Below are positions 1 to 64,000 of a stretch of DNA of 64,000 bases, piece after piece (the first letter of the stretch is position 1; each line of letters starts with the position of its first letter). The notes beneath the pieces are model-generated. The model was not told where the DNA came from, ran no database searches, and saw nothing but the letters and a program-made list of their open reading frames with translations. Source of the stretch: Minisyncoccota bacterium (GTDB lineage: Bacteria > Patescibacteriota > Minisyncoccia > Phycocordibacterales > UBA2100); NCBI GenBank assembly GCA_036517195.1, contig DATDXU010000002.1:20635-84634 (forward strand), given 5' to 3'. The position numbers were made by a program, and so were the translations under genes.

Positions 1-31
1 TGATAGTTCTTATGCTGTTCGTGCGGGCTTT

Positions 32-130
32 TCCGCGGCTTGCCGCGGATTTTTAAACCTTTTTTCGCTCTCCCTGCCTGCCGCAGGTAGGCAGGGCTCA
101 GACATGAGAAAAGAATACTTTTCTCATGTC
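32..130. repeat. REP/BIME-like cluster of GC-rich palindromic hairpins (copy 1): tccgcgg-cttg-ccgcgga (32-49), ccctgcctgccgcaggtaggcaggg (72-96), gacatgagaaaag-aatac-ttttctcatgtc (101-130)
   Basis: Perfect or near-perfect inverted repeats are read directly from the sequence. The 72-96 palindrome and its left flank (tttcgctct...) recur, about 85% identical and in opposite orientation, at 10988-11040. The region is non-coding and lies downstream of the DUF58 gene. Confidence 0.5.
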
Positions 131-150
131 GTTTGCTCTGCGTCGGCGAT

Positions 151-185
151 AAAAAAAGACCCCTCGGATAAGTACCAAGGGGTTA
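151..185 (-). terminator. rho-independent terminator of the DUF58/MoxR unit
   Basis: On the minus strand, hairpin aaccccttggtacttatccgaggggtc is followed by tttttttat. It sits immediately 3' of the stop at 188. Confidence 0.6.
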
Positions 186-187
186 AC

Positions 188-1084
188 TCACATTTTTTCA
201 TCCATGTGCCGATTCCACTGCTTGTAAAAGCTTTGGAACGATTCTTTTTCAGCTAGAGGAACGGTTACAACGGAGAGATTACACGCTCCTCCATACTCGC
301 GCAACACGCGAATGCGTTCATGAAATGCCTGTACTTCGCGTTCAATTGCTCCACCGCGTCTCATATCACAGATTTTAACTTTGCCGTCTTTTGGATTTTG
401 CAATGCAATCGAATGTCGAGTTGGGATGAATTTGCTCCACTCGTCGAGCACCACCGCATACACCTCGACACTTCGTTCACTATCAATGCCGCGCAGTGAT
501 TCAAGCGGCATAGAGGAGAGTGATGCGAGATCGGTAAGGAATACAACTAACGTATTCTTGAGTTTGAGTTCGTCTATAAGTTCTGGCAATGTGTGCGCGG
601 AAGACCGAAGTTGCAGTCTGTAGTCTGCCTTGTCGGCAGAGTCAAGGAAGGCGTGGAGGTCGCTTTCTTGTGAAAGCCAACCCGAATGTATCATGTGCGG
701 GCCCCCGATGCCGATAACCGCGAGTATGTTTTGAGATGCGAATGTCACGCGTCCCAAAAGAGAAAGGATAGCCATAGCACACGCGGATTTCTTTTTTGGG
801 TACAACATTGTTTCATGCTCATCGGCGATAACAAGAACGTGGATTTGGTGCTCGGGTGCGAATTCCCTCACTACCAAATCCACGCTTTCCGGTTGTCTGG
901 CCGATGCCATCCAATCCACATCGCGGGCAGAATCACCCTCCTGAAATTCGCGAAGTCCAAGAAATTCAATTCCGCGACCTCGTGCCATACTTTGCTCAAA
1001 ACCGAGAGAGATTTCTTTCCTAACCGATTCGAGCGCAAGCGTGACATCTCTAGGCAGAGGTTTGCCACTTTGTATGTTCCACAT
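188..1084 (-). CDS. DUF58-family protein (MoxR-associated, vWA-like fold)
   Basis: Contains the ...GIEFLGLREFQEGDSARDVDWMASAR... signature of DUF58 (GxxFxxxReYxxGDDxRxIDW). Start is placed at the ATG at 1084 (MWNIQ...), which has an upstream GGTGAGG SD lying in the end of moxR. The ORF is open up to 1162, so a start at 1111 is also possible. Confidence 0.8.
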   Translation of the reverse strand: MWNIQSGKPLPRDVTLALESVRKEISLGFEQSMARGRGIEFLGLREFQEGDSARDVDWMASARQPESVDLVVREFAPEHQIHVLVIADEHETMLYPKKKSACAMAILSLLGRVTFASQNILAVIGIGGPHMIHSGWLSQESDLHAFLDSADKADYRLQLRSSAHTLPELIDELKLKNTLVVFLTDLASLSSMPLESLRGIDSERSVEVYAVVLDEWSKFIPTRHSIALQNPKDGKVKICDMRRGGAIEREVQAFHERIRVLREYGGACNLSVVTVPLAEKESFQSFYKQWNRHMDEKM

Positions 1085-1088
1085 GCCC

Positions 1089-2330
1089 TCACCTTTTTTC
1101 CGCATATACATGGTTCCATACAACGTCGATAATTTCTTGCAAGATGAACTCTGCCATGGCACTTCTGCCGGTACGACCGAATTTTTTCCTCAATTCTTCC
1201 CTCATGTTTTCATGGGTCGACAGGGCATGGGGTGTCAGGTCTGTTCTATGCCGTATAACTGGTCGCAGGATTTCTTGTACATCCGCGAACGTGACGTAAT
1301 TTCTGTATCGTAGTGCCGCAATTGCGCGAGCAGCACCCTCCAAATGTGTAATACTGCGCCCGCTTAGAATCATGGTTCCGGGCCGTATCACTGCCTCGTT
1401 TTGGGGGAGCTGTAGGCGTTGCCGCAGTTTCTGCAGGAGGCAACCTTGGTCAATGGTGTTTAACGTTACCGCAAGTCCAGCCATGAAGTCTTCCATCTCG
1501 TCAGATATATGCACTGTTTCATGGAAGAAGAGGCGCGCTTTCACAATATCTTCATACGATCCTATTTTCGCTAATCGCATTTTTTGAAAGGTTCGCGTTC
1601 TTTTCAGGATCGTGCGGTAGTCTTCGCGGGTGAATGGTTTTTCAATCGCTTCAAACATAAAGCGGTCCCGCAGCGCGTCGGGCAACTTTTGGACACCTGC
1701 TGACTCGTCTGGGTTGTCGGTTGCAATGACGAACGGGTTCGCGATATGTTTTACACCGCGTATATGAACTTTTCCTTCGGACATTGACTCCAAGATGCCA
1801 GAGAGAGAGCGCGGACTGACACGCCTCATCTCGTCGAACAGGAGGATCTGGCTAAAAATGGGCCCCGGAACAAACTCCCGCCTTCTTTCATCGGGACCGC
1901 CAAATAGCATTTCCTGTCCCGTAATGTCTGTGGGCAAAAGTTCATTCGTGCCCTGAATTCTTTTGAAATCAGCCCCGACAATTTTTCGCGGTGTCATCCC
2001 AAGGAGGGACTTACCGGTGCCGGGAGGTCCAACAATATGAACGTGACCAGGGCCGAGGTGGTCTGGGTCTCTGTCGCCAATGGCGAACATGCCGATTAGG
2101 GTAACCAGCGTGGGCGCTCGTTGTCCGACGATGACTCGCCTGTATTGCGTTAGAAGCGGGTACATGAGACCGAGTACATGTCTGAGGTGTTCCTCGCCGC
2201 ACGTGGCGCCATTTTCCGGATAATATGTATCCATCTCTATATCTAACCCAGAAGGCAAAAATCGCCTGGCCTCCTCTTTTGTTACCAGAGGATGCTTGGC
2301 TTCTGCAGGTCCGCTTCTTTCGAATGCCAT
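1089..2330 (-). CDS. MoxR-family AAA+ ATPase
   Basis: Walker A GPPGTGKS and Walker B LLFDEMRRVSP, with the MoxR-like architecture. A strong SD (aagaggag) sits 8 nt before the ATG at 2330. There is an N-terminal extension of about 55 aa relative to typical MoxR. Confidence 0.88.
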   Translation of the reverse strand: MAFERSGPAEAKHPLVTKEEARRFLPSGLDIEMDTYYPENGATCGEEHLRHVLGLMYPLLTQYRRVIVGQRAPTLVTLIGMFAIGDRDPDHLGPGHVHIVGPPGTGKSLLGMTPRKIVGADFKRIQGTNELLPTDITGQEMLFGGPDERRREFVPGPIFSQILLFDEMRRVSPRSLSGILESMSEGKVHIRGVKHIANPFVIATDNPDESAGVQKLPDALRDRFMFEAIEKPFTREDYRTILKRTRTFQKMRLAKIGSYEDIVKARLFFHETVHISDEMEDFMAGLAVTLNTIDQGCLLQKLRQRLQLPQNEAVIRPGTMILSGRSITHLEGAARAIAALRYRNYVTFADVQEILRPVIRHRTDLTPHALSTHENMREELRKKFGRTGRSAMAEFILQEIIDVVWNHVYAEKR

Positions 2331-2440
2331 CGCACGCTCCTCTTTTTGATGGGTATTGTGGTGTCAGAGACCACTCTCATTAGAGTGTAGTGAGATTACA
2401 ACACACTGTCTATATGAGTGAAAACTAGAACACATAATAT

Positions 2441-2477
2441 AAAAAAAGAAAGAGCAGCTGTGGAGTAGCCGCTCTTT
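2441..2477 (-). terminator. rho-independent terminator after the HtrA-like gene
   Basis: On the minus strand, hairpin aaagagcggctactccacagctgctcttt is followed by a T-run (ctttcttttttt). Confidence 0.6.
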
Positions 2478-2489
2478 GCTATGTTTCAC

Positions 2490-3593
2490 TCATTTACCTA
2501 AGACGTAGGGTTCCAATACCATTTCACGACCCAATTTTTGTGTCCCGCGTTCAGTTGAAACTCGTACGCGTGTTCCTGGGGCAAGCTTGAAAAATGTTAC
2601 TTCCGCGAGTTCTCCGGCATGTGTGAAGGGGATGGTAACCCAACGTTCTTCACTGCCGACTTCAAATTTGACAATGGTGTCGCCGGCTAACATTCCCGCG
2701 CGAGCGGCCGGAGAATCCGGAGCGATGCGTAACACCACGACTCCCGATTTTTCCGGCGGATACTGGCCTTTCAATTTCAATTCAAACCAGTATGGATTGA
2801 CGCGTTCCGTGTCTGCAATCTGCCATCCTATACGCGCGTGAGAAACGGTGCGTTCCGCTTCCAGTTTCGGGAGTAAGAGGTCAACGACACGCGCGTGGAG
2901 ACTATAGCCAATGTTGCCGATAGTCTTTGCGTTCTCACTTTTGGAGACAGCAACCGCCGTATTCATACCAACGAACTCAAGGGCAAGTGGATAGGCGGTG
3001 GTTAGTGCAGAGTATCGCACGAGTGCTCCGCCTGACGAGCCGGGGGCGATGGGTGCCTGATGGCTGAAAAATAAGTCAAATCCACTTGATTGGGCGAGGG
3101 CCGACGTCTCTGAAACCACAAGACCGTACGAAATGGTTCGTGCCCCAGACGGGTACCCGATTGCATATACGGGATCCCCAACGTGGGCAGGAAGCGCCGC
3201 AAGTGGAAGCGGTATCGCAAAGCGCGTGAGCGGGTTTGGTGTCGCAAGAAGCGCGATGTCTACAAGTGGGTCAACGCCGAGCACCTGTACCTTATGCGCG
3301 AACGGTTCGCCATCGAACTGCACATACACGTGAGTTGCCTGACCCACGACATGTGCGTTACTTATGATTCGTGCCGTGCCGTCTTGCGTACGCACCAACC
3401 ATCCGGATCCGCTGCTTAAAGCGGGTTCCGCATCTTCCTTGACTTCCGCGGCGTACACCTTTACGACAAAGCGATGCATGTTTTTGTCGATACGTTGCAT
3501 TACCTCTTGCGGTGATTCTGTCAACGCATTGCTTCGCTCAGCAAAGCAGACCACGAGAGCGATGATTGCAATCGCCTGGAATATTCTTTTCAT
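2490..3593 (-). CDS. HtrA/DegP-like trypsin-fold serine protease with C-terminal PDZ domain, secreted
   Basis: N-terminal signal peptide (MKRIFQAIAIIALVVCFAERSNA). Catalytic-serine motif APGSSGGALV (GDSGGP-like), with His and Asp regions upstream. The C-terminal PDZ-like segment is VVVLRIAPDSPAARAGMLAGDTIV. The ORF can also start at a TTG at 3599. Confidence 0.82.
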   Translation of the reverse strand: MKRIFQAIAIIALVVCFAERSNALTESPQEVMQRIDKNMHRFVVKVYAAEVKEDAEPALSSGSGWLVRTQDGTARIISNAHVVGQATHVYVQFDGEPFAHKVQVLGVDPLVDIALLATPNPLTRFAIPLPLAALPAHVGDPVYAIGYPSGARTISYGLVVSETSALAQSSGFDLFFSHQAPIAPGSSGGALVRYSALTTAYPLALEFVGMNTAVAVSKSENAKTIGNIGYSLHARVVDLLLPKLEAERTVSHARIGWQIADTERVNPYWFELKLKGQYPPEKSGVVVLRIAPDSPAARAGMLAGDTIVKFEVGSEERWVTIPFTHAGELAEVTFFKLAPGTRVRVSTERGTQKLGREMVLEPYVLGK

Positions 3594-3703
3594 GCCCAAG
3601 TTCCTCGCTGTTCCCTATGTATCTTCGTTCACGCTACCTTCTCTCCTCCTTTAACGCAAGTTCCGCCATGGGTGCGGGGCTATGGTCACCGGGTATAAGA
3701 CAA

Positions 3704-3740
3704 GTGCAAAAGAAAATCCCCTACGCGTCTGGCGTAGGGG
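3704..3740 (-). terminator. rho-independent terminator after the batA-like gene (overlaps its last codons)
   Basis: On the minus strand, cccctacgccagacgcgtagggg is followed by attttcttttg. Confidence 0.6.
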
Positions 3741-4917
3741 AATGATTGATGCGTCCTAAGAATCGCATGAATGTTTTAAAGGACGCGCGCACAGAAGAAA
3801 GTAGCTTTGTGACGTATCCAAACACGATACATGCCACGAGAAGCGCGGGAATCAAAAACCAGTGTCCAATGGGTGTGTTGTGTACACGGGTTTCTGTTCG
3901 TATTGTTTTCCTGTGTTCCAGAATTGCTTGTTTCAGGTGCCCAATGAGGTCATCTTTGTTCGTGTAGTGCACATACCGATCCTTTCCTGAGATTTCTGTG
4001 AGAACTTTTTCATCAAGTTCGGAGAATAGTGGTTTGCTTTTTGGATTGCTCGGATCTTCAAGAGCGTATCCGGCAAACGCACCGGTTTTGTCTCGCGCGA
4101 TGAGCGGAACTCTCACACTCTTTCTGACCTCTGTTCCATCTTCTGATTTCGTGATTTCAACTTTCCCAATGCCGACCGTGTAGACAATTGTGTGTGGCAC
4201 GCGTCGCAATAGTGATGTGATGTGCTGGAGATCTTTGTAATTTCCTTCCTCTTTTCCTCCATCTGAAACCAGAACGACAATGTCCACCGTATCTTGATCG
4301 GGCGACGGGTGGCTTTTCACCATTCGTTCATACTCTTTGAACGCCCCAAGAATGTAGGTTCCCGGGTCGTTTATGGTCGTCTCATCTATTGCATCGATTG
4401 CGTCGATGAATTCGTCATAACTGTTTGAGAACGGCATGTAAGGGATGGCTGAACCCGCGAACGGTATGATCGCGCGATAGTAGGTGCCGCGCAGTTCTGG
4501 ATCTTTTTCAGTCATAGTTGCGAAATCCGCAAGTACGGATTTCGCCGCCGTTAAACGGTCCGGGAACGGTAGAACGTCGTGTGCCCACTTCATGGAAGGG
4601 GAGACGTCTTTCAGGAATGCTATGCGCACTCCTCCATAGACGGGACTTTTGGCTCTCGTTTGCCACAGGGGTTCTGCCCATACGAAAACGAGGCACGCCA
4701 TCACAAGCGAATATCCTACGGTGCGCGTAGCATATGCGAGCACGCGCGGGTCCGCCTCTTCTTTGTGGAGGGCTAGGAAACTATTGTTCCGTAACACTCT
4801 TTTCGTTGCCACGAAGTGCCACATGAAGAGTGCAACAATCGCGGGAAGCAGAAGTGCGAGCGCGAGAATCTTTTCTGGATGAAGAAACGTGACAGGTAGC
4901 CAGAGTATTTCGGGCAT
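3721..4917 (-). CDS. BatA-like membrane-anchored von Willebrand factor A (vWA) domain protein
   Basis: Begins with TM helices; MIDAS motif DVSPSM (DxSxS) and vWA core DIVVLVSDGG. Start is chosen at the ATG at 4917 (MPEILWLP...), which has a GGAGG SD, rather than the longer ORF to 5124 that would overlap the upstream gene. Confidence 0.8.
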   Translation of the reverse strand: MPEILWLPVTFLHPEKILALALLLPAIVALFMWHFVATKRVLRNNSFLALHKEEADPRVLAYATRTVGYSLVMACLVFVWAEPLWQTRAKSPVYGGVRIAFLKDVSPSMKWAHDVLPFPDRLTAAKSVLADFATMTEKDPELRGTYYRAIIPFAGSAIPYMPFSNSYDEFIDAIDAIDETTINDPGTYILGAFKEYERMVKSHPSPDQDTVDIVVLVSDGGKEEGNYKDLQHITSLLRRVPHTIVYTVGIGKVEITKSEDGTEVRKSVRVPLIARDKTGAFAGYALEDPSNPKSKPLFSELDEKVLTEISGKDRYVHYTNKDDLIGHLKQAILEHRKTIRTETRVHNTPIGHWFLIPALLVACIVFGYVTKLLSSVRASFKTFMRFLGRINHSPTPDA

Positions 4918-4978
4918 GTGTTCCTCCTTGAAAAAATGCCCCGATAGAAGCACGTTGCTTCCATCGGGGCTGTGATGG

Positions 4979-5749
4979 TTAGTGCCGTCGCGGACGATTG
5001 CTGCCTCCGGAGCCTGGTCCATCAGGATTCGCTCGTGGGGGAAGAGCTCGGGGACGATCGGGCGCGCCATCTCGCGTGCCGCGCCGGTTCTCTTCTTCTT
5101 GCGCTCGTTTGTAGAGAAATTCAATTGCTTCCTCTATCCCGATGCGCTTTGGAGCGAGTGCGTTCGCGCTCTGCAGATTTTTCATAGCATCATCGAGAAT
5201 GTCGAGCGCTTTGTCGTGCTCTTCTTTCCGAATGAATGCCAGCGAGCGATATTTTTCGTACGCCTTTCGATACTGGAGCGCCACGTTCCACTCAAGTGAA
5301 TTTTCCTTGCGTTCCAGCTTTCCAAGAAGTGCGTTCGCGCGCTCATGGAGCGCGCGCGCTTTGTTCAGATTCTCTTCAATGCCTGGGTCCTTGGCGTTTG
5401 CCCCGTAGAGTTCACCCGCGTTTCTTAACAGGCGATCTCGCTCGCCCGTTACCGCCTCGAGCATTCCAATAGTTGCGCGGTCGCTAGACGATATTTTTTC
5501 GCTGGGAGGTAGGGTGTGTACGAATGCGAGCACACCTTCCCACTCCTCTACAGTACGAGCACTTTCGGCGAGCTGTTCTGCTTTGCCGATGGTTTCGTCA
5601 TGTTGTTTCCACATGGCGAGGACCTGTTTTACACGCGCCGTGTGTCGCTTCTCGTTTGTGTCGACGTTTGAAGAAACCCAGGACATTCCTGCCCCGATGA
5701 GTGTTCCAAACGCCACACACAGCACGAGCGTGCGGTTTTGTAGGGTCAT
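4979..5749 (-). CDS. TPR/helical-repeat protein (BatC-like position in the cluster), N-terminal TM/signal
   Basis: N-terminal hydrophobic segment; helical, repeat-like composition (ALEYKRAYEKYRSLAF...); proline-rich basic tail. Overlaps the upstream vWA gene stop by 4 nt (5746-5749). Confidence 0.6.
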   Translation of the reverse strand: MTLQNRTLVLCVAFGTLIGAGMSWVSSNVDTNEKRHTARVKQVLAMWKQHDETIGKAEQLAESARTVEEWEGVLAFVHTLPPSEKISSSDRATIGMLEAVTGERDRLLRNAGELYGANAKDPGIEENLNKARALHERANALLGKLERKENSLEWNVALQYRKAYEKYRSLAFIRKEEHDKALDILDDAMKNLQSANALAPKRIGIEEAIEFLYKRAQEEENRRGTRDGAPDRPRALPPRANPDGPGSGGSNRPRRH

Positions 5750-6963
5750 GTGCTAATCCCTCCTTTTCCAATGGTACGCCCGAAGGGCGAGAGTGTTGCC
5801 GCAAGCCCAAGTAAGAGACAGAGGAAAGAGATGCTCGCAAAGAGCGATGTATAACTTTCCCTCTCCCACCGTTTTGCTGTGGACACCACACGAAAACGCG
5901 CAGAGAGAATTTTTTCCACAATCGCATCCATATCCTCGAAGTTTTGTTCACCCTTCAGAAGATAGAATGCCCCTCGATTCGGCCCGCCCACGGGACCGGA
6001 TCCTGTTTTTTCTGCAAGCTTCCGCACAACTTCATGATCTCGATAGATAGAAATGATGTAGATGGGGAGTTCGATGAATTCTGCCAATTGCATCATTTTT
6101 ATGAGAGACACGGGGGATTTGTGTAGCCGACCTTCGAATTGGCCCTCGTGAGCATCGGTGATGATGATGAAGGCCGTGTCTTTGAGGTCGGCACGCAGTC
6201 CTTCCAATTTTGCTTTGAGCGCGCGGGGAACAGCGTAACGTGTGTTTCCTGACTCTGGATAGAGCGAGAGCGCGAGCGCTCTCCGGTCTCCGTCGTCAAG
6301 CGGGACGACTCCATCCGCGCGTCTGAAGTTTTTCTGAAGCGCAACTTGAAACATATCCCACAATGCCAGGTGGTACTCGGTATAGATTCCCGTCCGCGGG
6401 TCTCTCCAATTTATTTCACGCATGAGTGTGCGTGCCCGTTCATAATCTGTGGAGCCATATAGTTCCACAAACGAAAACAAACCGAATCGTAACAGTCCTA
6501 TTTTGTCCTGACTGCCATCGTTCTTTTTCTTCACATAGGCTTCCATCGCGTCAATGATTTTGAACATTGCGCGGCATGCGTTAAAGATGCGCGGATAGGC
6601 CCGCTTAAGACCTTTGTCGGTGCAGTGAATCGGTGGACCGCTGGCGTCGAAGCCATACATTGAACTCGAATTATCGAGCGTTGTGTATAGTCGGTTCGTC
6701 GCATACTGGTCTTGTGCGACAGTGTACCTGCGTGTTATGTCTGAGAGCGCAAGGACGATACACAAGGCGCAGAGAAAGAAAAAGAGCCGTGGGACGATGA
6801 TTCTGGGTTGAAGTTGAAGCGGCGATGTATGCCCGCTCCACCCCTTCACCACGGCTCCTACTTTTTGTACCCCGAGTGTCGCACCGAGAAGTAGCGGCAC
6901 AAGAAGAAAGAGTGCTGGATAGAATCCGATTTCAAGTCCGAATAGTGTTGCGGAGTACCCCAT
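5746..6963 (-). CDS. BatB/BatA-like membrane vWA-domain protein
   Basis: Two N-terminal TM helices, then the MIDAS motif LDNSSSM (DxSxS). The start overlaps the stop of the upstream BatD-like gene. Confidence 0.8.
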   Translation of the reverse strand: MGYSATLFGLEIGFYPALFLLVPLLLGATLGVQKVGAVVKGWSGHTSPLQLQPRIIVPRLFFFLCALCIVLALSDITRRYTVAQDQYATNRLYTTLDNSSSMYGFDASGPPIHCTDKGLKRAYPRIFNACRAMFKIIDAMEAYVKKKNDGSQDKIGLLRFGLFSFVELYGSTDYERARTLMREINWRDPRTGIYTEYHLALWDMFQVALQKNFRRADGVVPLDDGDRRALALSLYPESGNTRYAVPRALKAKLEGLRADLKDTAFIIITDAHEGQFEGRLHKSPVSLIKMMQLAEFIELPIYIISIYRDHEVVRKLAEKTGSGPVGGPNRGAFYLLKGEQNFEDMDAIVEKILSARFRVVSTAKRWERESYTSLFASISFLCLLLGLAATLSPFGRTIGKGGIST

Positions 6964-8642
6964 TAGGCACCTCGTTTTCCATCAAGTTGAAGGGCGAGTG
7001 TTTTGATCGTGTTGTATGTATCGTCGAAGATCGTGCGCAGTACGACTGAATCTTGTTTTGCAAATCCACGCGCGTTGCGTGATTCGATATGTTCGAATAG
7101 TTTTTCGAACCCGCCTTCTGGCGTGAAGATGAAATAAGCCTTCTTGTTTTCATGTGTTTCAAGAAGTTTTTTAACATCTTGATAGGTAACGTTATTTTCT
7201 GGAAACCTCGAATCATATGCGTGCAGTATGTGCGATAGAGCGTCATGCAAATACTGCATTGCCAGTACGGCGCCCTTCTCTTTCCTTGCCTTTTCATAGA
7301 GTTCCTCAAGACGGATTTTATAGGTATCCGGAGTGCCCGAGAACATACGTGGCGCTATACGGACACCGAGCTCGGTAAGTGCGAGCGCAATCAGGATACC
7401 TGATGCGGCGATGCTTACCCACAACACGCTCTTGAGTGCTTTTCGCCCGCCCAGCGGTTTTGCGATGACGTCAAACCAGGCGTGTTCGGGCGACGGTAAG
7501 GCGCGCGGGTTTTTTTGAGGTTTGATAGTCGGAAAAAGATATGCTTCCGGCATATCTTCGAGCTTGTAACGCTCATCTATGTGCGGGCGGACAAAAAATG
7601 TCGTCGCCCGCACGGATGCCACGCGAGGAATCCCCTTGTACTGATAGGGAATCTGAAAGCTCGGAATGCTCCACTCCGTCTCCGGCGCATAGAGCCCCAT
7701 GGTGTACCTGTGTTCAAGGTACCATTCGTTGGGCCCCACCTGGCGACGTTCACTTTTTTGAAGATCTGAAACTTCCCAAAATGATGTTTGTGGAAGTTTC
7801 CCAAGCGCTACCGGCGCAAAGGTTCCTTGCATGAGCTCTGGAATATCTGTCGTCTCGATCACGACGTCACCTTCCTTGCCGAATATACGCACCCCAAGTG
7901 TTACGGTTCGTTTTTCGCCGACCGTTCCGGACACGGGAGTGACAGAAACGGTTGCGATAACTGGCGCGTGCAGGAATGCGAATTTCGGATACGCGCGCTT
8001 CACCCACACGGCGTTTGATGTATTCGTGAGATTCGCGAGAGAGAGCGCGTGAAGGGGAATTTTTTTGTCGCCCAAGAAAAACATGTTTTTGAACGACACG
8101 TGCCACGTCCCGTTTTCGGGAGTGATTTCACGCAGAGCCATGTCCTCACCAAAAAGTTCTTCGAGGGCCGCCTTCACGGTGTTTCCCGCCATGGGGGTTG
8201 TGGTTTGAATGTACATTCCATCAACCACTGCCTCCATTCCGTCAACGATGAATACGGGAGCGCTGTCGAGTGTCGCGTCTGCCGCGATACGTTGAAGGAT
8301 ACGGACCATGTCGCTTGCGTCTTGACCAGGTATGAATTCGAGTGCGAATTCCGCTCCCGAGCTCGTACTTTGAATGTCTTTGATCGCAAGCGGAGCATAG
8401 CGCTCCAAATGCTTTATGGAGGTCACTGTCTTTTGGCCTCGAAACCGCACGACAACTGACGGCGCAAGCCGTAGTGGCATACGCAATCCATTCGCCGAAA
8501 AGTAATAGAACTCTTCGCGCGAAATAATGCGCTGTTTTACTGGTGTGGTGGCGACTCGTGTCTCTGGAGGCGTTGTTTGTGCCATGCCCGAACCCGAAGA
8601 GAGGGCGAGGGCTAAGGCACAGAAGGCCAAAATGTGCCTCAT
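6963..8642 (-). CDS. BatD-like protein (signal peptide, large extracytoplasmic domain, one C-proximal TM helix, cytoplasmic tail)
   Basis: Signal peptide MRHILAFCALALALSSGSGMAQ. TM helix near residue 410 (VLWVSIAASGILIALALTELGV), followed by a roughly 125-aa tail. The assignment rests on topology and position in a Bat-type cluster. SD is taggagtaa. Confidence 0.6.
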   Translation of the reverse strand: MRHILAFCALALALSSGSGMAQTTPPETRVATTPVKQRIISREEFYYFSANGLRMPLRLAPSVVVRFRGQKTVTSIKHLERYAPLAIKDIQSTSSGAEFALEFIPGQDASDMVRILQRIAADATLDSAPVFIVDGMEAVVDGMYIQTTTPMAGNTVKAALEELFGEDMALREITPENGTWHVSFKNMFFLGDKKIPLHALSLANLTNTSNAVWVKRAYPKFAFLHAPVIATVSVTPVSGTVGEKRTVTLGVRIFGKEGDVVIETTDIPELMQGTFAPVALGKLPQTSFWEVSDLQKSERRQVGPNEWYLEHRYTMGLYAPETEWSIPSFQIPYQYKGIPRVASVRATTFFVRPHIDERYKLEDMPEAYLFPTIKPQKNPRALPSPEHAWFDVIAKPLGGRKALKSVLWVSIAASGILIALALTELGVRIAPRMFSGTPDTYKIRLEELYEKARKEKGAVLAMQYLHDALSHILHAYDSRFPENNVTYQDVKKLLETHENKKAYFIFTPEGGFEKLFEHIESRNARGFAKQDSVVLRTIFDDTYNTIKTLALQLDGKRGA

Positions 8643-8749
8643 GTGTTTATTTACTCCTATACTGTAGAGTCAATGATCACTACTTCGGATACTATATTGT
8701 ATTTTGCCCTCTCGCAATCATGGGGGGCTTGCCATGGGTTTAATGCCTT

Positions 8750-10462
8750 TTATGTGGCGGGTTTTGAACGAATCATGAAACGTTCTATATCTTCATACGT
8801 TCCCCCGACTTTTTTGCCAGGATTGAAGACTCCGTGCGGGTCGCATATGTTTTTAACCTCGGCGAACAATTCCAACATGCGCGGAGAGAACATGAGTGAC
8901 AGATAAGGGGTGCGGATAATGCCGTCGCTGTGTTCTCCCGTGATAGAACCTTTGAAACGCGCGACGAGTTCATATACTTTCGGAGTAAGTTCACGTATCA
9001 CTGTTCTGTGTTCCGGGTTCGAGAGGTCTACCAGTGGAATGATATGGAAATTTGCGTCCCCGATGTGTCCCGCGATGGTGTAGATAATGTTGTATGTTGA
9101 AAGGAGTTTTGTTAACTCCGGCAAAAAACGCGGATAGTCATCTGGGTGCACGATGATGTCGTCTATAAAGGGGGACGCGCGGAGTCCTTTAAAGTTTTTG
9201 CGCAACAACGAGAAACTTTCCCGACGAATTTTCCAGTATTTTTTCGATTCCGTTTTTCCGAATGCTAGGCGCGCCTTGATATTGATATCGTTGAGCAAGT
9301 TTTTGGCGCTACGGGCAGCTTCCTGTGCATCCTCTAAAGAGTTTTCCGCAAATTCTGCAATGAGGACGAGTTTTGGCACGCCACCGGAGAGTGTCATCCA
9401 CACTTCTGGAAGAAATGCGAGCGCCAGCGCGAGCGCTTCTCGAAGCCTCAGGTGTTGCAAAAATTGCCATCCATAGCGCACCGCGAGTTTGAATGTGTGG
9501 TCGTCGTACGATTCGAATGCTTCAGGGTTGAATTTTAAAACACGATGTACTATGTCGGGCAGGGTAGTGAGGTCTTGTAGAAATATGACGAGCATTGCGC
9601 GCGCAGTTTTTGGTTCGACAAGGGCGAATTTCGCTTTCGTAATGAACGCGAGAGTGCCTTGCGAGCCGCAGATGAGTTTCGTGAGGTCAAATGTTTTTTG
9701 TTTCTTATCTATAACATCCCACAAGGCATAGCCGGCGGAATTTTTTGAAACACGCGGACGCGCGGATTCTATTACTTCTTTGTTCGTTTCCAGAAGGGTG
9801 TGCATTTTTCGGTATACCTCTCCTTCGAATGTGTGCAGGGATTTTTTTTGAGCGAGCTCGTGTTCGGTGAGCGGTTTTAATGTTGCAGATGAGCCATCTC
9901 CAAGAACGACATCAAGCTCTTGCACGTAGCGGTCTGTTTTTCCATAGCGGAGAGAAAGTTCACCTCCCGCGTTGTCTGCAATCATGCCCCCCATGGCGCA
10001 TATTTCACGCGACGCGGGGTACGAGGGAAGGATCATACCTGTTTTTTTGAGCACCTCACGCTCAAAGTCTCGGTAGTACATTCCCGGCTCAACAGTTGCC
10101 CCATTGTGACTGGCGTCGAGTAATGTATTCATGTGTTTTGTACAGACGGCGAGAATTGAACTGGTGAGCGGTCCCCCCGTCATATCCGTTCCTCCCGCGC
10201 GCGCTGTTAAAGAAACGGCATGCCCCCGCTCTTTTTCTTTCAGAATAAAACGTACGAGGGCGGCTACATCGGAAGCGTTTTTTGGGAATACCACAACCTC
10301 TGGGGTTTGTTCAAAAATGCTCGTGTCACGACTGTACTTTTTTCGTGTCTCTGTGTCATCGAGCACCTCACCTTCAATCTGTGAGGCAATGTGGTCGCGG
10401 AGGGAAGATGTCATAGTGATAAGTATATCCCCACACGAACCACATATTCGTTTTCTAAACAT
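8750..10462 (-). CDS. FAD-linked oxidase (FAD_binding_4/PCMH-type; glycolate oxidase GlcD / D-lactate dehydrogenase-like)
   Basis: FAD-binding motif ...SLTARAGGTDMTGGPL... and the full two-domain length. The true start may be the internal ATG at 10414 (MTSSLRDH...). Confidence 0.8.
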   Translation of the reverse strand: MFRKRICGSCGDILITMTSSLRDHIASQIEGEVLDDTETRKKYSRDTSIFEQTPEVVVFPKNASDVAALVRFILKEKERGHAVSLTARAGGTDMTGGPLTSSILAVCTKHMNTLLDASHNGATVEPGMYYRDFEREVLKKTGMILPSYPASREICAMGGMIADNAGGELSLRYGKTDRYVQELDVVLGDGSSATLKPLTEHELAQKKSLHTFEGEVYRKMHTLLETNKEVIESARPRVSKNSAGYALWDVIDKKQKTFDLTKLICGSQGTLAFITKAKFALVEPKTARAMLVIFLQDLTTLPDIVHRVLKFNPEAFESYDDHTFKLAVRYGWQFLQHLRLREALALALAFLPEVWMTLSGGVPKLVLIAEFAENSLEDAQEAARSAKNLLNDINIKARLAFGKTESKKYWKIRRESFSLLRKNFKGLRASPFIDDIIVHPDDYPRFLPELTKLLSTYNIIYTIAGHIGDANFHIIPLVDLSNPEHRTVIRELTPKVYELVARFKGSITGEHSDGIIRTPYLSLMFSPRMLELFAEVKNICDPHGVFNPGKKVGGTYEDIERFMIRSKPAT

Positions 10463-10509
10463 TCTTATACCACATCACAAAGGACGGTCTTTTTTGTATG
10501 CAAGTCTGA

Positions 10510-10534
10510 AATAACGACCCCGTAGGTCGTTATT
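10510..10534. repeat. small palindromic hairpin aataacgacc-ccgta-ggtcgttatt (member of the cgacc...ggtcg hairpin family)
   Basis: Inverted repeat read directly. It shares the core cgacc-N5-ggtcg with the hairpins at 11069-11097 and 23234-23262. Confidence 0.45.
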
Positions 10535-10628
10535 GTTGATGGATGGTATCAAGCCGTCGAACCATTACGAATCCTTGACAGATTGTATTATAATTTGCAT
10601 AATGTCTTTGGTGGTTCTAAGTTTTGTC

Positions 10629-10826
10629 ATGGAGGAGATGATGAAAGAGTCAACTCGCGGGAAAATTGTCGCAGTGAACGACAACGTCGTGTCCGTGAAA
10701 TTTGGGCGCGACATGTCGAATGAATCGCAGAGAACCGTATTCTATATTCCGCGAGAAGGGGTGGCAGAAATTCTACTAGATGTGTTTCCGGAAGGAATCA
10801 CACCGTCTCTCGCGAATAACAGGTAG
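10629..10826 (+). CDS. hypothetical small protein (65 aa)
   Basis: ORF starting MEEMMKESTRGKIVAVNDN..., with no recognisable motif. The coding call is weak. Confidence 0.3.
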   Translation: MEEMMKESTRGKIVAVNDNVVSVKFGRDMSNESQRTVFYIPREGVAEILLDVFPEGITPSLANNR

Positions 10827-10905
10827 AACCATATTGGACGCCCCTCTTCGGAGGGGTAATTTTTTTACTCGCGACGTAAGCAAAGCTTTCCGGCAGCGCT
10901 CATTC

Positions 10906-11097
10906 GGAAGCGGAAAAATTCATTTTTCCGCTTCACTCATTCTCTTGCCGGTAGAGTGAGCGATCCCGCAAGCTTGCGGGGATCCGAGCCCTGCCTGCGG
11001 CAGGCAGGCGAGGAGCGAGAAAGGTACAAGCCATGGGGCTTGCCCCCGCGTACCTTTACCAGTCATCAGGATGAGCGACCTCGTAGGTCGCTCATCC
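10906..11097. repeat. REP/BIME-like hairpin cluster (copy 2): five consecutive palindromes at 10906-10934, 10962-10984, 10988-11009, 11020-11057 and 11069-11097
   Basis: Sits between convergent genes. The palindrome gccctgcctgcggcaggcaggc, together with its flank, is a reverse-orientation copy of 61-96. The last hairpin carries the cgacctcgtaggtcg core. Confidence 0.55.
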
Positions 11098-11135
11098 TGC
11101 AAAAATCTTGAATGCTGATGGGGTAGGGCGTTTTT

Positions 11136-11897
11136 TTATTGAGAACACCGAGTGTTTAGTTTTTTAAGCACGATAATTGTTTCTTCGGGTCCGGAGACCT
11201 GTCGCGTTTGTATCCCCGTTGGAATAACAGCGGCGTCGTTGCCTCCTTCATACAGCGCGTCTCCGATAAACAACATGTCTTTTGTTTCGACACCGAGACG
11301 GTTTGCCAGATAGCGAATGCCGTATGCCTTATCAATGCCTTTTCGCGTCATTTCAACAGTTGTGGTGCCGCCTATATGCACCTCACAGTCGGGCAGCGCT
11401 ACTTGGAGTTTTTTGTGCAAAGGAATCCGTTTTTTCTGGTCTGGGTCCCACGCTTCTTTTTCGACAATCGGCGCGTCAATACCGAGACCCGCAAACGCAA
11501 TTGCGGCACCTCGGTCATCAATACGTGGCCCCCACGAAGGCAACCCTTCCACAATTTTTAAATCCTCAATAATTTTTTGGAGCACGGAGGTGATGTGGGT
11601 GCATTCGCCTCGCGTGAACGCGTGGTTGTATAAGGTTTCATCGGCTCCGCCATTCCACAGATGACACTCCGCGGCGGCATTTGGAAATACATAGAATGAC
11701 GCCGTGTCCGTTTTTGGGAGACGAGACAGGAAATTTTTGTGAAGAATTGGAAACGCGCTCCCAGACATAATTGCCGCTGTTGTTTTGCCCGCAAGTGCTA
11801 TGAACAATTCTGACACCGATGCCTCAATCGGTTGTCGGCTTTTTGAAAGGGTGCCGTCAAAGTCAAACACGACTGCTTTTGGACATGCGTTACCCAT
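11136..11897 (-). CDS. HAD-superfamily hydrolase (IIB/Cof- or phosphomannomutase-like)
   Basis: Motif I VVFDFDGTLS (DxDGT) near the N-terminus; C-terminal FIGDALYEGGNDAA (motif IV). Confidence 0.75.
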   Translation of the reverse strand: MGNACPKAVVFDFDGTLSKSRQPIEASVSELFIALAGKTTAAIMSGSAFPILHKNFLSRLPKTDTASFYVFPNAAAECHLWNGGADETLYNHAFTRGECTHITSVLQKIIEDLKIVEGLPSWGPRIDDRGAAIAFAGLGIDAPIVEKEAWDPDQKKRIPLHKKLQVALPDCEVHIGGTTTVEMTRKGIDKAYGIRYLANRLGVETKDMLFIGDALYEGGNDAAVIPTGIQTRQVSGPEETIIVLKKLNTRCSQ

Positions 11898-11981
11898 GCA
11901 TACAAATATAGCACCATGTATTCTTTAAAAATTTTGCCCCCGCGTAAGCGGGGGCATGCGTGACTTTTTATAGCGTCGTTT

Positions 11982-12416
11982 CTATTTCTGTGTCTTTCTG
12001 TTTATCCAGCGGTATATAATCACCGCGCCTCCAACGGGATAACCGATTACAGGCATGCTGACAAGAAAAAGAATTCCGAAGTGTTCTTTATCGCCGTATA
12101 TTTGCGCAACAGCCGCTGTAATTACAGAAAAGACAGCGCAGAATACAACGGCGAGTAACACGAACGCCATCTGCCCGTGTGTTGTGCTCATCGCGAACAA
12201 GAGTAGCGGCAGTCCAAGTGAGGGAAGTCCACAGGATGCGATGTATCCACCGTGGGTGTGTGCCAAAATCACTATGCACGCCACGGATACGAACGCCATT
12301 ACACTCGCCACACGTGTCCACACATGCGCGTCTGGCGTTACATAGTCGTACGCGATTCCTCCCGCGAGGTTTTGCAAGAGGAATATTACCAGTCCCACCA
12401 ATCCGATTGCGCCCAC
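11982..12416 (-). CDS. hypothetical 4-TM membrane protein
   Basis: Four hydrophobic helices. GTG start at 12416 preceded by an aggag SD. Confidence 0.55.
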   Translation of the reverse strand: MGAIGLVGLVIFLLQNLAGGIAYDYVTPDAHVWTRVASVMAFVSVACIVILAHTHGGYIASCGLPSLGLPLLLFAMSTTHGQMAFVLLAVVFCAVFSVITAAVAQIYGDKEHFGILFLVSMPVIGYPVGGAVIIYRWINRKTQK

Positions 12417-12533
12417 GTGTTACTCCTATTCAACCTGTGCCTGCGTGTCATCTTAACAGACGATCTCTTTTACCCCCAGCAAACGCGCACCCCAGAGGTC
12501 CGACCTCGGGGGTGTCGTCCTTTTTGGGGCGTG

Positions 12534-12562
12534 TTGACAGGGTTCCGCCACTGGTGTATGGT
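12534..12562 (+). promoter_or_regulatory. sigma70-type promoter TTGACA-17-TATGGT
   Basis: Consensus -35 at 12534-12539, a 17-nt spacer, and -10 at 12557-12562. It lies upstream of the ORF at 12615. Confidence 0.5.
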
Positions 12563-12614
12563 GATTTTGGAAATAAACCTATGGAAAAGTGCCAAGTGGC
12601 ACAAGGAGCATGAG

Positions 12615-12932
12615 ATGCCGTTGATGCCAGATCCTCCGATGCCGTCCCGCTGGAAAAGGAATGTACAGAAAGATCGCAGTTTGAATTGGAAATCCTGCGA
12701 GTGTGGCTGTCATGGGAGGTCCGCGAAAGTTGGCTCTCGGGAGTATTGGATGGACGAAAACGAAATGCTTAGTGGTCGTTACGTTCTGCACCTTGGCCAC
12801 GGCTGGCTCGCTCCGCGCATGGGAACATACACCTCTTTTGAGGTGGCGAATCAAGAAATCTTGAAAGATGCGAAACCAGAGCTCGAAGTCCTGCGCGCAC
12901 AACTAAGGGAGGCCGAACGAATTCTCGGCTAA
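12615..12932 (+). CDS. hypothetical protein (105 aa)
   Basis: ATG with an aaggag SD, an upstream promoter and a downstream terminator. No recognisable motif. The longer ORF from 12252 is antisense to the membrane gene and was rejected. Confidence 0.45.
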   Translation: MPLMPDPPMPSRWKRNVQKDRSLNWKSCECGCHGRSAKVGSREYWMDENEMLSGRYVLHLGHGWLAPRMGTYTSFEVANQEILKDAKPELEVLRAQLREAERILG

Positions 12933-12954
12933 CACACTCCAAGTCATTTCATTT

Positions 12955-12982
12955 CCCCGCCACACAAAGGCGGGGTGTTTTT
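12955..12982. terminator. bidirectional terminator hairpin ccccgcc-acacaaa-ggcgggg + T-run
   Basis: Lies between convergent genes 12615-12932 and dedA. Confidence 0.55.
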
Positions 12983-13604
12983 ATAGTAAAGGAGGTGGCG
13001 GGGGCGTTTGAGTTGCACGGTTATGTTTCCACCACTCATGTAGCAGGGGCATACAACTAACGACAACAATGAGGAGAACAATCAGTATGATGTAGCGCTC
13101 TATGCCCGGCACGACTTCTCCAAGGAAGTACCCCCCAAATGTGAACCCTCCGCCCCAGAGCACTGCTCCCGCAACGTTGTAGAGAAAGAATGTTCTGTAT
13201 TCCATTCCGCCGATACCTGCGAGAATGGGAGCGAATGTGCGCACAATCGGGACAAAGCGGGAAAAAAGAATTGTACGTGTTCCATATTTTTCATAAAAAT
13301 GTTTCGTTTTTTCCAGATATTGCTTTTTGAAAAAACGGGAATCTTCCCGAGCGAATAGTTTTGGCCCTACCCATGCGCCGAACCAATATCCTACAGCGTC
13401 TCCCGCGATTGCCGCAGTTATGATGAGCGGGAGCAGTATCCCTATATTAAAAAATCCTTGTGAGGCGAGAAGTCCTGCCGTAAAAAGGAGAGACGCTCCG
13501 GGCAAGATGGGTGCAAAAAATACTCCGGACTCCGCGAATACGACGGTGAAAATTCCCGTATATCCGATTGCTTGCGCGAGAAGAATAATGTCAATTCCAA
13601 ACAT
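12981..13604 (-). CDS. DedA/SNARE-associated family membrane protein
   Basis: Typical DedA motifs (FFAPILPGASLLFTAGLLAS ... FSRFVPIVRTFAP) with multiple TM helices. Confidence 0.85.
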   Translation of the reverse strand: MFGIDIILLAQAIGYTGIFTVVFAESGVFFAPILPGASLLFTAGLLASQGFFNIGILLPLIITAAIAGDAVGYWFGAWVGPKLFAREDSRFFKKQYLEKTKHFYEKYGTRTILFSRFVPIVRTFAPILAGIGGMEYRTFFLYNVAGAVLWGGGFTFGGYFLGEVVPGIERYIILIVLLIVVVSCMPLLHEWWKHNRATQTPPPPPLL

Positions 13605-13606
13605 AC

Positions 13607-14869
13607 TTATATAAAAGAGTTGGGGATAGGGAACGCTTTGCAGAGTGCCCTCACTTCTTCACGAATATCACCCAATTTTTTGCTGTCAGTGCGATTGTTG
13701 AGTGCCTCCACCATGAGTTCGGCAACACGGGCGCATTCTTTCTCACCGAATCCTCGTGTGGTGATGGCGGGAGTGCCGAATCGGATGCCGGACGGATCCA
13801 TTGGTTTTCTAGTGTCGTCCGCGATTGCGTTTTTGTTGAGCGTGATGCCCACGCGGTCGAGCACTTCCTCTGCCTCTTTGCCGCTGATACTAAGCGAGCT
13901 GAAAACATCCGCAAGTATCAAGTGGTTTGAAGTGCCACCCGTCAGCATGCGTATGTTGTGCTTGTGAAATACGGCTTCCATCGCCTTTGCATTTTTTAGA
14001 ATCTGCGAGGCGTATACCTTGAACGACGGATGGAGAGCTTCTCCAAAACACACAGCGCGCGCGGCGATTGCGTGCATTAAAGGTCCGCCTTGGAATCCGG
14101 GGAACACGGCTTTATCAATTTTCTTCGCTATGTCCTCGTTCTTATGCGTCAAAATCATGCCACCCCTGGGGCCGCGGAGTGTTTTGTGGGTGGTGGTAGT
14201 CATAACATCAAATCCATAGTCAAAAGGATTTTGTACCGCGTGTCCCGCAATAAGGCCCGCAATGTGTGCCACGTCCATAACAGCGTACGCGCCAACTTCG
14301 CGAGCGATTGCAACGAATTTTTTGTAGTCAAGTTCGCGCGGGTATGCGGAGTAGCCAGCGAGAATAATTTTTGGTTTGGTGCGTTTCGCAACAGCGCGCA
14401 TTTCTTCGTAATCAATTTCACCCGTGTCCGGATTTTTCATTTTGTATCGCACAAAAGTGAAAATTTTGGTGAGGTAAGTGACGGGGTGTCCATGAGTTAA
14501 GTGTCCGCCGTGCGAAAGGTCCATTCCCAACACCGTGTCGCCGGGGGAGAGAAGTGCAAAATACATAGCGATGTTTGCGTTGGCACCTGCGTGTGGTTGA
14601 ACATTGGCAAACGAGGCGCTAAAGAGTTTCTTGGCTCGTTCAATTGCAATTGTTTCTACGGCGTCCGTGTATTCTTGACCGCCATAATAGCGTTTGCCCG
14701 GATATCCTTCGGCGTATTTGTTGGTGAGAATTGAGGCAGTTGCTTCTCGGACGGCACGCGACACATAATTTTCAGAAGGAATGAGCTCCAGCCCATCGCG
14801 TTCACGCACCTCTTCTCCCTCAAGCGCTTCAAAAATTTCTCTGTCCTGTTTTTTAATGTGTTCGTACAT
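13607..14869 (-). CDS. glyA: serine hydroxymethyltransferase
   Basis: N-terminal MYEHIKKQDREIFEALEGE...LELIPSENYVS. The PLP-lysine region ...TTTTHKTLRGPRGG... is typical SHMT. Confidence 0.95.
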   Translation of the reverse strand: MYEHIKKQDREIFEALEGEEVRERDGLELIPSENYVSRAVREATASILTNKYAEGYPGKRYYGGQEYTDAVETIAIERAKKLFSASFANVQPHAGANANIAMYFALLSPGDTVLGMDLSHGGHLTHGHPVTYLTKIFTFVRYKMKNPDTGEIDYEEMRAVAKRTKPKIILAGYSAYPRELDYKKFVAIAREVGAYAVMDVAHIAGLIAGHAVQNPFDYGFDVMTTTTHKTLRGPRGGMILTHKNEDIAKKIDKAVFPGFQGGPLMHAIAARAVCFGEALHPSFKVYASQILKNAKAMEAVFHKHNIRMLTGGTSNHLILADVFSSLSISGKEAEEVLDRVGITLNKNAIADDTRKPMDPSGIRFGTPAITTRGFGEKECARVAELMVEALNNRTDSKKLGDIREEVRALCKAFPIPNSFI

Positions 14870-14872
14870 AGG

Positions 14873-15553
14873 TTATATTATTTTTCGTACTGCTCGGTAT
14901 ACCGCTTCGTGTATTGTGTCTCTCGACAGCACACCCCGCGTGTCAAAACAGGTTATTTTTTTCCATTGTGGGTTTTTGCGCAATAGACGCAGTGCGGCGT
15001 TTTGTGCCTCCGCAAGATGTTTTTGGTTTCGCTCCGCGAGGTCAAGAGTTTTTCGCGCGTTGGTGCGTTTTCTGTTGTTCAACAGAGATGTTGAAAGGCG
15101 GACGGGGAGGTGAAGGTAGAGGACGAGAGAGGGGCGAGGAATGCCAAGCGCTCCATGTTCCAGACGGTCGAGCCATGCAAAAAACCGTGCTCGCTCACGA
15201 GGATTTTTAATTTTTCCACCCTGATGCATTTGGTTGGCGCTCACATAGCGGTCCAAGACGACCGTGTATCCGGAAGAGAGCCACTGATCGAGCGGTTTCT
15301 TTGATTCAAAACGGTCCCCGGCGTAGAGAATGGATGCAAGATGGGGGTCGAGTGCGATAAAATTTCCAAACTCCCCAGCAAGGCATCGGCGCAATAGTCT
15401 GCCGAAAAAATTTTTTTCGTACTGCGGAAAGTCCATCGTTTTAACGCGAATCCCTTCTTTTTTGAGCCGTGTCACAAGAAGCTCTGTTTGTGTGCGTTTT
15501 CCGACTCCATCCGAGCCGTCCAAGACAATAAGTTTTCCCTTTTGTTGCACCAT
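14873..15553 (-). CDS. tmk: thymidylate kinase (dTMP kinase)
   Basis: P-loop LIVLDGSDGVGKRTQ. The gene is about 225 aa and adjacent to glyA and dedA, all on the minus strand. Confidence 0.85.
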   Translation of the reverse strand: MVQQKGKLIVLDGSDGVGKRTQTELLVTRLKKEGIRVKTMDFPQYEKNFFGRLLRRCLAGEFGNFIALDPHLASILYAGDRFESKKPLDQWLSSGYTVVLDRYVSANQMHQGGKIKNPRERARFFAWLDRLEHGALGIPRPSLVLYLHLPVRLSTSLLNNRKRTNARKTLDLAERNQKHLAEAQNAALRLLRKNPQWKKITCFDTRGVLSRDTIHEAVYRAVRKII

Positions 15554-15643
15554 ATAATTTTTCCAATTGTACTATGCCTTGCGAAAGTTACACACATCAC
15601 GCATTGTGTATCTCAGTTCAAACTGTGGAATTGGGTGGCGGGC

Positions 15644-16069
15644 ATGTCACTGGGCTCTGGTCTTACGCCGAAGGAGAGGGTAAAGAAAGCGTTGCGGTCC
15701 GTTTCTGCTTGTGCACCGAGGGCGGCGGCGGATTTGGATTCTAAACGCAAGAGAACCAAAGTGTTTAAACGCGGATGCGTTCAATACATTCAGTCTCTTG
15801 ACCGTGTTGGGAAAAAGATTGATCGCGAAATCGTGCGTGCCATACGGAAAGGGACATCCGACCTTTTCATTACGGTAGATTTTGAATTACGATTGCTTTT
15901 TGAATTACCGAGCTCGGTCAAATATACGATACCTCCAAGAGTCCAACCGACACTTCAGGAGCGAGTGTTGGGGCGCTGGATAAAGAAGCGTTACAAAGGT
16001 CTTGTGAAGTTTTATCGGAGGAATATTGATGGGGAACAGGTGACTCCAATGCGCATTTCTTGGCATTGA
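15644..16069 (+). CDS. hypothetical small basic protein, paralog A (141 aa)
   Basis: Aligns along its whole length with the next gene: LTPKERVKKALRSV vs LTPKQKLKAAASVV, KVFKRGCVQY vs KIFERVCEQY, and RVLGRWIKKRYKGLVKF vs RVLDPWVKSRYEGSVEF. Confidence 0.55.
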   Translation: MSLGSGLTPKERVKKALRSVSACAPRAAADLDSKRKRTKVFKRGCVQYIQSLDRVGKKIDREIVRAIRKGTSDLFITVDFELRLLFELPSSVKYTIPPRVQPTLQERVLGRWIKKRYKGLVKFYRRNIDGEQVTPMRISWH

Positions 16070-16088
16070 ACGCAACGTCCCCTATACT
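16060..16088 (+). promoter_or_regulatory. putative sigma70 promoter TTGGCA-17-TATACT for paralog B
   Basis: Overlaps the 3' end of paralog A, about 30 nt upstream of the ATG at 16120. Confidence 0.35.
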
Positions 16089-16119
16089 TAGTAGCAGTTG
16101 AATTTTTCGGAGGCGCATA

Positions 16120-16539
16120 ATGACTGACAAGCCACTTACGCCCAAACAGAAGTTAAAGGCAGCTGCCAGCGTCGTTAAGGAGCATCAAGAACAAGAAAGG
16201 CGTGCCAGAAAAAAAATTTTTGAACGGGTATGCGAACAGTACACGAAGCACTTGAATGACAACGCTGATGCAATTGACAACGAGCTTCAGGATTACATCA
16301 AGCGAGTGAGATTTCATATTCAGGTAGGGCGATCCGATATACTGCGGATTCCAGACGCCATTGAAAATCTTCTTGTGGGCACTGGAGTGAGGAAGGGGGA
16401 GGTATACAAAAGAGTTTTGGATCCATGGGTGAAGAGTCGTTATGAGGGGAGTGTCGAATTTCGCACACCCTCGCTTGACACACTCGGGGATATGCCAGAG
16501 CTTGTATTGAAAACGGACATCATGAATGGGGCGCGCTAA
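16120..16539 (+). CDS. hypothetical small basic protein, paralog B (139 aa)
   Basis: Good SD (ggaggcgcataATG). Paralogous to 15644-16069. Confidence 0.6.
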   Translation: MTDKPLTPKQKLKAAASVVKEHQEQERRARKKIFERVCEQYTKHLNDNADAIDNELQDYIKRVRFHIQVGRSDILRIPDAIENLLVGTGVRKGEVYKRVLDPWVKSRYEGSVEFRTPSLDTLGDMPELVLKTDIMNGAR

Positions 16540-16585
16540 CGGGTGCGCCTCTTTCTTTTTACTATCCACAGGAAGAGGCATCCGT

Positions 16586-17293
16586 ATGCTCTTTGCGCGG
16601 GAGGATAATGAGGATATGGCACTTTCGGATAGAAAAGTTCTTGCGAGCATGGACGATGGGTCTATCGTCATTGAACCGTTTGATAGGAGGAATCTTTCAA
16701 CATCAAGTTACGATGTAACGCTCGGCGAATATTATTTTACCGAGCAACACCCGAAACATTTTGAAAATTTATACAATATTTACGACAAATCACACGTGGA
16801 AAGGGTGTGGGGGACGGAGGCGCGCCGAGCGAAGAAGGCGGAGGAAGTATTGAAGAGATACACCATGAACTGGCGGGGCATTACGCCAGAGGAAAAGATA
16901 ATCTTGCTTGCTCCGGGGGAGACGATTTTGGCTCACACAAACGAATTTATCGGCGGGCGCGAGCACATAACGACGATGATGAAGGCGCGCTCATCTTTAG
17001 GGCGCAGTTTTATTTCTGTGTGCAAGTGCGCGGGGTGGGGGGACGTGGGGTACATCAACCGCTGGACCATGGAAATTAGTAATGTGTCCACACGCTACTA
17101 CATTCCGCTCGTTGTGGGGCGGCGTATTGCGCAAATTGTTTTTTTTGAAACTGGTCCAATTATGAATGCCGATTACGGAAAGAGTGGTAAATATCAATCT
17201 GAAGGAACGCTCGCGCAGGTGAAAAAAGAGTGGGTTCCCACCCTCATGCTTCCGCGCCTCTACCTTGACCGTGACATTAAGAAGAAAAAATAA
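16586..17293 (+). CDS. dCTP deaminase family protein (Dcd/dUTPase-fold) with an internal insertion
   Basis: N-terminal LSDRKVLASMDDGSIVIEPFD...SSYDVTLG matches Dcd (LSDRDI...IxPfd...ASYDLrLG). The catalytic region ARSSLGRS...WTMEISN is equivalent to Dcd Ser/Arg/Glu. The ATG at 16586 has an aggaag SD. Confidence 0.75.
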   Translation: MLFAREDNEDMALSDRKVLASMDDGSIVIEPFDRRNLSTSSYDVTLGEYYFTEQHPKHFENLYNIYDKSHVERVWGTEARRAKKAEEVLKRYTMNWRGITPEEKIILLAPGETILAHTNEFIGGREHITTMMKARSSLGRSFISVCKCAGWGDVGYINRWTMEISNVSTRYYIPLVVGRRIAQIVFFETGPIMNADYGKSGKYQSEGTLAQVKKEWVPTLMLPRLYLDRDIKKKK

Positions 17294-17314
17294 CACAGGG
17301 CTCAACTGCGTTGT

Positions 17315-18145
17315 ATGAATGTATATAACAATGTACTTCGGAAAATCATGGATGAGGGCATTGACCGAGAGGGGAGGAATGGTCAGACGCGGGCGATTTT
17401 TGCCCACCAAATACGTTTTAATCTTGATGATGGGTTTCCGGCCGTTACCACAAAAAAACTCGCCTTTTCTGTTGTAAAAGCGGAATTGCTCTGGTTTCTT
17501 GAAGGATCAAGCGACGATAATCGACTAAAAGAACTCTTGGGCGGTGCTAAGAAAACAATTTGGACGGATAATGCACACTCCTCATATTGGAAGCCAAAAG
17601 CCGCTTTTGAGGGCGATCTCGGGCGCATTTACGGCGTGCAGTGGCGCACGTGGAAAACAGCAGACGGGGAAGAGGTGGATCAACTGAGTTCTGTCATAGA
17701 AAAATTGAAACACAACCCGACCGACAGGCGACTTGTTGTGTCTGCGTGGAACCCGGGGGAGCTTGAGCAGATGGCGCTCCCGCCATGCCACATGCTGTTC
17801 CAGTTTTTTGTTGCGAATGGAAAACTCTCGATTCATATGATTCAGAGAAGTTGTGATCTTTTTTTGGGGGTTCCATTTAATATCGCTTCGTACGCCCTAC
17901 TTCTTTCTATGGTTGCTCATGTTACCAATCTCAAACCTCACGAGTGTATTTTGACCCTGAACGATGCACACATCTACCACGACCATTTTGAGCAAGTAAA
18001 AGAACAACTGGGGCGAACCCCACTTCCCCCGCCTCGCCTGTGGCTCAATCCGGATATACACGGTATAGATGATTTTGGTATGGACGATATACGACTGGAG
18101 AACTACCAAAGTCATCCTGCGATTCCGGCAAAAATGCTCGTGTAA
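17315..18145 (+). CDS. thyA: thymidylate synthase
   Basis: Near-identical spacing to E. coli ThyA: ...MALPPCHMLFQFFVANGKLSIHMIQRSCDLFLGVPFNIASYALL... Confidence 0.95.
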   Translation: MNVYNNVLRKIMDEGIDREGRNGQTRAIFAHQIRFNLDDGFPAVTTKKLAFSVVKAELLWFLEGSSDDNRLKELLGGAKKTIWTDNAHSSYWKPKAAFEGDLGRIYGVQWRTWKTADGEEVDQLSSVIEKLKHNPTDRRLVVSAWNPGELEQMALPPCHMLFQFFVANGKLSIHMIQRSCDLFLGVPFNIASYALLLSMVAHVTNLKPHECILTLNDAHIYHDHFEQVKEQLGRTPLPPPRLWLNPDIHGIDDFGMDDIRLENYQSHPAIPAKMLV

Positions 18146-18147
18146 GT

Positions 18148-18654
18148 ATGGCGCGAGTGAGTATTATTGCGGCGTGTGGAGCTTCGACGCGAGCGCTTGG
18201 AAAAAACAACACGCTTCTCTGGCACATACCAGAAGATTTGAAACGCTTTAAGCGTCTCACGCTCGGGCATCCCGTTATCATGGGACGCAAAACATTTGAA
18301 TCAATTGTGAGCTACCTCGGAAAACCTCTTCCTGGGCGCACCTCAATTGTTTTAACAAAGAATTCAAATAACGATTTACGAAATCGTTATGAGGTGGTAA
18401 TCGCGGGGTCACTGGAAGAGGGAATTAAGAAAGCGAAAGAATTGGATGACGAGGAAATTTTTATCGTGGGAGGCGCTTCCGTGTATGAACAGGCGCTTCC
18501 ACTCGCGGATCGCCTGTATCTCACGCTTGTTGAGGACGAGAAAGAAGGAGATACGTATTTTCCACCGTATGAGAATGTGTTTACAAAAATTGTGTCCGAA
18601 GAGGGTCACGTGTGGCAGGGAATTAGTGTTAGGTTTCTCGTGCTTGAGAGGTAG
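18148..18654 (+). CDS. folA: dihydrofolate reductase
   Basis: MARVSIIAACGASTRALGKNNTLLWHIPEDLKRFKRLTLGHPVIMGRKTFESI is typical DHFR. Confidence 0.92.
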   Translation: MARVSIIAACGASTRALGKNNTLLWHIPEDLKRFKRLTLGHPVIMGRKTFESIVSYLGKPLPGRTSIVLTKNSNNDLRNRYEVVIAGSLEEGIKKAKELDDEEIFIVGGASVYEQALPLADRLYLTLVEDEKEGDTYFPPYENVFTKIVSEEGHVWQGISVRFLVLER

Positions 18655-18660
18655 GGCCTG

Positions 18661-18683
18661 CCCCCACACCATTGGTGTGGGGG
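18661..18683 (+). terminator. terminator hairpin cccccacacc-attg-gtgtggggg after folA
   Basis: 10-bp GC stem read directly from the sequence. The T-run after it is weak. Confidence 0.5.
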
Positions 18684-18726
18684 GCTTCCGCATGGTATCA
18701 ATGACGCTGGACTAGAGAGATACATA

Positions 18727-19599
18727 GTGGAGATGAAAATGACACGTGCGCGCATAGTGCGTTCGTATACGAACACCGTAGAGGCAAGGATTATGGCGCT
18801 ACGCGCCAATCCACACACACACGTAGAACACATCGGGGACGTGGCAAACGGCGTTGTTGCCTATTCATGTTTTCGGGTAGTTGTTGGTTCTCAAAGTTCG
18901 GGGAAAAAGCCCTCCGTACTTCTTTCGGGGGGAGTTCACGGCAATGAACCGGCTGGCGTGTGGGCACTCTTGCGATTTCTTGAAATGGATGTACATCAGT
19001 ATCTTGATACGTGTACGTTTGTCGCATATCCGTGCATAAACCCGATTGGATACGAATACAACACCAGGGGTACTGTGCGAGGCTTTGACCTCAATCGAGA
19101 TTTCACACTGTATCCGAAGTCGTTTGAAAATCAGATTGTTCTTCGGTCTCTTCACAAAGATGAGAAGCATTTTCTTTTCGCAATGGATTTGCACGAATCA
19201 GATATGAGCGAAGTGACGGAGGACATGGTCAAGGAAGGTCTTACTGTAAAAGATAATCCGCGTGGATTTTATCTGTACGAATGTGCGAGGGAGGCAACAC
19301 CTCGAATGGGGCGTTCGATAATTAAAGCACTGCGGAGAGAGGGAATACAGATTGCTACACAGCCCGAAATTTTTAAAGATAAAAACTTCGGTGGCGTTAT
19401 TTCGTATCCAACGGAAAGCGGGAGTCCGATATACGCTGAAGGGGTATCATTTGACACGTATCTTTTTGACACATGCACAGACCACGCGTTTACCACCGAG
19501 ACCGTAACGAATTGGGATGCGTGGAAGCGCGTTATGGCGCATAGAGTTGCCATACAGACGGTGCTAGAGTTATACAGGCGTCATTTTTCAAGTGTGTAA
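18727..19599 (+). CDS. M14-family zinc carboxypeptidase-like protein (or succinylglutamate desuccinylase/aspartoacylase-like)
   Basis: Zn-ligand motifs GGVHGNEPAG (HxxE), DLNRDF and DLHES. Confidence 0.7.
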   Translation: MEMKMTRARIVRSYTNTVEARIMALRANPHTHVEHIGDVANGVVAYSCFRVVVGSQSSGKKPSVLLSGGVHGNEPAGVWALLRFLEMDVHQYLDTCTFVAYPCINPIGYEYNTRGTVRGFDLNRDFTLYPKSFENQIVLRSLHKDEKHFLFAMDLHESDMSEVTEDMVKEGLTVKDNPRGFYLYECAREATPRMGRSIIKALRREGIQIATQPEIFKDKNFGGVISYPTESGSPIYAEGVSFDTYLFDTCTDHAFTTETVTNWDAWKRVMAHRVAIQTVLELYRRHFSSV

Positions 19600-19688
19600 C
19601 AGGTAGAGTGGCTCGTTTCCAGACTGTAGGGAACGAGCTTTCTTTTTTGTTTTTGTTGAATTGCGGACATGTAGTATCCTTGTGCACT

Positions 19689-20141
19689 ATGGGGGTGACA
19701 AGGAAGAAAAAGAAGGTTGGTATTACCGCTGGCGCGCTTGATTTGTGCCATGCGGGGCACTTTTTGATGCTTGAGGAGGCAAGGAGGGTGTGTGATTACC
19801 TCATCGTGTGTCTTCAGGAAGACCCGTCGCGCGACAGGCCTGAAAAAAATAAACCCATTATGTCTATGGCAGAACGCATGACCATACTGCGCGGAATTCG
19901 CTGGGTTGATGAAGTGGTGCCGTATAAAACAGAGCGTGATTTATACAACATTTTACGTTCGCGTAAGCCGGACATTCGTATTATCGGGGCGGATTGGAAA
20001 GGCAAACTATACACCGGGCATGATTTGCCGATAACAATGTATTTTAATTCACGTTCGCATTCCTACTCATCGTCCAATATACGCGAACGCGTGTGGGCGG
20101 CGGAAGATGCAAAACGTCGCGCAAAAAAGAAGAAGCGCTGA
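19689..20141 (+). CDS. cytidylyl/adenylyltransferase-like nucleotidyltransferase (RfaE domain II / TagD-like)
   Basis: HIGH-type motif GITAGALDLCHAGH. Pattern ...IVCLQED...RPIMSMAERMTILRGIRWVDEVVPY resembles HldE C-domain/TagD. Start is taken at the internal ATG (MGVTRKKKK). Confidence 0.7.
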   Translation: MGVTRKKKKVGITAGALDLCHAGHFLMLEEARRVCDYLIVCLQEDPSRDRPEKNKPIMSMAERMTILRGIRWVDEVVPYKTERDLYNILRSRKPDIRIIGADWKGKLYTGHDLPITMYFNSRSHSYSSSNIRERVWAAEDAKRRAKKKKR

Positions 20142-20146
20142 TTTCG

Positions 20147-20911
20147 CTACACAACAAATAGCACGAATACAAGCACAAGCAGAATACGGTATATGCCGAA
20201 TAGTGTAAATGAGTGTGTTTGTACATAACGCATAAGCCACATCGCGGCGACTAGGGCGACCACGAACGAGGTCAAGAATCCTGCGCCAAGAAGTGCGGCA
20301 TTATCCCACGTAAAAATTTCAATATTTTTTGCTATGTCATATCCTGTCGCGGCAAGCATGGTGGGTATTGCGAGGAGGAAAGAAAACTCAACGATGACTG
20401 TGCGACGAAGCCCCAACAAAAGACCTCCGACAATTGTTGCGCCGGCGCGCGACACGCCGGGAATAATTGAAAGTGCTTGAAACAAACCGATGAATAGGGA
20501 TTGGCTGTAGGTAACATCATTCACCTCACCTTCTACCACTTCTTCTTTGTGCCACCATTCAAGAGCGATGAGTATCACGCCTCCAAGAAAGAGCGCCCAC
20601 AACACGACAGATGTGTTGCCGAGGAGGTATGTTTTTATGAATGGATACAACAGGAATCCGACGATTCCTGTTGGGACGAAAGCGACCGCTAATTTTTTTA
20701 TACGTTCCGTATGCAACAGTGAACGCCAACATAAAGCGACGATGGCAAGAATTGCTCCGCACTGAATCAGTATTTCAAAACTTTTGACAAATGTTGTTTG
20801 CTCTATACCTAAAAGAGAACTCGCAAGAATGAGATGTCCCGTGGATGAGATAGGCAGAAACTCCGTCGCACCCTCAAGGGCGCCGAGCAGGATACTTTCA
20901 AAAAGGGACAT
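20147..20911 (-). CDS. uppP: undecaprenyl-diphosphatase
   Basis: MSLFESILLGALEGATEFLPISSTGHLIL... is the hallmark BacA/UppP motif, with about 8 TM helices. Confidence 0.92.
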   Translation of the reverse strand: MSLFESILLGALEGATEFLPISSTGHLILASSLLGIEQTTFVKSFEILIQCGAILAIVALCWRSLLHTERIKKLAVAFVPTGIVGFLLYPFIKTYLLGNTSVVLWALFLGGVILIALEWWHKEEVVEGEVNDVTYSQSLFIGLFQALSIIPGVSRAGATIVGGLLLGLRRTVIVEFSFLLAIPTMLAATGYDIAKNIEIFTWDNAALLGAGFLTSFVVALVAAMWLMRYVQTHSFTLFGIYRILLVLVFVLFVV

Positions 20912-20943
20912 AGAGTAGAGTATACCCCCTAGCCAGTGCGGGA

Positions 20944-20983
20944 AAAATAAAAAACAACCCCCACTTCTGCCTCGAAATGGGGG
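20944..20983 (-). terminator. rho-independent terminator after the repeat-protein gene
   Basis: On the minus strand, hairpin cccccatttcgaggcagaagtggggg is followed by ttgttttttattttt. Confidence 0.65.
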
Positions 20984-20991
20984 TATGTGTT

Positions 20992-21570
20992 CTACTGTTT
21001 TTTTCCTCCCTCGTCTTCCTCTGTCTCAATGCAAGACCACACGGCGAAGGATCTTTTTTTGTCTCCTGCCTGTTGCCAGAATGCGACACAGATAACATTT
21101 TCAGCGTACTTCTTTGCATATTGCACAACAAAACCAATGCCATGTTGGGCTTTCATACCGGCATTCTGATATGCCAAGCCAATGACTTGTCCGGCGTACT
21201 CACCAGCATTCTGGTATGCCACACCAATGAACTGATAGGCCTCCTTACCAACATTTTGATATGTCAGACCAAGTCCTTGCCAGGCGTCCTGACCGGCATT
21301 CTGGCATCCGACATGTATAACAGCAAGCGCGTTTTTTTTGGCGTTTTGGTATACAGAGAACAGTGAGATAAGGTCTCCTTCTGAATACGCGTTACCGGCG
21401 ATCGTAAACACAGTGTTACCGGTTGTGACTGGTGCGCATAGCGCCGCAATCAGCAATGTGGTTGTAGCGGTGACGGAGAGCGTTTGGTCTCCCATTAACC
21501 ACCAAGCCACGAGAGAATACAAAATTGTGGATAGTAGCCACAAAAAAATGTTTTTTGCCGCGACACTCAT
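20992..21570 (-). CDS. membrane-anchored protein with about six tandem 15-residue repeats (consensus Y-Q-N-A-G-x-x-A-x-Q-x-I-G-[LV]-A)
   Basis: N-terminal TM segment(s) followed by repeats with QN[AV] at residues spaced exactly 15 apart. This corresponds to 45-nt DNA repeats at about 21100-21370. Start chosen at the ATG with a ggggag SD (MSVAAK...); the ORF is open to 21588. Confidence 0.55.
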   Translation of the reverse strand: MSVAAKNIFLWLLSTILYSLVAWWLMGDQTLSVTATTTLLIAALCAPVTTGNTVFTIAGNAYSEGDLISLFSVYQNAKKNALAVIHVGCQNAGQDAWQGLGLTYQNVGKEAYQFIGVAYQNAGEYAGQVIGLAYQNAGMKAQHGIGFVVQYAKKYAENVICVAFWQQAGDKKRSFAVWSCIETEEDEGGKKQ

Positions 21571-21669
21571 TTTCAAGCTCCCCTGCATCCATATTCATTT
21601 CCAAAAGCTTTGTATCATCAGATGTTTGAGTTGTCAAGAAAAAGATTCCATCGCCCAAGTTCGATGGAA

Positions 21670-22497
21670 TCATAGTTTCGTACGCAGTCGAGAGTGTATC
21701 TGAAGGTCAATTTTGATGTCCTCGTTCAGGACAGCAAGCATGCGTTGCCGTCTTTTTTCGTTCCGCTTGTGTGTACGAAGAGTTTCCCAATTTCCTGAAA
21801 ATACCTCATCTGCAAATCCGAATCGCACTGCCTCACGAGGACCAAGCCATACGTTGATTTTGTCCCTCAGCTTGTCTTCAAGGAGTCTTAGGATTTTTTG
21901 TTCGCCCCATTTTTTGTATGCCCCTTGTTCTTTGAGACGCGCTACATACAAAAGGAGCATACGTTCTGATGCCATGCGCCGCTCGCTGTCTTCGGCGTTC
22001 GCCTCTTGTTCAAGACCGTGGAACGAGAATTCACCGAAGTGGTACATAAACCGAGCCGTAGCGTCCAGAACAAACTTGTCTGCCGCGAGAGGGACAATAG
22101 ACGACATGGAACGTGCCCACCTGCGAGCGAGTACGGTAATTGGGTTCGGACATGCAAGAATTGAGGAAAATATTTGCATTCCCGATTCCCAGTCGCCTCC
22201 GCATGTGGACATGTCGACAAGAATGGGCCTTTCAGGATTAATGCCACTCAAGACGCTCAAGCTTCTTGCAAACTCGTTTGCCATGGTCGGATTGATGCCC
22301 GACTCACTCACGTGTTCGGCATCTTCAGGGTCAACATCCCGCGTGTGGAGGTATGCGATGAATTGCGCGCGATCTATTCTGTAGTCGTGAACGTCTCCTA
22401 AGGCAAAGTCTCCCAGAAGAGCTTTTGCCGGTGCCTCTTCGTGTGGTGTTCCAACGGTCGATCTTTTCTTACGCAGACGCTTTTTACGGGTTTCCAT
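21670..22497 (-). CDS. ClpP-fold (S14-like) serine protease-like protein, non-canonical
   Basis: ILVDMSTCGGDWESGMQIFSSI...ARRWARSMSSIVPLAAD...RFMYHFGEF aligns with ClpP INSPGG...GQAASMGA...RIMIHQP. Candidate catalytic Ser and His are present. The N-terminus is basic, and the length (275 aa) exceeds canonical ClpP. Confidence 0.55.
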   Translation of the reverse strand: METRKKRLRKKRSTVGTPHEEAPAKALLGDFALGDVHDYRIDRAQFIAYLHTRDVDPEDAEHVSESGINPTMANEFARSLSVLSGINPERPILVDMSTCGGDWESGMQIFSSILACPNPITVLARRWARSMSSIVPLAADKFVLDATARFMYHFGEFSFHGLEQEANAEDSERRMASERMLLLYVARLKEQGAYKKWGEQKILRLLEDKLRDKINVWLGPREAVRFGFADEVFSGNWETLRTHKRNEKRRQRMLAVLNEDIKIDLQIHSRLRTKL

Positions 22498-22554
22498 TGG
22501 TAACCCCCGTTTCTGTATGAACTACAGCAACTATAGTATGGCGTGCTCCCTAAA

Positions 22555-22597
22555 GCAAAAGCCCCACGAATGGGGCTTGTCCCGCCGTTGGCGGGGC
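22555..22597 (-). terminator. tandem-hairpin terminator after the C39-like peptidase gene
   Basis: Hairpins gcccca-cgaa-tggggc and cccgcc-gttg-gcgggg. On the minus strand a T-run (cttttgcttt) follows. Confidence 0.55.
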
Positions 22598-22599
22598 TT

Positions 22600-23133
22600 T
22601 TAAGTTTTGTGTTTGACTTTTTTGCGCTTTAGATACCACGCAATCGGATATCGTTTACCGGAAGTTGGATCTTTTCTTGTTCGCAAGTCATTACACAACA
22701 GGGAACGGGATATGGTATAGAGGGTTGTTTTGGTGAAAGGGTAATTTGCTATCCTAAACTTTTTTCCTGCGATTGGCATACCAATGATAAGCACAATATG
22801 GATGAGCCAATTTTTGTGTATGTTCCAATCTTCCTTTTTGCGCCACTGATAGCATAGAACAACGGCACCACCGTGCTCCACATGTTTTGCAATCTTTTCA
22901 ATACGCGGATGTTTATCTGTGCGTATAGTGAAATATGTTGCACCAAGAGCGTGTAAGGTTTTTGAAATATCTCTTGCCTTTGTTCCACCAAGTAATCTGG
23001 AGTAGTGGGTGTGTGCTCTTATCTTTTTTAAACTTCGATACGCCAAAGGTGCTCCTGCCCACTTCAGTGCATTTAATATGACGATAGGACCGCAATCAAA
23101 CCTACCTCGTTGACGAAAATAGCGGATTGTCAT
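22600..23133 (-). CDS. papain-fold C39-like cysteine peptidase domain protein
   Basis: Q...DCGP motif (FRQRGRFDCGPIVILNALKWAG) as in C39/C39-like peptidases. A downstream candidate catalytic His lies in HIVLIIG. Confidence 0.55.
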   Translation of the reverse strand: MTIRYFRQRGRFDCGPIVILNALKWAGAPLAYRSLKKIRAHTHYSRLLGGTKARDISKTLHALGATYFTIRTDKHPRIEKIAKHVEHGGAVVLCYQWRKKEDWNIHKNWLIHIVLIIGMPIAGKKFRIANYPFTKTTLYTISRSLLCNDLRTRKDPTSGKRYPIAWYLKRKKVKHKT

Positions 23134-23233
23134 CTCGACACCTCTTGCCCCTTGTTCAATATATTCTTTCTCTATTGTAAGACATCAAAACGGAAGATTT
23201 TTAACGTGCCGTGAATAACAACTTTTGCAGAAA

Positions 23234-23262
23234 CAATGACCGACCTACGAGGTCGGTCATTG
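23234..23262. repeat. palindromic hairpin caatgaccgacc-tacga-ggtcggtcattg (cgacc...ggtcg family)
   Basis: 12-bp perfect stem read from the sequence, immediately upstream of the -35 element. Confidence 0.45.
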
Positions 23263-23291
23263 TTGACATGCGAATGTAGTCCTAGTAGACT
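23263..23291 (+). promoter_or_regulatory. sigma70-type promoter TTGACA-17-TAGACT
   Basis: Consensus -35 at 23263-23268, a 17-nt spacer, and -10 at 23286-23291. It lies about 45 nt upstream of the ATG at 23338. Confidence 0.5.
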
Positions 23292-23337
23292 TGCGAAAGT
23301 TCTAGGTATCAACAATCGAATCGAGAGGAACCAGGCA

Positions 23338-23766
23338 ATGGAAATCGCACGTTCGCCGCAGTCCATTGAGGCGGGGAAATATGTTACCATCGCTGTTTTT
23401 GGATGTGTCGTCTTGACCGCCGCGTACATTTTGTTTCCATTGTATGAGCAGCGCGTGGCTTCCATGCTCGGTATGTCAGATGTCATGCTTGGAAGTCCGC
23501 TTTTGCAACTACTGCTGGGGGTCTGGGTTGGCGCATTTTTAACCGCTGCGTTTATGACCTCGAGCCCTAGGGGCGGAATGTACCTTGTTCCCGTGCTTTT
23601 GGGGGTGTTCGCAACATATCTGTTGGCAACCTTTATCGTGTCGGTCGGTGTGTCTTTCCCAATCACACCGCTTGATATTGGTGATTTGAATTCCATCATG
23701 ACTTTTGGTGGAGTTCTCGGCGCCACAGTGAGTCGGATGGTGCTCCATAGGCGCTATGCATCGTAA
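23338..23766 (+). CDS. hypothetical membrane protein (4 TM)
   Basis: Hydrophobic helices; start chosen downstream of the promoter. Followed by the terminator gcccaacggg...cgctgggcg + T7 (23775-23815). Confidence 0.5.
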   Translation: MEIARSPQSIEAGKYVTIAVFGCVVLTAAYILFPLYEQRVASMLGMSDVMLGSPLLQLLLGVWVGAFLTAAFMTSSPRGGMYLVPVLLGVFATYLLATFIVSVGVSFPITPLDIGDLNSIMTFGGVLGATVSRMVLHRRYAS

Positions 23767-24224
23767 GGAACATCGTTCGCCCAACGGGACATCCGCTGGG
23801 CGACCTCTTTTTTTCTAGCGTGCTGTGGATAAAATTCTGGCCGTATACGGTAGTGTCTAGACGAAGGTATTGTTCATTGAGTTTTTATGCGGGGCTTGAC
23901 CCCGTCAGTGAATGGTGGCAACCTTGGCGCCACAGTGCAGAGTGCAAAATGAAGAGGTGAATCGTAGTTTTTTATATCAAGAAAGCCATCGTTTGAACAT
24001 GCGCCAAGAAGTATGGGAACAAGCGTTTCCACACGCTGTTGCTAGAGCATGATAGTTTTTCAAATCGTTCTATATTGAGCATGTTCATTTGCCACCATCT
24101 ACTGCGGGGCTTGACGTTACCGTGTGATAGGCGTCTTTTGTGCTGGACGGCTGGCGTGAATACGAAGAATACTGATAGAATGACGGGGTACTATTTTAAC
24201 AATAACTAATCTACATATTATTGT

Positions 24225-24383
24225 ATGGCAGATGCAACAGTCGGATACTGTGTGAAGTGCAAGGCGAAGCAGGAAATGAGCAACACGAAAGAGGTTTCAA
24301 TGAAGGGGGGGCGTCGGGCAATGCAAGGATCATGCCCAAAGTGCAGCACGAAAATGTTTAGAATTTTAGGGAAGGCAAAATAG
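24225..24383 (+). CDS. small zinc-ribbon protein (52 aa; CxxC...CxxC)
   Basis: MADATVGYCVKCKAKQEMSNTKEVSMKGGRRAMQGSCPKCSTKMFRILGKAK has two CxxC pairs about 22 residues apart. No SD is evident. Confidence 0.45.
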   Translation: MADATVGYCVKCKAKQEMSNTKEVSMKGGRRAMQGSCPKCSTKMFRILGKAK

Positions 24384-24503
24384 AGAACGTGAAATGAGTC
24401 GAAAGAGGTCACGGCTTCGCCGTGACCTCTTTCATATTCTTGTTGCATCTTTTTGCCATCGGAGCACAATTGGTTTTGGCAATAGAGGACGAAGGAGGTG
24501 GCG

Positions 24504-25799
24504 ATGCGCGACAAAGAAGAATTGCGGCATGCGTGCGGGTCGGTGATTGATGAAGAGAGTTGGAGTGTTATCAGGGCAACGCAAAGACACAGCGCTCTCA
24601 ATTACAATCCATATCCGATTGTTGTGCGCAGACACAGTGGCGCGTATGGGGCGTACCTCTACACCGTTGAAGGACATCGGGTGCTCGATCTTTTGGCAGG
24701 GTACTCTGCGGTGTTCTCGCACCGGTGGGATGTTCCGATTCGGGCACTGACGGCGGAGTTGTCCAGTGGCACTGACTTAACGTCCCGCGGTGTGTACACG
24801 GAACGATTTGCAGAATTCTGTGAAAAGATAACTGCTCTTACGGGGTATGACAGGGTGCTTCCGGCGTCCGACGGGAGGTCAAGCACCGAGCCTGTGATTG
24901 ACGCGTTCTTTATGCATGCCGAAAGGCGCGGTATTAAGAAACCGAACATTATTCTGATGGATAAATATTTCCACGGACGTGCACGGACATTCACCACGAA
25001 CGCTCTCTTTGATTCTTCTCAACACGAAGGCAAGGGGCCGCGGGTTGCCGGCATCGATGTGGTCGCGGATGTTCTCGAGATGGAGAAAAAGATTAACGAG
25101 AATACCGCAGGCATCTTTATGGAAGTGCACAGGGGAGAAGGTGGCCCTCTCTTTGACAACGGCGCATATGTGAGAGCGTGGGAGGCCGCGCGAGAGCACA
25201 ACATACCAATCGCAGTTGACGAAGTGCAAACGGGATTCTATCGATGTGGGCATCTTTGGGCGTGGCAGGAGTCCGGTCTAAAATATCGTCCCGACGCGAT
25301 GGTGCTTGGAAAAGCGCTTGGTGGTGGGATTATGCCGGTCTCGGCTCTTGTCGGCACAGAAGAGTTTATGTCTGTCTTCACGCCCGGAAGCCACGGAAGC
25401 ACATTCGGTGGATTTGCTCCCGCGTGTGCGGTCGCGTGTTCTGTCATTGATTATGTGCGCGAACATCCGGAAATGGGAGCGCGCGCGAATGAAATCGGAG
25501 CGCGTTTTGCAAAAAATCTTGCAGGCATCCCGAATGTGTCCGTTCGCAACCGAGGTGCACTGATTGCACTTCAGATTGAGGGCATTTCGACCACAGAACC
25601 ACTCTGTCTTGAAATGCTTCTCGGTGAACATGATCCGCGCGTCTTTATGAAGCATGGGCATGTGTATGGAAACACCGCGTACGTGCGCATCGCGCCACCC
25701 ATCCTTGCGATTGAAAACTCCATGATTGACGAAGCGTGTCACAATACGATTGCTCCCGTCTTGCGGCGTGCTCGTGAGATTGTTGGAAGCGGTTGTTAA
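24504..25799 (+). CDS. class-III PLP-dependent aminotransferase (ornithine/acetylornithine aminotransferase family)
   Basis: DEVQTGFYRCGHLWAW (DEVQTGFGRTG-like). The PLP-lysine motif is MVLGKALGGG. A perfect SD (gaaggaggtggcgATG) sits at 24491-24503. The ORF also opens at a GTG at 24498. Confidence 0.85.
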   Translation: MRDKEELRHACGSVIDEESWSVIRATQRHSALNYNPYPIVVRRHSGAYGAYLYTVEGHRVLDLLAGYSAVFSHRWDVPIRALTAELSSGTDLTSRGVYTERFAEFCEKITALTGYDRVLPASDGRSSTEPVIDAFFMHAERRGIKKPNIILMDKYFHGRARTFTTNALFDSSQHEGKGPRVAGIDVVADVLEMEKKINENTAGIFMEVHRGEGGPLFDNGAYVRAWEAAREHNIPIAVDEVQTGFYRCGHLWAWQESGLKYRPDAMVLGKALGGGIMPVSALVGTEEFMSVFTPGSHGSTFGGFAPACAVACSVIDYVREHPEMGARANEIGARFAKNLAGIPNVSVRNRGALIALQIEGISTTEPLCLEMLLGEHDPRVFMKHGHVYGNTAYVRIAPPILAIENSMIDEACHNTIAPVLRRAREIVGSGC

Positions 25800-25823
25800 G
25801 TGGTACGTATAGAAAAAATTTGA

Positions 25824-25858
25824 CCCCCATCTCGCAACTACGTGTTGCGGAATGGGGG
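25824..25858. terminator. bidirectional terminator hairpin cccccatctcgcaac-tacg-tgttgcggaatggggg
   Basis: Lies between convergent genes 24504-25799 (+) and 25875-26429 (-). Runs of A/T flank both sides. Confidence 0.6.
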
Positions 25859-25874
25859 TCTTCTTGTCGGGAGC

Positions 25875-26429
25875 TCAGTCGGCCTTCTTGGCCTTGACGA
25901 CCTTGCTCCTGCTGCGACGCGTGGGCGGGCGGTTGTTCCGCATCCGCTTCACCACCTTGCGGTGTTTTGCCTTGAGGTCGGTCACGACCGCCTTCGGCGA
26001 CGGCTTTGCCGGTGGCGCCTCTTCGGGCAGGTCGGTCGGTCCCACGGTGGCGAGATACGCGGCTGTTTGCCGCGCGTCGATCCCGCGGTAGATGTGCGCG
26101 TGGAGCGCCGTTTTGCGCCGAAGCTGGATCTTTTCCCGCATGTGCGGCGGGATGCGTTTTCCTTCCGCTTCCTCCGCCCGTTGCATTTCCTTTTCCGTCG
26201 GCGGCTTTTTCTTGTTTGCCGGCGGAATCGGGCGTGCCGCACCACGCCCATTGTGCGTGATTTCGGCTTGGATGCCGTTGTACATCATGTGCTCGAACTT
26301 GAGCCCGATGTACGGATCGGTCGCATGGCTTCTTCCGCCCCTGTTCTTGTATTTCCGTCGTCCTTCGACTTCGGTGGTGGCTGCCGGCACGTCGGTCTGC
26401 ACGCCTGTGGCGTGCGTCTCGGTGGTCAT
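25875..26429 (-). CDS. hypothetical highly basic, Pro/Lys/Arg-rich protein encoded on a GC-rich island (184 aa)
   Basis: ATG at 26429 with an aaggga SD and a consensus promoter 30-60 nt upstream. The sequence is MTTETHATGVQ...KKKPPTEKEMQRAEE...RRSRSKVVKAKKAD. Local GC is about 62% versus about 50% background, so all three frames are open; the other two were rejected. Confidence 0.5.
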   Translation of the reverse strand: MTTETHATGVQTDVPAATTEVEGRRKYKNRGGRSHATDPYIGLKFEHMMYNGIQAEITHNGRGAARPIPPANKKKPPTEKEMQRAEEAEGKRIPPHMREKIQLRRKTALHAHIYRGIDARQTAAYLATVGPTDLPEEAPPAKPSPKAVVTDLKAKHRKVVKRMRNNRPPTRRSRSKVVKAKKAD

Positions 26430-26485
26430 TGTCTCGTCTCCCTTGTTGGCGCACGTTCGGATGAACGCACGCTTTACCGTTTTGA

Positions 26486-26514
26486 ATGATAGCACAGCCA
26501 AATCAACTTGTCAA
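26486..26514 (-). promoter_or_regulatory. consensus sigma70 promoter TTGACA-17-TATCAT (minus strand)
   Basis: Reading the minus strand: TTGACA (26514-26509), a 17-nt spacer, then TATCAT (26491-26486). It drives the basic-protein gene. Confidence 0.6.
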
Positions 26515-26606
26515 CTTTTTTTGAGAGTCCCAAAAACGGCTTACCGCTTGCGTATATTTGAAGAGTCGTCTACTCTAGTAACGGAATAATAAAGAAGGAA
26601 CATCTA

Positions 26607-27758
26607 ATGGCACTCCTATGGTATTCTCCCTTTGTTGATCTTATAGCTTTGATTGGAGGTCCGTGCGGAGGGAAATCCACGGCTCTTGTGAAAGCGCGCT
26701 CATATCTTGAGAAGTATGGTATTCCAGTCTTTACACTCACAGAAACCCCAACTGAACTTATTGACGCAGGATTTTCTCCGCGAGCGGAAGATTGGTATTA
26801 TCAGACAGATTTTCAAAAGCACGTACTGCGGTACACGCTTGCGCGAGAGAATAGGTACATAGAAATGATTAAGGACCTGCATCTCAACCGTAAGGCAGTG
26901 CTTTTGTGCGATCGGCCTGTGTTTGGCGGAAGAGTTGCCTATATGTCGAAAGAGGAACACGATGCGCTTTTGACACGCGAAGGACTTTCTCTTGATGTAC
27001 TACTACATCGTTATCGTGCCGTTTTGCATCTTGTAACAGCTGCCGAGGGTGCTGAAAAGTATTATACGCTCGCGAACAACATGGCTCGAAAGGAAACAGC
27101 AGAAGAGGCGCGTGCGCTGGACAAGAGAACCATTGAATCGTGGAGTGGGCACCCCCGCGCCCACATCATTGATAACAGTACCGACTTTTCTGGTAAGATG
27201 CGTCGTTTTCAACAACTATTAGCAAGGAGTTTGGACATGCCAGAACCACTTGAGAAAGAGCGTTGGTTCGTCGTGTTGAATTTTCGTCCTGATTTTATTC
27301 CGGCAGGCACACCGCGAATGTACATTGTTCAGGATTACCTTAAGAGCTCCCCTAAGGTTGAGAGGCGAGTGCGCAGTCGTACTCTTTTTGGGGCGACACG
27401 TTTTTTCTACACGGAAAAAAGGCCGACCCTTGCTGTGGGCGAGCGCATCGAGGTGGAGCGGGAGATATCGGAGGCGGAGTATCGTGCACTTCTCACAGAT
27501 ACCACTGCATCCGTGACAAAAACTCGCTGGGGTATTCCATACGAAGGACATCATATGGAATTGGATGAATTTTACCAACCGATTTCAGGTCTTCATAAGC
27601 TCGAGATAGAGGTAGCTGACATGAAAGACCCAGTCACAATTCCTCCAGAGTGGAATGTGGTTGAAGTAACGGGAAATGCTCGTTTTGGTAGTCGCGGTAT
27701 TGCAACGGGTTCGCTTGGGTGCGGATTTTTCGTGCCCAGAAAATACGGACTTCTATAA
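26607..27758 (+). CDS. P-loop NTPase/kinase (AAA_28-like) fused to a C-terminal CYTH (triphosphate tunnel metalloenzyme) domain
   Basis: Walker A LIGGPCGGKST at the N-terminus. The C-terminal half begins EKERWFVVLNF, the CYTH ExExK signature, with conserved acidic/basic tunnel residues downstream. SD is aaagaagg. Confidence 0.65.
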   Translation: MALLWYSPFVDLIALIGGPCGGKSTALVKARSYLEKYGIPVFTLTETPTELIDAGFSPRAEDWYYQTDFQKHVLRYTLARENRYIEMIKDLHLNRKAVLLCDRPVFGGRVAYMSKEEHDALLTREGLSLDVLLHRYRAVLHLVTAAEGAEKYYTLANNMARKETAEEARALDKRTIESWSGHPRAHIIDNSTDFSGKMRRFQQLLARSLDMPEPLEKERWFVVLNFRPDFIPAGTPRMYIVQDYLKSSPKVERRVRSRTLFGATRFFYTEKRPTLAVGERIEVEREISEAEYRALLTDTTASVTKTRWGIPYEGHHMELDEFYQPISGLHKLEIEVADMKDPVTIPPEWNVVEVTGNARFGSRGIATGSLGCGFFVPRKYGLL

Positions 27759-27765
27759 GGGATAT

Positions 27766-27800
27766 AAACGGCCTCGCCATGACGGGGCCGTTTTTCTTTA
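27766..27800 (+). terminator. rho-independent terminator aaacggcc-tcgccatgacgg-ggccgttt + T-run
   Basis: 8-bp perfect stem followed by ttctttagg. Confidence 0.65.
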
Positions 27801-27886
27801 GGTGCGTGTGGATAACCCAAGGGGGGCTACAAGACAGGCATACAATGAAGTGTATATATCAATGTTAATAATTTTATAAACGCACT

Positions 27887-30800
27887 ATGATTCGACATCG
27901 AGAAGGGTCTCTCGCTTTTTTTGTTAAGTTCTGTATTTTCAGTATTTGTTTTCTCGCGGTATTTGCATTCTATACAACGTTCGTTCAGGCTGGCGTTTTT
28001 CAATTTGCAGACGGAGACCCGAAGCATCTGCGCGCGCTCTCGCTCGCTGCGGTAGAGGGAGCGGAAGCGGAGATCGATGTTGCGGAGAAAATCAATCTCG
28101 ACGAGAACTACACGCCGGAAGATTTCGGTATCGATAATCTCGGATTTCTTCCGAACAACCCGCTCTATGTGTTCAAAAGTTTGCGTCGTAGTGTAACATC
28201 TGCATTCACGTTTGACCCTGTTTCTCAAGCAGAATTGAAATTACAATTTGCGGCGGAAAAACTTTTGGAAGCGAAAGAATTGGCTGGGAGAGAGGGGGTA
28301 AGTGAAGGAACTATTACGCGTGCGCTCCAAAATTACGAAGACGAACTTGCGGGGATTGATAGGGAGGTGAGAGACGTGGGGAGTGCTGATCCAGAGCAAT
28401 CACTGGAGCTGGCGAGTACCGTCATGGATTCCATGACGAAGTATCAAAAAATGCTCGGCTCTTTTGACAAATCACTTTCTTCGGAATCGTTTGACACAGT
28501 GCAGGACATAAAAGACGCAACCGCGGAAACGTTTGGGGCTGTCTTTACCTTGGGAGAAGCTGGAGCAATTTCGGAAGAACTTGTCTCCGTTCTTGACACG
28601 CAATCAGGTTCCGAATTCAAGCATTTCAAAAACGCGGAAATATTGAAAGAACTAAGCGATAAAGCGCCTGTTGACGCTCACGAAGCACTGCAAGACGTAG
28701 AAGATAATGTGCTCAATAAACTGCAGGTGCAACTGGAGCAGTCTGACGCCGCGCAAAAAGCTATATTCAGCGATTTCGTGCAGGAAATAGGTGGCAGTGA
28801 AGTTCGTCACATTGAGGTCATTAATGAGCTTGAGGTACGACCTATTTCTGATGATGTTCGAGACGCTATTTCGGGTGTGAAAGAGGGGGTGTTGGCAAAA
28901 ACAGAAGATCGTCTTGAGGCATTTACGCCCGAGCAAAAAGAAAAATTTCTCGGGCACCTCGTCGGAGGCACTCTTGAGAACATCCGCGTCATTAAAGAGA
29001 TTGAAAACAGTGTTGCCGCGGGTGTGTTTGCTGGAATTGAAAAAGTAAAAACTCAAGCAACGGAGCAGTTCAAACAAAATATTGAGGAAGCGGGCACGAA
29101 CGATGAGCGCAAACAGGAGTTTACCAACTCAATCGAACGTTTTCACGATGCGAAGTCCATCTCGGTTCTTGAAGAAATAGGCGCGCTGATTCCGGACGAT
29201 AAGAAAGAGTTTTTTAACACACTCAAGCAGAAGGCTGCGCAAGAAATCAGGCGGGATATTGATGGCGCACGAAATGCCACGCAACGACAAGTTATTTACA
29301 AATCGCTTTCTGGAGACCACCCGGAAGATGTTGCCGCGCTAGAAAGCTTTGAAGGAGATATCGGGATATCAAGCTCTATGCGGGGAGTTTTGGACGCGCT
29401 TCGCGCTACGCAATATGGCCGCGTACAGAATCGTGCCGCGAATATTACGGACGCGAGCCGTTTGGAGAAATTTGAACAAGAATATCAAAAATACGAAACA
29501 TCGTTTGACGAGGCGCCGACTGGAACACGTCTCGAATCAACATTCAGAGACAGGAAAAATGTTTTCGATTCTCCGGATCGCGCGTACGACAAAATCGCGG
29601 AAGCGCGCGCCGCGCTCACAAAGCTTGAAAGTGTTGTAGATACCCTTCCGTTTGACGTCGGGTTTGAAGACGGACATTTTGACCCCGCGATTCAAGAAAT
29701 TGAGCGTATGCGCGCGGCGGCAGAAAAGAAACTGGGAGTTGCCGAAACATCGCTTGAATACAACGACGTGGGGCGGGCATTCGGAGAAGCGCAAGCCGCT
29801 CTTCAAATGGCGAAAAACGGCCTCTCCATGGCAACAGGATACAAGCAGGGAAGAAAGCAAGAAAAACAAGTGCTCGATTTCCTTCCAAAAGATTTCTATC
29901 AAAACGATACGGCTGTTCGTCCGAGTGTTACGGAAGGATTCAATTTGTACAATGCGTATGAGTTCAGTCAGTTCTGCGCGTTCACGGGCGGTTTCTTGAA
30001 AGGAAAGACACGCTGTGATTTTGCTGACGGACGATCTCTCGAAGTTCCGGGTGGCGCGTTTCCGTTCAGAATTCCACCCGAATTTGTTCCACAAAATGTA
30101 GTTCAAAAAGAAACAGATGGAAAACCGATTCCAGTCGGATGTCCTTCTGTGCCACCAACGTTTGGGAATTTCTGCGCGGGTGGAAAAATTGTGGATCAGT
30201 TTGACAGGAGGGGGTGTCAAATCGCGCCTCGTTGTGAATACAAAAATGTTGAAGATATGCCAATTCGTCCTGGGCTCGATCCAATCGATATGGAACGCAA
30301 ACTGCACCCAACTGATCCGACGCTCTGTGGTAGCTTCCAGGGGTATCAATGTCGCGAGGGGTACTACTGTGAGTATCCGAAAGACACCCGCTCTACCGAT
30401 GCGTTTGGAAAATGTGTAAAAGGAAACGAACAGGTAACCTGTCAGGCGTACTTCACCGGTTGGGTTTACGAAGCGAGCGCGAAAGGAGGAAGCCAGTGCG
30501 TGCAAAAGAGTGTTACCGGATGTACCAACCCATTCGTTTATATTTCGAAAGAGCAATGTGAACGCGGGCAAAACACAGACCCAAATACATATGAGGGAGA
30601 CGCGAATTCGTGCCCTGGATTTGCCTATAGTGCGTGGGATAAGAAGGGGGTACGTTATTGTCAACTCAATACGGAATACAGGTGTGATTACAATTATCCA
30701 AGTTACTTAACGAATGGAGCAAACTACAAGGCGGAAAATTGTCCGGCAGATTTGGTGACGGTGTATTGCGATTCCTACACCACAGAAAGTTCCTGCAAGA

Positions 30801-33043
30801 CGATAGCAACCTGTCAGTGGGGGATTCCATCGGGCGAAAGTGCAAAAAGATGTTATGTGTCTGGCAAGACGGGGATGTGTCCTTCAATGCCGACGGTGTC
30901 CAGTTGTCCGGCAGGGCAGAAAAGGGTAGTTTCATGGAGCTCACCTGAATGCGGTGAATACCATACGTGTATGAACGATACGCCGACCACGGACCAAACG
31001 TGGACACAAACCACATGGAAGTTCACTGACGGCGAACAAACGTCTATGATTCTCGACCGCTTAGACGCCGAGTATCAAAATTACTTGGCGCCTATTCGCG
31101 CGCAGTGTCTCACGATTTCCAAAGCGAAGTTTACATGGAGACAGGGCGCGGGAGATGATAGCGCAACAAACTGGAGAAACTTTGGTATTCCAGATTGTTC
31201 CGGTACGGCGACCACTAATTACCAATGTGGCAACAACATGTGTGAGATGAATGAAACGGCCCAATCGTGCCCGACTGATTGTGGTAGCACGGGAGGCGGA
31301 TGTGGCTGGTACATGAACGAAACGGCGTGTAAAACGGTGAACGGTTGTTCGTGGACCGCGATGTCCAGCAATTCGAATGGCGGATACTGCGCGCCGACAA
31401 GTACCAACTGGACACCACAGTGTTCCGACGGTAAAGACAATGACAGCGATGGAAAAATTGATTATCCAAACGATGCTGGTTGCTACGGCAAGACGGACGA
31501 CATGGAATCGGACAGCTTTGGGGGCGAGAGCGGTATGCGTCGCTGTTTTTACCCAAACACAACGAAAGGCGGCACGCACGTCGGGTGGACTATTTGGTGC
31601 GAGTCAGATTATGTGAATTGTCACTATGGAGACCCAGCTGGGAAAGTGTTTGATACTGCCGGTGCCTCTCTTGGTGCTCCATCAAGTTGCGAAAGCGGTC
31701 TTGGTGGAGGGTCAGGTGGCGGATGCGGCATATATATGACAGACGCAACATGTAAGGCCATGTCTGCATGCCGCTGGGCGACGGGTACTTCCGGTGGAGG
31801 ATACTGTGAACCGATACCCACGACATCAGGCGCGATGCAGTGTTCCGACGGCAAAGACAACGACAGTGATGGGCAAATTGATTATCCGGCTGACACCGGC
31901 TGTTACAGCAAAGAAGACCCAGACGAAGCGTATGCGGGGACTGGGACGACCTATGTGGGAGACGCAAATTCTTGCCCGAGCTTTGCCTACAGCAGATGGG
32001 ATACAAAAGGTGTCAGGTACTGTCAGCTTAATGCAGAGCGAAAGTGTGATTATAACTATCCAAGCTACATAACGAATGGCGCGAATTATAAAGCGGAAAG
32101 CTGTCCGGTAACTGATTCCACGATCACCACTACTGCTACGATGAGTTGCATGGGTACCTATACAACACAGACATCGTGTCAGAGCGCGGGATGCACGTGG
32201 TTTGCCAGTCACTATGACGGTACGCACTGTGATAACGCGGCGCATGGAAGTTCAGGCACTGGCACCAACTCTTCACAGTATGGCTCGTGCGCGAATTACA
32301 CCTCGCAATCATCATGCACAAGTGTCACAAACTGCAAGTGGTTTACCGGTTCAGGGTCTGGGAATACGTCGTACTGCTATTACGAGAGCGGAACATCAGG
32401 TTCCTCGTGTTCTTCTGGACAGTATTGGAACGGTAGCGCATGCGTTACCTCTACAACAACCGGAACTACATGCCAAACGGGTCAATACTGGAACGGGAGT
32501 AGTTGTGTCACGTCTTCAACGACGCAGTATTCTTCGGATCCAGCGACCGCGTGCGCGCAGGGGGGCGGCTCATGGAACAGTTCGACAAGTTATTGCACAA
32601 TGTCGAATTCATCCGCATGTACATCAGGTCAATATTGGAACGGTAGCGCGTGTGTTACTTCTTCAACAACGGGGTCTTCATGCCCATCGGGCCAGTGGTG
32701 GAATGGTTCAAGTTGTGTGAATACATCCACGACAGATTGTCCGTCGGGGCAATACTGGAGTGGCTCAAGCTGTGTCACCAGCTCTTCCTCAACCACAGAT
32801 TATTCCAGCATGCAGTCGTCGTGCGCGTCTGCCGGTGGCACGTGGGATTCTACAAGCAACTATTGCCAGATGCCATCAACCTCAAGTTCGTCTTCTTCAA
32901 CATCGTGTCCGTCTGACCAATATTGGAACGGTAGCTCGTGCGTAACAACATCTTCGTCTGATACCACCTCTTCGTACACTCCACCCCCTTCAACAGACAC
33001 AACAACTACGTACACACCACCCCCTACAACAACGACCCCCTAA
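27887..33043 (+). CDS. giant (1718 aa) secreted/cell-surface cysteine-rich modular protein
   Basis: Single 5.1-kb ORF.
- N-terminal signal-anchor (FFVKFCIFSICFLAVFAFY).
- About 700 aa of acidic helical region.
- A duplicated Cys-rich module (GGGCGxYM..T.CK....C.W......GGYC.P......QCSDGKDNDSDGxIDYPxDxGCY...D.DE, then Y[EV]GDANSCP[GS]FAYS.WD.KGVRYCQLN.E.KCDYNYPSY[LI]TNGANYKAE[NS]CP).
- Six tandem copies of C-x-SGQYWNGS-x-CV-(S/T)n.
- An S/T/P-rich tail. Confidence 0.85.
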   Translation: MIRHREGSLAFFVKFCIFSICFLAVFAFYTTFVQAGVFQFADGDPKHLRALSLAAVEGAEAEIDVAEKINLDENYTPEDFGIDNLGFLPNNPLYVFKSLRRSVTSAFTFDPVSQAELKLQFAAEKLLEAKELAGREGVSEGTITRALQNYEDELAGIDREVRDVGSADPEQSLELASTVMDSMTKYQKMLGSFDKSLSSESFDTVQDIKDATAETFGAVFTLGEAGAISEELVSVLDTQSGSEFKHFKNAEILKELSDKAPVDAHEALQDVEDNVLNKLQVQLEQSDAAQKAIFSDFVQEIGGSEVRHIEVINELEVRPISDDVRDAISGVKEGVLAKTEDRLEAFTPEQKEKFLGHLVGGTLENIRVIKEIENSVAAGVFAGIEKVKTQATEQFKQNIEEAGTNDERKQEFTNSIERFHDAKSISVLEEIGALIPDDKKEFFNTLKQKAAQEIRRDIDGARNATQRQVIYKSLSGDHPEDVAALESFEGDIGISSSMRGVLDALRATQYGRVQNRAANITDASRLEKFEQEYQKYETSFDEAPTGTRLESTFRDRKNVFDSPDRAYDKIAEARAALTKLESVVDTLPFDVGFEDGHFDPAIQEIERMRAAAEKKLGVAETSLEYNDVGRAFGEAQAALQMAKNGLSMATGYKQGRKQEKQVLDFLPKDFYQNDTAVRPSVTEGFNLYNAYEFSQFCAFTGGFLKGKTRCDFADGRSLEVPGGAFPFRIPPEFVPQNVVQKETDGKPIPVGCPSVPPTFGNFCAGGKIVDQFDRRGCQIAPRCEYKNVEDMPIRPGLDPIDMERKLHPTDPTLCGSFQGYQCREGYYCEYPKDTRSTDAFGKCVKGNEQVTCQAYFTGWVYEASAKGGSQCVQKSVTGCTNPFVYISKEQCERGQNTDPNTYEGDANSCPGFAYSAWDKKGVRYCQLNTEYRCDYNYPSYLTNGANYKAENCPADLVTVYCDSYTTESSCKTIATCQWGIPSGESAKRCYVSGKTGMCPSMPTVSSCPAGQKRVVSWSSPECGEYHTCMNDTPTTDQTWTQTTWKFTDGEQTSMILDRLDAEYQNYLAPIRAQCLTISKAKFTWRQGAGDDSATNWRNFGIPDCSGTATTNYQCGNNMCEMNETAQSCPTDCGSTGGGCGWYMNETACKTVNGCSWTAMSSNSNGGYCAPTSTNWTPQCSDGKDNDSDGKIDYPNDAGCYGKTDDMESDSFGGESGMRRCFYPNTTKGGTHVGWTIWCESDYVNCHYGDPAGKVFDTAGASLGAPSSCESGLGGGSGGGCGIYMTDATCKAMSACRWATGTSGGGYCEPIPTTSGAMQCSDGKDNDSDGQIDYPADTGCYSKEDPDEAYAGTGTTYVGDANSCPSFAYSRWDTKGVRYCQLNAERKCDYNYPSYITNGANYKAESCPVTDSTITTTATMSCMGTYTTQTSCQSAGCTWFASHYDGTHCDNAAHGSSGTGTNSSQYGSCANYTSQSSCTSVTNCKWFTGSGSGNTSYCYYESGTSGSSCSSGQYWNGSACVTSTTTGTTCQTGQYWNGSSCVTSSTTQYSSDPATACAQGGGSWNSSTSYCTMSNSSACTSGQYWNGSACVTSSTTGSSCPSGQWWNGSSCVNTSTTDCPSGQYWSGSSCVTSSSSTTDYSSMQSSCASAGGTWDSTSNYCQMPSTSSSSSSTSCPSDQYWNGSSCVTTSSSDTTSSYTPPPSTDTTTTYTPPPTTTTP

Positions 33044-33049
33044 TTCCGC

Positions 33050-33085
33050 AAAAAAGAACCCCCCGATTTCGTGAGGGGGGGGTGA
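33050..33085. terminator. bidirectional terminator cccccc-gatttcgtga-ggggggg flanked by A6/T-rich
   Basis: Lies between the giant gene (+) and the convergent 33093-33596 (-) gene. Confidence 0.6.
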
Positions 33086-33092
33086 AAGGGTG

Positions 33093-33596
33093 TTATTGGA
33101 GTGCGGGACACGGATAGGTGGCGCACAGCAATTTCCATGCCATGCGCGATTTTTCCATTGCCTCTTTCCACAGGGGAGAGTGTTGGTTGATTCTTTTTGT
33201 CGGCGGCTCACGTTCATTCTGGAGACCGGTCATCCTTTTCTTGATGGTGACGATGCGGTCGTTTTCCCAAAACTCCCACGACGTAATGTGTATGCCATAC
33301 GTATTTTTTCGTGCAACCCGTTCCTCAACCATCCAACGTCCACCGTCACCGAAAGAGTAAAAGTGAACGGCAAACACTTTCTCATCTCCGGATTCGCCCC
33401 GTAAGGGTGTCAGTACACTTAAGCTCACGGTTGGCGGATGGGTTTCAATTATTTTTCCGAATTCTCTCATATTTTTTTCCATCGCGCGTATCACGTCCCC
33501 ACTTGGATATGGCTCAAACGCGAATGTGGGCGAAGAAAATCCGACACTTGCGGCAATGGTGAGAGCCACAACTTGGGCGATCATGGATGTGTTCAT
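33093..33596 (-). CDS. hypothetical secreted protein (signal peptide, 167 aa)
   Basis: N-terminal MNTSMIAQVVALTIAASVGFSSPTFA, then a hydrophilic domain. Confidence 0.5.
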   Translation of the reverse strand: MNTSMIAQVVALTIAASVGFSSPTFAFEPYPSGDVIRAMEKNMREFGKIIETHPPTVSLSVLTPLRGESGDEKVFAVHFYSFGDGGRWMVEERVARKNTYGIHITSWEFWENDRIVTIKKRMTGLQNEREPPTKRINQHSPLWKEAMEKSRMAWKLLCATYPCPALQ

Positions 33597-33821
33597 CGCA
33601 CATATCCTTTCTACGTTTGTATGCTATGTTGCTTATACCACTCTGCACTTTAAAAGTCAAATTCGTCAGAGGTGCGCGAGACATATTCTCTGGCGGGATT
33701 AAGTTTTTAGATGGTCACGATATCACAACGCACAATACACACACGCAAGAGTTGCAACGGGTTGACGTGTGGTAGTGTGAGTTAAGAACATGATCGCACA
33801 ACACAGGAAAGAGAGGTTTAC

Positions 33822-35960
33822 ATGTCCGAAGGCGCACGCACATCAAAAATACTTACTTTAGAGGAACTCAAAAGCGACATATACAAAAGTGAGTTTTGGA
33901 AAGAAATGCCCTTTGGGGAATACTTGAATCTTGCACATACGTTTCCATCGGTTTCAAATTCCGCGTATCAGCGAATGTACAAAACGATTGTAGGTCAGGG
34001 CATGCATCCTTACAAATTTGCGGGCCGTGACTACATTCATTACACTGCTTTCGATGATCCGTGGGAAGATGGAAAAGACGCAGTGTTTGGTCTTGATCGG
34101 ACACTCATGCGTCTCGTTGATGTGCTTCGTGCGGGAGCCGCTCGTCTCGGACAAGAACGTCGCATTATCCTGATGCATGGTCCGGTTGGTTCTTGTAAGA
34201 CCACAATCGCGCGCCTTCTTCGGAAAGGGATTCAGGCAAACACCAAGACAGACGCCGGTCAGTTATATACATATTCGTGGCTTGCGAAAACTGACGAAGA
34301 TCGCCTCATTCTCGGACTTTCGTCGTCAAGCGATGCTCAACGAATACATAACAAGGTTTCCTGTCCTGTTCACGAAGATCCGCTGATGTTGCTACCTCCA
34401 GATGCGCGCGGACAAGTGGTTGCAAAAATGAATTGCGTTTCCACTAAGGGGACTGAGCGCGGTCGCGAAGAACTCATTGAGTTCGAGGGCGAACTATGTC
34501 CTGTGTGTCGTCTGATGTATCAAGGATTTCTGCGTAAGTATAAGGGAGACTGGAAGAAAGTAATTTCGGAACACATAGAAGTGCGTCGGCTCATCTTCTC
34601 CGAAGTTGACCGTATCGGCATTGGTTCGTTTCGTCCGAAGGACGAGAAGAATCAGGACTCCACTGAATTAACCGGTGACATGAACTATCGCAAGATTGCG
34701 GAGTATGGTTCGGAGTCTGATCCTCGCGCGTTTAATTTTGACGGTGAGTTTCAGGTTTCCCATCGTGGCTTCTTCTATGTAGAAGAGGCGCTCAAACTTG
34801 ACAAAGCGTTTTTGTACGACTTTCTCGGCGCAAGCCAAGAGCATGTCGTAAAACCGAAGCGTTTCGCGGAGATGTTTATCGACGAGGTTCTTATGGCTGG
34901 TACGAATAATCCAGAATATGAGAAGCTTCGAGAAGACGATAGCATGGAAGCGTTTCGCGATCGAACGACGCGTGTTGATGTCCCGTATGTCCTTCGTCTT
35001 GACGATGAGAAACGCATCTATAACAAGGTGTATGCTACTATCTCTGGAGGAAAACACATCGCTCCACACACACGAGAAATGGCATCACTGTGGGCGATTT
35101 TCACGCGCCTCAAAAATTCTGAAAGAGAAGTGACGCGTGGGCTCAAACTTAGAGACAAGGCGCGCCTGTATAACGGGAAGGTTGTACATGGATATACTGA
35201 CGAACATGTGCAGGACCTTCTGGGTGAGCATCCCGAGGAAGGAATGAGTGGTATTTCTCCTCGATATGTGAACGACATGATAGGTGCTGCTATTGTGAAG
35301 GATCTTCAGGCGCCGTGCACATCGTGGTTCGCCGTTAAGCGTGAACTCGAAGACGGTCTCAAAACCCACTCTCTCATCAAGGGAAGTAAGGGTTCTGGTA
35401 AACGCGAGGACTATCTAAAATATCTTTCCTATGTTATGGAAGAGTTCGATAATATAGTCAAAGAAGAAGTGCAAGAGGCGGTTGCTGGAGATGAAAATGA
35501 TCTCAAGCAGTTGTTTGAGAAATATGTTAATCATCTGGTCGCATATATCAACGGCGAAAAAGTTCTCGATCATCGAGGAGAGCGCGTTGTTCCAGACGAA
35601 CGCCTCATGCGTGAAGTCGAAGAAAAGATTGAAGTTAGTCCGCAACACAAAGATGAATTTCGTCGTCGAGTCGTGCAAACTATGGGTACACGGGCAAGAC
35701 GCAAGGAAGAGTTTAATTACAAAACGGATGAACGTTTGTATCGCGCCTTGCGTTTAAAGTTGTTTGAAGACCGCAAGGACACCATTAACCTCTCAACTCT
35801 GCATACAGGGGTTATTGATCCTGGAGAGCAGGAGAAGATTGAGGTGGTGAAGAAGCGTCTCAAGCAAAACGCGGGGTACTGTGATCATTGTGCAACGCTG
35901 GTTTTGAACCACGTCGCGTCCATTTTTGCACGCGGAACAAGCACGAAAAACAAGGCCTAA
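33822..35960 (+). CDS. prkA: PrkA-family AAA+ protein (putative serine protein kinase PrkA/YeaG)
   Basis: N-terminus resembles YeaG/PrkA (SAYQRMYKTIVGQG vs SAYANAAERLLMAI). Walker A ILMHGPVGSCKTTIARLL. Length is 712 aa. SD is aggaaagagagg. Confidence 0.8.
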   Translation: MSEGARTSKILTLEELKSDIYKSEFWKEMPFGEYLNLAHTFPSVSNSAYQRMYKTIVGQGMHPYKFAGRDYIHYTAFDDPWEDGKDAVFGLDRTLMRLVDVLRAGAARLGQERRIILMHGPVGSCKTTIARLLRKGIQANTKTDAGQLYTYSWLAKTDEDRLILGLSSSSDAQRIHNKVSCPVHEDPLMLLPPDARGQVVAKMNCVSTKGTERGREELIEFEGELCPVCRLMYQGFLRKYKGDWKKVISEHIEVRRLIFSEVDRIGIGSFRPKDEKNQDSTELTGDMNYRKIAEYGSESDPRAFNFDGEFQVSHRGFFYVEEALKLDKAFLYDFLGASQEHVVKPKRFAEMFIDEVLMAGTNNPEYEKLREDDSMEAFRDRTTRVDVPYVLRLDDEKRIYNKVYATISGGKHIAPHTREMASLWAIFTRLKNSEREVTRGLKLRDKARLYNGKVVHGYTDEHVQDLLGEHPEEGMSGISPRYVNDMIGAAIVKDLQAPCTSWFAVKRELEDGLKTHSLIKGSKGSGKREDYLKYLSYVMEEFDNIVKEEVQEAVAGDENDLKQLFEKYVNHLVAYINGEKVLDHRGERVVPDERLMREVEEKIEVSPQHKDEFRRRVVQTMGTRARRKEEFNYKTDERLYRALRLKLFEDRKDTINLSTLHTGVIDPGEQEKIEVVKKRLKQNAGYCDHCATLVLNHVASIFARGTSTKNKA

Positions 35961-35975
35961 CTATGGGCATGTGGG

Positions 35976-36012
35976 GGGACGGAAGGTGTAACCTTCCGTC
36001 CCTTTCTTTTTT
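35976..36012 (+). terminator. rho-independent terminator ggacggaagg-tgtaa-ccttccgtcc + ctttctttttt
   Basis: 10-bp perfect stem plus a T-run, directly after prkA. Confidence 0.7.
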
Positions 36013-36069
36013 AAATACCCATGAGAGTATGTACATAGAATAGATAGGTACAAAGAAAGGTAGGGTGCG

Positions 36070-37308
36070 ATGACAAGACGTATTACGCAAGATGAACAAG
36101 AATTTCTCGACATCCTTCGTGGAAAGTGGCGTACGGGTGAGCTATTGAAATATTTGCAACGTGGCCAGATAACCATTCTTGGTCCCGGCAAAGGTTTCAG
36201 CATCCCCATGGAAGAAATCATTATTCCTCGGGCACACCTTGCCCCCATACCACCTGACGCAGAGTTGCAAGAAACGGGTGATGGGAAAGAGGGTGACGCA
36301 AATGTTGGTCCGGATATTGGCATAGGGCAAGGTCCAGGAAAACCCGGAACTGACCTCGGTCCAGTTGAGGGTGATGACGGAGAGGGAAGTGAGGGAGGAG
36401 AACGCTCGGCCGGAAGTGGTCGCGGGGGCGACGTCGAGCGTGTTGAGGTTCCTGCTGATGAGGCGTATGAGCTTTTTGCAGAAATGCTCGAACTTCCCCG
36501 TATTCAACCGAAGGGTGACAAGTCGATTACAAAAGAAGAGTGGAAATATACAGATATTCGGAAAACTGGACCCGATTCACTTGTACACAGACGCCGTACG
36601 CTCAAAGAAGCCTTGAAACGCAATATCGCAGAGGGAACGTATGTGCCGGAGCGTCCACGAATTATTGTTGAACGTCCCGACAAACGGTACCGTATTCCGG
36701 AAGTTATCAAAAAGCCAAAAAACAACGCAGTCATCTTCTTCATGATGGATGTGTCTGGTTCCATGACCTCCGAGGATAGAAAAATGGTGCGTTATTTTTG
36801 CGCACTGTTTGAATTTTGGCTCGTTGGAAATTTTGATGGTATAGAGATTGTGTGGATTATTCACGACGGAGAGGCCGATCGTGTTGATCGCGATACATTC
36901 TTCAATACCTTTCGCGCAGGAGGAACGGTGGTTTCAACGGCGCATGCGCTTATGCTCAAGATTATTGACGAAGAGTTCCCGCCAGCGAATTGGAATATTT
37001 ATCCAGTGTATCTTTCAGACGGGTTCAATTTCGGTGATGACGATGACCTGTGTCTGGAACTTATACGAGAAAATACTCTTCCAGTTGTAAATCAATATAC
37101 GTACTGTGAAGTTTCTGCTGAACGCGAGTGGTGGGGAGCCACACTTGCAGAGGGCGGAGATCCGAATAGTCGCTTCTCTCCCTCGGGAAGTTTTGGAAAA
37201 ATGCTCCAAGACAATTTTTCCAATGACACTCGGGTTGCATGTACGAACCTGAAGAAGATACAAGACATTCCTGGGGCACTGAAAGCAGTATTCGGAAAAG
37301 GAAACTAA
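36070..37308 (+). CDS. YeaH/YhbH-like protein (DUF444, vWA-like)
   Basis: MIDAS-like MMDVSGSMTSEDRKM. Gly/Asp/Glu-rich low-complexity N-region as in YeaH. Positioned between prkA and spoVR. Confidence 0.75.
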   Translation: MTRRITQDEQEFLDILRGKWRTGELLKYLQRGQITILGPGKGFSIPMEEIIIPRAHLAPIPPDAELQETGDGKEGDANVGPDIGIGQGPGKPGTDLGPVEGDDGEGSEGGERSAGSGRGGDVERVEVPADEAYELFAEMLELPRIQPKGDKSITKEEWKYTDIRKTGPDSLVHRRRTLKEALKRNIAEGTYVPERPRIIVERPDKRYRIPEVIKKPKNNAVIFFMMDVSGSMTSEDRKMVRYFCALFEFWLVGNFDGIEIVWIIHDGEADRVDRDTFFNTFRAGGTVVSTAHALMLKIIDEEFPPANWNIYPVYLSDGFNFGDDDDLCLELIRENTLPVVNQYTYCEVSAEREWWGATLAEGGDPNSRFSPSGSFGKMLQDNFSNDTRVACTNLKKIQDIPGALKAVFGKGN

Positions 37309-37319
37309 GGAGGAATATC

Positions 37320-39539
37320 ATGACTGCAACTCTTCGCGTACGACCACAATTTCCGACGCACTTGAAACATTGGAAGTATGAAATCGAGCGGATTGCCAAA
37401 AGACTCGGTCTTGAATTATATCCGACCGATTTTCAAATGGTGGACCATGAAGAAATATCCGAACTTGCCGCATACCAGGGGTTTCCTGTTCGGGGACACC
37501 ACTGGTCCTACGGACAAGAAAGTTTGCGTATGAAAAAATCGTATCGATGGGGTCTCCACATTATCTATGAGATGGTTATTCCTACGAATCGACCGTGCTA
37601 TGCATATCTTCTTGATGTAAATCCCGATAGCATTCAAAAACAGGTGATGGCGCACGTCTATGGCCATAACGACTTTTTCGGAAGAAACATTTGGTTTCGA
37701 GATGTGCCGGGGAATCTCCATGATCGTTTCGGCGATAATGCAATGCGCCTTGAGGAGATGCGTCTTGAACACGGCAAAGAGAAGGTGGATAGGTTTCTTG
37801 AGGCCTGTATGTCTCTCGATAATCTCTTCAATCCTCTTGACCCTCTTGAGTTACAAATTTCGCCTCCCCAGTCTCTTGCGGGATCTTTACCAGGTCCCAT
37901 GAAAGAGAAGCGTCATCCGAAACGTCTTATTTCGAACGAGGCGTTGCCGGGATACATGGATGAATACATTAATCCTCCAGAGTGGCTTGATGAAGAGAGG
38001 CGGCGTCTGGCAGAAGAAGAAAAAGTAAAATCTGATATTGCGCGCGGTGTGCGTGTTCCTGAAAAGCCGATTCGTGACATCCTCGGCTTTGCTCTTGTGC
38101 ACGCCCCTCTAGAGCCATGGCAACAAGAAGCCGTACGTATGGTACGTGAAGAAAGTCAACCTCTATGGAAAGGTGCCCAAACAAAATTTATGAATGAGGG
38201 GTGGGCGGCTCTTTGGGAAGCGGAAATTATGGCTGGTCAGGGCGTTGCACTTGATTCAGAGGTGTGTTCTTTCGCGCAGGCGTATGCCGGTGTACAGGGA
38301 GGTGAAGGTTCCATCAACCCGTATCGTCTCGGTAAACAATTGTGGGACGATATCAGAATGCGATGGGATACCGGTCGGCATGGGCGAATCTGGAACGAGT
38401 GTGTTGACGGCACAATTAAGAAACGATGGGAGGAATTCATTGTATTCAAGTCCCTCTATGATGAGCATGGAGGTGCGACCAGTGAATTTTCCAAAGAGTG
38501 GGATGAGTTTGTTACCCTTGTTCACGAAACCCGCGAGGGCCGTGGGTGCGTACGGAATGCCTTTTTTCTTCCAGAAAACGTTGTCACAGAGTGGTTATAC
38601 TATAAGAAATCCGTAGAAAAACTTAAGGAACTTCAAATAGCCATGAGGGATGTGCTCGAGCTGGAGGCAAAGGCACGCACATCTACCAAAAACGGCGATG
38701 AGGAAAAAACCGCGTGGTTTAAACGTCGGTGGGATGCGATCAAGATCTCCAACTCTCCCCATCGCTTCTGGTCTTCCAAAGAACTACAAGTTGAAATTGA
38801 TCGTTGTACGTTCTACATACAGTTTAAGGAACGTATTTCAAAGGGGGATGTGGCTGTGTTGCAGACCCCAATTCCACACGAGTGGGTGTATTGGGCGAAA
38901 CGTCACGAACTCCTTGGTGGTCTCGGCAAAGGGCTCGAAAAAATGTTTGAGGTGTGTGCGACGCACAATGACGCAAGCTTTGTTGACGACTTTTTTACTT
39001 CCGATTTTTGTGCTAGACATGGGTACTACACAATCGGCATGGGAAAATCGTCTCAACAGCCGTTCGCGAGCGAGGACCGATATGTTATCAGTTCTCGTAA
39101 TCACTTGCGTGTGAAGCGCCTCCTCCTCAACATGCTTCTCGGAAAGCCGAAGATATTGTTGGTTGATGCGAACTTCAACAATAATAACGAGTGGCGTCTC
39201 ATTCATCTTCACGACGGTCGCGATATTTGTTACGCGGGTTGTCACATCTGCAACGGCAAGAGCAGTATGAAAGATGTGATGGAGAGGATATACATCGTAT
39301 GGAATAGAAAGAAGGCGGTGCACCTTGAAACAATTAAAACAGAATGGCCAAAACGGAAACCACCCTGGTACTACTGGTATCCGCCCGGTTGGTCAGGGCC
39401 GGAAATCGAAAGACCTAAACATCGATGGGTTCGATACTCGTGCATAGATGATGTGCACGCGACCAATGTTTTACCGTTCGAGAGTGTGGATGAAGATATA
39501 AGAAAACTTCTCCCCCACATTCCAGATACTCTTGAGTAA
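37320..39539 (+). CDS. spoVR: SpoVR/YcgB-family protein
   Basis: ELAAYQGFPVRGHHWSYGQE...WGLHIIYEMVI...AHVYGHNDFF matches the SpoVR N-terminal core. Start at ATG 37320 with an aaggagga SD; the track ORF extends 27 codons further upstream into yeaH. Confidence 0.8.
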   Translation: MTATLRVRPQFPTHLKHWKYEIERIAKRLGLELYPTDFQMVDHEEISELAAYQGFPVRGHHWSYGQESLRMKKSYRWGLHIIYEMVIPTNRPCYAYLLDVNPDSIQKQVMAHVYGHNDFFGRNIWFRDVPGNLHDRFGDNAMRLEEMRLEHGKEKVDRFLEACMSLDNLFNPLDPLELQISPPQSLAGSLPGPMKEKRHPKRLISNEALPGYMDEYINPPEWLDEERRRLAEEEKVKSDIARGVRVPEKPIRDILGFALVHAPLEPWQQEAVRMVREESQPLWKGAQTKFMNEGWAALWEAEIMAGQGVALDSEVCSFAQAYAGVQGGEGSINPYRLGKQLWDDIRMRWDTGRHGRIWNECVDGTIKKRWEEFIVFKSLYDEHGGATSEFSKEWDEFVTLVHETREGRGCVRNAFFLPENVVTEWLYYKKSVEKLKELQIAMRDVLELEAKARTSTKNGDEEKTAWFKRRWDAIKISNSPHRFWSSKELQVEIDRCTFYIQFKERISKGDVAVLQTPIPHEWVYWAKRHELLGGLGKGLEKMFEVCATHNDASFVDDFFTSDFCARHGYYTIGMGKSSQQPFASEDRYVISSRNHLRVKRLLLNMLLGKPKILLVDANFNNNNEWRLIHLHDGRDICYAGCHICNGKSSMKDVMERIYIVWNRKKAVHLETIKTEWPKRKPPWYYWYPPGWSGPEIERPKHRWVRYSCIDDVHATNVLPFESVDEDIRKLLPHIPDTLE

Positions 39540-39547
39540 GAAAGTGT

Positions 39548-39580
39548 GCCCCGCGGATGATTCCGCGGGGTATTTTTTTG
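39548..39580 (+). terminator. rho-independent terminator gccccgcgg-atgat-tccgcggggt + T8
   Basis: Perfect stem plus tatttttttg, directly after spoVR. Confidence 0.7.
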
Positions 39581-39596
39581 TCGCACGCATGACTCG

Positions 39597-39624
39597 TTGA
39601 CGCCCACACCCTCGGTGTTATCGT
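39597..39624 (+). promoter_or_regulatory. putative sigma70 promoter TTGACG-16-TATCGT for the E1 operon
   Basis: About 55 nt upstream of the ATG at 39680, which has an aaaggagg SD. Confidence 0.4.
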
Positions 39625-39679
39625 TGGGAGAGGTATTGTTGCTCCTTTACACACAGAAAGAGTAGAAAGGAGGAAACTA

Positions 39680-40795
39680 ATGAAAAAAGAAGTCGCCCGA
39701 TTTGCAATTACTCACACGCAATTCGTGGACGAAAACGGGAATATGAATGAAGATTTTCCGCAAGACGTGCCGTCTTCGGACATTCTTACTCAATGGTATA
39801 AGACGATGGTTCTCACACGCGTATTTGACGGGAAGGCAATCAATCTTCAGCGCACTGGCAAGATGGGCACCTACGCTTCATCCGAAGGGCAAGAGGCGGT
39901 GGGAGTTGGACTTGCGAGCGCTATGCAGGAAGGGGATGTGCTTGTGCCCACCTATCGTGAACATGTGGCACAAATGATGCGCGCCGATTCTCCAGAAAGT
40001 GCCATGACAAAAATTCTGCTTTTTTGGGGAGGGGACGAGCGTGGAAATATGCGAGAGGGAATAGGAAAAGACGATTTTCCTGCATGTGTTCCGATCGGCA
40101 CACAGACATGCCATGCTGTGGGTGTCGCGTCCGCGTTCAAAATACGGAAAGAAAAGCGTGCCGTTGTGTGCACGGTGGGAGACGGGGGCACGTCAAAGGG
40201 TGATTTTTATGAATCGCTCAATTGTGCCGGCGCCTGGCAACTGCCCGTTGTATTTGTGATTGTGAACAATGGTTTTGCCATCTCACTGTCTCGGGACAAA
40301 CAAACGAACTCGCTGACACTTGCCCAAAAAGGAATAGCCGCTGGCATTCATTTTTGCCAACAGGTGGACGGCAATGATGTGGTTGCGGTATATGAGGCGG
40401 TTCGTGTGGCATTGCAAAGAGCAAGGGCGGGTCAGGGCCCCAGTGTTATTGAAGCCCTGACGTATCGTTTGTCTGACCACACGACTGCGGACGACGCGAA
40501 ACGGTATCGGAGTTCAGAAGAAGTGAAGGTGGCGCGAAAGAAAGATCCGCTACTCCGCTCTCGGGCGCTTCTTGAACGTCTGGGGCACTGGGATGCTTCT
40601 CTTGAAGAAGAGCTCCAAAAACAGTCCCACGCTTCTGTGGAGTCCGCTGTCAAAAGTTATTTTGATATCATTGAAAATCACCCGCAGACAGCGTCAGATA
40701 TGTTCGTATTTTTGCACGAACATATTCCAGAATCTCTCGTACAGCAACAGGGGAGAGCGCTTTCGGAAAAGAAAGGAGGTATAGGTGGTCATTAA
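39680..40795 (+). CDS. 2-oxoacid (pyruvate/acetoin/branched-chain) dehydrogenase E1 component alpha subunit, TPP-dependent
   Basis: E1-alpha TPP-binding pattern ...GDGGTSKGDFYESLNCAGAWQLPVVFVIVNNGFAIS... with a length of about 370 aa. Confidence 0.85.
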   Translation: MKKEVARFAITHTQFVDENGNMNEDFPQDVPSSDILTQWYKTMVLTRVFDGKAINLQRTGKMGTYASSEGQEAVGVGLASAMQEGDVLVPTYREHVAQMMRADSPESAMTKILLFWGGDERGNMREGIGKDDFPACVPIGTQTCHAVGVASAFKIRKEKRAVVCTVGDGGTSKGDFYESLNCAGAWQLPVVFVIVNNGFAISLSRDKQTNSLTLAQKGIAAGIHFCQQVDGNDVVAVYEAVRVALQRARAGQGPSVIEALTYRLSDHTTADDAKRYRSSEEVKVARKKDPLLRSRALLERLGHWDASLEEELQKQSHASVESAVKSYFDIIENHPQTASDMFVFLHEHIPESLVQQQGRALSEKKGGIGGH

Positions 40796-41801
40796 CGTAA
40801 AGGAGAACGCACCTGATTCTGGGCTCGGGCACACGATGGTGGATGCCTTGAATATGGCACTCGCGTATGAAATGCGCGTCAACAAACATGTTGTCGTGTT
40901 AGGAGAAGACATTGGAGTCAATGGTGGAGTATTCCGTGTAACCGACGGACTCTTAAAGAAATTCGGCAGAGAGAGGGTACTGGATACGCCCCTGTCTGAA
41001 ACGCTTATTGTCGGCATGTCAATTGGCATGGCGTCGCAGGGATTACGCCCCGTTGCGGAAATTCAATTCAGCGGGTTCGTGTATCCCGGGTTTGATCAAA
41101 TTGTGAACCACGCTTCACGTCTGCGGAATCGCACGCGTGGGGTCTTAACGTGCCCCATGGTCGTGCGTATGCCATCTGGCGGTGGAATCCACGCCCCAGA
41201 GCATCATTCGGAAAGCGTTGAAGCGTTCTTTACGCACGTTCCGGGGTTGCGCGTTGTTATTCCGTCTTCTCCGAAACGCGCGTACGGACTTTTGCTCGCA
41301 TCCATTCGCGACCCTGATCCCGTTATATTTCTTGAGCCAACACGGCTCTACCGTCTCGGGAAAGAGGTTGTGGAAGACACAGGAGAAGCATTGCCGCTTG
41401 ACCGCTGTTTCGTGCTTCGTGAGGGAAAAGACGTAACGTTGGTGAGTTGGGGCGCGTCAATCCACGAAACCTTGCTTGCGACGGACGCACTTCTCAAAGA
41501 AGGTGTGAGTGCGGAAGTGATTGACGTTGCAACCTTGAAGTATCTTGATGAGGCAACTATCTTGCAATCAGTCAAGAAGACGGGCCGTCTCGTCGTTATA
41601 CACGAGGCGCCCGAGATGAGCGGTTTTGGTGCCGAAATTATGGCGCGCGTGCTCGAAAGGGGGTTGTATTTCCTTCTTTCTCCTCCGCGTCGCATAGCAG
41701 GGTTCAATTGCGTAATGCCGCTGTATCGGCTTGAGGAACACTACATTCCAAGCGTTGAGCGCATTGTTGCGGAAGTTCGTGAGTTGTTGGCGGCATCATG
41801 A
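40785..41801 (+). CDS. 2-oxoacid dehydrogenase E1 component beta subunit
   Basis: Transketolase-like pyrimidine-binding and C-terminal domains (LGEDIGVNGGVFRVTDGL...FSGFVYPGFDQIVNHASR...). GTG start with an aggagg SD; overlaps the alpha stop. Confidence 0.85.
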   Translation: MVINVKENAPDSGLGHTMVDALNMALAYEMRVNKHVVVLGEDIGVNGGVFRVTDGLLKKFGRERVLDTPLSETLIVGMSIGMASQGLRPVAEIQFSGFVYPGFDQIVNHASRLRNRTRGVLTCPMVVRMPSGGGIHAPEHHSESVEAFFTHVPGLRVVIPSSPKRAYGLLLASIRDPDPVIFLEPTRLYRLGKEVVEDTGEALPLDRCFVLREGKDVTLVSWGASIHETLLATDALLKEGVSAEVIDVATLKYLDEATILQSVKKTGRLVVIHEAPEMSGFGAEIMARVLERGLYFLLSPPRRIAGFNCVMPLYRLEEHYIPSVERIVAEVRELLAAS

Positions 41802-42334
41802 CCGCGCATGCTTTTAAACCACCACCCCGAAGTCAGGAGCGGTGGTTTCTTTTATGCATCGCTTTGCGCAGTGGTATACTGGTATATATGATTTGGGATT
41901 CGATGTTCGATTCGAGGTTTAGCTGGCAAAAAATCCCGCACTATTATGGGGATGTGGTGCGCGTTCTGTTTGTCGTGGTTGCCGTGTTGCTCCTTATCTC
42001 CATACCGATGTTTGGAACCGTACTTCCATTCGGTGTTCCCGCACAAATCGTAGGAGCAATTATTTTGGTGTTATGCGCGGCGTTTACTAATCCGCACAGC
42101 AAGTGGATTGTAGTGGCGAATGCAATTATCGCGGGATGTGCAGTTATGTTGTTCGAAGCAGCGGCTATTTCTCTGTACACGAAAGATGCCATTCCCTTGT
42201 TTTTCGTACGGGAAGCGGGAGCGCTGTTGATGCTCTTTGCCCTGTATTTCAGCGTGAAAACTGCGCGATCGTTTATTATGCACACGATAGGCCACACCAG
42301 TAACTCATTCGGTGAATTCCCGGATAAAGAATAG
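41798..42334 (+). CDS. hypothetical membrane protein (5 TM)
   Basis: ATGA overlap with the E1-beta stop; hydrophobic helices. Confidence 0.5.
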   Translation: MTAHAFKPPPRSQERWFLLCIALRSGILVYMIWDSMFDSRFSWQKIPHYYGDVVRVLFVVVAVLLLISIPMFGTVLPFGVPAQIVGAIILVLCAAFTNPHSKWIVVANAIIAGCAVMLFEAAAISLYTKDAIPLFFVREAGALLMLFALYFSVKTARSFIMHTIGHTSNSFGEFPDKE

Positions 42335-42366
42335 TTTTTTCGGCATAAAAAAGAAAACGACCCCGT

Positions 42367-42750
42367 TTATGGAGTCGCTTTGAAGGTGCTCTGGGAGGCG
42401 GCGGGCATGTAGAGATGTATCTTTTCGAATCGAACACCAATGTGAAGTGGATGTAATCGTTTTTGCAAATCTTCACAGTGAGTATACAGGATGTCTTTTT
42501 CTCCGCGAACGTAGAGAAACGGTCCGTAATTGTATTGCAACTCGTCTTCCGTGGTGTGCATCTGCACGATTCCCACGTCACGTTCATACGAAGCGCCCCC
42601 GAGGGCTTTTCTGACGCCGTGTTCCATCACTACCTCAGGGTCGAGAATGGATTCACTGTCGACGACATAGAGGCCATGAATCTCAATTCGTATCAACGGC
42701 TCGCTCTTCTCTTCAGTGTATGCCTCAATGTCTGTCTGAATCATTCGCAC
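42367..42750 (-). CDS. hypothetical protein (127 aa)
   Basis: Strong SD (aaaggagag) and a -10-like TATACT upstream. No recognisable motif. Confidence 0.45.
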   Translation of the reverse strand: MRMIQTDIEAYTEEKSEPLIRIEIHGLYVVDSESILDPEVVMEHGVRKALGGASYERDVGIVQMHTTEDELQYNYGPFLYVRGEKDILYTHCEDLQKRLHPLHIGVRFEKIHLYMPAASQSTFKATP

Positions 42751-42795
42751 TCTCCTTTATCCGTGTACTGTATATAAGTATAGGAGTAGGTACTA

Positions 42796-42832
42796 TAAAA
42801 GAAAAGCTCCGCGCGGGCGCGGAGCGTTGTGT
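42796..42832. terminator. terminator hairpin gctccgcgc-ggg-cgcggagc with A-run before and T-rich after
   Basis: Follows the stop of 42843-43220 (-). Confidence 0.55.
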
Positions 42833-42842
42833 TCGTCGAGAT

Positions 42843-43220
42843 CTATTGCATTTGAGAGGCGCATCGTTTGATGAACGCTTCGGTTACGAAATATTCACCA
42901 TTTTCACCAATCGCGATGTACACATCGAGGGGCGCGCGCCAGCACATGCTAGAATTATCGTTAAACCATGCTCCCAGAAGTCCCCAGAGTATCGTGTCCG
43001 GATTCCAGTTTTGCTGTTCATAAAATCGTCTTAGTTCTTGTGTTGTAAAACTGGACCAATATCCGCGTTCTTGAAAAAAACGAAGTAGTTTCTGAGCGGA
43101 TTCTTCTACTTCGCGTTTTCCAAACGTGCCGATTAACCTTGTGGAAATCTGGTGCGGACGAAGGGGGTAGTGCTGGTTGCCCGCAGTTTCCTCAACGGGA
43201 ACGATGTTGCGTTCGGCCAT
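42843..43220 (-). CDS. hypothetical protein (125 aa)
   Basis: aaggaga SD before the ATG at 43220. No recognisable motif. Confidence 0.45.
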   Translation of the reverse strand: MAERNIVPVEETAGNQHYPLRPHQISTRLIGTFGKREVEESAQKLLRFFQERGYWSSFTTQELRRFYEQQNWNPDTILWGLLGAWFNDNSSMCWRAPLDVYIAIGENGEYFVTEAFIKRCASQMQ

Positions 43221-43332
43221 GTGCGTCTCCTTCTGTGCGCGCGCTATGTATCCACCCCTACAATAGCATACTTATTTTTAAAAAATAATCCCCACGTTCA
43301 CATATTTCCTAAAATGATATATCGTTGGTTCC

Positions 43333-44397
43333 ATGAAAAGTCAAGATGTTGTATACGTTGGTCTTTCGGGTGGAGTGGATTCCGCCGTTTCGGCGGCGCT
43401 GTTACAGAAACAGGGGTATGACGTCGTTGGTGTTTTTATAAAAATATGGCAACCGGAATTTTTGGAATGCACGTGGGAGAGAGACCGGCTTGACGCTATG
43501 CGAGTCGCGGCGCATCTTTCCATACCATTTCGAGAGATTGATTTGTCGCAAGAATATAAAAAATATGTTGTTGAGGAAATGGTCGCCGGATACAAGCGCG
43601 GCGAAACTCCAAACCCAGATACGGCCTGCAATCAGTACATAAAATTTGGCACTTTTTTTGACTGGGCGCGAAATGAAGGTGCGTCATATGTTGCGACGGG
43701 TCACTACGCGCGTATAGGCACACGAGAAAAAAAATATACACTCTTACGCGGGAGCGACACGATGAAAGATCAGTCGTATTTTCTCTATACACTTACACAA
43801 GAACATCTCGCTCACGCCCTGTTTCCGATAGGGGATATGAAAAAAAGTGACGTGCGTATTTTGGCGGGAAAAATGAGCATACCGACGGCGCGCAAGCCCG
43901 ACAGTCAGGGGTTGTGCTTTGTGGGAGATGTATCTATGGGCGAATTTCTTTCTCGGTACATTCCGCAAAAAACTGGAGTTGTAGAAAATATGAAGGGTCG
44001 TGCGATTGGTACACACGGGGGGGCCGCGCTGTACACCACGGGGCAAAGGCACGGCTTTTTCGTATTTAAAGAAGAGAACATTCCACACTTCGTTGTTTCA
44101 ACGGACACGAAACGCAATGTCATAATAGTGTCTTCCCGCAAAGAACAGTGGGCGACGAAAAACGTTGCGCTTAGAGATGTGCACTGGATTTCAGGGGCGC
44201 CGAGTGCGTCTGAAAGAATAGTGGTGGAAGTGCGGTATCGCGGTCGTGCAACTCCGTGCACGGTTACAGATAGGGTGGGCAGGGCAGTGGTGGCCCTTGA
44301 TGAGGCATGTGTTGTTGCTTTAGGGCAAGTGGCCGTGTTCTATCGAGAAGATGAGTGCCTCGGTGGTGGCACCGTGTCGGGTACATATCTTGGGTGA
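43333..44397 (+). CDS. mnmA: tRNA-specific 2-thiouridylase
   Basis: PP-loop VYVGLSGGVDSAVSAALL, a Cys at about position 100, and a C-terminal barrel region typical of MnmA. Confidence 0.9.
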   Translation: MKSQDVVYVGLSGGVDSAVSAALLQKQGYDVVGVFIKIWQPEFLECTWERDRLDAMRVAAHLSIPFREIDLSQEYKKYVVEEMVAGYKRGETPNPDTACNQYIKFGTFFDWARNEGASYVATGHYARIGTREKKYTLLRGSDTMKDQSYFLYTLTQEHLAHALFPIGDMKKSDVRILAGKMSIPTARKPDSQGLCFVGDVSMGEFLSRYIPQKTGVVENMKGRAIGTHGGAALYTTGQRHGFFVFKEENIPHFVVSTDTKRNVIIVSSRKEQWATKNVALRDVHWISGAPSASERIVVEVRYRGRATPCTVTDRVGRAVVALDEACVVALGQVAVFYREDECLGGGTVSGTYLG

Positions 44398-44465
44398 TTG
44401 ATATTCCACAGAGAATGACATGAGTGCACGTTTGGCGCACGGGGGTCAGGGTACAATGAAAGCAC

Positions 44466-44879
44466 ATGATGATGACGTATGGTGTTCTTCGACGGCTCGC
44501 GTGGATTGCAATTGTTGCGAGTTTTGTTGCATACAGTACCTATTTTGTGCTCGGGGGTGCAATTGAAGCAGATGCGTCTTCGGCCTTAAAGCGCGTTGTT
44601 GCTCGTGACATTATTCAAAATGGGGCACATCATTTGAGTGGTATGGTATTCGTGCCGAGCGGATGTCATGAACTATCTACCAGTGTTCAGGCTCTGGATT
44701 CTGTAACGAATGTAATTACATTTGAAACGTGGGAAGCGCCCTATGTAGAATGTGTCCGGGAACCCGTCCCGAGAGCATTTCGTGTTATAGCATTTGCACC
44801 GTCTCCCGATACGCGATTTTTTGCCACCCTTGACGAAGAGGTCATACCTTTTGTAGTTATCGTTGTCGACACGCCATAA
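44466..44879 (+). CDS. hypothetical membrane-anchored protein (137 aa)
   Basis: One N-terminal TM helix. Ends 2 nt before the next gene, so it is operonic. Confidence 0.45.
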   Translation: MMMTYGVLRRLAWIAIVASFVAYSTYFVLGGAIEADASSALKRVVARDIIQNGAHHLSGMVFVPSGCHELSTSVQALDSVTNVITFETWEAPYVECVREPVPRAFRVIAFAPSPDTRFFATLDEEVIPFVVIVVDTP

Positions 44880-44881
44880 CT

Positions 44882-45706
44882 ATGGAACACATTCTAATTA
44901 CCAAGGCAGATGGGGAGGAGGAGATATTTAATCCAAACAAGCTCGCGCGCTCGCTCGAACATGCCGGGGCTTCGCGTGAAGCGCAAAAAAAAGTGCTTGC
45001 GCGCGTTATGGGGGCACTGCGTCCACTCATGAAAACAGAAGAAATTTATCGGACTGCGTTTGAGGAGTTGCGGCGCGTGGAAGAAAAACCAATTGCGGCG
45101 CGCTATTCAATAAAACGCGCCGTGCTTGATTTGGGGCCATCGGGATTTCCTTTCGAACAATTTCTTGCCGAAGTATTGCGGGCGCATGGGTATGTGTGCC
45201 GTGTCGGGGTGGCACTGACGGGACGGTGTGCTCCGCATGAGGTAGATGTGCTCGCCGAAAAGGGGGAGAGGCGCATTGGCATTGAGGCAAAGTTTCATAA
45301 TGACGCGAGTGGGAAAACAGATATCAAAGATGCGCTCTATGTCCGTGCGCGATACGACGATTTGGCGCATGCCCCGGAAGCGTCTTCGCGTGTGAATGAG
45401 TGGTGGCTTGTTACGAATACGCGCTTTACATACAACGCAATTCAATATGCGCAGTGTTCAAACCTCACACTCGTTGGCTGGGATTATCCGCGGACGAAAA
45501 GTTTAGTGGCGCTCATCGAAGAGGCGCGCGTGCACCCACTGACGTGCCTCACAACATTGTCTGAAGGTGAAAAACGCCGATTTTTAGAAGAGAGAATTGT
45601 GTTATGCAAAAATGTGCAGACACCTCACTTGCTCAGGGAGTATGGGGTGGAACCGAATCGCATTCCGGACGTTCTCGATGAGGCGAAGCGCTTGTGCGGA
45701 ACATAG
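44882..45706 (+). CDS. ATP-cone domain fused to a Mrr/restriction-endonuclease-like PD-(D/E)xK nuclease domain
   Basis: N-terminal HILITKADGEEEIFNPNKLARSLEHAG...ARYSIKRAV fits the ATP-cone (V.KRDG..E.F...KI ... Y..Y). Then EVDVLAEKGERRIGIEAKFH (D...ExK) and WWLVTNTRFTYNAIQYAQ...TLVGWD resemble the Mrr catalytic core. Confidence 0.6.
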   Translation: MEHILITKADGEEEIFNPNKLARSLEHAGASREAQKKVLARVMGALRPLMKTEEIYRTAFEELRRVEEKPIAARYSIKRAVLDLGPSGFPFEQFLAEVLRAHGYVCRVGVALTGRCAPHEVDVLAEKGERRIGIEAKFHNDASGKTDIKDALYVRARYDDLAHAPEASSRVNEWWLVTNTRFTYNAIQYAQCSNLTLVGWDYPRTKSLVALIEEARVHPLTCLTTLSEGEKRRFLEERIVLCKNVQTPHLLREYGVEPNRIPDVLDEAKRLCGT

Positions 45707-45728
45707 GGGTGCTGTAGCATGTATACAT

Positions 45729-46232
45729 ATGATCGGACCGGAACTTCTCCTTGTTGACCCGACGCTCACCACAGTTGGCAAATTATTGTTCGCGGCACTT
45801 CTCGGTGCCATTATGGGAACGGAGCGCGGAGTTTTGGCGCGCCAGGCGGCAGGGACCAGAACATTCGCACTCGTTGCTCTTGGATCATGCCTCCTTGTCG
45901 CCACGTCCATGCAGGTGGATTTGGCATACCTTGGATATTCTAATTTTGATCCCATGCGTGTCGCCGCCGCAATCGTGCAGGGTATAGGATTCATAGGAGC
46001 GGGCATCATCATCTTTCGCGGAACGACAGTGCACGGCACGACGACTGCCGCGGGGCTCTGGATGGCGGCGGCTGTCGGTATTGCAGTCGGGTATGGATTT
46101 TACACACTTGCCATGGTTTCAACACTCATAACACTTATCGTGTTAGTTGTGATGTGGTACATTGAAAATCGTTTCAAACAATGGTTTGCGGAAAAGGCGT
46201 CTCAAGGAGACGAGGGAATGCGTTCCAGCTAA
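45729..46232 (+). CDS. MgtC/SapB-family membrane protein (membrane domain only)
   Basis: LLFAALLGAIMGTERGVLARQAAGTRTFALVALGSCLL is the MgtC family signature. Confidence 0.8.
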   Translation: MIGPELLLVDPTLTTVGKLLFAALLGAIMGTERGVLARQAAGTRTFALVALGSCLLVATSMQVDLAYLGYSNFDPMRVAAAIVQGIGFIGAGIIIFRGTTVHGTTTAAGLWMAAAVGIAVGYGFYTLAMVSTLITLIVLVVMWYIENRFKQWFAEKASQGDEGMRSS

Positions 46233-46274
46233 TTTTTCTCACGTTTTGAAATATAGTGCGGTATACTATTTTCC

Positions 46275-47081
46275 ATGCCCCGCGGATATCAAAAGCGCAC
46301 GCGCGGATTATTTGATCCGAACTCAAAGGAACCATTCCGTATTAGTCGTTCAAAAATAGATTTATTTATTGACTGTCCGCGCTGTTTTTATTTGGATCAA
46401 CGACTCGGTGTGAAGCGCACCGATTTCCCGGCGTTTACACTCAACAATGCCGTCGATGAATTATTGAAGCGCGAGTTCGATATACACCGCGCGAAAGGAG
46501 AACCACATCCTCTTATGAGACAGTACAAGATTGATGCGACCCCGTTGAACGATCTGCGCATGGAAGAGTGGAGAGACGCTCTTCGCCGCGGGGTGCAATA
46601 CCACCACGCAAAAACAAATTTAATTGTGCGCGGCGGGGTGGATGATATATGGGTAACGCAGGGTGGGGAATTTATCGTTGTTGATTACAAGGCAACATCT
46701 AAAAAAGACGAAGTGTCCCTTGATGGGTACTGGCAACAGGCGTACAAGCGACAAGTGGAAGTGTACCAATGGATTTTGCGCGGAATGGGGGAGCGTGTTT
46801 CCAATGTGGCATATTTTGTATATGTGAACGGAAATAGTGATGCTGCATCATTTGACGGTAAGTTGGAGTTTAGTGTTACTGTTCTTCCGCACAAAGGGGA
46901 TACATCGTGGATTGAACCAACGATTATTGAAATTGCGCAGGTGTTGAGGGGAGACGCGGTGCCGGAGCCAAAAGAAACATGCGAATACTGCGGATACAGG
47001 GAAGCGGCAGGGAGAGAGCTTCAGGCGCGTGTTGGACCAAAAAGCAAAGCGCGCAAAAGTTCTCCGACACTCGGTATCTAA
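46275..47081 (+). CDS. Cas4/RecB-like PD-(D/E)xK nuclease with four-Cys cluster (standalone, no CRISPR locus)
   Basis: N-terminal CPRC and C-terminal CEYC form the Cas4-type Fe-S ligands. Motif II GGVDDIWV, motif III IVVDYKAT (DxK) and the QxxxY-like QVEVYQWIL. Confidence 0.65.
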   Translation: MPRGYQKRTRGLFDPNSKEPFRISRSKIDLFIDCPRCFYLDQRLGVKRTDFPAFTLNNAVDELLKREFDIHRAKGEPHPLMRQYKIDATPLNDLRMEEWRDALRRGVQYHHAKTNLIVRGGVDDIWVTQGGEFIVVDYKATSKKDEVSLDGYWQQAYKRQVEVYQWILRGMGERVSNVAYFVYVNGNSDAASFDGKLEFSVTVLPHKGDTSWIEPTIIEIAQVLRGDAVPEPKETCEYCGYREAAGRELQARVGPKSKARKSSPTLGI

Positions 47082-47097
47082 GTTTTTGGCCAGTCAA

Positions 47098-47130
47098 TAT
47101 CAAGGGCGGTCTTTGATATTTTTCGTTTTC
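47098..47130 (+). terminator. terminator atatcaa-gggcggtct-ttgatat + T-run
   Basis: 7-bp stem followed by ttttcgtttt. Confidence 0.5.
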
Positions 47131-47219
47131 TGGACAACGAGCGCACTGTGTTGTATGATTCATTTCAGTATGATGCTGTTTTCGGCATCAAGAGTGGAAC
47201 ATAAGAACGGGAGCAGGAC

Positions 47220-48212
47220 ATGAATACGAAGGGGATTAGCATAAACTTTGACCGTCTGGGTATGGTTGCGAAGCATCTTGCTGGCAGACCATACTCTGCG
47301 CCGTTCAATTTTTACTCCATCACGAACGCGTCTGGTGAGTCGCCCTTGCTCACGCAGTTCCCATCGCCCATTCAGGGGGAGCATGCTGTTCTCGAATTCT
47401 TTTTTGCCGAAACTTTGCAAGAGCATGGTTTTTGGCAAGAAAAATACGGGCGGTGGCAATCATCCATTCGGGGAACTATTAATGGGAAGAAATTGAAAGG
47501 TTCAGACCTCATGTGCCATCTACTGATGTTGGAGTTGAGGAAAAGTGAGACACAGTTTAAGCCTTCGACACTCGCCACCATGCAGTTCAGTCGTTTTATG
47601 GAAATCATGCATGACGATCTCGGTGCTATCGATTTTCCTGATATGCCGAAACGGTATATGTTGTGGCGTCTGTATGCCGAGTGGATGGTTTCTCGGAGTG
47701 AATCGCCCCACGGCATCATTGAGAAGGCGCGTGAATCAAAAACGCCGGCACAAACATTCCTCGGACTTCTGAAGGAGATACCGGGATTCAACGAAGACCC
47801 ATTCCAAAAGAAATCAAACCTTCTTCTCATGTATGTGATGAATCGTCCCGAACGATTCATCGTTCCAGAGCTCGGGTTCTCTCTGCCTGCGATGATTGAT
47901 TACCACGTGATGCGTCTTCTTCTGCGCTTCGGCGTCGTGTGTCTTTCCGCAGAGTTGCGCATTGAAAATCAGGCGCGGAGTGTCATATTGGAAGAAAGGG
48001 AAGCGACTATTCGCCATGTGTGCGAAATAGCGATGAACGAACTTGTTTCTCGCTCTAGGCTTCCGATGTCGGAAGTTGATGCACTTTTGTGGAATGGACG
48101 GGAGTTTTGTCTCGAGGCGACCGAACCTGATTGTGGACGATGTTCTCTTCGGGCTGTGTGTGCTCAAGAAACAAAACTCTTTCAGCCGGTGTACCGAACC
48201 ACGCACTACTAG
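47220..48212 (+). CDS. divergent HhH-GPD-superfamily (EndoIII/MutY-like) glycosylase-like protein with C-terminal Cx7Cx2Cx5C motif
   Basis: MIDYHVMRLLLRFGVV parallels EndoIII vDTHvfRv.nRlg. C-terminal CLEATEPDCGRCSLRAVC parallels the EndoIII [4Fe-4S] loop Cx6Cx2Cx5C. The overall sequence is very divergent. A queuosine-salvage (DUF2419)-like identity could not be excluded. Confidence 0.45.
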   Translation: MNTKGISINFDRLGMVAKHLAGRPYSAPFNFYSITNASGESPLLTQFPSPIQGEHAVLEFFFAETLQEHGFWQEKYGRWQSSIRGTINGKKLKGSDLMCHLLMLELRKSETQFKPSTLATMQFSRFMEIMHDDLGAIDFPDMPKRYMLWRLYAEWMVSRSESPHGIIEKARESKTPAQTFLGLLKEIPGFNEDPFQKKSNLLLMYVMNRPERFIVPELGFSLPAMIDYHVMRLLLRFGVVCLSAELRIENQARSVILEEREATIRHVCEIAMNELVSRSRLPMSEVDALLWNGREFCLEATEPDCGRCSLRAVCAQETKLFQPVYRTTHY

Positions 48213-48268
48213 AAAAAACTGTACGGCCCCGCGCACGCGAGGCCGTTTTGTTTTGCTATACTCGGAGT

Positions 48269-48523
48269 ATGCAAACATTTAGAGACAAAGTGCGATGTAT
48301 TGTTTCAAAAATCAAACGAGGTGAAACGCTGACCTATGGAGAAGTTGCTCGGATGGCGGGAAATTCGCGTGCGGCACGTGCCGTTGGCGCAATCATGCGC
48401 GCAAATCGAAGCAAGAGTGTTCCGTGTCACCGAGTCATTTTCTCCGACGGAGGGCTTGGTGGATATAATCGAGGGGGAACGAACATAAAGAGGTATATTT
48501 TGAAACAAGAAGGCGCTCTATGA
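48269..48523 (+). CDS. MGMT-family (methylated-DNA-protein-cysteine methyltransferase) DNA-binding/active-site domain protein, stand-alone
   Basis: YGEVARMAGNSRAARAVGAIMRANRSKSVPCHRVI has the PCHRV active-site motif. Only about 85 aa, corresponding to the C-terminal domain alone. ggag SD. Confidence 0.75.
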   Translation: MQTFRDKVRCIVSKIKRGETLTYGEVARMAGNSRAARAVGAIMRANRSKSVPCHRVIFSDGGLGGYNRGGTNIKRYILKQEGAL

Positions 48524-49119
48524 TGAAGGCGGATATACACGAAGCAATGAAGCGTGTTCGAGACGACGTTATTGCTCTTGGGGGCGAACTTTCTACATAT
48601 AGAAAACAAAATAATTATTTTCCCGTGCTCGGAGAGGGGAGCCACACGGCAAAAATCATGTTCATTGGGGAGGCGCCGGGCAGGAATGAAGCAAAAACGG
48701 GGCGTCCATTTTGTGGAGCGGCGGGGCGTATTTTGGATGACCTTTTAGCGTCTATTGGTATGCCACGCGAAGATGTGTATATCACAAACATCGTGAAAGA
48801 CAGACCGCCGGAAAATAGAGACCCGTTGCCTGTGGAAATTGAATTGTACGCACCGTTTTTAGACAGACAAATTGAAATTATTCAACCGAACGTTCTTGCG
48901 ACACTCGGCAGGTTTTCCATGGAGTACATCATGCGAAAGTTCGGACTCTCGTTTGAATTGGAGTCCATCAGTAACGCACACGGAAAAGTGTATGATGCGT
49001 CAGCTTCGTACGGTCCCATAAAAATTGTGCCCCTCTATCACCCCGCGGCGGCTATATACAATCAATCGCTCAAAGGCACCCTCAAAAAAGATTTTCAGGC
49101 GCTCAAAAAATTGCGGTAG
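48520..49119 (+). CDS. uracil-DNA glycosylase, family 4/5 type
   Basis: GEAPGRNEAKTGRPFCGAAGRILDDLL is the UDG4 motif. A second motif region is ...PLYHPAAA. ATGA overlap with the preceding gene. Confidence 0.85.
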   Translation: MMKADIHEAMKRVRDDVIALGGELSTYRKQNNYFPVLGEGSHTAKIMFIGEAPGRNEAKTGRPFCGAAGRILDDLLASIGMPREDVYITNIVKDRPPENRDPLPVEIELYAPFLDRQIEIIQPNVLATLGRFSMEYIMRKFGLSFELESISNAHGKVYDASASYGPIKIVPLYHPAAAIYNQSLKGTLKKDFQALKKLR

Positions 49120-49140
49120 TCTCTTTTGTAATAACTCCTT

Positions 49141-49851
49141 CTACCAAGGTCTTACCTTGGTAGAAACCTTGTCGTCTTCCGAATGTGCGTATATTTTTGC
49201 CTCTTCAATTAATTGTGACACAGATTGAGGTGTCTCCAAGATCTCAAGGACGGCGTCTTTGTTGATGAGGGAACTTTCTGGGCGGATTTCATCTGAACAG
49301 TAATCAGGGAAACTCGAATAACGATATTTTGATAAAAAAGATCTCAATCTCCTTTCATTTCTGACTACGCCTTTTTTCCAAGCAGACTCGATCAATTCGG
49401 CTGGGTTTGCGTGGATATAGCTTACGACTCTGTTGAAATTTTGGTCGGACACGATTCGTTTTGATTTAAAAGCACCCTGAAACAAAGACCCACTACGTTC
49501 GTACTTAATATTGAAGTACATTGCATACCCCGTTCCCACTCGACGCATAAAAGATGTTATGCCTCCAGGGTCGTGTTCACGTAGAAGTAAGTGATAATGA
49601 TTTGACATGAGACAGTATGCGCCAATGTCTACTAGTGTTTCTTTTCTCTCAACTGTCGCCATAACATCTACTAAGGTCTTACCTTGGTAGATGTTGCTGA
49701 CATGAATTGAATCGTGACTGTTGCACGCATAGAGGAGCATCAAGAAGCGCTCATGGTCTTTTGGATTCTCAAAGATGGTGCGCTTTTCAACGCCACGGTT
49801 GAAGCAGTGATACCACTCATTTGGTGCGAAGGGTGATGCGCGTTCGGCCAT
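49141..49851 (-). CDS. IS200-like / REP-associated tyrosine (Y1, HUH) transposase
   Basis: HUH motif CLMSNHYHLLL and catalytic-Tyr motif VVSYIHANP. Length 236 aa. The stop codon lies inside the left palindrome. Confidence 0.75.
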   Translation of the reverse strand: MAERASPFAPNEWYHCFNRGVEKRTIFENPKDHERFLMLLYACNSHDSIHVSNIYQGKTLVDVMATVERKETLVDIGAYCLMSNHYHLLLREHDPGGITSFMRRVGTGYAMYFNIKYERSGSLFQGAFKSKRIVSDQNFNRVVSYIHANPAELIESAWKKGVVRNERRLRSFLSKYRYSSFPDYCSDEIRPESSLINKDAVLEILETPQSVSQLIEEAKIYAHSEDDKVSTKVRPW

Positions 49852-49901
49852 ATGCTTATGATTATCATAGCATATTTTCTACCAAGGTGACACCTTGGTA
49901 G
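49141..49901. mobile_element. IS200/IS605-like RAYT element: HUH Y1 transposase gene flanked by GTAG-terminated palindromes ctaccaagg-N6-ccttggtag (49141-49163 and 49879-49901)
   Basis: Identical 9-bp stems on both flanks. A third, near-identical copy (ctactaaggtcttaccttggtag) lies inside the CDS at 49668-49690. Confidence 0.65.
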
Positions 49902-49981
49902 AAGGGGATTGTTGACTTATAAATCCAATCGTGGTACATAGATTCTAGTCATCAATCTTACAAAAGAAGGAACACGCGGCA

Positions 49982-50680
49982 ATGTGGAAACGTTTCGCAC
50001 TGTTTGCAATGCTGGTTTTTTCTCTTATGTCTGTGTCGCTGACGTTTGCTTTTGCAGACACGAATAAGGCGCCGAGCTACGAGCTTGCCAGGAGCATCCT
50101 CGGCAAGGACTTCATTTCCCCAGAGGAAGTCACCACCGCACGCGGCGTCACCTATACCGACGAGCAGCTCGCCACGTTCCGCGATACGCTCCCGGCGCAG
50201 GAGGTGCTCGAGTGGTGCCGCAACAATGGCATGATGCTTATCGCTGGTCCGCCGAAAAACATGTCGCTTCTCGACGTTCGCGCGCTCAAGACCGACTACT
50301 TCTACACGAAGAAAAACAACTGGTACTCGAGCAAGAGCGAGAGGTTCGCCAAAAACGACAAGGCCGAGCCGGTCTGGATCGCGCTTCGCAAGAAGCCGGT
50401 TGAGCGTTCGTTCAACAAGGATTGGAACGAGCAGAAGGAGCTCGTCGCCCCGCCGAATGTGGTCCCCAATGTCGCTGAGTTAGTGTGGGCGCTGACAACC
50501 TACAAGGCGGTGCGGGGTGTCTACCTGCTCCCGAACGTCTACGTGAGGACTTCCAGCGTCGACTCGGACGGCGACCGCGTGGACGTCGGCCCTTTCGCTG
50601 CCGGTGGCCTCCTCGTCGGCCACTCTTGGGACGACGACCGGCTCTCCCGCTTGGGCGTTTCGGCGTCTCGGAAGTTCTGA
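49982..50680 (+). CDS. hypothetical secreted protein on a GC-rich (~60%) segment
   Basis: Signal peptide MWKRFALFAMLVFSLMSVSLTFAFA. GC rises sharply after about 50040. Alternative-frame ORFs in this region are composition artefacts. Confidence 0.55.
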   Translation: MWKRFALFAMLVFSLMSVSLTFAFADTNKAPSYELARSILGKDFISPEEVTTARGVTYTDEQLATFRDTLPAQEVLEWCRNNGMMLIAGPPKNMSLLDVRALKTDYFYTKKNNWYSSKSERFAKNDKAEPVWIALRKKPVERSFNKDWNEQKELVAPPNVVPNVAELVWALTTYKAVRGVYLLPNVYVRTSSVDSDGDRVDVGPFAAGGLLVGHSWDDDRLSRLGVSASRKF

Positions 50681-50725
50681 CCCTCGAATTCTTGAGGACC
50701 TTGATCCTCTTGAAACCCTTGAGAG

Positions 50726-50759
50726 CCCTTGCGCGCCAGCGCGGGGGTTTTTTCTTTTT
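50726..50759 (+). terminator. terminator cccttgcgcg-cca-gcgcggggg + T-run
   Basis: GC stem followed by ttttttcttttt. Confidence 0.55.
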
Positions 50760-50790
50760 GTATTTTTTTGAGTAAGGTATGATTAAAACA

Positions 50791-52695
50791 ATGACACTGA
50801 ACGACATCCGCTCTAAGTATTTGGAATTTTTTAAGGCGCGTGGGCATACGATTGTTCCTTCGGCGTCCCTTGTGCCAGAAGGGGACTCCACAACGCTTTT
50901 TACGGGAAGCGGTATGCAACCGATGGTCCCGTACCTTCTTGGTAAAAGTCATCCAGCAGGAACGAGAATAGCAGATTCACAAAAATCACTTCGCGCGGAA
51001 GACATAGAAGAGGTGGGGGATAATCGCCATACGACATTTTTTGAGATGCTCGGCAATTGGTCGTTTGGAGATTATTTTAAAAAAGAACAACTTGCGTGGT
51101 GCTTTGAATTTTTGACGGATGTCGTGAAGCTTGATTCGTCGCGTCTCTATGTTTCTGTTTTTATTGGAGACGAACAAAATGCTCTCCCGCAAGACACGGA
51201 ATCAGCCGCTCTTTGGAAAACATTGTTTGCAAAGAAGGGGATTGACGCGCATGAGGTGATGCTTGGTTCTGCCGAAGATGGAAGTCGTCTTGGTATGCAG
51301 GGAGGCCTCTCTACCGGTAGGCAGGGGCGTATTTTTTACTACGATGCAAAGAAAAATTGGTGGTCAAGGGCTGGGGCACCCCCATCCATGCCCGACGGCG
51401 AGATAGGGGGACCGGATTCGGAGGTGTTTTATGATTTTGGAACTCCACACGATTCAAAATATGGCGCGGAGTGTCATCCGAATTGTGATTGTGGGCGATT
51501 TCTTGAAATTTGTAATTCCGTTTTTATGCAATATGTAAAAAAGAACGGAATGTTTATTCCTTTGCCGAATCAAAACGTTGACTTTGGCGGAGGACTTGAG
51601 CGTCTTGCGGCCGCTTCGAATAACGACGCGGACATATTTAGAACAGATGTATTTGCAGAATCTGTTCAGCTTTTGGAATATGTGTCGGGAAAATCTTACA
51701 ATGACTCTCGGTATACGCGCTCGTTTCGCATCGTTGCAGATCATGTTCGCGCTGCCGTTTTTATGCTTGGAGACGGGGTGCGACCGTCTAACACTGAGCG
51801 TGGGTATATCGTACGTCGTCTTATTCGTCGCGCAGCGCTCCACGCGCTGAAGCTTGATGCCGCTGACAAAGATAAAGAAGACGGCGCTGTCGTACGGGTA
51901 GCAAAACTTTTCATTGAAAAATACAGGGGCGCGTACGGGGAGCTTGGGGGGGATGAAGCACACACGCGCATTACAGGTGCCCTGTGGGATGAAGAAAAAT
52001 TATTCGCGCGGACACTGTCGCGCGGTATGCGGGAATTTGAAAAAATCGTCACACTGAAGCATGTGTCCGGCGAAGACGCGTTTACGCTAACCACGACATA
52101 TGGATTTCCATTTGAAATGATAGTGGAAATTGCCAATGAACGTGGAATGTCTGTTGACGAAACTGATTTTAAAAAACGGATGGAGATGCACCAGGCGCTA
52201 TCGCGCGCGGGCGCCGAACAGAAATTCAAAGGCGGTCTTGCCGATACATCAGAAAAAACAACACGCCTCCATACCGCACATCATTTGTTGTTGCGGGCAC
52301 TCCAGATTGTGCTTGGAAGTCACGTAAAACAACGCGGGAGCAACATTACCCAAGAGCGATTGCGCATTGATTTTTCCCATGGAATGAAAATGACCACAGA
52401 ACAAATACGGGAAGTGGAGCGCATTGTGAATGAAAAAATTAAAGAAAAAATACCAGTCGTGCGCACCGAGATGGCTCGTGAGGATGCCGAGCGTCTTGGA
52501 GCCGAACAAGAATTCGGCGTGAAATACGCCGAGCGAGTATCTGTGTATTCTGTAGGGCCCATCGAGAGCGCGTTTTCTCTTGAATTTTGCGGTGGGCCGC
52601 ATGTTACAAATACGAAAGAGCTTGGAATATTCAAAATAAAAAAAGAAGAAGCTGTCGCCGCGGGCGTCAGGCGCATTAAGGGTGTTTTGGAATAG
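50791..52695 (+). CDS. alaS: alanine--tRNA ligase (short form lacking the C-terminal C-Ala domain)
   Basis: N-terminal TLNDIRSKYLEFFKARGHTIVPSASLVPEGDSTTLFTGSGMQPM aligns to E. coli AlaS. The editing-domain HxxxH region is HTAHHLL. The ORF also opens at the ATG at 50779. A TATGAT -10 element lies just upstream. Confidence 0.9.
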   Translation: MTLNDIRSKYLEFFKARGHTIVPSASLVPEGDSTTLFTGSGMQPMVPYLLGKSHPAGTRIADSQKSLRAEDIEEVGDNRHTTFFEMLGNWSFGDYFKKEQLAWCFEFLTDVVKLDSSRLYVSVFIGDEQNALPQDTESAALWKTLFAKKGIDAHEVMLGSAEDGSRLGMQGGLSTGRQGRIFYYDAKKNWWSRAGAPPSMPDGEIGGPDSEVFYDFGTPHDSKYGAECHPNCDCGRFLEICNSVFMQYVKKNGMFIPLPNQNVDFGGGLERLAAASNNDADIFRTDVFAESVQLLEYVSGKSYNDSRYTRSFRIVADHVRAAVFMLGDGVRPSNTERGYIVRRLIRRAALHALKLDAADKDKEDGAVVRVAKLFIEKYRGAYGELGGDEAHTRITGALWDEEKLFARTLSRGMREFEKIVTLKHVSGEDAFTLTTTYGFPFEMIVEIANERGMSVDETDFKKRMEMHQALSRAGAEQKFKGGLADTSEKTTRLHTAHHLLLRALQIVLGSHVKQRGSNITQERLRIDFSHGMKMTTEQIREVERIVNEKIKEKIPVVRTEMAREDAERLGAEQEFGVKYAERVSVYSVGPIESAFSLEFCGGPHVTNTKELGIFKIKKEEAVAAGVRRIKGVLE

Positions 52696-52768
52696 TGATT
52701 GTGAACAATACACATGCGCGCGCGCCATGTTCGAGAAAGGCGGCCGCAGAGCGGTATACTGATTAGTA

Positions 52769-53920
52769 ATGTTTCCTATTCCTTCCTTGCATGGGCGCGA
52801 GAGGATTGTCGCTGTTGCTGATATCGGAAGCGCGAGTGTTGGTGTTGCCATCGGTCGCACCAAACAGGATCATGTAAACGTTTTTGCTTCTGCGACAGCG
52901 ACGGCCCCAGTTATGGATCGTTCACGCGAGCACACCATCGCAACAGTTTCATCTTTATTTTCTGATGCACTAGAAAAGGTGCGGTTGTACCCGGACGCTT
53001 CGAATATCACACACACCCTTCCTGAACAGGGAATTCTTGTCATGCAATCTCCATGGTCTCGCACGGTAACAAAAATGGCGGAAAGAACATTTGATGCAGA
53101 AGAGCACATCACGAAAGGCATCATAGGAGAACTTGCCCGTGAGGCACTTGCCTCTGGGGACACCCCAGAGCATGCGTTTGAAACGACTGTCATTCGTGTC
53201 GCGCTCAATGGGTACCCAACGGCACAACCCGTGGGGAAGTACGCGACCCACATTGCGGTTTTTGTTTTAGTGTCAGACGGGGAGGCGGCCATTGTGTCTG
53301 CGGTAAGCAACATTTTTAAAGAACACTACGGCATCGAAAAGCCCATATATCGCTCTGGAGCCCGAGCGCTACTTTCTGTCATACATCAGGAGGTTGGCGT
53401 TGCCGCCGATTACATGGCGGTACATATTACTGATGGCTCCATGTATTTCTTGGTGATTCGCGAAGGTATTCCGACTGCAACCTCGATTCTTCCTCTAGGA
53501 CTCCATGAGATTCTGAAAAAAATTGCCGGCAAAAATACACCGGAAGAAATGCTGAGCATGTTCTCTCTCGTGGAGAGAAACATGTGTAGCAAAGATGCGT
53601 GTGTTCAGTTTAAAAATTCACTCGCAACATTTGAACCGGAGTGGGTGCGTGCTACGGGAGACACCATGGCGGAACTTTCATTGGAGCGCAAATTGCCGCA
53701 AGACATCTGGCTTAGTGTGGACTCTCGTGTTGGCACATGGTTTGTGTCTCTTTTTTCACGCTTCGATTTCGAACAATTCACCGTAACCGCAAAGCCGTTT
53801 CGCGTTCGAGAGATCACAATGCATAAGGGAAATGTAGAATATCAAGAAGGGGTACATCCGGATTCCTCTCTGAAAATTGCCCTAGAACTTGTCAACATAG
53901 AGCGCGCACAATTGCTATAA
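52769..53920 (+). CDS. ASKHA-fold (actin-like) ATPase, PilM/FtsA/Ppx-like
   Basis: N-terminal phosphate-1 motif IVAVADIGSASVGVAIG. Length 383 aa. The subfamily is unresolved. Confidence 0.45.
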   Translation: MFPIPSLHGRERIVAVADIGSASVGVAIGRTKQDHVNVFASATATAPVMDRSREHTIATVSSLFSDALEKVRLYPDASNITHTLPEQGILVMQSPWSRTVTKMAERTFDAEEHITKGIIGELAREALASGDTPEHAFETTVIRVALNGYPTAQPVGKYATHIAVFVLVSDGEAAIVSAVSNIFKEHYGIEKPIYRSGARALLSVIHQEVGVAADYMAVHITDGSMYFLVIREGIPTATSILPLGLHEILKKIAGKNTPEEMLSMFSLVERNMCSKDACVQFKNSLATFEPEWVRATGDTMAELSLERKLPQDIWLSVDSRVGTWFVSLFSRFDFEQFTVTAKPFRVREITMHKGNVEYQEGVHPDSSLKIALELVNIERAQLL

Positions 53921-53939
53921 AGGTGCTATAGTGTAGGTA

Positions 53940-55289
53940 ATGCCTAAGGATTATTTTGAAGATATCCCTGCCTCAAGTTCATCTGCCGAACAAACAAAAT
54001 CACCAGAATCGCGAGCGGTTCCGATACGGGAAGTGTCAAGCGATCGTTCTATCAGAAATATACCGTCGCCGCGCGCTCGCTCACGTGTACCTGTAGCAAC
54101 AATAGAATCAAAAACACCATGGAAAGCCCCCGATGTTTCTGGGATAACAGCTCGCTATTCCAGGTGGTGGATTTGGGTGGTAGCCGGCGCGACACTTCTT
54201 GTGTTGGGTGGTGTTCTTGTATTTGCGTTTCGACCAACGACGATAACGGTGGTTCCTCGTTCTCACGCGATTGTTTTTGATGCATCAAAGCGATTTACCG
54301 CATATCCGAGCGCGTCAGCACCTTTTGGAGCTCTCGCCTATACGGTAGAAACGCGTGAATTTGAAGATTCTGCCGCAGTTCCTTCTGACGGAGTGGAGCA
54401 GGTTTCTGATAAAGCTCATGGCATGCTCACAGTAGTGAATGAATACTCCGCTTCCCCCGTTCGCCTTATAAAAAATACCAGATTCCAAACTCCGCAAGGG
54501 CTCGTGTTTCGTGTACCAAATACGATAACTGTGCCTGGCAAGAAGGGATCTGTGGGAGGAACAATCGCGGTTGAGGTGTATGCCGATCAGCCGGGGAGTG
54601 ACTATAACGTGGGCCCCGTGTCGCGCTTTTCTCTGCCGGGTCTCAAGTCTTCGGCAGATATGTATGGCAAAGTGTATGCGCGTTCTGACACTGCATTTTC
54701 CGGTGGGTTTGTGGGAGAGCGCCCGAAAGTTGACCCAAAAACACTCGCGAGCGCGCGAGCCGAAGTGAGATCACGTCTCACAGAGCGGGCATCAAATACA
54801 CTGTCCGCATACGAAGGGGGACTTGTCCTTCCGGGACTTTTGAATCTCGCATTTTCTTCACTTCCAGAAACGGCAGAGGCCGAAGCGGGGGTGCGTATTC
54901 ATGAAAAGATAGTTGCGACATTTCCGGTATTTTCTTCAGAATCTTTTGCGGAAGATATTGCCGGGGATGCCATCGGGGATATACGGGGAGCGACACTGCG
55001 TTTTGCAGCGCGCGAAACATTTTCCGCGACGGCTGACACGCAATCTCTACAGGGGTTGGGTAAAAATCCATTGCTATTTACACTGCAGGGAGAGGGGATG
55101 ATCGTGTTCGATGTTGATGGCGAGGGATTGGCATCTGCGCTTGCTGGCCGCGAGACAGCTTCATTCGAAACGATCGTATCTGAGTTTGCTGGCATAGAAA
55201 CTGCGCGCGCTAAAGTGGGGCCGTTTTGGTCCAGTACATTTCCAGACGATCCTGTTGATATCCGCGTTACGATTGAAAGCAATGAATAG
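53940..55289 (+). CDS. hypothetical single-pass membrane protein (449 aa)
   Basis: A Ser/Arg-rich cytoplasmic N-terminal region of about 75 aa, one TM helix (WWIWVVAGATLLVLGGVLVFAF), and a large extracytoplasmic domain. Confidence 0.5.
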   Translation: MPKDYFEDIPASSSSAEQTKSPESRAVPIREVSSDRSIRNIPSPRARSRVPVATIESKTPWKAPDVSGITARYSRWWIWVVAGATLLVLGGVLVFAFRPTTITVVPRSHAIVFDASKRFTAYPSASAPFGALAYTVETREFEDSAAVPSDGVEQVSDKAHGMLTVVNEYSASPVRLIKNTRFQTPQGLVFRVPNTITVPGKKGSVGGTIAVEVYADQPGSDYNVGPVSRFSLPGLKSSADMYGKVYARSDTAFSGGFVGERPKVDPKTLASARAEVRSRLTERASNTLSAYEGGLVLPGLLNLAFSSLPETAEAEAGVRIHEKIVATFPVFSSESFAEDIAGDAIGDIRGATLRFAARETFSATADTQSLQGLGKNPLLFTLQGEGMIVFDVDGEGLASALAGRETASFETIVSEFAGIETARAKVGPFWSSTFPDDPVDIRVTIESNE

Positions 55290-55325
55290 ACAGCGCATGT
55301 GGTCCCTGCTATCATTGAGTTCCGA

Positions 55326-55532
55326 ATGACGGAATCCACGTTCACAGAAGGGCAGATTGAAGAGGCGTTGCCGAATACACTTTTTCGCGTAAAAATTGCA
55401 ACGGGGGAGTTACTTCTTGCGTATCTTGCCGGCAAAATGCGCCTTCATAAGATTAAAGTGCTTTTAGGTGATCGTGTACAGCTTCAAATAGACCCCTATG
55501 GAGGAAAGGCCAGAATTGTTAAACGCCTCTAA
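55326..55532 (+). CDS. infA: translation initiation factor IF-1
   Basis: EALPNTLFRVKIATGELLLAYLAGKMRLHKIKVLLGDRVQLQIDPYGGKARIVKR aligns to the E. coli IF1 S1 domain. Confidence 0.9.
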   Translation: MTESTFTEGQIEEALPNTLFRVKIATGELLLAYLAGKMRLHKIKVLLGDRVQLQIDPYGGKARIVKRL

Positions 55533-55584
55533 ACAATACAGAGTCATTTTGCGAAAATAGCGTGTGCATGGTACTGTGGTACCC

Positions 55585-55698
55585 ATGAAAGTTAAATCAT
55601 CCGTAAAGAAAATTTGCATGCATTGCCGGCACGTACGCAGGCGCGGTCGTGTGTGGGTTATTTGCAAAAATCCGAGGCACAAACAGCGACAGGGGTGA
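55585..55698 (+). CDS. rpmJ: 50S ribosomal protein L36
   Basis: [37 protein letters not shown], compared with the consensus [37 protein letters not shown]. Not in the ORF track, which omits ORFs under 60 aa. Confidence 0.93.
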
Positions 55699-55777
55699 TT
55701 TCTTCATGATGACCTTGCTTCTTTGGTGATTGTGCGGTATATTTTGTCGTTCGACTTTTTTATTTATTTCGTACACC

Positions 55778-56161
55778 ATGCTACGCATATCTGGAGTTAC
55801 CATACCTGAAAGCAAGCGCCTCGATATGGGGCTCACTGCTATTTATGGGGTTGGGAGACCGCGCGCCAAAACTACACTCTTAGCGCTCGGCATAGACCCA
55901 AGTTCAAAGCCAAAAGACCTGACTCCAAAAAACGAACAGGCGCTACGAGACATGATAGAGCAGTATAAAGTTGAAGGTGAGTTGCGTCGCGCAATTTCTG
56001 CTAATATTCGGCGACTCAAAGATATAAAAGCGTATCGAGGTATACGGCACGTGAAGCACTTGCCATCTCGCGGACAAAGAACGAAGACCAATTGTCGGAC
56101 AGTGCGAGGGAATGTTCGCAAAACAATGTTGTCTGGGAGACGCAAACTTGAAAAAACATAA
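55778..56161 (+). CDS. rpsM: 30S ribosomal protein S13
   Basis: MLRISGVTIPESKRLDMGLTAIYGVGRPRA...GQRTKTNCRTVRG. Confidence 0.95.
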   Translation: MLRISGVTIPESKRLDMGLTAIYGVGRPRAKTTLLALGIDPSSKPKDLTPKNEQALRDMIEQYKVEGELRRAISANIRRLKDIKAYRGIRHVKHLPSRGQRTKTNCRTVRGNVRKTMLSGRRKLEKT

Positions 56162-56173
56162 ACACTATAATAC

Positions 56174-56608
56174 ATGGGAAAGAAACGAATCATACGCAAA
56201 TCGGGTGGCTCAGTCGACCAAGGTCTCAAGTCGAGATCTTTGGCGCGTGTCGCGAAGAAAAATATCACTGCGGGAACATTACACGTTCATGCCACATACA
56301 ATAATACGCAAGTACTTTTATCTGACCGCGCCGGGAACACAATCGCGTGGTCTTCTGCGGGGGCGCTCGGGTTTTCAGGCGCAAAAAAAGGAACTCCATT
56401 TGCTGCCGCAAAAGTGGGAGAGCTTATTGGCGAAAAGGCGAATATAATCGGAATCAAGGAGGTTGATGTTGTTATTCGTGGCGTGGGTGCCGGACGTGAA
56501 TCCACACTTCGCGCCTTTGCCTCAAAAGGTATTGATGTGGTGCGCATTTCAGATGACACACCGGTGCCTCACAATGGCCCGCGCCCACCGAAGCCGAGAA
56601 GAATTTAA
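56174..56608 (+). CDS. rpsK: 30S ribosomal protein S11
   Basis: ...GTLHVHATYNNTQVLLSDRAGNTIAWSSAG...KKGTPFAAAKVGE... Confidence 0.95.
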   Translation: MGKKRIIRKSGGSVDQGLKSRSLARVAKKNITAGTLHVHATYNNTQVLLSDRAGNTIAWSSAGALGFSGAKKGTPFAAAKVGELIGEKANIIGIKEVDVVIRGVGAGRESTLRAFASKGIDVVRISDDTPVPHNGPRPPKPRRI

Positions 56609-56625
56609 GTACCCATAACATCTTT

Positions 56626-57237
56626 ATGCTCCAGATAAAATCAAAATATAAAATCGCAAAACGTCTTGGGGGACACCTGTTTGAACAAACACAGACACAA
56701 AAGTTTTCTCTTTCTGACGCACGCTTCAAAAAACAAAAAAAACAGCGACGTGGGGGGTCAGACTTCAATCGTCAATTACTTGAAAAGCAAAAAGTCCGCT
56801 ATTCATACGGACTTTCAGAAAGGCAGCTTGGAACATATGCCGCGCGCGCGTTCGAAACAGAAAACCCACAGCGGACACTCCACGAAATGCTCGAATCGCG
56901 CCTTGACAATGTCGTCTATCGTGCTCAATTTTTAAGCACAAGACGAGCGGCGCGCCAAGCCGTTTCTCATGGGCACATTACGGTTAATGGTAGAAAAGTG
57001 ACAAGACCTTCATTTTCCGTTTCTCCCAAAGATGTGATTGGAATTCGAGAAGGAAGCAGAACCAGCGTCTTATTTTCCGCGCTTCAAAACGAAAAAGAGG
57101 GGGAGGTACGTCAGATACCGAAATGGTTATCACCTGATTATAATCTTCTTACGGCTCGCATTTCTTCAAAACCAGAATATGTTCCGGCAGAACATGCTCT
57201 CGATTACCAGACGGTGTTTGAATTTTATAGCAGATAG
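56626..57237 (+). CDS. rpsD: 30S ribosomal protein S4
   Basis: ...NRQLLEKQKVRYSYGLSERQL... with the S4 RNA-binding domain. Confidence 0.93.
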   Translation: MLQIKSKYKIAKRLGGHLFEQTQTQKFSLSDARFKKQKKQRRGGSDFNRQLLEKQKVRYSYGLSERQLGTYAARAFETENPQRTLHEMLESRLDNVVYRAQFLSTRRAARQAVSHGHITVNGRKVTRPSFSVSPKDVIGIREGSRTSVLFSALQNEKEGEVRQIPKWLSPDYNLLTARISSKPEYVPAEHALDYQTVFEFYSR

Positions 57238-57313
57238 GGTATAATGGTGCCCACGTGTAGCCACAAGTCATTATTATCACACAGTTAGTGTCTCAATCTA
57301 TCGAAATTATCAT

Positions 57314-58282
57314 ATGAGCGATTATCACATTGCCTTGCCAAGTAAGCCACGTATTGTTTCCGAAACGGAAACAAGTGGTTCCTATGAGATAGATGGATTG
57401 TATCCGGGATACGGATATACACTGGGTAACTCATTGCGCCGAATCATTCTTTCGTCTCTGCCGGGTGCCGCTATCACCCATGTAAAAATTCCCGGTGTCC
57501 CACATGAATTTTCAACCATAGAAGGTGTCCGAGAAGATGTCGTTACCCTTCTTCTCAATGTGCGAAAGATTCGTTTACGATTATCGACTGACGAAGCGCA
57601 GGTGCTAACACTTGGAGTGAAGGGACCAAAAGACATTGTGGCATCCGATCTCACAACCCCGGGTCAAATTGAGATACTCAACCCAGAACAACACATCATG
57701 ACGGTTACCGGAAAAGTTTCTTTTGAAATGGAGCTGCATGCGGAGAGGGGATTGGGATATGTGCCGAAAGAAGTTCATCAAAAGGAACGAGTGGATATTG
57801 GCGCGATCGCGCTTGATGCTATTTTTTCTCCAATCCGCCGTGTAAATTACGAGGTTGAAAATATGCGTGTCGGGGACAGAACAGATTTTAATCGTCTTCG
57901 CATTTTTGTAGAAACAGACGGAACAGTAACCCCTCGTGATGCTCTCGAACGTTCTATCGAAACCATGATTCATCAGTTGAAAGCTATCGTTGGATTCAAG
58001 GAAGAAGAAGTTCCCGTTGAAGTAAAAGCTGAACAGGAAGAGACGCTTTTGCCTCGGGAAGATAGGCCGCTTGCTGACGCGGAATTATTGAAAACTCGCA
58101 TCACAGAATTAAAACTTCCTGCTCGAGTGGAAATGGCACTTGATGACGCGTCCATTCGTACTGTTGGTGGGTTGGTGCGCAAACGAGAAGACGATCTATT
58201 GTCAATTGAGGGTCTTGGGCAAAAAGGACTACAAGACATAAAGCGCGCACTTTCAAACCTTGGATTGACCTTGCGACAATAG
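57314..58282 (+). CDS. rpoA: DNA-directed RNA polymerase subunit alpha
   Basis: ...GYGYTLGNSLRRIILSSLPGAAITHVKIPGVPHEFSTIEGVREDV..., with the C-terminal alpha-CTD HhH. Confidence 0.96.
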   Translation: MSDYHIALPSKPRIVSETETSGSYEIDGLYPGYGYTLGNSLRRIILSSLPGAAITHVKIPGVPHEFSTIEGVREDVVTLLLNVRKIRLRLSTDEAQVLTLGVKGPKDIVASDLTTPGQIEILNPEQHIMTVTGKVSFEMELHAERGLGYVPKEVHQKERVDIGAIALDAIFSPIRRVNYEVENMRVGDRTDFNRLRIFVETDGTVTPRDALERSIETMIHQLKAIVGFKEEEVPVEVKAEQEETLLPREDRPLADAELLKTRITELKLPARVEMALDDASIRTVGGLVRKREDDLLSIEGLGQKGLQDIKRALSNLGLTLRQ

Positions 58283-58301
58283 TGGGAGCATCTTTTGGAA
58301 T

Positions 58302-58658
58302 ATGCGACATCACAAACGTAGTCGAAAGCTGAACCGCGTGAAGCGTCAAAGGGTGGCACTTCTTCGTTCGCTCGCGCGCTCCCTCGTGCTTCATGGGGGC
58401 ATAACGACAACGGTCGCAAAGGCGAAAGAATTGCGACCATTTGTGGAGAGTTTGGTTACGGAGAGCAAGAAAGGAACTCTCGCATCCGGTCGCATGGTCA
58501 CAATCGACCTGTGCGGTTCAAAAGAGGCTGGGAAAAAATTAAAAGAAACAACCGTTGCACGTTTTATAAACCGTCATGGCGGATATACGCGTATTGTAAA
58601 ACTTGGACGAATAGGAAAGAGGGTCGGAGAAATGGCGCGAATTGAGTTTGTGCAATAG
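58302..58658 (+). CDS. rplQ: 50S ribosomal protein L17
   Basis: MRHHKRSRKLNRVKRQRVALLRSLARSLVLHGGITTTVAKAKELRPFVE. Confidence 0.95.
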   Translation: MRHHKRSRKLNRVKRQRVALLRSLARSLVLHGGITTTVAKAKELRPFVESLVTESKKGTLASGRMVTIDLCGSKEAGKKLKETTVARFINRHGGYTRIVKLGRIGKRVGEMARIEFVQ

Positions 58659-58667
58659 ATACACAGT

Positions 58668-59030
58668 ATGAAACAAAAGACAACAACACATGAATATACC
58701 ATTAACGCATCGGGGAGGTCTCTTGGTCGCGTGGCCTCCGAGGTGGCAAAGGCACTTATGGGAAAAATGAATTCATCGTACACACCGCATCACGCTCCGA
58801 GTACCAAGGTGCTTGTTCAGCACACCGCGAAGCTTCACATATCAGAAAAAAAACGCAGTATAGAGCACACAAGATACACGGGATATCCTGGAGGATTGAG
58901 GCAAGAGACACTCGGTTCATACATGGCTCGTCGGGGGAAATCAGAAACATTGCGTCGCACAGTGCGGGGGATGTTGCCTCGCAATCAGCAATTGACCGAA
59001 AGAATGAAAAATTTGAAAATTGAAGAATAA
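58668..59030 (+). CDS. rplM: 50S ribosomal protein L13
   Basis: ...INASGRSLGRVASEVAKALMGK... Confidence 0.92.
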   Translation: MKQKTTTHEYTINASGRSLGRVASEVAKALMGKMNSSYTPHHAPSTKVLVQHTAKLHISEKKRSIEHTRYTGYPGGLRQETLGSYMARRGKSETLRRTVRGMLPRNQQLTERMKNLKIEE

Positions 59031-59035
59031 TCCAT

Positions 59036-59434
59036 ATGAATGCACACCACATACAATATACGGAAGCGGTTGGGCGCAGAAAAACGGCGAGCGCCAGAGT
59101 TCGTATACATGCAGCAAAAAATTCATCTATCACAGTGAATGGGAAAAATGCAGATGAATATTTTCCACTCACTGGCATGGTAAAAACAGCACACGCGCCA
59201 CTTGTAGCACTTCAGGCATCATATGCGGTGAGTGTGAAAGTTTCTGGCGGTGGTCTGAAAGCGCAGGCAGAGGCAGTACGTCACGGTCTTTCGCGCGCAA
59301 TTGCTGGGCTTGTACCAGAACAAAGGAAAGAGCTCAAACTGCGGGGTTTTCTGAAGCGTGACCCGCGCGCCAAAGAGCGTAAAAAATTCGGTCTTAAGGC
59401 GGCACGTAGGGCTCCCCAATGGAGTAAACGATAG
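59036..59434 (+). CDS. rpsI: 30S ribosomal protein S9
   Basis: ...GGGLKAQAEAVRHGLSRAI...DPRAKERKKFGLKAARRAPQWSKR. Confidence 0.95.
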   Translation: MNAHHIQYTEAVGRRKTASARVRIHAAKNSSITVNGKNADEYFPLTGMVKTAHAPLVALQASYAVSVKVSGGGLKAQAEAVRHGLSRAIAGLVPEQRKELKLRGFLKRDPRAKERKKFGLKAARRAPQWSKR

Positions 59435-59463
59435 ATCTGGGCTCAGCCCGGGGTGGGGTGTCC

Positions 59464-59491
59464 TTGATTTTTTGCTCGCACACGGTATAAT
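59464..59491 (+). promoter_or_regulatory. sigma70 promoter TTGATT-16-TATAAT giving a leaderless or near-leaderless grpE-dnaK-dnaJ transcript
   Basis: -10 TATAAT ends 8 nt before the grpE ATG (59500). No CIRCE inverted repeat is present. Confidence 0.55.
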
Positions 59492-59499
59492 TCTTCCAA

Positions 59500-60105
59500 A
59501 TGGCCGAACACGATACAGATAGCCCGCGCAGAGATGGCTCGCGCGAGTCAAAAGACACGAACCTTGAATCAACCAAAGATGAATCCGAGGTTGATTTTGA
59601 ACCTGAAGATGAGGTTGGGGGCATGGTTGCATTACGCGCAAAGGTACAAAAAATAAAGTTAGAACTTGAGCACTGCAAGAAAGAGAATAAAGAATACTTG
59701 AATGGATGGCAGAGGTGTAAGGCAGATGCGATTAATGCAAAGCGCGAAACGCTTCAGGCATTGGAGCGCGGTGCGGGAGGTATACAGGAGGCGTTGCTTC
59801 TCGAGATTATTCCTGTTTTAGATAGTTTCGATGCCGCCTCCGGTGGCACCGCGTGGGAGGCACTGGACGCAACGTGGCGACGCGGGATGGAGCATATACA
59901 CAACCAACTGTTGGATGTGTGCAGACGGCATGGGGTTGAGCGTTATGGGAAAGTTGGGGATATGGCAGATCACACACTTCACGACGTTGTAGAGGAGCGG
60001 GACGATGTTCCTGGGCTCTCTGGAGAAATCGCACGTATAGTACGGCATGGGTACAGAGTCGGGGAGAGGGTTGTGCGGTCGGCACAAGTCATTGTCAAAA
60101 AATAA
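59500..60105 (+). CDS. grpE: nucleotide exchange factor GrpE
   Basis: Coiled-coil region followed by ...LLLEIIPVLDSFDAA..., the GrpE signature. Confidence 0.9.
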   Translation: MAEHDTDSPRRDGSRESKDTNLESTKDESEVDFEPEDEVGGMVALRAKVQKIKLELEHCKKENKEYLNGWQRCKADAINAKRETLQALERGAGGIQEALLLEIIPVLDSFDAASGGTAWEALDATWRRGMEHIHNQLLDVCRRHGVERYGKVGDMADHTLHDVVEERDDVPGLSGEIARIVRHGYRVGERVVRSAQVIVKK

Positions 60106-60153
60106 CATAGTATAGTTGCGGGTAATCAAAAAATACATTATTTTATACACTAT

Positions 60154-61992
60154 ATGTCTAAAATTTTAGGAATAGATTTGGGAACCACAAATTGCGCTGT
60201 TGCCGTGGTGAAATCCGGTGAACCGGAAATCATTGAGAACGCAGAGGGCGCGCGCACGACGCCTTCCATCATTGCTGTTTCCAAGACCGGCGAACGGCTT
60301 GTTGGTTTGTTGGCAAAACGCCAAGCGGTGACGAATCCAAAAAATACTGTGTACCAAATTAAGCGCTTTATTGGGCACTCATTTGACGAGCCGGCAGTTG
60401 CGAAAGATAGGGATGCGGTTCCTTTTGAAACGAGAAAGTCCAGCAATGGGGGCATTGAAGTCAAAATGGGGGACTCATGGTATCGACCCGAAGAGTGCTC
60501 CGCAATGATTCTCCAAAAATTGAAACGTGATGCTGAGGCGCGACTCGGAGAGACAATTACGGAGGCGGTCATCACTGTTCCCGCGTACTTCAACGATTCG
60601 CAAAGACAGGCGACGAAAGATGCCGGAAAAATCGCGGGCCTTGATGTAAAGCGTATTATCAACGAACCAACGGCCGCGGCGTTAGCGTATGGTTTTAATA
60701 AAAAGAAGGACGAAAAAATCGTCGTATTTGATTTTGGGGGAGGGACATTTGATATATCCGTTCTTGAAGTGGGGAGCGACGTGATTGAGGTGCGTTCAAC
60801 GGATGGCGACGCACACCTTGGGGGTAAAGACCTTGACCAGAAAATAATGCACTGGCTTGCGGGTGAGTTTAAAAAAGAATCGGGTATTGATGTTCGAAAT
60901 GACCCACTTGGACGCCAACGACTGGATGAGGCGGCGGAAAAAGCGAAAATAGAACTTTCTACAGCTCTTGAAACAGAGATAAACATTCCTTTCATTACTT
61001 CGGACTCATCTGGGCCACGACACCTTTTGATTACATTCACACGCGCAAAGCTCGAAGAACTCGCGGAGGAGTTTATAGAACGCGCTGTTGTAATCACGAA
61101 ACGCGCGATGGAAGCGTCTCCGTTCAAAGTGGGGGACATTCAGGAAGTTGTTCTTGTCGGTGGGCAAACCAGAATGCCGGCTATTCAAAAAGCCGTTGAA
61201 GACATTTTCAAAAAGAAACCACACATGGGAGTGAACCCAGATGAGGTGGTTGCAATTGGCGCGGCAATTCAGGGCGGTATCTTACAGGGGGATGTGAAAG
61301 ACGTTTTGTTGCTGGATGTTATACCGCTTTCTCTCGGGATCGAGACATTGGGAGGGGTTGCGACAAAATTGATAGAACGAAATACGACAATCCCAACATC
61401 ACGCTCTCAGGTGTTTTCTACGGCATCAGACAATCAGCCGTCGGTTGAAATTCATGTGGTGCAGGGGGAGAGGCCTATGGCATCTGCGAATAAATCACTC
61501 GGGCGGTTTAATTTGGATGGTATTGCGCCATCCCCTCGCGGGACTCCGCAAGTTGAAGTTAGTTTTGATATTGACGTGAACGGAATTTTAAGCGTGAAGG
61601 CGAAAGACAAGGCGACGAGTAAGGAGCAATCTATTCGTATTGAAGCATCGTCGGGTCTGTCAAAGGAAGATATTGAAAAGATGAAACAGGACGCGGAGGT
61701 ACATGCCGACGAAGATAAAAAGAAAAAAGAGCTTATTGAATCACAAAACGCCGCAGATCAGCTCGTATATATGGCTGAAAAATCTCTCAAAGAACATGGA
61801 GAAAAAGTTGGTGAAGATATCAAAAAGAACGTTCAAGAAAAAATCGACGCTCTCAAGGTTGTTCGAAATGGCACTGACGGTAGTGCTATACAAACAGCAA
61901 CCGAAGCCCTGTCGGGCGCCCTTAGCGCCATTGGAGCTGCTATGAATCAAAAGCCACCACAGGCAGACGAGGCGCCCCCAAAGAGCGCATGA
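60154..61992 (+). CDS. dnaK: molecular chaperone DnaK (Hsp70)
   Basis: [18 protein letters not shown]...[13 protein letters not shown]...; 612 aa. Confidence 0.98.
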
Positions 61993-63050
61993 AAAACTAC
62001 TACGACATTCTTGGGATTGATAAAACCGCAAGCGCGGACGATGTCAAAACGGCATTTCGCACACTGGCGCACAAGTACCATCCCGATAAAAAAGGCGGAG
62101 ATGAGAGCAAATTTAAAGAGGTGTCTGAGGCGTATGCGATTTTGTCTGATAAGAAACGGCGCGCGGAGTATGATACGTACGGCCGCACATTTCAGTCGGA
62201 CGGCGGAGGGTTCTCCGGCTTTGATTTTTCTCAATTTTCACGAGATTTTGATGGACAAGGTTTTGAATTCGATTTAGGAGATGTATTTTCTGAGTTTTTC
62301 GCCGGGAATAGGGGAGGTGGAGGAGGGCGGCGTGGCAGGGATATCTCCATAGATATAGAACTGTCTTTTAAGGAGAGTGTTTTTGGTGTTGAGCGACGCG
62401 TGCTTCTTTCAAAAATAAGCCCCTGTGTTGCGTGCGGGGGGTTTGGCGCGTCTCCTAACTCTAAAAAACACACATGCACTTCATGTAATGGGAAAGGGGA
62501 AATTAAAGAAACTCGCTCAACGTTTTTTGGACGTTTTACTTCGAATAAGACATGTGCGGAGTGTCGCGGACAGGGATCGGTGCCAGATTCTCCGTGTGCG
62601 GAATGTCGGGGCAATGGGGTTTTGAAACGCGAAGAAGAGATCCGCGTGACAGTACCCGCGGGAGTTTCTGCCGGAGAAATGATTCGTATGCCACGTATGG
62701 GAGAGGCCGTTCCTTTCGGTACACCCGGGGATTTATACGTTAAATTACACGTCGCGCCGGATAACGTGTTTATGCGCGAGGGTACGCATATAACTATGAC
62801 ACTTTCGATAAAACTGACGGACGCTCTTTTGGGGGCGGAATACAAAATAAAAACACTGGATGGTGAAGAAACCGTACGCATACCCGCAGGTGTCACTCAT
62901 GGAGAACTTATACGCATAAAGGGACGCGGTGTGCCGACCAATCGAGGGAATCGCGGAGATTTATTAATACGCGTTGCGATCGGGTTACCAAAAAAACTTT
63001 CTCCAGAAGCGCAGAAACTTATAGAGCGTCTCAAAAAAGAGGGCATGTAG
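61989..63050 (+). CDS. dnaJ: molecular chaperone DnaJ
   Basis: J-domain [32 protein letters not shown], a Gly-rich region, and four CxxCxGxG zinc-finger repeats. Confidence 0.96.
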
Positions 63051-63070
63051 TAACGGGGTATACTGTGTAG

Positions 63071-63535
63071 ATGGGTTGGTTTTTGTCCATACCTTTCGAT
63101 TGGATGCTTGTCGCGGGTTGCGTGGCGCTTTTGGCCGTGAGTACGCTCCACGGTGGTTCCGGGAGAGCACTCGCGCTTGCGCTCGCGTTTCCAATCGCAA
63201 GTTTTTTGTTCCCACTTGCCACCAATGCGTGGCTCATCGGGACACTGCTGCCCTCTTTGGGGAATGCGAGTGAAACGGTTATTTTTGCTGGCTTGGTCTT
63301 TGTCGTGTATTTCGCATGTGTTCGATTCACCGAAACCTATGACAGTGGTGGCATCATGCATACGGCCCTTGTATCTGTCGCGGCGACGAGTGTTATTCTT
63401 GTTGTTTGGACCAATACTCCGGTTGTGTGGAACGTGTGGCAATTCCAAGAATCTGTATCCGTGATGTTTGCCGACCCGTATCGTTTTTGGTGGCTCATCG
63501 GCGCATTCGGGGCACTGGCAATTTTACGCAGATAG
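63071..63535 (+). CDS. hypothetical 4-TM membrane protein (CvpA-like, tentative)
   Basis: Four hydrophobic helices. The family call is weak. Confidence 0.4.
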   Translation: MGWFLSIPFDWMLVAGCVALLAVSTLHGGSGRALALALAFPIASFLFPLATNAWLIGTLLPSLGNASETVIFAGLVFVVYFACVRFTETYDSGGIMHTALVSVAATSVILVVWTNTPVVWNVWQFQESVSVMFADPYRFWWLIGAFGALAILRR

Positions 63536-63602
63536 TTGACACACCGATTACAGTGCGATGGGGTGTTTTTGGAACATACAGGTACATGCGGAGGAGAAAG
63601 AC

Positions 63603-63845
63603 ATGTCCACACGAAATAAGAGCACAGTCGTGCGAATTTATGGTGCTGTTGGTGCCTTTGTTGGCGCGGGGCTTGTGTGTATGGTGTTCTCAATACTTGG
63701 AGTAAGTGGGTTTGAGAAAACGCACGAGAAATATGGTCTGTTTACTTGGGCGCGTTATGTATTGCCGTGGTTCGCGGTGTTACTTGGGGCGATCGCTGGT
63801 TTTCTTTTCGCGATGGCTATTCTATCCATCTCACTTCTGGAATAG
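63603..63845 (+). CDS. hypothetical small membrane protein (2 TM)
   Basis: ATG with a GGAGGAG SD (63590-63596) and two hydrophobic helices. Confidence 0.45.
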   Translation: MSTRNKSTVVRIYGAVGAFVGAGLVCMVFSILGVSGFEKTHEKYGLFTWARYVLPWFAVLLGAIAGFLFAMAILSISLLE

Positions 63846-63867
63846 GGGTGAGATGTTTCTTTTTTGT

Positions 63868-63896
63868 TTGACACCGCGCAAACTTTGTAGTATAAG
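63868..63896 (+). promoter_or_regulatory. consensus sigma70 promoter TTGACA-17-TATAAG
   Basis: Read directly from the sequence. Precedes an ORF that runs off the window end. Confidence 0.55.
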
Positions 63897-63907
63897 AACG
63901 TTGGTAC

Positions 63908-64000
63908 ATGGGGGAGAAAAAAGATGTGGGTATCCTTGCTTCTCTTGCGATTCTTTACGAATCTCGTATGTTTTTGCGCGAATCCTTGGTGTCGGAGAAG
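63908..64000 (+). CDS. partial CDS (5' end only; runs past the window)
   Basis: ATG at 63908, or at 63924 with a gggggag SD. Both frames stay open to the window edge; the 63924 frame gives a hydrophobic MWVSLLLLRFF... signal-like start. Confidence 0.3.
   Translation, partial: MGEKKDVGILASLAILYESRMFLRESLVSEK

Follow-up and report, generated by a model that had tools for sequence, protein, structure and literature searches.

A putative ATP-cone nuclease of an ancient family in a conserved, probably housekeeping gene string of Paceibacteria

Four adjacent genes (g1 to g4) in the 64 kb stretch of DNA analysed here (the window) form, on balance, probably part of a string of co-directional housekeeping genes that Paceibacteria (Patescibacteria/CPR) pass on vertically, and not a dedicated defence operon. 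The second gene, g2, would encode an endonuclease with a housekeeping role, under the probable control of adenine nucleotides, and lies by a DNA-repair sub-block. An earlier note on this DNA had likened the pairing of g2 with the Cas4-like nuclease g4 to defence or DNA-processing modules. The features of the locus are the following:

43333..44397, + strand: mnmA (tRNA 2-thiouridylase), context upstream of g2 (Pfam)
44466..44879, + strand: g1, small membrane-anchored protein (ORF of 137 aa, N-terminal TM segment)
44882..45706, + strand: g2, three-domain protein of 274 aa, ATP-cone + AF1548-type PD-(D/E)xK nuclease + AF1548-like C-terminal helical domain (Pfam, PDB 1y88, AlphaFold2, Foldseek)
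44894..45118, + strand: g2 ATP-cone, residues 5-79 (Pfam PF03477, Foldseek)
45143..45475, + strand: g2 PD-(D/E)xK nuclease core, residues 88-198 (Pfam Mrr_cat and alignment)
45488..45700, + strand: g2 C-terminal helical domain (AF1548-like_C), residues ~203-273 (1y88 alignment, model helices)
45729..46232, + strand: g3, MgtC/SapB-family membrane protein, 167 aa (Pfam MgtC, public gene call)
46275..47081, + strand: g4, stand-alone RecB/Cas4-family PD-(D/E)xK nuclease, 268 aa (Pfam, PADLOC, NCBIfam)
48269..49119, + strand: short MGMT-family protein and UDG-superfamily protein, context (Pfam, gene calls)

An ORF scan of the window found g1 to g4 co-directional on the + strand with gaps of 2, 22 and 42 nt, in exact agreement with the four same-strand genes first described. 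The public gene call starts g1 at 44472 (135 aa). For g3, the mechanical ORF begins with a TTG at 45597, but the public gene call places the start at the ATG at 45729, where the homologues begin too. Further downstream, the MGMT-family protein has 84 aa and a PCHR motif, the UDG-superfamily protein matches Pfam PF03167, and a 330-aa insert between the Cas4-like gene and MGMT is unique to the source genome. GC content and skew of the cluster are like those of its flanks, and no compositional anomaly or island was detected at this place. Promoter and terminator scans remained at background level, so that co-transcription of the cluster genes is unproven.

The reading of g2 as a fusion of an ATP-cone to an Mrr-like PD-(D/E)xK nuclease is borne out by Pfam, AlphaFold2 and Foldseek, which agree. 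Submitted to profile search, the cone scored 29.2 bits, above the gathering score of 25.8 (PF03477, E 1.4e-6), and the nuclease core matched Mrr_cat with an E value of 2.1e-10. The AlphaFold2 model has a pLDDT of 96.3 and a pTM of 0.91, with pLDDT >90 for residues 1-85, the cone region. Its N-terminus superposes on the ATP-cones of E. coli NrdA (Foldseek E ~1e-3, prob 1.00) and matches those of NrdR as well (7p37 and 9fxk; S. coelicolor and E. coli NrdR), so that g2 has the four-helix/β-hairpin cone fold of ribonucleotide reductases (RNR) and NrdR. The remainder corresponds to AF1548 of Archaeoglobus fulgidus (PDB 1y88): the PDB search matched residues 94-273 (E 8.3e-26), and Foldseek matched the fold over residues ~90-273 (E 1.8e-16, TM 0.80 on target). 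By both fold and profile, g2 thus belongs to the Mrr_cat/AF1548 group of restriction-endonuclease folds. Its C-terminal domain, modelled as helices at 208-273, aligns with 1y88 residues ~120-197, and PF22357 (AF1548-like_C) is recorded on g2 homologues; we infer that this domain is a nucleic-acid-binding module.

Conservation was examined in 36 representatives of 34-57% identity. In the cone, K8 is conserved in at least 90% of them, K20 is invariant and the AARY motif is conserved; together with the fold, the two lysines suggest that g2 binds ATP or dATP. Canonical RNR and NrdR cones carry an Arg right after the first Lys, whereas the residue following K8 is not conserved as Arg in the g2 family. 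The nuclease core shows the invariant motifs E92, H119-E120-x-D122 and E135-x-K137. Because this active site (E92, D122, E135, K137) is invariant, g2 is taken to be a metal-dependent endonuclease; its activity is predicted, and RNA is as possible a substrate as DNA. The short motifs quoted in the earlier note (EVDVLA, as part of HEVDVLA, IEAKFH and TLVGWD in g2, CPRC and CEYC in g4) were all found, and the question it raised about the catalytic residues receives a positive answer, as they are intact in the g2 representatives and in the g4 alignments alike. Residues D122, E135 and K137 correspond, at the level of the D…ExK motif, to D38, E51 and K53 of AF1548; the latter three are the predicted catalytic residues of AF1548 (PMC1821046).

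Compared to known proteins, g2 is closest in its larger part to AF1548, whose residues 23-197 align with residues 94-273 of g2 and which shares the predicted triad and the same C-terminal helical domain. AF1548, however, has no ATP-cone: it is 199 aa long, with only ~22 residues ahead of the nuclease core. It is a structural-genomics protein without known function (Pfam Mrr_cat and AF1548-like_C; COG1787), and 1y88/COG1787 is listed only within the Mrr_cat group by Steczkiewicz et al. 2012 (PMC3424549). NrdR resembles g2 in fusing a cone to a presumably nucleic-acid-binding module, but it is a repressor with a zinc ribbon and no catalytic site, whereas g2 keeps an intact PD-(D/E)xK nuclease; the analogy suggests that ATP/dATP could gate g2 by altering its oligomeric state. 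The type IV modification-dependent restriction endonuclease Mrr is also of the Mrr_cat family. It carries at its N-terminus Mrr_N, a winged-helix domain for recognition of modified DNA, whereas g2 has no Mrr_N match, an ATP-cone at its N-terminus and AF1548-like_C in addition; given this architecture and a housekeeping rather than defence-island context, we rejected g2 as an Mrr enzyme. Finally, Can2/Card1 (CARF-nucleases) and Cdn1 join, as g2 would by analogy, a small-molecule sensor to a nuclease of restriction-endonuclease fold. Their sensor is CARF or SAVED instead of an ATP-cone, and g2 differs from them by its housekeeping-like distribution and the lack of a CRISPR or CBASS context.

The g2 family is ancient, slowly evolving and strictly cellular. 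Clustered at 90%, its homologues number more than 3,000; at 50% identity there are 410 clusters with E<1e-30. The family occurs in Archaea and several bacterial phyla (Patescibacteria, Bacteroidota, Chlamydiota and Thermoproteota among the groups represented). Identity across phyla and domains is 37-46%, an archaeal homologue being 46% identical to a Kaiserbacteria g2. Within Kaiserbacteria loci, g2 is on average 69% identical to the copy in the window, compared to 66% for alaS, 56% for MgtC, 55% for the Cas4-like protein and 54% for mnmA. This means that g2 is among the slowest-evolving genes of the block, with a rate like that of alaS, and it seems to belong to the core genes of genome-reduced CPR bacteria; one locus was recovered on a complete 859 kb Kaiserbacteria chromosome (CP066682). 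The family is catalogued in databases, where its members are labelled only 'restriction endonuclease', 'ATPase' or 'ATP cone domain-containing protein'. Our literature search found no functional study of the family and no description of the cluster, in line with the earlier note, whose author did not recognise a described system in it.

The fourth gene was said to encode a Cas4/RecB-like nuclease with four cysteines, and it does. It matches Pfam PDDEXK_1 (E 1.2e-14) and Cas_Cas4 (E 8e-6), and its invariant residues (D123/D124, D137-Y-K139, Q160…Y164 and the cysteines C34, C37, C236 and C239) form the D…DxK…QxxxY signature of the RecB family with four Cys linking the termini. The AlphaFold2 model (pLDDT 87.9) has as Foldseek neighbours the AdnAB nuclease domains, MGME1, RecE, Cas4, λ exonuclease and EXO5, and a protein 100% identical to g4 is annotated 'PD-(D/E)XK nuclease family protein [Candidatus Paceibacterota]'. 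RecB motifs, four cysteines and fold are thus shared with Cas4 (4ic1, 8d3l), AddB/AdnAB and EXO5. The usual Cys pattern of Cas4, however, is one-plus-three, whereas g4 has CxxC…CxxC, bridging its N- and C-terminal segments, and g4 is a stand-alone protein syntenic with MGMT and UDG. A scan of 20 proteins from the cluster and ~5 kb on either side showed no cas genes, nor did the related loci examined, and no CRISPR-like or tandem array occurs anywhere in the 64 kb, as had been noted before. With neither cas1/cas2 nor an array, and with 40.7 bits against the Cas4 equivalog TIGR00372 (cutoff 65), g4 was ruled out as a CRISPR-associated Cas4.

The two remaining genes encode membrane proteins. For g1, no match was obtained in Pfam, NCBIfam, PADLOC or PHROG. 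It is restricted to the source lineage, where 29 of 48 Kaiserbacteria loci have a homologue of 30-48% identity between mnmA and g2; hhalign comparisons related it to cluster c27 (99.7%), which in one locus (L116) is placed after MgtC, and revealed no relationship to DUF7282, c24 or other inserts. The assignment of g3 to MgtC is secure at the level of the Pfam domain (E 5.6e-33, 114.3 bits against a cutoff of 31.4). It falls far below the NCBIfam equivalog cutoffs (NF007431, 101 against 214; NF011912, 84 against 255), and is the MgtC membrane domain only, not a full-length enterobacterial MgtC: at 167 aa, compared to 215-231 aa for the enterobacterial models, it is too short to include their soluble C-terminal domain.

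The order of these genes recurs far beyond chance. Kaiserbacteria and other Paceibacteria share the string mnmA–(TM)–g2–[MgtC]–[Cas4-like]–[MGMT]–[UDG]–[pepF]–alaS, which was found co-directional in more than 100 public loci. The order mnmA–(g1)–g2–MgtC–Cas4-like–MGMT was present in 48 of 48 loci from related genomes of distinct species, and in many metagenome loci as well. With variable inserts, the string reaches relatives at 36-53% identity, where it is flanked by mltG, DUF8128 and sigma-like genes upstream and by UDG, pepF and alaS downstream. Among informative loci, mnmA lies upstream of g2 in 53 of 55 close and 30 of 47 distant ones. In most related loci, MGMT, UDG or both come after the Cas4-like gene. 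Where MgtC and the Cas4-like gene are both missing, UDG abuts or overlaps g2, equally tightly. Since the neighbourhood is conserved, and the domain calls also hold, neither of the outcomes named beforehand as refuting the observation, a failed cone assignment or a chance juxtaposition, was found. Synteny extends over the entire string, so that its conservation does not tell a functional link from common inheritance.

In the interpretation that we favour, inheritance of this housekeeping string, g2 would be a metal-dependent endonuclease in which binding of adenine nucleotides (ATP/dATP) to the cone sets the activity or the oligomeric state, by analogy with RNR and NrdR, and which probably acts in nucleic-acid maintenance or turnover. 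The adjoining DNA-repair sub-block would consist of the RecB/Cas4-family exonuclease g4, MGMT and UDG, with g4 as a likely end-processing partner of g2. MgtC (g3), and perhaps g1, would be co-transcribed membrane proteins, and their adjacency would mirror the recurrence, across phyla, of Mg2+/cation-transport genes beside members of the g2 family; the link between g2 and MgtC may be functional. Co-transcription, and cooperation of g2 with g4 or with MgtC, are what we infer from the arrangement.

The neighbours of g2 outside Patescibacteria bear on a different interpretation, which we consider rather unlikely: that of a cation and energy homeostasis module, in which the functional partner of g2 is MgtC in this genome and a P-type cation ATPase in others, the Cas4-like gene being an unrelated neighbour. 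There g2 would be an ATP- and divalent-metal-responsive regulator or effector, acting either on expression of the adjacent transporter or by RNA/ribosome degradation that adjusts the Mg2+/ATP balance. MgtC indeed follows g2 in 54 of 56 close and 13 of 57 distant loci, and one further distant locus (L080) carries an MgtC-DUF4010 fusion in the order P-type ATPase–g2–MgtC/DUF4010–PPK2, which places g2 between the two kinds of gene. P-type ATPases were found in 10 of the 16 loci without mnmA context. In Flavobacterium, Cytophagales, Cyclobacteriaceae-like and other contigs, the stop codon of g2 overlaps the start codon of the downstream ATPase, a pair found again, amid changing flanks, in a number of Bacteroidota lineages and in other clades (L105/L121/L123, L107, L126, L129, L130/131, L135-137); the ATPase of L107 is a bona fide MgtA (755 bits, cutoff 611). 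Two Parcubacteria loci (L074, L082) have a P-type ATPase two genes downstream of g2, and CDF, ZIP and NhaA transporters lie near it in L100, L111/L118 and L112. In Salmonella, mgtC shares a transcript with the gene of the P-type ATPase MgtB, and its product lowers ATP. The mgtCB operon shares with our loci the MgtC membrane domain and, through other lineages of the g2 family, the P-type ATPase; unlike mgtCB with its Mg2+ ATPase MgtB, the 64 kb window contains no P-type ATPase. Against this module, Bacteroidota g2 is already preceded by an ArsR-type regulator, and the invariant catalytic residues favour catalysis over mere binding. Many Patescibacteria loci have neither MgtC nor a P-type ATPase, and transporters are missing from the archaeal context, with RFC/Orc1 neighbours, and from some CPR contexts (in another CPR lineage a HIT gene lies beside g2). 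The loci sampled outside Patescibacteria are few (about 21) and come mostly from Bacteroidota. Other loci there associate g2 with a β-CASP nuclease, a gene of the thymidine/nucleoside-phosphorylase family and Prs, and no nrd genes were linked to g2 in any locus examined. Because its partners differ between phyla, no single pathway is implied.

It is also doubtful, to our minds, that the genes are mere neighbours without functional relationship, the short gaps reflecting only compaction of a syntenic CPR genome. The string does mix plainly unrelated functions (mltG, mnmA, alaS, pepF, PCMT), any gene that comes after g2 (MgtC, Cas4-like, UDG, MGMT or DUF7282) is spaced as tightly, MgtC, g1 and the Cas4-like gene are each dispensable in some lineages, and the source genome alone tolerates the 330-aa insert. 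Yet MgtC or a P-type ATPase again adjoins g2 in unrelated phyla, a second nuclease (β-CASP) often follows g2 outside Patescibacteria, paralleling the Cas4-like gene here, and g1-type proteins remain in the cluster despite their changed position (L116).

Defence against phages or mobile elements, in which an ATP/dATP-sensing restriction-type nuclease would fire upon infection-altered nucleotide pools, assisted by the Cas4-like exonuclease, is very improbable. Mrr_cat and Cas4-type nucleases are common in defence systems, the g2 nuclease domain has the ligand-gated nucleases Can2 and Cdn1, and also MspJI, among its Foldseek neighbours, g4 matches phage exonuclease PHROGs, and one Bacteroidota copy of g2 lies inside a conjugative-transposon region. 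The PADLOC check, by profile matches, yielded weak domain-level matches (PADLOC-DB 2.0: g2 to the ZorD nuclease domain, E 4.9e-5; g4 to Cas4 profiles, E down to 1.8e-11), but none for g1, g3 or g5, no significant one in the ±5 kb flanks, and no complete co-located protein set of any catalogued system in the cluster and these flanks. Relatives of g2 were absent from 50,697 phage records and from 2.9 M viral contigs, and no PHROG matched it. The pairing of g2 with a Cas4-like gene, on which the proposal rested, occurred in 0 of 15 loci of non-Patescibacteria type (Bacteroidota, Chlamydiota, Thermoproteota), where metabolic or transport genes are the neighbours; the single Cas4-like gene among the 16 loci without mnmA context belongs to a locus really of Patescibacteria type. 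The defence reading is not supported, the genes being part of a vertically inherited string of housekeeping genes (mnmA, MGMT, UDG, pepF, alaS) that is neither a mobile nor a patchy island, is fixed on the chromosome from mnmA to alaS and has no compositional signature, and in which g2 is conserved like alaS; the softer wording 'DNA-processing module' is plausible.

As a defence candidate the cluster has little weight, and the evidence leads to an ordinary inherited neighbourhood of housekeeping and repair genes. The g2 family itself is worth keeping, as a compact three-domain protein of very high model confidence conserved between Archaea and Bacteria. One could speculate, at long reach, that it is an ancient adenylate-sensing, possibly Mg2+-sensing nuclease (Archaea, CPR, Bacteroidota, Chlamydiota) that triggers nucleic-acid breakdown, perhaps of RNA or ribosomes, or repair according to energy and cation status, functionally linked with cation pumps (P-type ATPases, MgtC) as well as with a salvage module of β-CASP nuclease, nucleoside(AMP)-phosphorylase-family protein and Prs. 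The recurrent adjacency of P-type cation ATPases, MgtC and β-CASP/nucleoside-phosphorylase genes offers concrete hypotheses that are testable in cultivable Bacteroidota. To our knowledge, ATP-cones have so far been understood solely as regulators of ribonucleotide reduction, in RNR and NrdR; a nuclease governed by a cone, if true, would be a new and widespread use of ATP-cone allostery beyond ribonucleotide reduction.

The cluster comprises four ORFs in the window, all on the + strand and separated by 2, 22 and 42 nt (g1/g2, g2/g3 and g3/g4, respectively):

44466-44879, + strand: g1, a small membrane-anchored protein
44882-45706, + strand: g2, an ATP-cone joined to a PD-(D/E)xK nuclease of the Mrr_cat/AF1548 type
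45729-46232, + strand: g3, MgtC
46275-47081, + strand: g4, the Cas4-like gene (Cas4L), a RecB/Cas4-family nuclease

The mechanical ORF of g3 starts at TTG 45597; all homologues, like the gene called publicly on the identical contig, start at ATG 45729. The same gene order is found on ENA contig ERZ4903055 k141_2340362. The host belongs to Candidatus Kaiserbacteria/Paceibacterota (CPR), the annotation carried by a 100%-identical g4 protein. Pfam bore out the domains that the earlier note had read from the sequence: in g2, an ATP-cone at residues 5-79, which passes the profile search (29.2 bits against a cutoff of 25.8), and Mrr_cat at residues 88-198 (E 2e-10); MgtC in g3 (E 6e-33); and PDDEXK_1 in g4 (E 1e-14), with a weaker match to Cas_Cas4. 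The MgtC membrane domain is all that g3 contains, and its scores fall short of the enterobacterial MgtC equivalog cutoffs. No match to g1 was found in any profile library scanned (Pfam, NCBIfam, PADLOC, PHROG). Among the small membrane proteins or lipoproteins adjoining g2 elsewhere, g1 is related to protein cluster c27 alone; kinship to c11 (DUF7282), c24 and c37, which also adjoin g2 elsewhere, was tested and rejected. Promoter and terminator counts were at background and hence uninformative, and over window positions 1-64000 neither RNA elements (for instance an M-box riboswitch near MgtC; Rfam, gathering score) nor tRNA genes were detected.

Residues 94-273 of g2 are homologous to AF1548 of Archaeoglobus fulgidus (PDB 1y88, E 8e-26), a structural-genomics protein for which the GOS paper (PMC1821046) predicted a restriction-type nuclease with catalytic residues D38/E51/K53. 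An AlphaFold2 model of g2, built from an alignment of 36 family representatives, reached a pLDDT of 96.3 and a pTM of 0.91. Searched with Foldseek, its two C-terminal domains matched 1y88 and its N-terminus the cones of NrdR and of E. coli NrdA, and further matches were to the restriction-fold nucleases MspJI, NucS, Can2 and Cdn1; a PDB search with the cone alone, as a single sequence, was uninformative. The family is large: one query returned more than 3,000 clusters at 90% identity, and at 50% identity 1,098 clusters had E<1e-3, 410 of them E<1e-30. Nearly all clusters are 265-300 aa long with the full architecture. The family is represented in Patescibacteria, Bacteroidota (Cyclobacteriaceae, Cytophagales, Flavobacterium, Pontibacter), Chlamydiota (a Criblamydia plasmid) and Thermoproteota archaea, and identity across phyla and domains is 37-46%; judging from the sequences, divergence between phyla and domains is unusually slow. 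In the 36 representatives (34-57% identity), K20 of the cone, the linker motif G85-P-x-G-x-x-F-E92, and H119-E-x-D122, E135-x-K137, R157, D160 and N179 are invariant. Since the catalytic residues are among them, all of these representatives keep an intact PD-(D/E)xK active site, a check that the earlier note had proposed.

The motifs typical of the RecB family are likewise invariant in g4 (D123/D124, D137-Y-K139, Q160…Y164), together with four cysteines arranged CxxC…CxxC. PDB searches with the g4 sequence or profile gave no significant match. The structural model (pLDDT 87.9) has a fold resembling the AdnAB nuclease domains, MGME1, RecE, Cas4, λ exonuclease and EXO5. The g4 score lies below the Cas4 equivalog cutoff and, as had been claimed, the flanks scanned around the cluster hold no cas gene and the 64-kb window no CRISPR array. 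From motifs, fold, sub-cutoff score and these two absences, g4 is a stand-alone RecB/Cas4-family protein of the exonuclease type.

The earlier note had considered that the neighbourhood might be a chance juxtaposition. The order mnmA–(g1)–g2–MgtC–Cas4L–MGMT, in many cases with UDG and alaS next, was found in 48/48 related genome loci, each a different species-level MAG, all close relatives from Kaiserbacteria, as returned by a search with the single g2 sequence. It extends to relatives at 41-53% identity among 80 metagenome loci obtained with a family profile, and additional contexts from an exact look-up agree with this order. The full co-directional string reads (sigma-r4/HARE-HTH)–DUF8128–mltG–mnmA–[small TM]–g2–[DUF7282]–[MgtC]–[Cas4L]–[MGMT]–[PCMT/HD]–[UDG]–[pepF]–alaS, where brackets mark genes whose presence varies by lineage and ORF coordinates in the related loci are mechanical, taken from the first start codon. 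In another CPR lineage a HIT hydrolase precedes g2. Where g2 is at least 55% identical to the window copy, MgtC is present in 54/56 loci, Cas4L in 55/56, mnmA in 53/55 and a P-type ATPase in 0/56; below 55%, the counts are 13/57, 17/57, 30/47 and 14/57, respectively. Cas4L occurs in 1/16 loci lacking the mnmA context, and the gene order of that one, L127, proves on inspection to be of the Patescibacteria type.

Within Kaiserbacteria, only UDG among the genes of the block is better conserved than g2, whose mean identity to the window is 69%, against 66% for alaS, 56% for MgtC, 55% for Cas4L, 54% for mnmA and 40% for g1. At this same locus (L001-L048) Cas4L is bimodal, 36 loci having 45-55% and nine 67-76% identity to the window copy, while the adjacent g2 is unimodal (59-75%), which suggests two divergent Cas4L alleles or xenologues swapping in situ.

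Other observations concern the rest of the window. A 330-aa ORF at 47220-48212 (+), between the Cas4-like gene and MGMT, shows only a sub-threshold match to Q_salvage (PF10343) and, in its C-terminal part, the motif CX9CX2CX5C. None of 128 related loci has a homologue, so this ORF is an insertion specific to this genome; given its Cys motif and its place inside the repair sub-block, the protein might be glycosylase-like. A PDB sequence search with g5, the gene numbered next after g4, gave no significant match. An IS200-like Y1 transposase-family ORF (Y1_Tnp, E 7e-7) lies at 49141-49851 (-), between UDG and alaS, with homologues close to the cluster in two related loci only (L030 and L043). Further upstream, at 33822-39539 (+), DUF444 (YeaH-like) and SpoVR are annotated, on the identical public contig, ahead of the PDH E1 genes, and the 712-aa ORF preceding DUF444 would fit PrkA; a starvation-response trio of the DUF444/SpoVR/PrkA type, if true, would be a notable thing for a CPR bacterium to encode.

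Outside Patescibacteria the sample is small (about 21 loci), biased toward Bacteroidota, and non-CPR lineages are under-sampled since the metagenome search ranked distant loci by similarity to the query. In these loci the Cas4-like gene never adjoins g2. Instead, the start codon of a P-type cation ATPase overlaps the g2 stop codon in L105/L121/L123, L107, L129 (Flavobacterium), L130/131 (Cytophagales) and L135-L137, and in L126 the ATPase follows after a gap of ~250 nt. In L107 the ATPase is a true MgtA, scoring 755 bits where the cutoff is 611; the remaining ones are type-IIA-like, with scores under the equivalog cutoffs. An ArsR-type regulator often precedes the pair, as in the Bacteroidota operons of L129, L130/L131 and L135-L137, which lie within metal-resistance neighbourhoods (HMBD, CusB, ACR_tran, multicopper oxidase), one of them in a conjugative-transposon region (TraM, DUF4138). 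L080 has the order P-type ATPase–g2–MgtC/DUF4010–PPK2–β-CASP, and transporters of the CDF, ZIP and NhaA types lie beside g2 in L100, L111/L118 and L112.

A second recurrent neighbour, placed after g2 or after the ATPase, is a module of a β-CASP MBL nuclease, a thymidine-phosphorylase-family protein (~506 aa) and the ribose-phosphate pyrophosphokinase Prs. It was seen in Bacteroidota and on plasmids of Criblamydia sequanensis (NZ_LK031773, 12749-17356) and Pontibacter actiniarum (NZ_CP021236); the Criblamydia copy is set among a P-type ATPase, phosphoketolase, GlgP and acetate kinase, and the plasmid module has the look of an island for polymer mobilisation and energy. Another lineage has sigma factor–g2–β-CASP. 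On a Thermoproteota contig (L140, 5001-9372), a full-length g2 homologue (266 aa, ATP-cone present) lies in a replication-gene context, immediately ahead of the genes for both RFC subunits, small and large, and beside Orc1/Cdc6.

The evidence best supports reading g2 as a PD-(D/E)xK endonuclease with a housekeeping role, under the control of adenine nucleotides. Its active site is intact; gating by adenine nucleotides would follow the analogy with RNR and NrdR. In Paceibacteria g2 stands beside a DNA-repair sub-block (RecB/Cas4-type nuclease, MGMT, UDG). An alternative is a cation- or energy-homeostasis module, in which g2 is coupled to MgtC here and to P-type cation ATPases elsewhere. The g2–MgtC pairing is the only one in the window echoed across phyla, by MgtC or P-type ATPase neighbours, and therefore may be functional. 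Synteny and short gaps alone cannot prove such coupling, as the string joins unrelated housekeeping functions and the gene next after g2, whatever it is, lies tight against it (in loci without MgtC and Cas4L, for instance, UDG overlaps g2). A search of the 64-kb window for the partners from other phyla found no P-type ATPase, β-CASP, thymidine-phosphorylase-family, Prs or PPK2 gene. A second nuclease lies downstream of g2 in this window (Cas4-like) as well as in other phyla (β-CASP), which leaves room for an endonuclease/exonuclease partnership, the softer DNA-processing version of the earlier proposal. Its stronger version, a defence module, is disfavoured by the fixed chromosomal position between housekeeping genes, strong purifying selection on g2, the lack of viral or phage relatives, of system-level PADLOC matches and of further defence genes in the ±5 kb flanks, the uniform composition of the region, which shows no island, and the metabolic and transport partners in other phyla. 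A phage or mobile origin of g2 was rejected, as tblastn against phage records, a scan of viral contigs with the family's most conserved motif and PHROG were all empty.

The architecture of g2 is catalogued (Pfam ATP-cone + Mrr_cat + AF1548-like_C), NCBI names the family 'ATP cone domain-containing protein' or 'restriction endonuclease', a crystal structure exists for the nuclease part, and many public MAGs carry the identical cluster. No functional literature on the family was found, that on AF1548 amounting to the prediction cited (PMC1821046) and a superfamily catalogue entry (PMC3424549). The locus is thus a new member of a catalogued, functionally uncharacterised family, and its genomic setting is ordinary. 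The link of this family, across phyla, with cation pumps and with the β-CASP/nucleoside-phosphorylase module appears to be unreported, and it is this association that is worth following up.

Follow-up and report, generated by a model that had tools for sequence, protein, structure and literature searches.

When a gene annotated as a transposase is bracketed by palindromes and adjoins a gene of foreign composition, the question arises whether both belong to one mobile island. This situation is found in the window (the whole stretch of 64 kb that was analysed), and a first-pass annotation had interpreted it as a small acquired island that is mobilised or delimited by a RAYT. Most of what is known of RAYT/REP systems comes from Proteobacteria, Cyanobacteria and Bacteroidetes. 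To our knowledge, no host function has been established for them, and the literature that we searched held no paper linking them to the Candidate Phyla Radiation. The analysis presented here suggests a different answer. Positions 49139-49903 probably form a REPtron-like module, in which a domesticated, single-copy and vertically inherited gene for a predicted ssDNA nuclease of the RAYT kind (HUH/Y1) is combined with three cognate hairpins, and the GC-rich neighbour would be an unrelated fragment of a diversity-generating retroelement (DGR). The features of the locus are compiled in Table 1.

Table 1. Position, strand and basis of the features at the locus
Feature	Position	Strand	Basis and remarks
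3' palindrome TTCTACCAAGGT-CTT-ACCTTGGTAGAA	49139..49165	.	12-bp stem, 3-nt loop; sequence search and ssDNA fold
RAYT-like HUH/Y1 gene, 236 aa	49141..49851	-	Pfam Y1_Tnp (E 7e-7), motifs, fold match
Internal in-frame palindrome	49663..49695	.	sense AACATCTACCAAGGT-AAG-ACCTTAGTAGATGTT; 14-bp stem, one C:A mismatch
Predicted core promoter, very short or absent leader	49852..49876	-	-10-like TATGAT/GATAAT just 5' of ATG, no Shine-Dalgarno
5' palindrome TTCTACCAAGGTG-A-CACCTTGGTAGAA	49877..49903	.	centre 39 nt 5' of ATG, over -35 region
Orphan DGR-type variable-protein gene, 232 aa	49982..50680	+	homologues beside bAvd and RT
Conserved DGR post-VR segment	50681..50760	+	aligns with sequence 3' of target gene in L118, L119, L121

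Results

The RAYT-like protein

The assignment of the transposase to the RAYT-like HUH/Y1 enzymes, made initially from its HUH and Y motifs, is borne out by a Pfam match to Y1_Tnp above the gathering cut-off and by the predicted fold. With the AlphaFold2 model (pLDDT 89.7) as query, a fold search against the PDB returned 4ER8_A, the E. coli TnpA-REP with its REP hairpin, as the top match (E 2.9e-6, probability 1.00, target-normalised TM-score 0.65), followed by the TnpA proteins of ISDra2 and IS608. Relatives in the PDB were obtained by this fold search only, as the family sequence profile had no match there at E <= 0.01. NHYH occupies residues 84-87 of the protein and YIHANP residues 145-150 (H-Y-H is encoded at 49591-49599, the catalytic tyrosine at 49417-49419), and an FQ motif and a YRYSS tail motif are present as well. 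H85, H87, Y145 and N149 are invariant among 34 homologues (alignment A1).

The protein scores 41.7 bits with the NCBIfam equivalog REP_Tyr_transpos, which is under the cut-off of 80. Pfam detected no C-terminal HTH or DnaA_C-like domain in it, and PHROGs gave no match for this protein nor for that of the GC-rich ORF. There are more than 650 homologues, for the most part from Patescibacteria; no family member was found on the viral contigs searched and no second Y1 gene in the 64-kb window. The composition of the gene is host-like, with 43% GC and a GC3 of 0.45.

The palindromes in the window

Searching the 64 kb for CTACCAAGG-N5-CCTTGGTAG with up to three mismatches yielded three sites only, two of them flanking the gene without mismatch (49141-49163 and 49879-49901) and one within its CDS with a single mismatch (49668-49690). 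The first-pass annotation had described hairpins bracketing the transposase at the same sites, which is correct, but its spacer of six nucleotides has to be amended to five. Since the outer spacer bases pair, each flanking copy has a 12-bp stem and a 3-nt loop and follows the pattern TTCTACCAAGGT-NNN-ACCTTGGTAGAA, and the internal copy forms a separate extended stem with one mismatch. Folded as ssDNA, the 3', internal and 5' copies reach -11.5, -10.3 and -11.3 kcal/mol, respectively (z-scores -6.6, -5.6 and -7.1). A chance origin of the three copies can be ruled out, because only 0.01 copies are expected in 64 kb. A search of the window with the relaxed core CCAAGGT-N3-ACCTTGG and up to two mismatches revealed no site beyond these three, and an Rfam scan of the region gave no match near the gathering score. 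Other perfect palindromes with a 3-nt loop, at 11067, 23232, 24401 and 35976, are unrelated in sequence and are intergenic or terminator-like.

As had been recognised from the sequence, the hairpin at the 3' end includes the Y1 gene's stop codon: TAG is the reverse complement of 49141-49143, the first three bases of the palindrome. This copy is not followed by a T-run, and 22 nt separate it from the stop of UDG, the convergent gene. The internal copy, for which the position, the single mismatch and the encoded IYQGKTLVD had also been reported and could be confirmed, codes for residues about 52-63, N-I-Y-Q-G-K-T-L-V-D-V, located between helix A and the strand towards HUH. Residues 51-60 are the part of the model's core with the lowest confidence (pLDDT 73).

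Palindromes across the family

The family was surveyed in 82 non-redundant loci from Patescibacteria metagenomes, the denominators varying with the available flanks. A palindrome is located 5' of the gene in 78 of 81 loci (96%) and 3' of it in 71 of 77 (92%), where it overlaps the stop codon in 36, at a background frequency of one such palindrome per 1343 nt. Among the 76 loci with both flanks, 65 (86%) share one arm at both ends, and this arm varies by lineage; CACGGCAAGGT-N3-ACCTTGCCGTG is an example from another lineage. Arms agree at 7.62 of 8 positions within a locus compared with 5.19 of 8 between loci, and all eight positions match in 79% of the comparisons within a locus versus 4.5% between lineages. 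An internal copy occurs in 16 of the 82 loci (20%); it is the lineage's own palindrome, lies in a constant frame at CDS nt 150-180 and codes for QGxTL. Together with the conservation of all three positions in relatives that are 65-73% identical, the presence of palindromes beside nearly all family members indicates that they are genuine and selected.

The apex AGG-Y-NNN-R-CCT is nearly invariant throughout the family, whereas the position of GTAG is taken in most lineages by GCCGTG, GATAT, GACAT and others. In the window copies, GTAG forms the 3' terminus of a perfect stem, in which it pairs with CTAC. The view that the GTAG/CTAC termini are the mark recognised by the RAYT was therefore abandoned, as GTAG is not conserved in the family. 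A fixed 5'/3' orientation of the loop does not exist either, with loops flipping between and within loci (e.g. L040, L042 and L043). Mismatches in the family stems show neither an excess of G:T wobble pairs nor a strand bias, so this test lends no support to a function at the RNA level. Because there is no G:T excess and stems reach up to 22 bp, the palindromes are better explained by a DNA hairpin than by an RNA element or by a duplex operator.

Promoter geometry

SD-like motifs are absent upstream of the family genes (0 of 79 loci). In 39 of the 79 loci, a TAnnnT hexamer occupies positions -12 to -7 relative to the A of the ATG, and in 67 it starts within -19 to -10, compared with 10-14 in control windows. 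The centre of the upstream palindrome is found 31-34 nt 5' of the ATG in most family loci. In the window, a TG-extended TATGAT ends at 49864 and the -35 hexamer GTGTCA falls in the apex of the hairpin; this only promoter-like site of the region is a single consensus match and as such no better than in shuffled sequence. The positions of these predicted elements across the family show a leaderless-type promoter with the upstream palindrome centred on its putative -35 position.

Inheritance of the gene

The order AlaRS...Y1_Tnp/UDG...PDDEXK, MgtC, Mrr, MnmA is also present in L001, L002 and L004/L005, and in L015 AlaRS still adjoins the Y1 gene. Altogether, the Y1 gene occupies the AlaRS/UDG locus in four related genomes. 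Despite a protein identity of 65-69%, L002 has the identical palindrome at all three positions, and L004 comes close to this, with a degenerate internal copy. In both loci, the same element overlaps the stop codon. This synteny is a feature of the close clade and is not kept across the whole family, distant members having other neighbours. The sole contig with two copies (300 kb) encodes two paralogues with 52% and 45% identity to the protein from the window, each with a palindrome of its own. Judged from gene order and sequence, the Y1 gene is a resident, vertically inherited gene and not a recent arrival.

Copies of the palindrome elsewhere

The palindrome had been suspected to represent a dispersed REP family. 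The 64-kb window holds no additional copy, and 273 kb of family flanks hold six. Related MAGs have 1-4 exact copies outside the gene per genome, and copies elsewhere are present in JBBUFE01, CAYHST01 and JAUSGQ01. The suspicion is thus not supported, and since dispersal is very low, the multiplication that defines REPs and REPINs is barely visible. In four genomes a copy is located at the def-fmt junction, an orthologous intergenic site. Further copies lie in frame within carB, a purL-like gene and uvrB of related genomes. The copy in UvrB is a 34-aa insertion in comparison to the solved UvrB structures. For carB, an insertion was rejected, as there is no length difference to human CPS1, so that an insertion is not demonstrated for all of the intragenic copies.

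The GC-rich neighbour

The neighbouring gene had been described as a compositionally foreign gene for a secreted protein followed by a terminator. The first part of this description holds: from 50066 to 50680 the GC content is 61% and GC3 is 0.83 versus 0.44-0.50 in the neighbouring genes, and the gene is not syntenic in relatives. The second part has to be replaced, as the gene encodes a DGR variable protein, its N-terminus substituted by a signal-like peptide, and the supposed terminator is a post-VR hairpin. The 232-aa protein is identical to VJH33_00440, a hypothetical protein encoded on a 273-kb contig of a Candidatus Paceibacterota MAG, and has more than 250 homologues at 55-72% identity, and its homology to DGR variable proteins covers 89% of its length. 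In L118, L119 and L121/L122, the homologues are followed immediately 3' by bAvd and an RVT_1 reverse transcriptase, and in TR/VR pairs of relatives, 12 of 12 and 14 of 17 mismatches are at adenines of the TR. Compared with the homologues, the C-terminus with the VR-equivalent region (about 50557-50677) is intact, whereas the N-terminal ~50 aa are replaced; the lineage-specific, signal-like N-terminus at 49982-50065 has 43% GC. The post-VR segment contains CTTGA-containing 9-nt repeats (50688-50730) and a GC hairpin (50725-50748), followed by a T-run up to 50760. Neither RT nor Avd nor TR for this target was found in the 64-kb window.

The DGR target gene stands alone between the Y1 gene and alaS, ~80 nt from the upstream hairpin. 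At this position, the relatives have a peptidase-M16 gene and a small ORF, neither of which is present elsewhere in the 64-kb window, and the DGR fragment has probably replaced them. No palindrome or half-site was found at the distal junction of the foreign segment, and the palindromes are the only DNA of the junctions in common with the relatives, so that a role of the hairpins at the junction finds no support there. By composition and homology, the segment 49982-50760 is best described as a horizontally acquired DGR fragment (variable-protein gene plus post-VR hairpin), unrelated to the RAYT-like module, and it is the GC-rich ORF alone that looks acquired.

Discussion

Comparison with known systems

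REPtrons are RAYT/TnpA-REP genes flanked by cognate REPs (Nunvar 2010 PMC2817692; Bertels & Rainey 2011 PMC3116915; Messing 2012 PMC3479197; Quentin et al. 2018 PMC6006769), and the best reading of the present module is a low-copy variant of this RAYT/REP kind. There is agreement in the HUH and Y-x3-NP motifs, with 4ER8 as the top fold, in the one or few divergent, vertically inherited copies per genome, and in the palindrome family that flanks the gene on both sides and varies by lineage and paralogue. Rare in-frame intragenic REPs, including one in a uvr gene, have been reported as well (PMC3733652), which resembles the copies described here. However, there are also clear differences. In canonical REPs, the hairpin is imperfect and has an unpaired 5' GT[AG]G at its foot (PMC6006769). 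The palindromes described here lack such a guide and pair perfectly around a 3-nt loop, and their conserved part is the apex and not the foot. They occur in a handful of copies per genome instead of tens to hundreds and at fixed positions, namely the -35 region of a putative leaderless promoter and the stop codon. The protein is also longer (about 230 aa, with the YRYSS tail) and remains below the cut-off of REP_Tyr_transpos.

Within the TnpA-Y1 classification with its 12 subclasses, subclass 2.4 (Bertels group 4) from Cyanobacteria, Bacteroidetes and various phyla has double-foot REPs, with REPs inside tnpAREP between HuH and Y (PMC6006769). It shares with the present family a REP copy within the transposase gene that leaves the frame unbroken, and GTAG and CTAC at the ends of the palindrome. 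However, the motifs are NHYH, FQ and YIHANP here but NH[IFV]H, WQ and YIxNNP there (PMC6006769), the internal copy lies before HuH (residues 85-87), the order 5' CTAC...GTAG 3' is the reverse of the double foot 5' GTRG...CYAC 3', and the family of the window belongs to Patescibacteria. By the published motif table, subclass 2.1/TIRYT (Quentin et al. 2018 PMC6006769; Di Nocera et al. 2013) is similar in NH[YF]H, Y[IV]H.NP, an FQ that replaces WQ, the 'SS' tail and protein length, the median being about 238 aa. This subclass is reported to lack REP-like hairpins, and some members have long terminal inverted repeats instead (PMC6006769); its usual C-terminal HTH or DnaA_C-like domain is missing here according to Pfam. 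The TnpA proteins of IS200/IS605 share the HUH/Y1 fold and the very compact layout with hairpins at either end, but differ in the Y motif (Q instead of NP) and in having distinct ends instead of identical perfect palindromes, and the gene described here is single-copy and syntenic. The ORF at 49982-50680 matches the variable proteins of CPR DGRs in its homology to proteins that are followed by bAvd, TR and RT and in the retained C-terminal VR pattern and post-VR GC hairpin, but unlike these it has no Avd, TR or RT within 64 kb and a replaced N-terminus.

A possible mode of action

A dimeric enzyme might recognise the hairpin by its conserved apex and its lineage-specific lower stem whenever the palindrome is extruded or single-stranded, and protein and hairpin would then co-evolve. 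Binding to the upstream copy, which would lie outside the gene's own mRNA, could autoregulate transcription, as its geometry relative to the promoter suggests. The copy at the stop codon may serve as 3' end or as insulator between the convergent genes, and the internal copy might be an old in-frame intragenic hairpin that is tolerated in the surface loop QGxTL. The rare copies elsewhere could be seeded or refreshed by occasional cleavage and joining by the enzyme.

Alternative explanations

It is conceivable, although we favour the REPtron-like module, that the family is no REP multiplier at all. In that case, a domesticated HUH protein with specificity for a hairpin would have its recognition element built three times into its own gene (at -35, in the QGxTL codons and at the stop codon or 3' end), giving a self-contained autoregulatory module, and the sites at def-fmt and in carB, the purL-like gene and uvrB would be conserved host targets and not selfish copies. 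If this were true, the co-variation of lower stem and protein by lineage would constitute a natural specificity code for HUH-hairpin recognition.

Less likely, the palindromes are ordinary regulatory elements (operator for the upstream copy, attenuator for the internal one, terminator or mRNA stabiliser for the downstream one) that are read by RNA polymerase, RNases or another host factor without involvement of the Y1 protein. The location of the upstream copy exactly on the -35 region of the putative leaderless promoter, that of the downstream copy at a stop codon where two genes converge and the very low dispersal elsewhere would all be in line with this. However, independent hairpins need no common sequence, and yet each locus tends to have identical arms, which differ from one lineage to another. 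The same sequence moreover appears in frame in the CDS, in unrelated genes and at the def-fmt junction, the 3' copy in the window lacks a T-run and stem mismatches are not enriched in G:T. The only protein consistently linked to the palindrome is a member of a hairpin-binding nuclease family.

We regard it as rather improbable that the locus is an autonomous minimal IS200-like insertion sequence, in which the palindromes are left and right end hairpins and the 765-bp unit (49139-49903) moves via a single-stranded circle. The size of IS200 is close to that of this unit, which counts in favour of the idea, as do the tight bracketing of the CDS by hairpins, the additional fold matches to the TnpA proteins of IS608 and ISDra2 and the differing neighbours among distant family members. 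The idea is weakened by synteny, since the genomic position is unchanged in the relatives with 65-73% identity. Furthermore, the window holds a single copy, the paralogues on the two-copy contig are divergent and have their own palindromes, and no member is found on viral contigs. Both ends carry the identical perfect palindrome, without distinct left and right ends, and the motif is Y-x3-NP (class 2, RAYT-type) and not the Y-x3-Q of IS200 (PMC6006769, Table 1).

That the RAYT-like gene and the GC-rich ORF arrived together as one recent island, with the hairpins marking its ends or mediating capture, is highly improbable: the ORF is foreign, non-syntenic, close to the upstream hairpin and has homologues at unrelated loci, but the Y1 gene is host-like and syntenic in relatives without the ORF, and the foreign segment extends from about 50066, within the ORF, to about 50760, so that its limits do not fall at a hairpin, and its distal junction is palindrome-free. 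The claim that the RAYT belongs to or mobilises such an island thus fails on its synteny with AlaRS and UDG in four genomes and on hairpins that are not linked to the foreign junction.

Conclusions

The locus illustrates that the label 'transposase' beside a foreign gene does not make a mobile island, as the transposase-like gene is resident here and only the stranded DGR target a newcomer. As a hypothesis, we propose that the flanking copies of the palindrome regulate the gene. The many natural pairs of protein and hairpin could be a ready panel for the engineering of sequence-specific ssDNA nucleases, and the family should provide a clean comparative set on how HUH/Y1 enzymes read hairpins. 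Its members, more than 650 in number, come from tiny and gene-dense genomes, and it appears to represent a stripped-down form of protein-hairpin pairing, with almost no dispersed copies, fixed positions, an invariant apex and a lineage-specific lower stem.

Results and discussion

The Y1 gene and its three palindromes constitute a REPtron-like module, REPtrons being RAYT/TnpA-REP genes flanked by their own cognate REPs. The hairpin-bracketed transposase gene picked out by the first-pass annotation is real and is richer than described there. A pattern search allowing up to three mismatches located CTACCAAGG-N5-CCTTGGTAG at three sites in the 64-kb window, with 0.01 expected from shuffled sequence, and a looser core returned the identical three sites and no others. 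The palindrome had been described rightly save for its spacer, which comprises five bases and not six. In the flanking copies, pairing extends inwards to the outer bases of the spacer and outwards to two flanking bases, and upon ssDNA folding all three hairpins are far more stable than shuffles (z -5.6 to -7.1). As annotated, the stop codon of the Y1 gene lies inside the 3' palindrome (TAG is its first triplet) and the internal copy is part of the CDS, where it codes for IYQGKTLVD. The window contains four other perfect, intergenic palindromes (stems of 12-15 bp, loops of 3 nt), whose sequences are unrelated to the Y1-gene palindrome. Those at 11067 and 23232 have a CGACCT-NNN-AGGTCG apex in common, and the one at 35976, downstream of a 712-aa ORF, is followed by a T-run.

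Features of the Y1 locus and other elements in the window
Feature	Position	Strand	Remarks
Y1 gene	49141..49851	-	236 aa, Pfam Y1_Tnp match
HYH motif	49591-49599	-	Y1 gene
YIHANP tyrosine	49417-49419	-	Y1 gene
Palindrome overlapping Y1 stop	49141-49163		pattern search
Internal palindrome	49668-49690		pattern search, 1 mismatch
Upstream palindrome	49879-49901		pattern search
3' flanking hairpin	49139-49165		12-bp perfect stem, 3-nt loop
Internal hairpin	49663-49695		own 14-bp stem, one mismatch
5' flanking hairpin	49877-49903		12-bp perfect stem, 3-nt loop
Other palindromes	11067-11099, 23232-23264, 24401-24433, 35976-36002		
330-aa ORF	47220-48212	+	upstream of the uracil-DNA glycosylase (UDG) gene
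Neighbouring ORF	49982-50680	+	
CTTGA-containing units	50688-50730		five units of ~9 nt
GC hairpin	50725-50748		

The assignment as a transposase with HUH and Y motifs is borne out by the Pfam Y1_Tnp match, HYH and YIHANP. More than 650 homologues were found, nearly all of them in metagenomes and MAGs of Patescibacteria/CPR; when 34 homologues were aligned, H85, H87, Y145 and N149 did not vary. The NCBIfam model for REP-associated tyrosine transposases gives 41.7 bits, below its cut-off of 80, and a PDB search with a sequence profile of the family yielded no matches. The AlphaFold2 model is confident (pLDDT 89.7) and its best structural match is 4ER8 (E 2.9e-6), the E. coli REP-associated transposase with bound REP hairpin, followed by the ISDra2 and then the IS608 transposases. 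By the published motif table (PMC6006769), NHYH, FQ, YIHANP, the 'SS' tail and the length of ~236 aa resemble class 2 (RAYT-type) rather than IS200, which has Y-x3-Q. The nearest group by motif is subclass 2.1, which has been reported without REPs (PMC6006769).

Eighty further family loci were gathered by protein similarity, therefore the sample is unbiased as to the palindrome; the hairpin scan covers 82 non-redundant loci. A palindrome lies at most 110 nt upstream of the start in 78 of 81 loci and at the stop or just past it in 71 of 77, overlapping the stop codon in 36. The same 8-nt arm (≥ 7/8) is found at both ends in 65 of 76 loci, and in 16 of 82 an internal copy with this arm is present at nt 150-180, the reading frame never differing; the surrounding DNA has one comparable palindrome per 1343 nt. 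Arm identity averages 7.62/8 within loci (79% perfect) and 5.19/8 between loci (4.5% perfect). The apex A-G-G-Y-NNN-R-C-C-T, and no other part, is nearly invariant across the family; the lower stem varies (CTACC, CGGC, ATGTC, GATG and others) and stems reach up to 22 bp. The 3-nt loop, one codon in the internal copies that encode QGxTL, flips freely among copies and close relatives (e.g. loci L040, L042 and L043), and there is no G:T excess among stem mismatches of the family hairpins. The 300-kb contig Ga0207707_10000009 carries two Y1 paralogues, L045 and L066, which share 52% and 45% identity with the window protein; a different palindrome (AAGGCAAGGTCSGACCTTGCCTT and TTCGCAAGGTTCGACCTTGCGAA) flanks each of them and recurs inside it. 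As in REPtrons, this pattern appears to be the signature of co-evolution between a protein and its cognate hairpin. At L059, L063, L066, L089 and L110, the Y1 flanks carry head-to-head palindrome doublets or triplets, which resemble REPINs/BIMEs, instead of a single hairpin.

Canonical REPs are imperfect hairpins with an unpaired 5' GT[AG]G at the foot, and 'double-foot' REPs read 5' GTRG...CYAC 3' (PMC6006769). The Y1 palindrome instead reads 5' CTAC...GTAG 3' with both tetranucleotides base-paired, and most family lineages have other bases in their place. The proposal that the GTAG termini match RAYT recognition therefore had to be abandoned, since the resemblance is coincidental to the clade of the window.

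In 39 of 79 loci, the A of the ATG is preceded by a TAnnnT hexamer that begins at exactly -12; the start is at -13 in 12 loci and at -14 in eight, and in 67 of 79 it falls within -19..-10, compared to 10-14 in control windows. A Shine-Dalgarno-like motif was found in none of the 79 loci. Judged from sequence, this is the geometry of leaderless mRNAs. The upstream hairpin is mostly centred 31-34 nt before the ATG and hence sits on the -35 position, so that this copy would be an element at the level of DNA and not part of the mRNA of the gene. At the window locus, the -35 hexamer of the sole promoter-like match falls within the apex of the hairpin, with a TG-extended TATGAT as -10; this single match is not significant alone. 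We infer that binding of the Y1 protein to the upstream palindrome may autoregulate the gene.

The locus had also been read as a small acquired island with a mobilizing or boundary-marking transposase. For the Y1 gene, this reading fails. A JGI contig (L001) carries a stretch identical to the window locus, and in relatives of 67-73% identity (L002, L004/L005, L015) the gene occupies the same neighbourhood, convergent with the UDG gene and near alaS, with PDDEXK, MgtC, Mrr and MnmA genes coming next in L002 and L004/L005. The Y1 gene is resident, not mobile. L002 and L004 have the palindrome at the same three positions, thus the DNA element is maintained at a protein identity of only two-thirds. 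The upstream copy ends 19-20 nt before the start codon, the internal one (CDS nt ~160) matches exactly in L002 and has decayed in L004, and the downstream one covers the stop codon, a loop TAA or TGA (...LPR*). The C-terminus in the window, ...STKVRPW*, results from a frame difference to these relatives. Comparing window 49141-49175 with L002 6670-6705, the gene ends in a different frame (...KVSTKVRPW, stopping at the stem TAG, the relatives stopping in the hairpin loop), which points to a small indel immediately ahead of the palindrome. Relatives also differ on the UDG side of the locus, since L004 has a saccharopine-dehydrogenase-like gene in place of the 330-aa ORF, which gives a sub-threshold match to queuosine-salvage PF10343 (23.2 vs 25 bits).

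When 185,579 species-representative genomes were scanned for exact matches, 31 loci were identified, of which about 24 belong to Patescibacteria; copies away from the Y1 gene are present in three genomes: JBBUFE01 (four non-gene, two gene-linked), JAUSGQ01 (one non-gene, two gene-linked) and CAYHST01 (three copies). Non-gene copies occupy orthologous places in different genomes, namely the def/fmt junction (L016, L023, L032, L035), carB (L011, L025, L034; reading LPRSDLGR or LPRSHLGR, with no length change relative to human CPS1), a purL-like gene (L019, L037; YQGxTLVE) and uvrB (L030); at such sites the palindromes are identical and the flanks diverged. The 23-nt def/fmt copies (L016 5994, L023 6681, L032 289, L035 404; four Patescibacteria genomes) lie between the peptide deformylase stop and the fmt start, 3 nt before the ATG, with the loop flipped (CGG or CCG). 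The uvrB palindrome is part of an insertion of 34 aa that solved UvrB structures lack. This in-frame insertion (L030 ~800-910, JBBUFE010000028.1, minus strand), just before the DESH motif, comprises the palindrome along with a second, degenerate copy and, on the outside, an inverted repeat (ggtagttt...aaactacc), and looks like a REPIN-like doublet within a repair gene. Beyond the genes and their immediate flanks, 273 kb of family loci contain six extra cognate copies, five of them less than 400 nt from the Y1 gene. Dispersal of the palindrome does occur, at a very low level. In-frame REPs within genes, including uvr genes, have been reported before (PMC3733652), and subclass 2.4 is known to have REPs inside tnpAREP (PMC6006769); here, the internal site precedes the HuH motif and its position is conserved.

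The island reading does hold for the neighbouring ORF. Its product is identical to a Candidatus Paceibacterota hypothetical protein, and over 250 homologues of 55-72% identity are spread over CPR lineages. At L118, L119 and L121/L122, three contexts unrelated to one another, bAvd and a reverse transcriptase come after the homologue, and L118 and L119 each possess a TR/VR pair of 119 nt that differs at TR adenines (12/12 and 14/17 differences). Adenine-specific differences of this kind are the hallmark of diversity-generating retroelements (DGRs). The window protein retains the variable C-terminus, with a signal-like peptide (first ~28 residues) replacing the family's ~50-aa N-terminal domain. 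Its suspected foreign composition was confirmed (homologous part 61% GC, GC3 0.83; neighbours' GC3 0.44-0.50). RT, Avd and TR are all absent from the 64-kb window. In relatives, the place of the ORF is taken by a peptidase-M16 gene and a small ORF, neither of which was found in the window. Taken together, the neighbouring ORF is a DGR target that was acquired and is probably stranded. At the junctions of the acquired segment, the palindromes showed no involvement. The annotated terminator does consist of a hairpin and a T-run, but the 80 nt past the stop, with CTTGA repeats, GC hairpin and T-run, are conserved with the DGR cassettes and hence represent a post-VR element, not merely a terminator. 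The CTTGA units (cttgagga, ccttgatcc, tcttgaaac, ccttgagag, cccttg) lie between the ORF stop and the GC hairpin in a segment conserved in L118, L119 and L121, which may be part of the DGR target-recognition region.

Conclusions

Among the papers of the library searched, none was found to describe such a REPtron-like module in Patescibacteria. Compared to known REPtrons, this variant has perfect, apex-conserved hairpins in very low copy number and at fixed promoter, coding and stop positions. The module is widely distributed in Patescibacteria, and comparative evidence suggests that the encoded HUH enzyme would recognise its cognate hairpin, may control its own gene via the copy at -35 and might occasionally seed palindrome copies elsewhere in the genome.
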